A stretch of 23,785 nt of DNA from Promethearchaeota archaeon. GTDB lineage: Archaea > Asgardarchaeota > Lokiarchaeia > Sigyniarchaeales > SOKP01. A model generated the notes under the pieces. That model did no database searches and was not told where the DNA came from. It saw only the letters and a list, made by a program, of their open reading frames with translations. Location: assembly GCA_048940645.1 (NCBI GenBank), contig JBHLOI010000050.1, positions 1-23,785 of the forward strand. Direction: 5' to 3'. A program made the position numbers and the translations under genes. Shown piece after piece: positions 1-23,785 of the stretch (within the stretch, counting starts at the first letter, position 1; each line of letters begins with the position of its first letter).

Positions 1-450
1 CATTATCGAATTCTTCCAGATTCTCATTATGGTTTAATATTACATGAAATCTCAGAGGAAGAGAGTAAATATAAATTGTGTAGGATTAATCAAAAAACAA
101 CGGTTAAGGGAGGCAATATTCAATTGAACTTACACGATGGGAGAAATATTGTTATTCAGGTGAAAGATCCCCAAAATCCTAAAGAAGACACGTATAAAAG
201 AATGGATGTTCTAAAAATTACAGTCCCAGAACAAGATATTGAGAAGGTATTAAGATTTAAAGAAGGAAATCTAGCTGTTATTATTTCTGGGAAAAATATT
301 GGACAAGTTGGAAAAATTATTAATATTTTAAAACGATTTGGTCCAAAAGCAAGTACAGTATCAATTCAGCATAATTCTGAACATACTGAAACTTTATATG
401 ATTATACATTTATTATTGGAGAAGATAATTCTGAAATTAGTTTACCTTAA
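1..450 (+). CDS. rps4e: 30S ribosomal protein S4e (eS4), 5'-truncated by window edge
   Basis: Frame is open from position 1 (HYRILPDSHYGLILHEISEEESKYKLCRI...). S4e motifs KTTVKGGNIQLNLHDGRN and KOW-like IISGKNIGQVGKI. Precedes L5 as in the archaeal spc operon. Confidence 0.97.
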   Translation, partial: HYRILPDSHYGLILHEISEEESKYKLCRINQKTTVKGGNIQLNLHDGRNIVIQVKDPQNPKEDTYKRMDVLKITVPEQDIEKVLRFKEGNLAVIISGKNIGQVGKIINILKRFGPKASTVSIQHNSEHTETLYDYTFIIGEDNSEISLP

Positions 451-474
451 TTTGAAAGTTAATCAAAGTAAGAA

Positions 475-1080
475 GTGATATTTAAGTTGTCAGTCAAAAC
501 TAAAAAAAAAACCCCAAAAGCACAAACAGAAGAATTCGATAATTTATGGAAAAATATTATGAAAAGACCCTTTCTTGAGAAGATTGTGTTAAATATTGGT
601 GTTGGTGCTGGTGGTGAAGAGTTAGAAAGAGCAGTAACAGTCTTAGAAACAATTTCCGGCAGAAAACCTATAAAAACCCTCTCAAAAAGAAATATAAAAG
701 AATTTAATTTAAGAAAAGGACGACCTATAGGAACTATGGTTACTATCAGAGGAAATGAGGCAGAAAAATTATTAAAAAGACTATTAATTGTAAATAATAA
801 CAAAATTCTTCGTAGGAGTTTTGATAATTATGGTAATTTTGGTTTTGGAATAACTGAGCATATATCGATACCAGGTATTGAATATGATAATTTAATAGGT
901 ATATGGGGTTTAGATGTTGTTGGAAGAATTATAAGACCTGGTATGAGGGTAAAATATCGAAGGAAAGCTCGAGCTAAGGTTCCAAAACACCACTATGTTT
1001 CTAGATTAGAAGCTCAATATTTTTTTGAAAAAAATTTTGGAGTGAATATTGTAGAAAAATTGGATTTAGAATTTATGTGA
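475..1080 (+). CDS. rpl5: 50S ribosomal protein L5 (uL5)
   Basis: EKIVLNIGVG, RKGRPIGTMVTIRG, SFDNYGNFGFGITEHI, GIWGLDV. True start may be TTG at 487. Confidence 0.97.
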   Translation: MIFKLSVKTKKKTPKAQTEEFDNLWKNIMKRPFLEKIVLNIGVGAGGEELERAVTVLETISGRKPIKTLSKRNIKEFNLRKGRPIGTMVTIRGNEAEKLLKRLLIVNNNKILRRSFDNYGNFGFGITEHISIPGIEYDNLIGIWGLDVVGRIIRPGMRVKYRRKARAKVPKHHYVSRLEAQYFFEKNFGVNIVEKLDLEFM

Positions 1081-1107
1081 GCTAATAAAATAAATTAATA
1101 AAAAAAG

Positions 1108-1263
1108 ATGATTCAGGTGCCACAAGGTAAAATTGGTAAGGGTCAAAGAACATGCAGAAGATGTGGAACTCATAGAGGATTAATAAGAAGGTATGGTTTA
1201 TATATTTGTAGACGATGTTTTTATGAAATAGGTAAAGATATTGGATTTCGGCGGTATGATTAA
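1108..1263 (+). CDS. rps14: 30S ribosomal protein S14 (uS14, zinc-binding type); absent from the supplied ORF track
   Basis: Translated by hand: MIQVPQGKIGKGQRTCRRCGTHRGLIRRYGLYICRRCFYEIGKDIGFRRYD* (CxxC...CxxC). Sits between L5 and S8. Alternative start GTG at 1117. Confidence 0.97.
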   Translation: MIQVPQGKIGKGQRTCRRCGTHRGLIRRYGLYICRRCFYEIGKDIGFRRYD

Positions 1264-1297
1264 AATATTTAATTAAATTTAAAAAATTCACAAAAAG

Positions 1298-1690
1298 GTG
1301 GAAAAATTGGTAAATACACTCGCAGATGCGATGAATATGATGCGTAATGCAGAAAGAGCAAGAAAGAAAGAAGTAATCCTAAGCCCAGCATCTCAATTAA
1401 TGCAAAAAATTCTATTAATTCTGCAAAAAAATGCTTATATTGGGGAATTCGAAAGATATGATGATGGACGCCAGGGAAAGTTTAGAGTTGCTCTATTAGG
1501 GAGAATAAATGAGGCAAAGGGACTGTTAAGGCTGAATTATAAGGTCTCCCAGTTCGAAATGATCGAAAGAAGACTTTTACCAGCACCAGGTTTAGGATTA
1601 ATAATTATGACTACTAATCAAGGCATAATGACAATGAAAGAAGCAGAAGAAAAAAATATAGGTGGTATGTCATTGTGTTATGTCTATTGA
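1298..1690 (+). CDS. rps8: 30S ribosomal protein S8 (uS8)
   Basis: NAERARK, YIGEFERYDDGRQGKFRVALLGRIN, LLPAPGLGLIIMTTNQGIMT, GG..LCYVY. Likely start TTG at 1307 after the GGTGG SD-like motif. Confidence 0.97.
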   Translation: MEKLVNTLADAMNMMRNAERARKKEVILSPASQLMQKILLILQKNAYIGEFERYDDGRQGKFRVALLGRINEAKGLLRLNYKVSQFEMIERRLLPAPGLGLIIMTTNQGIMTMKEAEEKNIGGMSLCYVY

Positions 1691-1712
1691 AAATGTATAA
1701 AGGTAATTAAAA

Positions 1713-2291
1713 ATGGTAAAAACAGCATTTTTTAAGCAAGAATTGGAGATTCCCAAAGGTGTAAAGGTCACTTTAGGTGGAGGACACCATATAACAGTAA
1801 ATGGACCGAATGGAGAAATAACAAAAGATTTTTCTCATATAAGAGGAGTTAAAGTTTCAATTGAAGGAAATACTATTATCTTTTCATGTAATTTCCCTAA
1901 AAGCGGTACACTTGCGCTAACTAACACAATATATAACTTAATTAAAAATCTAATTATTGGTGTTCAAAAAAATTATAAATATTACTGTAAAATTGCTTAT
2001 TCTCACTTTCCTTTTACTGCAGAAGTGAAGTCAAATAAAAAAGAAGTACATGTCATCAACTTTTTAGGAGAAAGAGCTCCAAGAATATCAAAGTTTTTAG
2101 ATAATGTAGAAGTAAAGGTTGAGGGAGAAGATATTATCCTAATTGGACCCGATAAAGAAAAGTTAGGACAAACTGCTGCGAATCTTAAAAGATGCTGCAG
2201 AATTAGAAAGAAAGATCCTCGAGTATTTCAAGATGGTATCTATCTTTTTAAAAAAGAAGTTGGAGATGAAATTCTCTGGCAAATTAAATAA
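1713..2291 (+). CDS. rpl6: 50S ribosomal protein L6 (uL6)
   Basis: IPKGVKV, YSHFPF, NFLGERAPR, GQTAANL, KDPRVFQDGIY. Confidence 0.97.
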   Translation: MVKTAFFKQELEIPKGVKVTLGGGHHITVNGPNGEITKDFSHIRGVKVSIEGNTIIFSCNFPKSGTLALTNTIYNLIKNLIIGVQKNYKYYCKIAYSHFPFTAEVKSNKKEVHVINFLGERAPRISKFLDNVEVKVEGEDIILIGPDKEKLGQTAANLKRCCRIRKKDPRVFQDGIYLFKKEVGDEILWQIK

Positions 2292-2306
2292 TATGGAGAA
2301 ATAATA

Positions 2307-2786
2307 ATGCAACCTAAAAAATTATTACAACTTAGACAAAAATTAAAGAAAAAGAAACCTTCATTCAGACGAGTAGAGTCATGGAGATATAAAAGAGTTA
2401 AAGATTCATGGAGAAAAGCCAGAGGTATTGATTCACAAACAAGGAAAAAGAAAAAAAGTGGAGTTAAATCTCCAACGATAGGTTATAGGAGCCCTAAAAA
2501 AATTAGGGGATTACATCCATCAGGATTTGAAGAAGTAAGAATTTTTACATTAAATGATTTTAAAGGATTAAGTAATAAGAAACATGCTATTAAAGTTTCA
2601 GGAAGAGTAGGTGCCAAAAAAAGAATTACACTAGTTGATTATGCCCAAAATAGGGGATTTAAAGTACTTAATTTAGGAATATCCCAAAAAGAATTAGAAA
2701 GTTTAGAATCAATGATAGAAACATCTCTTGAAGAAGAGGAATACCTTGATTTAGAAGATCTAGAAGAATCATTAGATGAAGAATAA
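2307..2786 (+). CDS. rpl32e: 50S ribosomal protein L32e with acidic C-terminal tail
   Basis: KPSFRRVESWRYKRVKDSWRKARGIDS, GYRSPKKIRGLHPSGFEEV, VGAKKR. Confidence 0.97.
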   Translation: MQPKKLLQLRQKLKKKKPSFRRVESWRYKRVKDSWRKARGIDSQTRKKKKSGVKSPTIGYRSPKKIRGLHPSGFEEVRIFTLNDFKGLSNKKHAIKVSGRVGAKKRITLVDYAQNRGFKVLNLGISQKELESLESMIETSLEEEEYLDLEDLEESLDEE

Positions 2787-2807
2787 ATATAATTTTGGTG
2801 AGAAATT

Positions 2808-3263
2808 ATGAGTCTAAAAGCCCAAAAAAGAATGGCAGCAGAAATACTTAAATGTGGTGAAAATCGGGTCTATTTTGATCCTTATTTGATTGATGAGATT
2901 CAATTAGCTATAACTAGAGAAGATATAAGGAGTTTAATTAAAGAAGGTATAATAAGAAAAAAATATAAAAAAGGAATTTCAAAATATAGGAAAAATTTAC
3001 ATCATCAGAAGAAGAAAAAAGGAAGGGCTAGGGGTTTAGGAAAGAGAAAAGGGACTAAGTATGCCAGAAATCCAAAGAAAAAAGCCTGGATGAAGAGGAT
3101 TCGTCCTCAAAGAAGAGAATTAAAAAAATTAAGAGATCGAAAATTAATTACAGCTGCGATCTATCGAAAGTTATATAAAAATGCTAAAGGAGGAATGTTT
3201 AACAGCGTTGCTCAAATGAATCGGTACATTAGAGAGAAAGAATTATTAAGAAGAGGTAGATAA
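2808..3263 (+). CDS. rpl19e: 50S ribosomal protein L19e
   Basis: LKAQKRMAAEILKCGENRVYFDP, AITREDIRSLI, GKRKGTKYAR, YRKLYKNAKGGMF. GGTGA SD upstream. Confidence 0.97.
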   Translation: MSLKAQKRMAAEILKCGENRVYFDPYLIDEIQLAITREDIRSLIKEGIIRKKYKKGISKYRKNLHHQKKKKGRARGLGKRKGTKYARNPKKKAWMKRIRPQRRELKKLRDRKLITAAIYRKLYKNAKGGMFNSVAQMNRYIREKELLRRGR

Positions 3264-3265
3264 TA

Positions 3266-3859
3266 TTGGCTAAAGGACCAAAATATAGAAGAGCTTTTAG
3301 GAGAAGAGAAGATGGCAAAACAGATTATCATAGGAGATTAAAATTACTTAAATCAAAAAAATTAAGAATAGTAGTAAGAGCATCAAATAACCATATTATT
3401 GTTCAACTTATTCAATCTAAAATTGGAGGAGATAAAGTTTTATCTTCTGCATTTTCTAAAGAATTAAAAGATAAATTTGGCTGGAAAGCAAGTACAGGAA
3501 ATATTCCTGCTGCGTATTTAACGGGATATCTCGCAGGCTTAAGAACTAAGAAAAGAGATATTTCAAAAGCAATACTTGATTTAGGAATCTTTCTTCATCG
3601 TAATAGACTACTTGCGGCTTCTAAAGGGATAATAGATGCTGGTTTAGAAGTTCCATATAATGAAAAATTCTTTCCAGAGAACTTGGAAGAAAGAATCAAG
3701 GGTGAACATATCGAAAAGTATGCTAATATTTTGAAAAATGAAGATCCTGAAAAATATGAGAAAATATTTTCAGGTTATTTAAATAAGGAAAATCTAAATC
3801 CATTAAAAATTAGTCAAATGTTTTCCTCTACATTGAAAGCAATTGAAAATAGTGTTTAA
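3266..3859 (+). CDS. rpl18: 50S ribosomal protein L18 (uL18)
   Basis: MAKGPKYR..RRREDGKTDYHRRLKLL, GNIPAAYLTGYLAG, RIKGEHI. TTG start. Confidence 0.97.
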   Translation: MAKGPKYRRAFRRREDGKTDYHRRLKLLKSKKLRIVVRASNNHIIVQLIQSKIGGDKVLSSAFSKELKDKFGWKASTGNIPAAYLTGYLAGLRTKKRDISKAILDLGIFLHRNRLLAASKGIIDAGLEVPYNEKFFPENLEERIKGEHIEKYANILKNEDPEKYEKIFSGYLNKENLNPLKISQMFSSTLKAIENSV

Positions 3860-3873
3860 ATTAGTGAACTAAT

Positions 3874-4488
3874 ATGAGTCGATTAAGAAATATTGAAGAA
3901 TCATGGGTTCCAAGGACGCGCCTTGGTGAGCTTGTTAAGCAGGGATTGATTACTCTAGATAAAATATTTGCAAATAATCTTGTTGTTAAAGAGAAAGAAA
4001 TAATAGATGTTCTTCTCCCACAATTACGTGAAGATGTTGTAAAAATAGCTATGGTTCAGCAAATGAGTGCTAGTGGTCAAAGATCTAAATTCAAAGCAGT
4101 GGTGCTTGTGGGTGCCGAAGGATTTATAGGAGTAGGGGCAGCTAAGAGTCGTGAAGTAGGTCCTGCGATAAGAAAGGCAATTGGTAAAGCTAAACTATCT
4201 GTTATTCCTATTCTTCGAGGATGTGGTAGTAAGGAATGTGGATGTGGAGGTACTCATAGCATTCCATTTAAAATAAATGGCAAATGTGGTTCAGTCAGAA
4301 TCCAACTTATTCCTGCTCCAGCAGGAGTAGGATTAGCATGTGCAGATAAGGTAAAACAATTATTACGATTAGCTGGTATTGAAGATATATGGAGTAAAAC
4401 GTTTGGTGATACTAGGACAAGTGAAAATTTAGTTAAAGCTACATTTAATGCCCTAAAAAATGCTCATAAATTTAGTTTTAATTTATAA
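3874..4488 (+). CDS. rps5: 30S ribosomal protein S5 (uS5)
   Basis: WVPRTRLGELVK, RGCGSKECGCGGTHSIPFK, LIPAPAGVGL, GIEDIWSKTFGDTRT. Confidence 0.97.
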   Translation: MSRLRNIEESWVPRTRLGELVKQGLITLDKIFANNLVVKEKEIIDVLLPQLREDVVKIAMVQQMSASGQRSKFKAVVLVGAEGFIGVGAAKSREVGPAIRKAIGKAKLSVIPILRGCGSKECGCGGTHSIPFKINGKCGSVRIQLIPAPAGVGLACADKVKQLLRLAGIEDIWSKTFGDTRTSENLVKATFNALKNAHKFSFNL

Positions 4489-4495
4489 ATAATAA

Positions 4496-5041
4496 GTGGT
4501 TAATATGATGGCTAAAAATGAGTCAATTACAAAAAAAAAACCGAAAATTAAAGAATCGCGTCCTCCAGTATTAATTTTTGCTATTAGAATAAGAGGCGCT
4601 CCTGGAATGAGAAGAACTATTCTTAATACTCTGCAAATGCTAAGAATGCATAAAGTAAATCATGGTGTTCTTATTTGGGGAGAAAAAAGTTATATGGGAA
4701 TGCTTAATAAATGTAAAGATTATATCTCTTATGGGGAAATTGATGAAAGAACACTAATCAGACTTTTGAGAGTAAGAGGGAGAATAGAAGGAAATAAACC
4801 ACTAACAGATGAGCATATTGAGAATTTGACAAAATATAAAAATATTAAAGAAATTGCTAAAGCTTTATTGAAGGGTGAGATACAATATAAGACCAAAGAT
4901 ATAAATAAAATTAAACCTGTATTTCGATTGCATCCTCCCCGAAAAGGTTATCGAGGTTCTATCAAGAAACATTATGGAGAAGGCGGCACTTTGGGATATG
5001 TTCGAAATTTTATAAATGAATTAATACATAAGATGATTTAA
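4496..5041 (+). CDS. rpl30: 50S ribosomal protein L30 (uL30, long archaeal form)
   Basis: AIRIRG, TLQMLRMHKVNHGV, KDYISYGEID, KPVFRLHPPRKGY, GGTLGY. Start probably ATG at 4505 or 4508. Confidence 0.96.
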   Translation: MVNMMAKNESITKKKPKIKESRPPVLIFAIRIRGAPGMRRTILNTLQMLRMHKVNHGVLIWGEKSYMGMLNKCKDYISYGEIDERTLIRLLRVRGRIEGNKPLTDEHIENLTKYKNIKEIAKALLKGEIQYKTKDINKIKPVFRLHPPRKGYRGSIKKHYGEGGTLGYVRNFINELIHKMI

Positions 5042-5061
5042 AGATTAATGGTGCGATAAAT

Positions 5062-5541
5062 ATGAGAAAATTTTCAAAAAAAATAAGAAAAAAGAGAGGA
5101 ACTCGAACATGTGGCTACGGTAGAGTAGGGCAACACCGTAAAACTGGACAAAGAGCAGGTCGCGGGAAAACTACTCAATGGAAAAAAAGCAAAAAGACTT
5201 ATTATCTTAAACAAAAAGAATTGGGTTTTCCCGATCCTGATTGGAATATGGGCAAAAAAGGTTTCAAAAGACCCCAAGATATATCACGCATTTATAAAAC
5301 TAATACTATAAACATAAAAGATTTAGATCAAAATATTGATAAATTTGTACTAGAAAATATTGCATCTAAAACTGGAAATACCTATATTATTAATTTAAAT
5401 GATATTAATATTCAAAAAATATTAGGTCGCGGAGAAATTAACAAAAAAATTAAGGTATCTGTCAAAAGAGCCTCAAAACAAGCCATGAAAAAAGTTGAGG
5501 CTGCTGGGGGTAAAATAACACTCCTAATTGAAACAGAGTAG
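5062..5541 (+). CDS. rpl15: 50S ribosomal protein L15 (uL15)
   Basis: RKKRGTRTCGYGRVGQHRKTGQRAGRG, GKKGFKRP, KILGRG, KVEAAGG. Confidence 0.97.
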   Translation: MRKFSKKIRKKRGTRTCGYGRVGQHRKTGQRAGRGKTTQWKKSKKTYYLKQKELGFPDPDWNMGKKGFKRPQDISRIYKTNTINIKDLDQNIDKFVLENIASKTGNTYIINLNDINIQKILGRGEINKKIKVSVKRASKQAMKKVEAAGGKITLLIETE

Positions 5542-5595
5542 TATTTTTTCCTTTATTATATAAAATTTACGTGATTACTTAGTTTAATTTAATCT

Positions 5596-6261
5596 CTAAT
5601 CTAATAATTTATAAATTAAACTAATTAATCCAGGTAAAATAAATATAAAACCAAGAGTATTTCCTATCAAATGTGCCAAAGTAAAAGGAATTCCAGAAAT
5701 GTATGATAATATGAGAGGCTCAATGTTAAATCCATAGTTTATAAGGGATCCTATCAAAGTGCTTATAATATCAAACATAAGGGTGATTAATAATCCAATA
5801 AATCCAAAAAGAATCATTAATCGAAGTGTATATAAATCCTCTTTTGGTTTAAAAGAATCTTTTTTTTTTAAAAAATTCTGCATGACACCCCCTAAAAATC
5901 CGGTTAAAGAATAATGAGTGATCTGATATGTAAAAAGAGGTAGTTGTGAAGTTCCCCAAGGATTAAAAAATACAAATATAAAAGAACTTAAAAGACCAAT
6001 AATTAGACCATCTTTTTTACCTAAAATGAACCCTCCTAGAAAAATCATCAATGTGAATAATTCAATATTTGGAATGGTTATTAATGCATACCCTAGAGCT
6101 ACTGCTAATCCTGAAAAAGTACTAATCAAAGCAATTCGAAATGTTTTCTTTTCCAACCAAATTGAGCCATTGTAGTTTTCTATTTTATCTTTTTTAATAA
6201 CCTCTTTACAATTTGAAGGTTTTTCAGCATCAATTCCATTAAGTCTAATTTTAGTTTCCAT
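5596..6261 (-). CDS. ECF transporter S component, CbrT (cobalamin)-like
   Basis: About six hydrophobic segments and an S-component-type N-terminus (IALISTFSGLAVALGY..IPNIELFTLMIFLGGFILG..G..IG). The IPN.E/Q..T motif resembles CbrT. A DUF4430 gene lies nearby. Substrate is inferred. Confidence 0.75.
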   Translation of the reverse strand: METKIRLNGIDAEKPSNCKEVIKKDKIENYNGSIWLEKKTFRIALISTFSGLAVALGYALITIPNIELFTLMIFLGGFILGKKDGLIIGLLSSFIFVFFNPWGTSQLPLFTYQITHYSLTGFLGGVMQNFLKKKDSFKPKEDLYTLRLMILFGFIGLLITLMFDIISTLIGSLINYGFNIEPLILSYISGIPFTLAHLIGNTLGFIFILPGLISLIYKLLD

Positions 6262-6400
6262 AATTATTGTTGCATTAGTTGGTAAGATATCCTAATTTAA
6301 AAATACTCTCATATTATAAAAATTTATTGTAAAAAGTTAAATAGTACCAAAAATTTTTTTAAGAATAATAAAAAAATATAGGATAGATTTCCTAGATTCA

Positions 6401-7792
6401 ATGATGAAAAATAAAAAAATCTCAATAGGGTTTATAACATTTTTTATGATTTTTCAAGGATTAATCTTTGTTTCTATTCAGAATGTAAAAGGAAATGGAA
6501 TAATACCACCGCAATATTCTGAAGAATTAGACTTAAATTTTGAATATATATATAATATTTTAGATTTTGGCGAAGCCTCGAATTGGATTAATTTTTCAGG
6601 TAATTCTGAAGGGCAATGGTCGACTAATATAGGCGATCAGATAAGGATTAATATTACTGGTTTTTATAATCGAGATCCAAATGATATAATAGGAGATATC
6701 TTTTCTGATACAGATATGCCTTGGTTTAATATTGAAATATTTAAAGATACAAATCTAAATTTTACTCTTTTCAATGTTTCTAATAGTGAACTAGCGAGAA
6801 ATTTAAAGTTAGGATTTTCTGGATTTCAATCAGGATTTCTAATCCCAATTGATCAAACAGAAACGATAAAAGCTAATGCAACTTTAGAGGCCAATGGAGC
6901 ATCATACTTGACTGCAGATCTTACAATCGAAGAAACTAATAATTTCTTATATTTTAGATTTGATCAATTTGGTGAAACTCACAACCAAAAAACAGAATTA
7001 ATTTATGACAAGAAAACGGGATTATTAGTAAAAGCTAATACAACTTTAGGAGAATTTAAACTTGCTTTATTCTTAACGAATTATAATTTAGACATTGAAA
7101 CTGAATATAAGTATAATGTTAACACTTTTGAACCTTTAGGGTGGGCAATTTGGACTGATTTATGGGGAAATTATAAAGATATATATGCTACCGGTTCAGA
7201 GCGCGGATGGATATTAGTTAACTTTACAGGATTTTATCATCGAGATCCTTTACTATGGGATCCAGATCCTTTTAAATACGCAGATGGAAGACCATGGTTA
7301 GATATTAAAGTCGTCTACCAGGGTGATGTTAGGACAGATATCACTATGCAAATGAATAATATTTCAGATTCAGAATGTGCTAATAACTTATTAATCTCCT
7401 TTCCTGGATTTTTATCTGGATTCCTATTACCCATAGTAAATAATGAGACTTATGATATTAAGGCAGAAGTTATAGCAGCTTCATGGTTTACAGTTGATCG
7501 AGAATTTACATACGAGGAGACTGATCTAACAATTGATATGTATTTTAAATGCGGGGGGTCTTTTCCGCAAGAGACAAGGCTAATTTATGAAAAAATAACC
7601 GGTCTATTATTATATGTAGATACAACGGGACAAAATTACCATCTTGAAATGAATATTGAAAATTATGAACCAGATCAAAATGGTGTTGATACACCTTCGG
7701 AAATACCTTCATTCTCTTTGATTGTTATAGTGAGTATAGTTTTAATGACAATATTAATAATCATTAAAATCAATAAAAAAAAGATGAAATAA
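6401..7792 (+). CDS. Secreted/surface protein with two tandem ~185-aa homologous domains and C-terminal IPSF-TM-basic (Loki-CTERM/PGF-CTERM-like) anchor
   Basis: N-terminal KNKK + hydrophobic signal. Repeated motifs TGFYxRDP, PWxxI, SGFLxPI, EET, TxLIYxKxTGLL. C-terminus EIPSFSLIVIVSIVLMTILIIIKINKKKMK. Many NxS/T sequons. Confidence 0.8.
   Translation: MMKNKKISIGFITFFMIFQGLIFVSIQNVKGNGIIPPQYSEELDLNFEYIYNILDFGEASNWINFSGNSEGQWSTNIGDQIRINITGFYNRDPNDIIGDIFSDTDMPWFNIEIFKDTNLNFTLFNVSNSELARNLKLGFSGFQSGFLIPIDQTETIKANATLEANGASYLTADLTIEETNNFLYFRFDQFGETHNQKTELIYDKKTGLLVKANTTLGEFKLALFLTNYNLDIETEYKYNVNTFEPLGWAIWTDLWGNYKDIYATGSERGWILVNFTGFYHRDPLLWDPDPFKYADGRPWLDIKVVYQGDVRTDITMQMNNISDSECANNLLISFPGFLSGFLLPIVNNETYDIKAEVIAASWFTVDREFTYEETDLTIDMYFKCGGSFPQETRLIYEKITGLLLYVDTTGQNYHLEMNIENYEPDQNGVDTPSEIPSFSLIVIVSIVLMTILIIIKINKKKMK
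6539..7666 (+). repeat. Intragenic protein-level tandem duplication (unit 1 ~6539-7084, unit 2 ~7100-7666)
   Basis: EYIYNI/EYKYNV; INITGFYNRDP/VNFTGFYHRDP; MPWFNI/RPWLDI; NVSNSELARNL/NISDSECANNL; FSGFQSGFLIPI/FPGFLSGFLLPI; QKTELIYDKKTGLL/QETRLIYEKITGLL. Confidence 0.9.
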
Positions 7793-7838
7793 TTGAAATT
7801 ATATAAAAAAATTACATTTTTATTTCATGGTAATATAA

Positions 7839-8264
7839 ATGAAAAAAAACCTTAAATATGCGATTATTACTCTAATTGGAATTTCAAGTTTCACAGTTTT
7901 AATCTTATATAGCTTTGGTTTCTTCCCATTTTTAAATCTAAATCAAGGTGGATACAATACTGGTAGAGATACAGCTTTACCGGAAGTTTTCAATATTAGT
8001 CTAACTGTAGAATATGTTACTCAACCTAATCAGACATGGGAAAATATTTCCTTATATAATTATGAGACAACTGTATTAGATGCACTACAAGAAAAATGTA
8101 GTGTAGAATTATCCTACTTTAGTAATGGAGCTTTAGTTATAGGGATTAATGGCGTTAATGGGGATTGGATTTATTATGTTAATGATATGTTTGCTGGAGT
8201 TGGAGCAGCAGATTATTATTTGAATCATGGGGATAAAATTTACTGGAAACATGTAAATATATAA
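7839..8264 (+). CDS. Membrane-anchored DUF4430 (transcobalamin C-terminal-like) protein
   Basis: N-terminal TM. TTVLDAL...GALVIGING...WIYYVND.FAGVGAADYYLNHGDKIYW matches the DUF4430 pattern. Confidence 0.85.
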   Translation: MKKNLKYAIITLIGISSFTVLILYSFGFFPFLNLNQGGYNTGRDTALPEVFNISLTVEYVTQPNQTWENISLYNYETTVLDALQEKCSVELSYFSNGALVIGINGVNGDWIYYVNDMFAGVGAADYYLNHGDKIYWKHVNI

Positions 8265-8302
8265 TAAGATTTAAAAATTCTTTTACAAAATTAGGTCTAT
8301 TA

Positions 8303-8725
8303 TTATTTAGTTTCAATTTTCTTTAGAACAGGCTCCATTTCTTTAAAAGATTTGCGAATTTTATGGAAGTAATAACCTAATTTATAACCTTTTTTACAAT
8401 TCGTAAAAAGCATAAAATTGTTTTCAGCATCACCAACAATAATAATTGTGTATCCTTTTACACCTCTAATCACGATTTCTCTTAATTCACCTTGTCCAAG
8501 TCCGCTACTTATTTTTTCCCCTAAGGAAATTAAAGTTGCAGGACTTGCGCTATATACATCAGCAACAATATCAGCAGTTTCAGAACTAGCAATTCTCAAT
8601 CCTGTTTTTGATACTAATGCAGTTCCTTCAAGGTCTGTCGAACTCTCTAATTGTTCTAAATTACGCATTAACTCATCTAGAATTTCTTGATCGATATGAA
8701 TTTCAGAAGCATGATTTCCTTCCAT
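8303..8725 (-). CDS. Roadblock/LC7 (MglB-like) domain protein
   Basis: LEGTALVSKTGLRIAS...SASPATLISLGEKISSGLGQGELREIVIRGVKGYTII...KLG is a typical roadblock pattern. GAGGTAG SD upstream. Confidence 0.9.
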   Translation of the reverse strand: MEGNHASEIHIDQEILDELMRNLEQLESSTDLEGTALVSKTGLRIASSETADIVADVYSASPATLISLGEKISSGLGQGELREIVIRGVKGYTIIIVGDAENNFMLFTNCKKGYKLGYYFHKIRKSFKEMEPVLKKIETK

Positions 8726-8755
8726 TATTACTACCTCAGTTAATAATAATATAAA

Positions 8756-10207
8756 TTAATTTTGAACATTTAAATTTTTTTTAGATTTCAAAATAAAACT
8801 CCTTAATTCTTTCAAAAAGACCTTATCCCCTTCTTTTATAATATTTTTATTACTGTCAATCCCCACAATTACTGATCCTTTTGTACCAAATGGACTAATT
8901 ATTTTTGTAAAAGGAGGCTCTAATTTTCGCCCTACAATTTTTTTAGCACCTATTAAACTATGTGCTAAACCACTACAAATTATACCTTGAGAATGTGATG
9001 GATTTTGAATAATCCCCTTTTTTATTTTATATTTATAAAATAATGGCGGATCTTGATATATTTTTGTTAGCTCTGCCGACCCTAATATCCTTAGAGTTGT
9101 TGGAGGTAAATCTAATCGACTTAATAACATGGTAGTTTTTTCTTTACCAATTAAGATTCTCTCATTTAACCATAATATAGCTTCAAAATTATTTAAATCA
9201 TTTTTTACACTCGTTTGAATTTTCTTTCCGTTAAAATCATAATAAGGGTATACAAAACCTGCTGTAGTAAACATTCCAATTGTTACATGGAGTTGAGTAC
9301 CAAAATGAGTTTCTGCTTTAAATAATTTGTTTTTATTTATTTTTACTTCAATTAAATCACAGTAATCAAAAGCATTTTTATTATCTGTTATATAACAACC
9401 CCTATAGATATTCTTTACATCCAATCCTTTAATATTAATCCCAATTCTATCACCCGCTTTTGCGATTTTTACTTCTTGATGAAAAATTTGAATCGATTTA
9501 ACTCTCCCTGAAATTCCTAAGGGCAATACATATATTTTTTGATTTAGTTCTAATTTTCCCCTTAATAATGTGCCAGTTACTATTGGTCCTCTGCCTTTTA
9601 TCGAAAAATGGTGATCTATGGGCATTTTGATACTCCCATTAACGTCTCTTTTTATTTCAAGTTCTTTAATTTTTTCTAGTATTCCTGCTTTTAATTTTTC
9701 AAATCCTATTTTTTCTTTGGCAGATACCGCAAATATAGGTATTTGGTCACCAAAAGATGTTGATTGAAAGAATTTTCTTGTTTTTTCCATTTCTAGCTTC
9801 ATATCACCTTTAAATAGGTCTATTTTGTTAAGTATAACTATGATATCTTTAATATTTAAAGCCTCTACCATTATTAAATGCTCACCGGTTTGAATTTGAG
9901 GTCCTTTATTAATGTCTATCACGATTATAGCGCAATCAATTATTTCTACTGAGGATGCACTTATTTTTATTAAATCTGCATGACCAGGGCCATCAACCAA
10001 TGATATTAAAAAATCATCCAATACAAAACTTGTAAATCCTAAATCGATAGTTATACCTCTTTGTTTACTTTGTGGATGAGCATCAATCCCAGCAGTCGAT
10101 ATTATTTCACTTAATACAGAAGCTATTGCAGTTTTACCACAATCAATGTGCCCAAACAATCCAATATGGATCGGAATTAATTTCTCAACGTCAATCATAA
10201 GAATCAC
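8756..10207 (-). CDS. selB: Selenocysteine-specific translation elongation factor SelB/EFSec (archaeal/eukaryotic type)
   Basis: G1 GHIDCGKT, DAHPQSKQRGITIDLGF, G3 DGPGH, G4 NKID, DHHFSIKGRGPIVTGT, GDRIG, domain IV FGTKG. No bacterial winged-helix extension. tRNA-Sec and SepSecS nearby. ATG start probably at 10198. Confidence 0.93.
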   Translation of the reverse strand: MILMIDVEKLIPIHIGLFGHIDCGKTAIASVLSEIISTAGIDAHPQSKQRGITIDLGFTSFVLDDFLISLVDGPGHADLIKISASSVEIIDCAIIVIDINKGPQIQTGEHLIMVEALNIKDIIVILNKIDLFKGDMKLEMEKTRKFFQSTSFGDQIPIFAVSAKEKIGFEKLKAGILEKIKELEIKRDVNGSIKMPIDHHFSIKGRGPIVTGTLLRGKLELNQKIYVLPLGISGRVKSIQIFHQEVKIAKAGDRIGINIKGLDVKNIYRGCYITDNKNAFDYCDLIEVKINKNKLFKAETHFGTQLHVTIGMFTTAGFVYPYYDFNGKKIQTSVKNDLNNFEAILWLNERILIGKEKTTMLLSRLDLPPTTLRILGSAELTKIYQDPPLFYKYKIKKGIIQNPSHSQGIICSGLAHSLIGAKKIVGRKLEPPFTKIISPFGTKGSVIVGIDSNKNIIKEGDKVFLKELRSFILKSKKNLNVQN

Positions 10208-10368
10208 TATAGGGATAAAAAGCGACTATATTTTTCTTTTAAGATTAGAAAAGTAAAACATTTTCCTATATTTTTAATTAATCTTTTAAATATTGGACTC
10301 CAATAAAATTTAATTAAATAGAATTTACTTTTAAACATAATAATTTTAAAATTGATTGTGAGAAAAGA

Positions 10369-11232
10369 ATGCCAAAGTATTGCGTTTATTGCGGAAATCC
10401 CTTAAAATCAACAGATAAATTTTGTATAATATGCGGAAAACCAGTACTTAGAGATGTACAAAAACCAAAAGCCGTTCAAAAACCAAAAGATCTTATAAGA
10501 GAAAAAGTAAGAGAAATAAAAGGTGAAGATTCTTCATCCGAGATTGAAGAATACCCAGTAGAAGAAATCGAAATTGAAGAGAAAGTAGAAAAGAAGAAAA
10601 AAGCTAAGAAAGAAGTAAAGGTAGAAAAACCGCTACCCTTTGAAGTAAAAGAACAAATGATTCTCTACATTGAATACAATGATATGCAGTTAAATAAAAA
10701 ATTGTTAGTTGAGAAGTTAAAAGAAATTCAAAAATCTTTAAAAGATCCTCGTTATGATGTAGATCAGGAATTTAAAAAATCAATTAATGTAAAAATTGAA
10801 GCGATAAAAACACTAATCAATGAACTTAAGCAAAATGAAATTGAAGTTAAACAAAAAATGATAGAACCATTTATTGTCCAGAGAATAAAGGATGATATTG
10901 ATAAGAGAATTTTCCAACTCAAGAATTTAACTAAAGAATTCAAATTGCATAAAATGGATAAGGAAACTTTTGAATCTCTTAGAGAAAAATACAAACAAGA
11001 AAAAACAGATTTTGAGAATGAAAGAGAAGACTTAATATCTGGTATGAAGCTATGGATAAAAGAATTGAAAATGGAGAAGTCAGATATTAAAGCAGAGAGA
11101 AATCTCAATAAGGGTAGATTTTCTGCTAAAGAAATTGAAGAAGAAGATTATGAAGAAAAAGACAAAGAATTTGAAGTAAAACTTAAAAAGATTGATGTGA
11201 AAATTACTACTTTAGAAGGTCTTATTAAATAA
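10369..11232 (+). CDS. Zinc-ribbon + charged linker + CdvA-like helical/coiled-coil protein
   Basis: N-terminal CVYCG...FCIICG. C-terminal heptads with two [G/K][E/K][I/M]xxExY/F turns spaced 60 aa apart. The CdvA resemblance is from recalled sequence, not a search. Confidence 0.65.
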   Translation: MPKYCVYCGNPLKSTDKFCIICGKPVLRDVQKPKAVQKPKDLIREKVREIKGEDSSSEIEEYPVEEIEIEEKVEKKKKAKKEVKVEKPLPFEVKEQMILYIEYNDMQLNKKLLVEKLKEIQKSLKDPRYDVDQEFKKSINVKIEAIKTLINELKQNEIEVKQKMIEPFIVQRIKDDIDKRIFQLKNLTKEFKLHKMDKETFESLREKYKQEKTDFENEREDLISGMKLWIKELKMEKSDIKAERNLNKGRFSAKEIEEEDYEEKDKEFEVKLKKIDVKITTLEGLIK

Positions 11233-11277
11233 AATTTTTCCAAAATTTTATTTTGTTTCTACTATTATTTAATATCG

Positions 11278-11403
11278 ATGAGGAAAAAATTAATTGGATT
11301 TATAATAGTTCTACTTGCTTTATCTCTTCTAACAATCGGAATTATTGAAGCTCAATATTCCCTAATCGGTAAACTTTATGAAGAGATGGCAGTGATTCCC
11401 TAA
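11278..11403 (+). CDS. Small 41-aa single-TM/signal-like peptide; absent from the supplied ORF track
   Basis: MRKKLIGFIIVLLALSLLTIGIIEAQYSLIGKLYEEMAVIP*. Fills the gap between 11232 and 11427 without overlap. Confidence 0.65.
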   Translation: MRKKLIGFIIVLLALSLLTIGIIEAQYSLIGKLYEEMAVIP

Positions 11404-11426
11404 ACCTGCTTGAATAAAAAATTTAA

Positions 11427-11729
11427 TTAATCGTATCTCTTCATTTTTCCTACAGAAAGAGAGTCCTCTAAAAAACCTTTTTTCTGGTATACTTTTTCTT
11501 GAGATTTTCGGAATTTATTAGCTTCCTTGTAATGATTTTTACAAAGATAAATTTTATTTTGTTTATTCTCGTTATATCTTAAAGCGGCTTTTTCTACATA
11601 TGATTTCCATTTATTCTCGGAAAGAGATCTTACTGCTATTTCACTACACCCTTTCACAGAACATTTCTTTTTTTTACTTATTGTTCCACTCAAATCCCTT
11701 TTCTCTTTTAGTTCCTTTGGGAGTTTCAA
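11427..11729 (-). CDS. Small basic putative Zn-finger protein (CSVKGC...LCKNH)
   Basis: Cx4C...CxxH ligand pattern, very Lys-rich, TTG start. Function unknown. Confidence 0.7.
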   Translation of the reverse strand: MKLPKELKEKRDLSGTISKKKKCSVKGCSEIAVRSLSENKWKSYVEKAALRYNENKQNKIYLCKNHYKEANKFRKSQEKVYQKKGFLEDSLSVGKMKRYD

Positions 11730-11813
11730 TTTTAAACACTTCCTAAAAATTTTATTAGGATTAAATATTATGTTTTTTAATTAATCAACATCTTAAAATT
11801 TTTCCTATATTTA

Positions 11814-12521
11814 ATGGATTCTTTAAACTTAATATTTGATGAAAACTCTATTCGTAAGAAATTATTTCCCTGTGATTCACCCTCGAGAATAAAGTTAAAA
11901 GATGGGTTCTTTACAAGTTCAGCTGTTCTGTTCTGTATTATTCCCTATATAGATAAACCCTATGATTTAGTATTAATTCATCGCTCAAATCGTGGAAATA
12001 GACATAGGGGGGAAATTTCATTTCCAGGGGGTAAAATCGAACCTGATGATATCTCATTGAAAGACACCGCCTTAAGAGAAGCTGAAGAAGAAATTGGATT
12101 ACCCAGAAAAAATGTAAAAATATTAGGTTGTTTAGACGATTTTCCGACTATGACTAAATTTGTTATTACTCCTTATGTTGCCATCATCAATAAGGATCAA
12201 AAATTAATAAAGGATGACAGAGAAGTTCAGAAGATATTAAAAATCCCAATAGATTTTTTTATAAGTAAGAAGAATTTTAGAGAACAAGCAGTTGATATTG
12301 ATGGTAATAAATTCCCTATTTTTTACTTTAATTATAAAGATGATGAAAGTAAACAGACTTATACAGTTTGGGGAGCAACAGCCTACATGATATCTACATT
12401 TATCGAAATTATTTATGGTATAACTATGTCAGACATAGGTTTGAAAAGATTTAAGTTAGAAAGAATAAAAGATCTTAAAGAATATATTAAATATAAGGAC
12501 CAAATTACAAAAAAATTTTGA
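11814..12521 (+). CDS. Nudix hydrolase, CoA pyrophosphatase (NUDT7/PCD1/NudL-like)
   Basis: SAVL, LIHRSNRGNRHRGEISFPGG (CoAse motif), Nudix box GGKIEPDD..LKDTALREAEEEIG, VWGATA. Confidence 0.9.
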   Translation: MDSLNLIFDENSIRKKLFPCDSPSRIKLKDGFFTSSAVLFCIIPYIDKPYDLVLIHRSNRGNRHRGEISFPGGKIEPDDISLKDTALREAEEEIGLPRKNVKILGCLDDFPTMTKFVITPYVAIINKDQKLIKDDREVQKILKIPIDFFISKKNFREQAVDIDGNKFPIFYFNYKDDESKQTYTVWGATAYMISTFIEIIYGITMSDIGLKRFKLERIKDLKEYIKYKDQITKKF

Positions 12522-12556
12522 GATATTATTGTAATTAGTTAAAAATGTAATGGATA

Positions 12557-13225
12557 ATGGATTTTATCTTTAATGAGAAAAAAATTGCAGAAAGCTTAAA
12601 ACAGTTAGATTCTCCTGAACGAATTTCAATGCATCACGAATACTTTGTAAATTCTGCAGTTATATTCTTAATAATTCCATATCAAGAAAAACCATATGAT
12701 CTAGTCCTAATTCGAAGAACAAAACAAATGAATGATAAACATTCTGGAGAGATGTCTTTTTCAGGGGGAAAATTTGATCCCAATCAAGATAAATCGTATT
12801 TAGATACAGCTTTGAGGGAATTGAGAGAGGAACTAGGCGTTCCAATAAATAATGTGACCATTTTGGGATGTATTGATGATCATCTCACCCCTAAAGGATT
12901 CATTATAACTCCTTTCGTAGCCTATATCAATAAAGACCAGAAAATGATTAAACAAGAGAGAGAAGTCGAAGAAATCGTGAAAATTCCAATTACTTTTTTT
13001 GCTAATAAAAAAAATTTTAAAGAAAGAACTTATAAACTCAAGGAGGATCTAATTGGAGTGGGTAAATTCAACTACATAACTCCAGATAATAAAAGATATA
13101 TCATATTTGGAGCTACCTCTCACATCATTGTAAATTTTTTAGATAATATATACAATTTAGGTCTAATGACTTTGGGTTGCAGGCGAATCACATGCGAAGA
13201 TATTAAAGATAAAATCATTAATTAG
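12557..13225 (+). CDS. Nudix hydrolase, CoA pyrophosphatase-like (tandem paralogue)
   Basis: SAVI, LIRRTKQMNDKHSGEMSFSGG, DTALRELREELG, IFGATS. Shares IIPYxxKPYDLVLI and ILGCxDD with the upstream gene. Confidence 0.9.
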   Translation: MDFIFNEKKIAESLKQLDSPERISMHHEYFVNSAVIFLIIPYQEKPYDLVLIRRTKQMNDKHSGEMSFSGGKFDPNQDKSYLDTALRELREELGVPINNVTILGCIDDHLTPKGFIITPFVAYINKDQKMIKQEREVEEIVKIPITFFANKKNFKERTYKLKEDLIGVGKFNYITPDNKRYIIFGATSHIIVNFLDNIYNLGLMTLGCRRITCEDIKDKIIN

Positions 13226-13304
13226 TTAAAAAAAATTATTAGAAATAAGAGGCTGAAAACTATTTTCTAATAATTAGGTAAATTAAATAATTAGGAGATA
13301 AAAG

Positions 13305-14327
13305 ATGGATGATAAAAATTCAATAGCAGGAAAAAATATCGTTGAAATTTGTTCACGATTAATGCCTTCTGAAACAGCAACCATAGTGACTGATAAAGAA
13401 ACACTAAATATTGGGGAACTTATAAAAAAATTTGCTGAAAACATTACAAAAAAAGTTAATTTTCATGTTTTAGAAGATTATGCTGCAAGACCATTAATAT
13501 CTATACCAAAAAAAATTAAAAAAGATGTTAGAACAAGTGATGTTTTATATCTCGCAGTTAAATCAAAACCGGGAGAATTACACCGATTTAGGGGGCCTAT
13601 AGTTAGAATTGCTGTATCTAAGGGTAGAGAAATTCATATGCCAAATATTAACGATGAAATAATTCAAACTGGTATGCAAGCAGATTATTATAAGATAGCT
13701 TCTTTAACATTTTCAATTATGAGTTTTGCCACAATCTCTAAATCTGCTAGAGTAGAAACAGCTGTAGGGACAAAACTTAAAATATCATTTTCAGATAAAA
13801 TGAGGTGGATTCCAGATACAGGACTCTTATGGTTTAAAGGTATGTGGGGTAATTTACCCGCAGGAGAAGCTTTTACATGCCCTGAAAAGGTCGAAGGTGT
13901 TATGGTTGTAGATGGCACTTTAGGCGATTTCTTCAATCAAAAATATGGAGCCCTTGATAAAACCCCTGTTTTAATACCTATTACAAATTCCAGAGCTGAT
14001 GTTGAAAAAATTACTTGTGAGAATCAAGAATTGCTCTCCGAATTTATAAAGTATCTACAGCAAGATGAAAATGCAAATAGGATAGGAGAATTTGCATGTG
14101 GGACCAATATTTCTTTGAAAAATTTTATAGGGAACCTTTTACAAGATGAAAAATTCCCGGGTGTTCATATTGCTTTTGGAAATCCTTTTCCACAGCTAAC
14201 AGGAGCTGATTGGAATTCAAAAGGACATGTAGATGGGATTCTGAAAAGATGTTCATTATGGTTTGATGAGAAAAAAATTATAGAGGATGGTAAGTTTATT
14301 GAGGAAGAGCTTTTAAATTTGGATTAG
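13305..14327 (+). CDS. Peptidase M29 family aminopeptidase (AmpT/AmpS-like)
   Basis: NLPAGEAF, RIGEFACGTN, LLQDEKFPGVHIAFG, HVDG metal-ligand motifs. AGGAG SD. Confidence 0.85.
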   Translation: MDDKNSIAGKNIVEICSRLMPSETATIVTDKETLNIGELIKKFAENITKKVNFHVLEDYAARPLISIPKKIKKDVRTSDVLYLAVKSKPGELHRFRGPIVRIAVSKGREIHMPNINDEIIQTGMQADYYKIASLTFSIMSFATISKSARVETAVGTKLKISFSDKMRWIPDTGLLWFKGMWGNLPAGEAFTCPEKVEGVMVVDGTLGDFFNQKYGALDKTPVLIPITNSRADVEKITCENQELLSEFIKYLQQDENANRIGEFACGTNISLKNFIGNLLQDEKFPGVHIAFGNPFPQLTGADWNSKGHVDGILKRCSLWFDEKKIIEDGKFIEEELLNLD

Positions 14328-14408
14328 ATTCTTTTTATTAAAATTTAAATTAATCAAAAAATTCATTTTATTTCAAGTATATTTTAATTTAATAATATTA
14401 TTCAATAT

Positions 14409-14501
14409 GGCCCTTGACGGTTAGAGTGGTCTCTGACGCTGGGCTTCAAACCCAGTTATCCTGCGGAGGGATAGGGGTTCGATTCCCCTCGAGGGCCGCC
14501 A
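14409..14501 (+). tRNA. selC: tRNA-Sec (anticodon UCA), 9/4 fold, CCA encoded
   Basis: Folded by hand: 9-bp acceptor GGCCCTTGA/TCGAGGGCC, 7-bp D stem GTTAGAG/CTCTGAC with TGGT loop, anticodon stem GCTGGG/CCCAGT with loop CTTCAAA (TCA at 14446-14448), long variable arm TATCCT/GGGATA, 4-bp T stem GGGG/CCCC with TTCGATT, discriminator G, then CCA. Confidence 0.98.
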
Positions 14502-14526
14502 ATTTTTATAAAAATAGCTGATAAAT

Positions 14527-15894
14527 TTGATTGATTTTAATAAAATTATTGATTATTTTAAAAGCACACCTATTCCTCAAAATATGTTGAATAGAGGGCA
14601 ATTAGTATTAAACGAGTTTTTTAATCCTATTAAAGTTTTATTTGAGCAGAAAGCAGTTCCTAAGGAACCTTGGAGTGATGAGCAAATTAAATTTTTCTTA
14701 CAAACCCTTTCGAATATGGACACAGATAAAGATTTTAAGGCAGCAAGAGTAGGTGAAAGAGAAGCAAGAATAGCATCTAAAATACATTTAAAAACCTCAG
14801 CAGGATTCTGTCATGGTATAGGCAGAAGTGGTTTTTTAACGGCACCTCAACCAAAAGCTCCCGGAGGGTCTATCATGTATGAAGTAACTAATTACTTAGC
14901 GAGAAACTTTCTTAAAAAATTTGGATTACCTAATATAAAAAGTGCTATAGTTGCACCATTATGTACAGGAATGTCTTTAGCTTTATGCATTGGAGCACTT
15001 AGACCAGATTGGAATAATAAAGACTTAATTGACAAAAGAACTGTTCTTGTTCCTCAAATTGATCATAAATCTCTTATTAAGGGACTTGAACTAATGGGTG
15101 TAAAAAGAAAAACTATTGAAGGCAGGATATTTGGTGATGCAGTAAGGATTCCAGTTGAAGATATAAAATTAAGTATGGATAAAGATTGTTTTGCGGTTAT
15201 TTCAGTAACAAGCTTCTTCCCTCCTCGTGAGCATGATGACATCAAAGAGATTAGTAAATTTGCTAAAGAAAATGATTTGGTTCATATTGTCATTAATGCA
15301 TATGGGATTCAAAGTTCAGAATGGATGGATTTAATTCGTTCAGGAATTGATGCAGGAAGAATAGATGCAATCATACAATCAACTGATAAAAATGTGCTTT
15401 CTCCAGTTGGTGGTGCTATTATTGCTTCCCCAGATAAGGAAATAATAACTAAAATTAGTCAAGCGTATGCAGGACGTGCTTCCGCTACGCCTATAGTAAA
15501 TTTTTTGATCTCTATACTCTCTTTAGGTATTAAAGGGTATCAAAGATTAGTAAATACTCAACAAGAAAACAGAAAATTATTAGAAGAAAAGATGAATGAA
15601 GTTGCTAGCAATTTAAATGAGAGAATTTTAGATGTGTTTAACCCAGTAGCCGTAGCAATGTCTTTACAGAATTTGAAAAAAGAACATTTGTCATCTTTAG
15701 GAGGAGCTTTATATAATTTAAGAGTCACAGGACCTAGGGTTTATAATCCAGAAGAAAATGTTTTTGGAACGTGTTGTTCAAATTATTTAACTCCTTATAT
15801 AGTAATGAATGCCGCAATAGGCGCAACCTCTGAAGATATAGTCTTAGCAGTTGAAAGGTTTGAAAAAGCATATGCTCAAATTACTCAGAAGTAA
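14527..15894 (+). CDS. spcS: O-phosphoseryl-tRNA(Sec) selenium transferase (SepSecS)
   Basis: VGEREARIAS, HGIGRSG.LTAPQPKA.G, PLCTGMSL, IDHKS, NAYG, QSTDKN (PLP lysine), YAGRAS. Starts 25 nt after tRNA-Sec. Confidence 0.96.
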   Translation: MIDFNKIIDYFKSTPIPQNMLNRGQLVLNEFFNPIKVLFEQKAVPKEPWSDEQIKFFLQTLSNMDTDKDFKAARVGEREARIASKIHLKTSAGFCHGIGRSGFLTAPQPKAPGGSIMYEVTNYLARNFLKKFGLPNIKSAIVAPLCTGMSLALCIGALRPDWNNKDLIDKRTVLVPQIDHKSLIKGLELMGVKRKTIEGRIFGDAVRIPVEDIKLSMDKDCFAVISVTSFFPPREHDDIKEISKFAKENDLVHIVINAYGIQSSEWMDLIRSGIDAGRIDAIIQSTDKNVLSPVGGAIIASPDKEIITKISQAYAGRASATPIVNFLISILSLGIKGYQRLVNTQQENRKLLEEKMNEVASNLNERILDVFNPVAVAMSLQNLKKEHLSSLGGALYNLRVTGPRVYNPEENVFGTCCSNYLTPYIVMNAAIGATSEDIVLAVERFEKAYAQITQK

Positions 15895-15991
15895 AATCAA
15901 TCAAAATATTTCATTCCTATTTCTAATAAAATAAAAATAAATAAAAATGAGTAGAACTATATAATATTAAATATAATTAGGTTGTCTAACT

Positions 15992-16669
15992 ATGGAGAAT
16001 CGACTTTTAAATCAATTTAATAATGTAATTTCTACTCAATGGTCCTTCAAAGAAGTAGAAGAACCATATACACCATTAACACCAAGAGCACTATTTGAAT
16101 TAGCGTATCACACTTGTAATTCTGTAACAATGAGAAATATTTTTATTAAATTATCTCCAAGTGAGGAAAAAGGTGGATTCCAAGCAACTTTTTATTCAAA
16201 CAGTAAAAAATTCATCAATATAGAAGGATTAGACGATGTTATAAGATTGAGAAAATATTATCCAGAAGACTCTACAGGAGATAAACTTATAACCGAAATT
16301 CAACCACTTTTAAGTAAAAGAAAAACCGAGTTTATTAAAAAAGATAAGCAGATTCAGAGTCAAATTCTAAAAATTATATTAGTAGAGCGTAAATTAGATG
16401 AATGTGCGAATCTGGTGATGTTAAAAGAAATTAATAGAAAAATTTATTTTACGATTGGTGATGCTAGAGAAAGTGCCGCTGTAGTACCTATATTTATGGA
16501 AGCGGATGGCGCAAGTCTAGTACAACTCGCTTTGAACAAATGGATGACCACAGTCCAAAATTTGGATCAAGAAAAAATATTTCCTGAAAATCTAGTCTCT
16601 GGATTACTAAAAAATCTAATGCAGATAAAAAAATGGATTTTAAACTTAATTTCATTAAACTTAGATTAA
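15992..16669 (+). CDS. Hypothetical protein
   Basis: 225-aa ATG ORF with normal composition. No motif recognised. Confidence 0.75.
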   Translation: MENRLLNQFNNVISTQWSFKEVEEPYTPLTPRALFELAYHTCNSVTMRNIFIKLSPSEEKGGFQATFYSNSKKFINIEGLDDVIRLRKYYPEDSTGDKLITEIQPLLSKRKTEFIKKDKQIQSQILKIILVERKLDECANLVMLKEINRKIYFTIGDARESAAVVPIFMEADGASLVQLALNKWMTTVQNLDQEKIFPENLVSGLLKNLMQIKKWILNLISLNLD

Positions 16670-16732
16670 AGATTAATATCTATTAATTCAAAAGTATTAT
16701 ATAAACTATTTCTATTTTAATAACAAAAAGAG

Positions 16733-16884
16733 TGGTCCAGGGGGGATTTATTCTTTAGAGAAGATTTTTCTCTTCTATTGAACCCCCGATCTCGGGTTTT
16801 TACGTATACAGACAACTTTTATATTATTGTGCGTCTGTAGGGCCTTATAAGACCCGCGCTTTAACCAAGCTGAGCTACTGGACC
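16733..16884 (-). tRNA. tRNA-Ile (anticodon UAU) with two introns: 47 nt in the anticodon loop (~16845-16799) and 30 nt in the T-loop at 58/59 (16777-16748)
   Basis: Reverse complement, spliced: GGTCCAG TA GCTC AGCTTGGTTA AAGC G CGGGT CT TAT A^A ACCCG AGATC GGGGG TTCAA^AT CCCCC CTGGACC A (75 nt). Perfect acceptor, anticodon and T stems. Short variable loop. C4:G69, U12:A23 and A73 fit Ile. CCA not encoded. Confidence 0.88.
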
Positions 16885-16913
16885 TTTTGAAAGAAAATTT
16901 AAAATTCTAAGAC

Positions 16914-16922
16914 TTTTATAAA
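16914..16922 (-). promoter_or_regulatory. Putative archaeal TATA box of the tRNA-Ile gene
   Basis: TTTATAAAA on the minus strand 30-38 nt upstream of tRNA G1. The AT-rich background lowers specificity. Confidence 0.45.
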
Positions 16923-17085
16923 TCTTAATCTCTGTGCTACCAGACTTAATAATAATCATATAAAAACACAAAAACATAAAAATTTTTTTATTGATGTACT
17001 CTGTTATATTTATAATTGAAGCATCAAAAAGAATAAATATATTATTATTAAATAAACTTGAAAAGGTGATAAAACTATAGCTGAA

Positions 17086-17481
17086 ATGCTTACAGATTTA
17101 CTAAACTCCATTTATAAAAGAATTGCTCAATTAGGCCAAGCAATTCAAGGGCTAAAAACTTCTTTGGATGGATTAAATCAGAACATTGAAGAAAAAATAA
17201 CAAATTTAAATGAAAAATTAAAATCATTTTCAGAAGAAATCGACATAACTCAAACAAAACATATTGATGTTTTGAAAGAAATTGGAGAAAGTACTAAAGA
17301 TGAATTAAAAAAAATTCAGGAAGGTTTAGGGTTAGATGCTTTAAACACTTTAATTAAAAAACTAAATGAGTTTGAAAAATTATCTGGAGAGATATTAAAT
17401 CAAGATACTGTTAATTTATTGCTCTCTGAAGCTATAAGTTCTGTAAAGAATTTAAAGCAGAAACCTTCCGATAAATTATAA
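17086..17481 (+). CDS. All-helical coiled-coil protein, unknown function
   Basis: Long heptad pattern (IYKRIAQLGQAIQGLKTSLDGLNQNIEEKITNLNEKL). No TM. Confidence 0.8.
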   Translation: MLTDLLNSIYKRIAQLGQAIQGLKTSLDGLNQNIEEKITNLNEKLKSFSEEIDITQTKHIDVLKEIGESTKDELKKIQEGLGLDALNTLIKKLNEFEKLSGEILNQDTVNLLLSEAISSVKNLKQKPSDKL

Positions 17482-17492
17482 AAGGTGAAAAT

Positions 17493-17912
17493 ATGACAGA
17501 AAATTTATTAAATGAGATGATAAATAAAATAAATCAAATAACTTCTTCATTAGATGGTACTATTGCTCAGATTAATCAAATGAGTACAGCAATTCAAACA
17601 ATGTCTCAGAAATTCTCTGAAGAAACGATCTCTGTCAATGAAAATATTCGGCTAATTGTCGAAGTACTAAAGCAATTTAGAATGAAATCTAGCGAAAGTA
17701 TCCAAGAAATAGCTGATACTTTTAATGCAAAATTAAAAGAATTATTTGATAAAAAATCAATAGAAGCTATATCAGAAGAAGAAAAGAAAGCTATAGATAT
17801 AATTAGGAAAGCAGCTAAAACAGTTTCTAATAATCTCTATTATGCACAGCTTTTAAATATTATTCAATCAATTAGAGAAGAAACAAATAGAATAATGAGC
17901 TGTAAAGAATAA
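17493..17912 (+). CDS. All-helical coiled-coil protein, unknown function
   Basis: Heptads (LLNEMINKINQITSSLDGTIAQINQMSTAIQTM). AGGTGA SD. 11 nt from the previous gene. Confidence 0.8.
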   Translation: MTENLLNEMINKINQITSSLDGTIAQINQMSTAIQTMSQKFSEETISVNENIRLIVEVLKQFRMKSSESIQEIADTFNAKLKELFDKKSIEAISEEEKKAIDIIRKAAKTVSNNLYYAQLLNIIQSIREETNRIMSCKE

Positions 17913-17986
17913 TAAATTCTTTAAATTATTATAATTACCAATTATTATATTTTAGTAATATTCAATTTTATGGAGTTTAAACATCT

Positions 17987-18889
17987 ATGCCAATTGGCAG
18001 TTTTGTGATATTATTACCATTAGATGCAGATTACAAAATTTCTGGATATTATTTTAAAGAAGGTAAATCAAATTTTGAGGTAACAAGTGATCTCTTTCTT
18101 AGATTAAATCTAGATCATTCAAAAAACGAATATAATCTGTTAAAACTGAAAGATCTCCAAATTTTTTCATATCTTTATAGATTTAAAGGAAAATTAGCAC
18201 GAAAGGCTTCAGGGGCAATAATTGGATTATTATTGAATGAAAATGATAAACCAGAGAAGTTTCGTTCACCCCTTAAATTAGGTGCTGAAGCGATAGAAAT
18301 TATTGGTCTTAATTTATTAAACATGCCTCAGGATGATTTTAAATTAATATTAAAAGATATTTACTTTGAGCATTTTGAGCCATTAATTGACATCTTAAAA
18401 CCTGAAGCGCTAAAAGAAAGTATTATGTCAATTGCAAAATTTATGTTAAGTGGAGAAAAGAACGAAAGAAGAATTGCCACGGAACTTTTAAAACAAGTAG
18501 AAAATGGTGAACATGAAAAAATATCTGATTATTATATTTCAGCTGAAAATGCCCTAAAGTCATTAGACTACGATAAAGCTACAAAATTTTATAACAAGGC
18601 AGCAGAACTTGCAGAACAACTTTATATTATTGATATTGCTGAATCTTTAAATGAAAAAGCAAGTTTTTCAGGACAAATACCTGATTTATCTAAACAACGA
18701 GATAAAGCTGTACAAGATGCAAGAAATTACCTTCGTAATGAGAATTTTCATTCTGCCTACATTTCATACAAAAAAGCAAGTGAGTTATCTAAAAAGTTAG
18801 TAGAATTTGATAAAGAAGAAGAATATCGATTAAAAGCTAAAGCTTTAGAAGAATTTTATAAAGTAGATGAAGAATACAAAAAAAGATAA
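17987..18889 (+). CDS. Putative longin/uDENN-like N-domain + two C-terminal MIT/TPR-like helical repeats
   Basis: N-terminal beta-beta-alpha-beta-beta-beta-alpha pattern starting MPIGSFVILL. Repeats AENALKSLDYDKATKFYNKAAELAEQL..KA and ARNYLRNENFHSAYISYKKASELSKKL..KA. The CDS is solid; fold assignments are inferred. Confidence 0.55.
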   Translation: MPIGSFVILLPLDADYKISGYYFKEGKSNFEVTSDLFLRLNLDHSKNEYNLLKLKDLQIFSYLYRFKGKLARKASGAIIGLLLNENDKPEKFRSPLKLGAEAIEIIGLNLLNMPQDDFKLILKDIYFEHFEPLIDILKPEALKESIMSIAKFMLSGEKNERRIATELLKQVENGEHEKISDYYISAENALKSLDYDKATKFYNKAAELAEQLYIIDIAESLNEKASFSGQIPDLSKQRDKAVQDARNYLRNENFHSAYISYKKASELSKKLVEFDKEEEYRLKAKALEEFYKVDEEYKKR

Positions 18890-18949
18890 ATTGATCTGGT
18901 TTTATTGAATTTTTCTATCTTGCTAGAGATTTGATAGATTTTCAAGATC

Positions 18950-19789
18950 ATGAAAGATTTAAAGAAAAGAGTAATAGGATTACTTACAGATTTTGGTTTT
19001 AAAGGCTTACATTATGTAGCCACCATGAAGGCAGTTATATTAAAAATTAATCCTAACGTTCAAATTATTGATATCAACCACTACATCACTCCATTTAATA
19101 TTTATGAGGCTCGTTTTCTAATAAGTACAACATATAAATATTTCCCTCAAGGTAGTGTATTTATTATAGTAGTTGATCCAGGAGTTGGAAGTTCTAGAGC
19201 TATTTTAGCAATAAAATTAGCATCTGATTATTATTTTATTGGACCGAATAATGGAATATTTACTAATACATTTAAATCAAATGATATTAGTGAGTGTATA
19301 AAAATACAGAATGATAAGTATTTTATTAAACCTGTTTCTAATACTTTTCACGGTAGAGATATAATGGCGCCGGTTGGAGCCTATATCACAAAAAATGTTG
19401 CTTTAAAGAATTTTGGTCCTTATTTTGATACAAAAGATTTTGCATCTTATCCTATTGAATATGAAGTCTTGTTGAAAGAGAAGCAAATTAAAGGAATTAT
19501 TCAATATATTGACCAATTTGGAAATGGAATAACAAATATCCCAATAGAGGGTAATAAAGTCAAAGGAAGTTCACTAAATTTGGAGGAAGGAGATTTAATT
19601 CAATTTCGATTCAATAATAAAGAGTATAAAGGAATATTTACTTCAATCTTTAGTTCTCAACCACTAAAGACTCTACTATTTATTAAAGGATCAACAAATT
19701 ATCTCGAAATCTCAATTAATCAAGCTAATGCAGCAAAACAAATTGGTTTTAAGGTAGGAGATACTCTTATATTTAATGTAAAGAAATAG
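18950..19789 (+). CDS. DUF62 family SAM hydroxide adenosyltransferase (chlorinase/fluorinase superfamily)
   Basis: LLTDFG, VVDPGVGSSR, GPNNG, SNTFHGRDIMAP, YIDQFGN..TNI, LEISINQANAA. Confidence 0.93.
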   Translation: MKDLKKRVIGLLTDFGFKGLHYVATMKAVILKINPNVQIIDINHYITPFNIYEARFLISTTYKYFPQGSVFIIVVDPGVGSSRAILAIKLASDYYFIGPNNGIFTNTFKSNDISECIKIQNDKYFIKPVSNTFHGRDIMAPVGAYITKNVALKNFGPYFDTKDFASYPIEYEVLLKEKQIKGIIQYIDQFGNGITNIPIEGNKVKGSSLNLEEGDLIQFRFNNKEYKGIFTSIFSSQPLKTLLFIKGSTNYLEISINQANAAKQIGFKVGDTLIFNVKK

Positions 19790-19799
19790 GATCAAATTT

Positions 19800-20951
19800 A
19801 TGGAAAAAGAAATTTTAGCTTGTATTGATAATAAAAACATAAAGTTTCTTCATTCGGGTCAAATTTCAAAGTATATCTTTCCTATGGAAAGAAATGAAGC
19901 ACATCAGAAAAAAATTAGTCATATTATTATTAGATTGTTTATAGTTTCTATTTCGCCAAATAATGAGATTTTATTTCTTGTTCAAAAAAGAAATAAAAAA
20001 AAGAAACAATTTCCAGAATATTTTACTGATTCAGCATCTGGACATGTGATCTATAAAAAAAATTTAAATTTAAATAATATTAAAGAAAATGCCAAAAGAG
20101 AATTAGAAGAAGAATTTGGAGTTTCCCCAAATTCAATTAAAAGAATGAAATTTTATGATTTAAACGCTGAATCAAATAATACTACTACAGAGATAGCTTA
20201 TACATTTTTAGGTTTAGTCAAATACAACACCGAATTAAAACCTAACCCAGAAGAATTAGAAATTAAAGAAAGTAGATTTTATACCAAAAAGGAATTGATA
20301 AATTTACTAGAAAATGAACAATCAATAGATTATTCCAAAAAAATATGGGAAAAAATTGCTGAATTAGACATTTTCAAATATTTTGGATTAAATGATGATT
20401 TCAAAAGTAATGAGAAAACTAAAAAAGAAATAGTATTATTTATTGGAAGATTTCAACCATTACATCATGGTCATATATATATACTTAATTATTTATTAAA
20501 AAATTTTAACTTAATAAAAATAGGGATTGGAAGCTCTCAGCTTTCTAATACAAAATCGGATCCTTTCACAAGTAAAGAAAGAATTCAATTTATTCAAGCC
20601 GCTTTAGAAAAAAGAGGAATTTCATCTGAAAAATATAAAATTTACGAAATTCCTGACATTTTTAATGCAAAAAAATGGGTTAATCATGTAGTATCAATTG
20701 TAGGAAATTTTGATGCAATTTTTTCTAATAGTGAATGGGTAAGACAACTTTTTCAAAATCAAGGATACAGACTTGGAAGAAAACTAATTATATTTAAGAA
20801 GAAATATAATGGCTCTAACATTAGAAAATTAATTAATAAGAAAAATTCTAATTGGAAAAGATTAGTTCCAAAAGAAATTTTTCAATTAATCATTGAATTT
20901 GGCGGAATTCAAAGAATTAAACAGTTATATAATACACAGAAATTATCATGA
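19800..20951 (+). CDS. Fusion: N-terminal IDI/YfcD-like Nudix domain + C-terminal archaeal NMN adenylyltransferase (NadM)
   Basis: Nudix part: RNEAH...H, LVQKR...K.FP, DSASGHV, AKRELEEEFG, PNPEE. NMNAT part: FIGRFQPLHHGH, IGIGSSQ, DPFTSKER, IPDI, WVNHV, GSNIR, WKRLVP. Confidence 0.9.
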   Translation: MEKEILACIDNKNIKFLHSGQISKYIFPMERNEAHQKKISHIIIRLFIVSISPNNEILFLVQKRNKKKKQFPEYFTDSASGHVIYKKNLNLNNIKENAKRELEEEFGVSPNSIKRMKFYDLNAESNNTTTEIAYTFLGLVKYNTELKPNPEELEIKESRFYTKKELINLLENEQSIDYSKKIWEKIAELDIFKYFGLNDDFKSNEKTKKEIVLFIGRFQPLHHGHIYILNYLLKNFNLIKIGIGSSQLSNTKSDPFTSKERIQFIQAALEKRGISSEKYKIYEIPDIFNAKKWVNHVVSIVGNFDAIFSNSEWVRQLFQNQGYRLGRKLIIFKKKYNGSNIRKLINKKNSNWKRLVPKEIFQLIIEFGGIQRIKQLYNTQKLS

Positions 20952-22027
20952 ATAAATTAGAATATTTAGAAATTGATGGAGCTTTTGGAGAGGGTGGGGG
21001 TTCAATTTTACGTTTGAGTGCTGGATTTTCAATATTATTTAACCAACCAGTAAAAATTAAAAATATTAGAGCTAACCGTCCAAAACCTGGTTTAAGGTTA
21101 CAACATCTTATTGGCCTACAAACTTTGGCTTATTTGACAGGGAGTAAATTGAAGGCTTTGGATGGTGAATGTAATATTGGTACTCAAGAACTCATATTTA
21201 GGCCAGATTTAAATATTCAAAACAAAATAAAAATTGATGTTAACACAGCAGCTAGCATTGGCCTATTACTTCAGCCAATTCAAATTGCCAGCTTAAACTT
21301 TATGAAAACTGAACAAATCGAAATTAATATTAACGGAGGCGGCACATTTGGTAAATGGGCGCCAAGCTTAAATTATCTAATGAATGTAACGTACCAGATT
21401 TTCAAAAAAAGTGGATTGAATATATCCATTGATATTAATAAGTACGGTTTTTATCCGAAAGGTGGTGCATCAACTAAATGTATAATTTTTCCACCTAAAG
21501 CTAAGTTAAAACCATTAAACCTAAAGGAGTTAGGGACCATTGATTTAATTCAAGGTGAAATAATATTATCGAATCAATTAAAGCAAAGTGGTAGAAATAT
21601 TGGAGAGAGGATTAAAAAGTCAATAAATCTAGAATTAAAAGATCAACTCAAAATTGAAACAGATATAAAATTTGAATACGTTGAAACAACTAGTTCTGGC
21701 GTGGGTCTTTGTCTCTGGGCTCGTTCAGATACAGGAGCTATTATATCCTCAGGAACTATTTTAGGTGAGAGAAAAATCACTTCAGAAAAATTAGGAAAAA
21801 TTGCGTCAAAAGAAATTTTAAAATATATCAAGAATGATATACCTGTTGATAATCATTTAAGTGATCAATTAATACCTTTAATAGCTTATAATAAAGAGCC
21901 ATCATCTCTTAGGGTACTTGAAATTACTAACCATACTAAAACTAATTTAGAATTAGTTAACCTCTTTACACAGAGAAGTTATGAAATTATCAAAGAAGAT
22001 AAATCTTATTTAATCGAATTAAAATGA
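20948..22027 (+). CDS. rtcA: RNA 3'-terminal phosphate cyclase
   Basis: IDGAFGEGGGSILR, NIRANRPKPGLRLQHL, GFYPKGG, catalytic VDNHLSDQL, TNHTKTN. ATGA overlap with the upstream gene. Confidence 0.95.
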   Translation: MNKLEYLEIDGAFGEGGGSILRLSAGFSILFNQPVKIKNIRANRPKPGLRLQHLIGLQTLAYLTGSKLKALDGECNIGTQELIFRPDLNIQNKIKIDVNTAASIGLLLQPIQIASLNFMKTEQIEININGGGTFGKWAPSLNYLMNVTYQIFKKSGLNISIDINKYGFYPKGGASTKCIIFPPKAKLKPLNLKELGTIDLIQGEIILSNQLKQSGRNIGERIKKSINLELKDQLKIETDIKFEYVETTSSGVGLCLWARSDTGAIISSGTILGERKITSEKLGKIASKEILKYIKNDIPVDNHLSDQLIPLIAYNKEPSSLRVLEITNHTKTNLELVNLFTQRSYEIIKEDKSYLIELK

Positions 22028-22070
22028 TTATTAAGAATTTTTAAAAATTAAAAAAAAAAGATTTTTAAAG

Positions 22071-23297
22071 TTAAATCGGAATTTTTTCTTGGGCAATAGC
22101 AGGTGTTCCAATTCCGAAAAAACCTTTTGCTCTAAATGAGGTTGCAAAGGAAGCAAGAGTCCACATACCCAGAAGATTCTCAGGGCTATCATATCTAAGA
22201 ATACTTGCATCAGTATAATCATTATAACATTCAATAGCTATACAATTCTTAATAGTAAATTTTTTTCGTTGTTTTAAAGCATTTACTATTAATTCCTCAG
22301 CTTTATTTTGTCGAGCTATACTATATACGGGGTCTAGTAAAAAAGGCTTTAAATTTTCTGTGATATAAGTATTTGTTCTAACAGCAAATTTCCTCTCTTC
22401 AATATAACTAATAGTAACTATATTAGGAGCGGTCTCTAAAGCAATAGCATTTCCTTTCTTATCACAAACAATATAATTGAAATAACAAGTGAGACTAGAG
22501 GTTATTACTGAAATAAAATCTTTTGCAGTCCGACAAGTTTCAAATGCTATCCTAGATTTTAATGATGTAGGAACCCCAAACTCAGCGAATGCCCATGATT
22601 GAATTAAATTCTGAGTGCATGAAACTCTCTTATTTTTACCTATTACTAAAGATGATGCACCCATTCTTAATGAGAATACTTCATTTTTTCTAAAGACTTT
22701 ATGATGTACCCATGCAAAGGTAGGGAAAAAGGCAAGGCCAAAATCCATTGTTTGACCATGTACGACATTCTGTCTTGAATTTTTTACTGCAAAACCCGTA
22801 CACGCCCCAATGTTTTGTTGAGAAATCTGTAAAGGAATTAGGATTCCATAATATACGTCTAAAAAGACGTGTTGAAGTAAAATTTCATAATAAGTCAATC
22901 CTGTGGCATCAGCAATTCCCAAGATTTCTGTGTAGTATGGCTCAGGTATTTCATATTGAGAAGCAAAATAAAGAATAAGTTGAAAATCAAGATCATATGC
23001 ATCAATAAAATAATCGATTAAATTATCAAATGCAATAATTTGGTAAGCTAAATACTGCCCAGTTAAATATCCTAACGTATAATAGTCTAAAGCTTGAATA
23101 TATAAATATTTTTGATTATCTCCTCGCCATTCAGCAAAAGAATAATCTGAATCCCTACATGAGGTATCTAAAGACATATTATTAGGATCATAATTCTGAA
23201 TGTTAGTATCTGCTACAGACACGACTCCAAAAGCAACCCCAATAAGAAAAATGGTTGTAAACAATAAAACTATAACTTTTTTTGCAGAACTTTTCAT
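22071..23297 (-). CDS. Secreted C45-family Ntn-hydrolase (autoproteolytic acyltransferase/peptidase)
   Basis: Signal/TM N-terminus, GY..GQ.L, EILGIADATG, A|CT nucleophile followed by VHGQTMDF, RTNTY, SIARQ. Confidence 0.85.
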   Translation of the reverse strand: MKSSAKKVIVLLFTTIFLIGVAFGVVSVADTNIQNYDPNNMSLDTSCRDSDYSFAEWRGDNQKYLYIQALDYYTLGYLTGQYLAYQIIAFDNLIDYFIDAYDLDFQLILYFASQYEIPEPYYTEILGIADATGLTYYEILLQHVFLDVYYGILIPLQISQQNIGACTGFAVKNSRQNVVHGQTMDFGLAFFPTFAWVHHKVFRKNEVFSLRMGASSLVIGKNKRVSCTQNLIQSWAFAEFGVPTSLKSRIAFETCRTAKDFISVITSSLTCYFNYIVCDKKGNAIALETAPNIVTISYIEERKFAVRTNTYITENLKPFLLDPVYSIARQNKAEELIVNALKQRKKFTIKNCIAIECYNDYTDASILRYDSPENLLGMWTLASFATSFRAKGFFGIGTPAIAQEKIPI

Positions 23298-23518
23298 ATA
23301 AACCCAACCTAATCTGTTGTTTAATTCAAATTATCTCTAAACCTTATTGTAAAGGTTAAAAGATTTAAAAATAGTATATCTAAAACTATAAAAAATACGC
23401 TAAAACTAAATTTTTTTTATGTAAAATATTTAACAGCAAAAATAGTGAAATATTAAAGAAGTGGCTAAAAGAAAAAAACAAAGATTAATAAAACCTTAAA
23501 CTATTGTTTATTTAATAC

Positions 23519-23575
23519 GGGTTCTCTTGGTCGATTTGCCAAATTCAATAAGAATTGACGAATCGTATATAACCC
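23519..23575. other. Intergenic extended stem-loop (possible ncRNA or cis-regulatory RNA)
   Basis: GGGTT/AACCC basal stem, internal loop, and CGATTTG.CAA.TTC/GAATTG.CGAATCG upper stem closing an AATAA loop. More GC-rich than its flanks. Confidence 0.4.
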
Positions 23576-23600
23576 AGAAATCTTAAAAAAATCGTAAAAT

Positions 23601-23785
23601 ATGTCATCGACTACCAGATGTCCAAGATGTGGGAATGAAGTTCGCGTAGATTTTTTTGTATGTGCTTTTTGTGGTAAACGCTTAAGGATTGAAAGGATTG
23701 AAAATTTTTCATTTTTTAAACGAATTGAAACTGAGTGGACTACTCCTGATCGATGGTATACTATCCTTTTATGGTTATTTATAAA
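23601..23785 (+). CDS. Zinc-ribbon protein, 3'-truncated by window edge; absent from the supplied ORF track
   Basis: MSSTTRCPRCGNEVRVDFFVCAFCGKRLRIERIENFSFFKRIETEWTTPDRWYTILLWLFI... stays open to the end of the window. Confidence 0.8.
   Translation, partial: MSSTTRCPRCGNEVRVDFFVCAFCGKRLRIERIENFSFFKRIETEWTTPDRWYTILLWLFI

Follow-up and report, generated by a model that had tools for sequence, protein, structure and literature searches.

The window, i.e., the whole stretch of 23,785 nucleotides that was analysed, carries on its minus strand an interrupted gene of an isoleucine tRNA with a UAU anticodon. Most probably (we put the probability at about 0.85), this is a functional tRNA-Ile3-type tRNA-Ile(UAU) that has two introns at bulge–helix–bulge (BHB) motifs and replaces tRNA-Ile2(CAU) together with TiaS in the whole order. 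AUA is the one sense codon that is served by a different chemistry in each domain: lysidine, agmatidine, and inosine/pseudouridine. The source genome is a Loki-type Asgard MAG with a length of 3.83 Mb in 126 contigs and a completeness of 89.6%.

The tRNA gene is located at positions 16884..16733 of the window (minus strand) and matches the Rfam family RF00005 with a score of 42.1 bits (E 5e-6), the gathering score of the family being 29. The match covers model positions 1–71, that is, all 71 of them, and includes two large insertions, one of 48 nt following CUUAUA in the anticodon loop and one of 32 nt in the T-loop. A score of 42 bits is low for a tRNA because of the two introns. The precursor is 152 nt in length, and removal of introns of 47 nt and 30 nt leaves 75 nt. 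The exon boundaries were taken from the Rfam alignment, from slices of the sequence, and from BLAST, in which the spliced sequence was matched at 100%. The parts of the gene and the elements flanking it are as follows:

16914..16922, minus strand: TATA-like element TTTATAAAA as read from the sequence, located 30–38 nt upstream of where the mature tRNA starts; likely an archaeal promoter.
16845..16884, minus strand: exon 1, tRNA positions 1–38, comprising GGUCCAG (5' strand of the acceptor stem), the D-arm, CGGGU (5' strand of the anticodon stem), and the anticodon loop CUUAUAA (U34 A35 U36).
16798..16844, minus strand: intron 1, 47 nt at 38/39, parsed by hand and checked by a script.
16778..16797, minus strand: exon 2, positions 39–58, ACCCGAGAUCGGGGGUUCAA, comprising ACCCG (3' strand of the anticodon stem), AGAUC (variable loop), GGGGG (T-stem strand), and UUCAA (part of the T-loop).
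16748..16777, minus strand: intron 2, 30 nt at 58/59 in the T-loop, its helix and hairpin being recovered in the minimum-energy fold.
16733..16747, minus strand: exon 3, positions 59–73, AUCCCCCCUGGACCA, with the T-loop part AU, the T-stem strand CCCCC, the acceptor 3' strand CUGGACC, and the discriminator A73; CCA is not encoded.
16725..16729, minus strand: a run of five T, 4 nt past the discriminator base, read from the sequence and likely an oligo-T terminator.

An element similar to the TATA-like TTTATAAAA is also present in close orthologs. The spliced 75-nt sequence is typed by ARAGORN as tRNA-Ile(tat) and folds into a faultless class-I cloverleaf with a 7-bp acceptor stem, a 5-bp anticodon stem, a 5-bp T stem, the anticodon loop CUUAUAA, a variable loop of 5 nt (AGAUC), the T-loop UUCAAAU, and A73. 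The same cloverleaf is the minimum-energy fold of the spliced sequence. A score above the threshold and a perfect cloverleaf once spliced together place the gene in RF00005. ARAGORN without the intron mode missed the gene in the window and reported only the neighbouring tRNA-Sec; in the intron mode, it found 29–30 tRNAs in the whole genome, and this gene was not among them. The initial annotation had described a cloverleaf with the loop CT-TAT-AA, a short variable loop, and an intron in the anticodon loop, all of which are found by Rfam and by ARAGORN on the spliced form, and had named ARAGORN as a check, which recognizes the spliced sequence as tRNA-Ile(tat) and overlooks the unspliced gene. 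Its acceptor stem GGTCCAG/CTGGACC and anticodon arm are likewise present in the spliced gene as described. It gave the anticodon-loop intron alone, and the T-loop contains a second one.

On both strands of a BHB motif, the archaeal splicing endonuclease makes its cut at a distance of two bases 3' of the 4-bp helix. In intron 1, the central helix consists of U33–U36 (UUAU) paired with GUAA, which ends two bases short of the intron 3' end; the bulges are AA|G and AA|A, and cutting by this rule leaves a loop of exactly 7 nt on the 5-bp stem. The inner hairpin is ACAGAC/GUCUGU. Intron 2 has a BHB-like helix of G53–C56 (GUUC) with GAAU, the bulges AA|U and AA|A, and the inner hairpin AGAGAA/UUCUCU, and its removal restores a T-loop of 7 nt. 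A 4-bp helix, two 3-nt bulges, and a canonical mature tRNA are found for both introns. The outer and inner helices are relaxed in both of them, and the motifs are not of the strict hBHBh' type; in intron 1, there is no tight h' helix by the 5' bulge, and a 2 × 3 loop lies on the side of the anticodon stem. With both BHB motifs enforced, the energy of the precursor fold is −44.4 kcal/mol, compared with −49.8 kcal/mol for the unconstrained minimum of the naked precursor, in which an alternative hairpin replaces the anticodon stem. The 5' GGCCC of intron 1 is complementary to the 5' strand of the anticodon stem plus C32 (GGGUC), and this pairing is incompatible with the central helix of the BHB motif. 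All orthologs seen carry a GRCC/GAC block in the corresponding position.

The identity of the anticodon depends on the register of the first splice. Because of the A-runs at the junction, CUUAUAA results whether exon 1 keeps 5, 6, or 7 bases of the loop, and with 4 or fewer of them the result is CUUAAAA, i.e., the anticodon UAA. The gene could then be a leucine tRNA: the A-run at the 3' end of intron 1 means that a cut past loop position 2, 3, or 4 produces exactly this loop. Every splice register was scored in 40 distinct orthologous genes from relatives. A 4/4 helix was present at 38/39 in 33/40 orthologs (UUAU with GUAA, AUAA, or GUAG, that is, RUAR) and at the canonical 37/38 in 4/40 (CUUA with UAGG or UGAG), which amounts to 37/40 in a UAU-keeping register; three of the 40 have a 4/4 helix in neither such register. 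The registers that give UAA have no 4/4 helix in any of the 40 orthologs and form at most three pairs. In the four genes with the 37/38 motif (L032, from the sister family, and L010, L014, and L026), the entire anticodon lies inside exon 1. Archaeal leucine tRNAs belong to class II and have a long arm, whereas the variable loop here is just 5 nt. A tRNA-Leu(UAA) was not located elsewhere in the genome by permissive anticodon-arm scans, whose output was mostly noise. Given the registers and the short variable loop, the leucine reading is highly improbable, and the gene is confirmed as a real tRNA-Ile with a UAU anticodon, as predicted from the BHB registers and the spliced fold. The UAU anticodon that had been proposed from the sequence at the outset thus stands, supported by the ARAGORN type and by the registers of the orthologs; the junction had been set at 37/38, and here the BHB motif shifts it to 38/39, with an identical mature sequence either way. 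As for the second intron, a same-genus ortholog without the T-loop intron (L003) reads GGGGGTTCAAATCCCCC, which matches the predicted T-loop UUCAAAU.

The anticodon-arm signature GCGCNGGTCTTATA was found in 105 of the 121 genomes of the order, nearly always once per genome: in 92/101 genomes of the own family (f1), in 10/14 of the sister family (f2), and in 37/39 of the high-quality genomes. The reversed control of this signature matches rarely. The orthologous genes are 122–215 nt in length owing to one to four introns. Introns of the D-loop, variable loop, and T-loop were gained or lost among them, and the anticodon-loop intron is present in 40/40. The anticodon stems are CGGGU/ACCCG, CAGGU/ACCUG or GCCUG, CUGGU/ACCAG, and CCGGU/GCCGG, and the acceptor stem occurs in at least eight paired, compensated variants among the 40 orthologs, the commonest being GGGCCAT/ATGGCCC. 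The search for orthologs required pairing, so the evidence lies in the variety of the stem sequences and not in the pairing itself. A73 is present in 40/40 orthologs, and tRNA-Ile(UAU) has A37, A38, and the class-I structure; these features are indirect indications of charging with isoleucine by IleRS. The acceptor stem of the gene under study had been considered eukaryote-like; with this many variants, it is not a conserved trait.

These data bear on another possibility, namely, that we are dealing with a pseudogene in decay or with a relic that merely resembles a tRNA, AUA being read by something else. Such a reading would fit the low Rfam score of 42 bits, the failure of ARAGORN to report the gene, and the preference of the naked precursor for a non-tRNA hairpin. 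The score is accounted for by the two introns, and a single-copy gene kept in 105/121 genomes, with stems fully paired despite sequence change, does not look like a relic or a product of chance; besides, no other reader of AUA and no TiaS were found, while ATA makes up 3.6% of the codons. A relic thus appears very improbable, and the preferred reading is that of a functional tRNA-Ile(UAU).

General UAU patterns applied to the phylum sample have a sensitivity of about one third because of D-arm introns, and they recovered the gene in f1 and f2 only. A loose pattern applied to five TiaS-less genomes of other families gave mostly noise and one true UAU tRNA, in f21 (G053), with a canonical 37/38 BHB motif. 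In an Odin-like closed genome (G001), which has 33 Rfam tRNA matches, the only UAU call of ARAGORN, a "tRNA-Ile(tat)" with an 89-nt body (L163, G001:C1:634661-634802), was rejected as false: its CTTATA is part of a hairpin in an intron (CUUAUA/UAUAAG), and the arm, GCAGC-AUGGUAA-GUUGU, is suggestive of a tRNA-Thr(GGU). This is an example of how a false UAU call can arise in intron-rich tRNA genes. Another UAU tRNA, intron-less and with a different sequence (GCTCAACGGTTAGAGCGTTCGCCTTATAAGCGAG...), was observed in a same-genus genome on the minus strand at about position 1500 of the locus L108 (G104:C80:11045-14075), where the next gene is that of a compact tRNA whose anticodon loop has GTC. This genome also keeps the normal interrupted tRNA-Ile(UAU) gene. 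Unlike the interrupted genes of the host, the tRNAs of this array are compact, and it may originate from a virus or mobile element.

The two parts of the agmatidine route were searched for separately. The TiaS domains TiaS_FLD and TiaS_TCKD (PF08489, PF22641) gave no match in the source genome, while four archaeal control genomes responded. In the sample of the Asgard phylum, TiaS_TCKD was found in 81/151 genomes; it was absent from f1 (0/25), f2 (0/2), f3 (0/4), f12 (0/19), f13 (0/3), f16 (0/5), and f21 (0/3). In the larger set of the own and sister families, TiaS was found in 0/101 genomes of f1 and 0/14 of f2, i.e., in 0/115, many of these genomes being 98–100% complete. Within the order, one genome out of 121 (G173, 66% complete) gave a partial TiaS_TCKD match, restricted to profile positions 2–60 and located in a 387-aa frame. 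Candidatus Heimdallarchaeum aukensis does have TiaS.

The distribution of CAU tRNAs was determined with a stem-aware scan; the initial anticodon-arm scans for CAU, UAU, and UAA were too permissive and yielded mostly noise, and only the stricter one was used. CAU tRNAs with a matching 5' half were found in the TiaS-positive families f7 (23/26), f5 (10/13), and f20 (6/7), and no true match was found in the TiaS-less f1, f2, f3, f12, f16, and f21. In the source genome, the scan revealed only the elongator Met (C36) and initiator (C43) CAU tRNAs; given the completeness of 89.6% and the inability of the scan to detect an anticodon arm that an intron interrupts 5' of position 37, this count leaves some room for a third one. 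A BLAST search of the same genome, with queries that included two 74-nt tRNAs of relatives, revealed neither an Ile2-like (Asgard GGGCCCG-type CAU) relative nor a second UAU copy. The Ile(GAU) gene is located at C117:44895-44970.

A separate observation concerns the CAU tRNAs L075–L081 of the Heimdallarchaeaceae type (f5). They have the anticodon arm CAAGA-CUCAUAA-UCUUG, a long intron, and an encoded CCA; their T-loop is AUCGAAA or AUCGAGU, with A at position 54, and the anticodon stem lacks the three G–C pairs of initiators. A54 is a hallmark of the eukaryotic initiator tRNA.

The UAU tRNA might merely supplement the agmatidine route, with TiaS and tRNA-Ile2(CAU) residing in the unassembled 10% of the genome or being too diverged or interrupted to be recognized. 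The completeness of 89.6%, the heavy interruption of the tRNA genes, of which only about 30 were detected, and the partial TiaS_TCKD match in G173 are in line with this, whereas the lack of any TiaS match in the 115 genomes of f1 and f2, with controls that respond, and the absence of the relevant CAU tRNAs in every TiaS-less family sampled argue against it; the match in G173 spans only a short part of the profile in a genome that is 66% complete. Supplementation is thus improbable. The initial annotation had left open whether the agmatidine system was replaced or supplemented and had proposed to look for tiaS and for a further CAU tRNA; with no match to either TiaS domain, none among the 115 genomes, and no Ile2-type CAU tRNA found, the former version is favoured and the latter is not. 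The sequence comparisons support the loss of the agmatidine route (TiaS and tRNA-Ile2(CAU)) in the order, with tRNA-Ile(UAU) in its place.

The codon concerned is in heavy use. Across 1871 long ORFs of the genome, ATA reaches 35.5 per 1000 codons, which is 34% of the Ile codons and twice the frequency of ATG; the impression from the window alone that ATA is common therefore holds genome-wide. Conceivably, AUA might have acquired another meaning, such as Met, which it has in many mitochondria, with the UAU tRNA charged accordingly. Nothing specific speaks for this apart from the fact that codon reassignments are known from the Ile/Met box. In SepSecS, 16 ATA columns were aligned with 22 orthologs and contained I in 229 cases, V in 63, L in 23, and M in 18 of the 350 aligned cells; the ATT columns give the same profile, and the ATG columns align with Met. 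Because the ATA columns behave like the ATT columns and unlike the ATG columns, AUA still means Ile, at least as judged from SepSecS, and a reassignment is hardly conceivable. Taken with the lack of other candidates in the genome, tRNA-Ile(UAU) appears to be the sole reader of AUA in this organism.

With respect to SepSecS, the tRNA-Ile(UAU) gene is located about 0.8 kb downstream and on the opposite strand; many Promethearchaeota MAGs show the same linkage. SepSecS (14527-15894, plus strand) is part of a selenocysteine cluster in the window, which also contains aSelB (8756-10207, minus strand) and tRNA-Sec (14409-14497, plus strand; 62.1 bits in Rfam). The relatives of this SepSecS come from MAGs labelled Promethearchaeota/Promethearchaeia, i.e., Loki-type Asgard archaea. 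Four ORFs of 225, 131, 139, and 300 aa flank the tRNA gene (15992-16669 and 17086-18889, both on the plus strand). In a comparison with Pfam, three of them had no match at E 0.001 or below, and the 131-aa ORF had only sub-threshold ones.

Intron 2 is homologous to the T-loop intron of a tRNA-Thr(CGU) gene on contig C7 of the same genome (G000:C7:17075-17127). Over 53 positions that take in the T-arm, the two agree at 45, and there is no difference between them in the 16 nt at the 3' end (CTTCTCTAAAGAATAA). This similarity, together with the lack of a T-loop intron in L003, points to recent copying of the intron, or of the T-arm with its intron, between the two tRNA genes.

From these data, we infer the following course for splicing, charging by IleRS, the role of sole reader, and the avoidance of AUG. 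The 152-nt precursor would be transcribed, and the splicing endonuclease would remove the two introns at the BHB motifs at 38/39 and 58/59. The mature 75-nt tRNA would then be charged by IleRS and would read AUA by U34–A pairing. In the organism and in the whole order, tRNA-Ile(UAU) would have taken over from tRNA-Ile2(CAU) and TiaS, so that it would bear all AUA codons, about 3.6% of codons. AUG would be avoided either by a restrictive U34 (unmodified, pseudouridine, or with another modification) or by an adaptation of the ribosome or IleRS, as in Mycoplasma mobile.

The need for a modification of U34 is plausible. In the source genome, the TruA/Pus1 family and TruD are represented by a single gene each, and an Elp3 gene, which is of no specific significance here, is also present; an extra Pus1-like paralog was not found, and nothing in this set of genes indicates that a Pus1-type enzyme was added. 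One might suppose that no Asgard tRNA-Ile(UAU) gene has lost the anticodon-loop intron because, as in yeast, the intron is needed for modification of U34 and/or U36 in the precursor, either in the form with UUAU paired to RUAR or in a conserved alternative hairpin, and that this modification blocks the reading of AUG. At present, this supposition seems doubtful. The universal retention of the intron and the pairing of the GRCC block with the anticodon stem are compatible with an intron-dependent step and do not prove it. If it were true, AUA decoding of the eukaryotic, intron-dependent kind would exist in Asgard archaea, and the mechanism might extend to all archaeal tRNA-Ile(UAU), given that the genes of Korarchaeum and ARMAN share this intron.

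A UAU tRNA in place of TiaS is already known in other archaea; notable here are the order-wide spread in Asgard archaea, the non-canonical 38/39 register, and the intron that is always retained and pairs with the anticodon. [quoted passage not shown] The present case resembles them in the encoded UAU anticodon and in the missing TiaS and tRNA-Ile2(CAU). It differs in that the trait is common to a whole Asgard order and not confined to single genomes, and in that there are two introns (one to four in relatives), the anticodon-loop one being mostly at 38/39. The Korarchaeum gene resembles a copy of its own Ile(GAU), whereas the gene described here is closer to Asgard CAU tRNAs: in pairwise identities among sampled archaeal sequences, the closest were the GGGCCCG-type CAU tRNAs of TiaS-positive Asgard genomes (75–79%), and the identity with the genome's own Ile(GAU) was 71%.

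The DPANN archaea ARMAN-2, -4, and -5 have tRNA-Ile(UAU) and have lost both tRNA-Ile(CAU) and TiaS (PMC3239211, Fujishima et al. 2011). The ARMAN-2 intron is 25 nt in length, is located at 37/38 in a strict hBHBh' motif, and is cleaved in vitro; ARMAN has a broad-specificity endonuclease and non-canonical introns elsewhere in its genomes (PMC3239211). The UAU anticodon, the loss of the CAU tRNA and TiaS, and a BHB intron beside the anticodon are shared with the present gene, whose intron is 47 nt in length and is predicted at 38/39 in a relaxed motif. The tRNA-Ile2(UAU) of Mycoplasma mobile has an anticodon with unmodified U34 and owes its specificity to an arginine of IleRS and a property of the ribosome (PMC3575796). 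There, too, UAU replaces a modified-cytidine route after the loss of the modifying enzyme; the bacterial gene has no intron, whereas the gene here is archaeal and has two.

The initial annotation had spoken of a eukaryote-like route to AUA decoding. The eukaryotic cytosolic tRNA-Ile(UAU) is read as pseudouridine–A–pseudouridine, positions 34 and 36 being modified by a Pus1-type enzyme. These anticodon pseudouridines are made on the intron-containing precursor (PMC6000648, PMC8879553). A functional parallel does exist: in both cases UAU reads AUA, and an anticodon-adjacent intron, kept here in all 40 orthologs, pairs with the anticodon. In contrast to eukaryotes, the partner tRNA here is Ile(GAU) and not AAU/IAU, i.e., there is no A34 for inosine; the introns lie at archaeal BHB motifs, and there is a single TruA-family gene. 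The many variants of the acceptor stem, the GAU partner, the position of Asgard CAU tRNAs as the nearest sampled sequences, and the presence of TiaS in Heimdallarchaeum give no support to a common descent with the eukaryotic genes. As Heimdallarchaeum keeps TiaS, the switch to UAU seems to have happened in parallel and not to be a direct trait of the eukaryotic ancestor.

Most tRNA genes of these organisms are interrupted (bioRxiv 10.64898/2026.10.13.758758), and the preprint on Asgard tRNA introns makes no mention of Ile, UAU, or TiaS; in the library searched, none of the papers found connects TiaS, agmatidine, or UAU with Asgard archaea. Since standard tRNA finders miss the gene, annotations of these organisms wrongly appear to be without an AUA decoder. 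Under the reading preferred here, that of a functional tRNA-Ile(UAU) that replaces the TiaS route, an order that is both large and well sampled, among the archaea nearest to eukaryotes, would have dropped agmatidine and would read a very common codon with a UAU tRNA whose anticodon always pairs with an intron in the precursor. Relatives of this organism can now be cultured, and the way in which U34 avoids AUG, as well as the role of the intron, is thereby open to direct testing.
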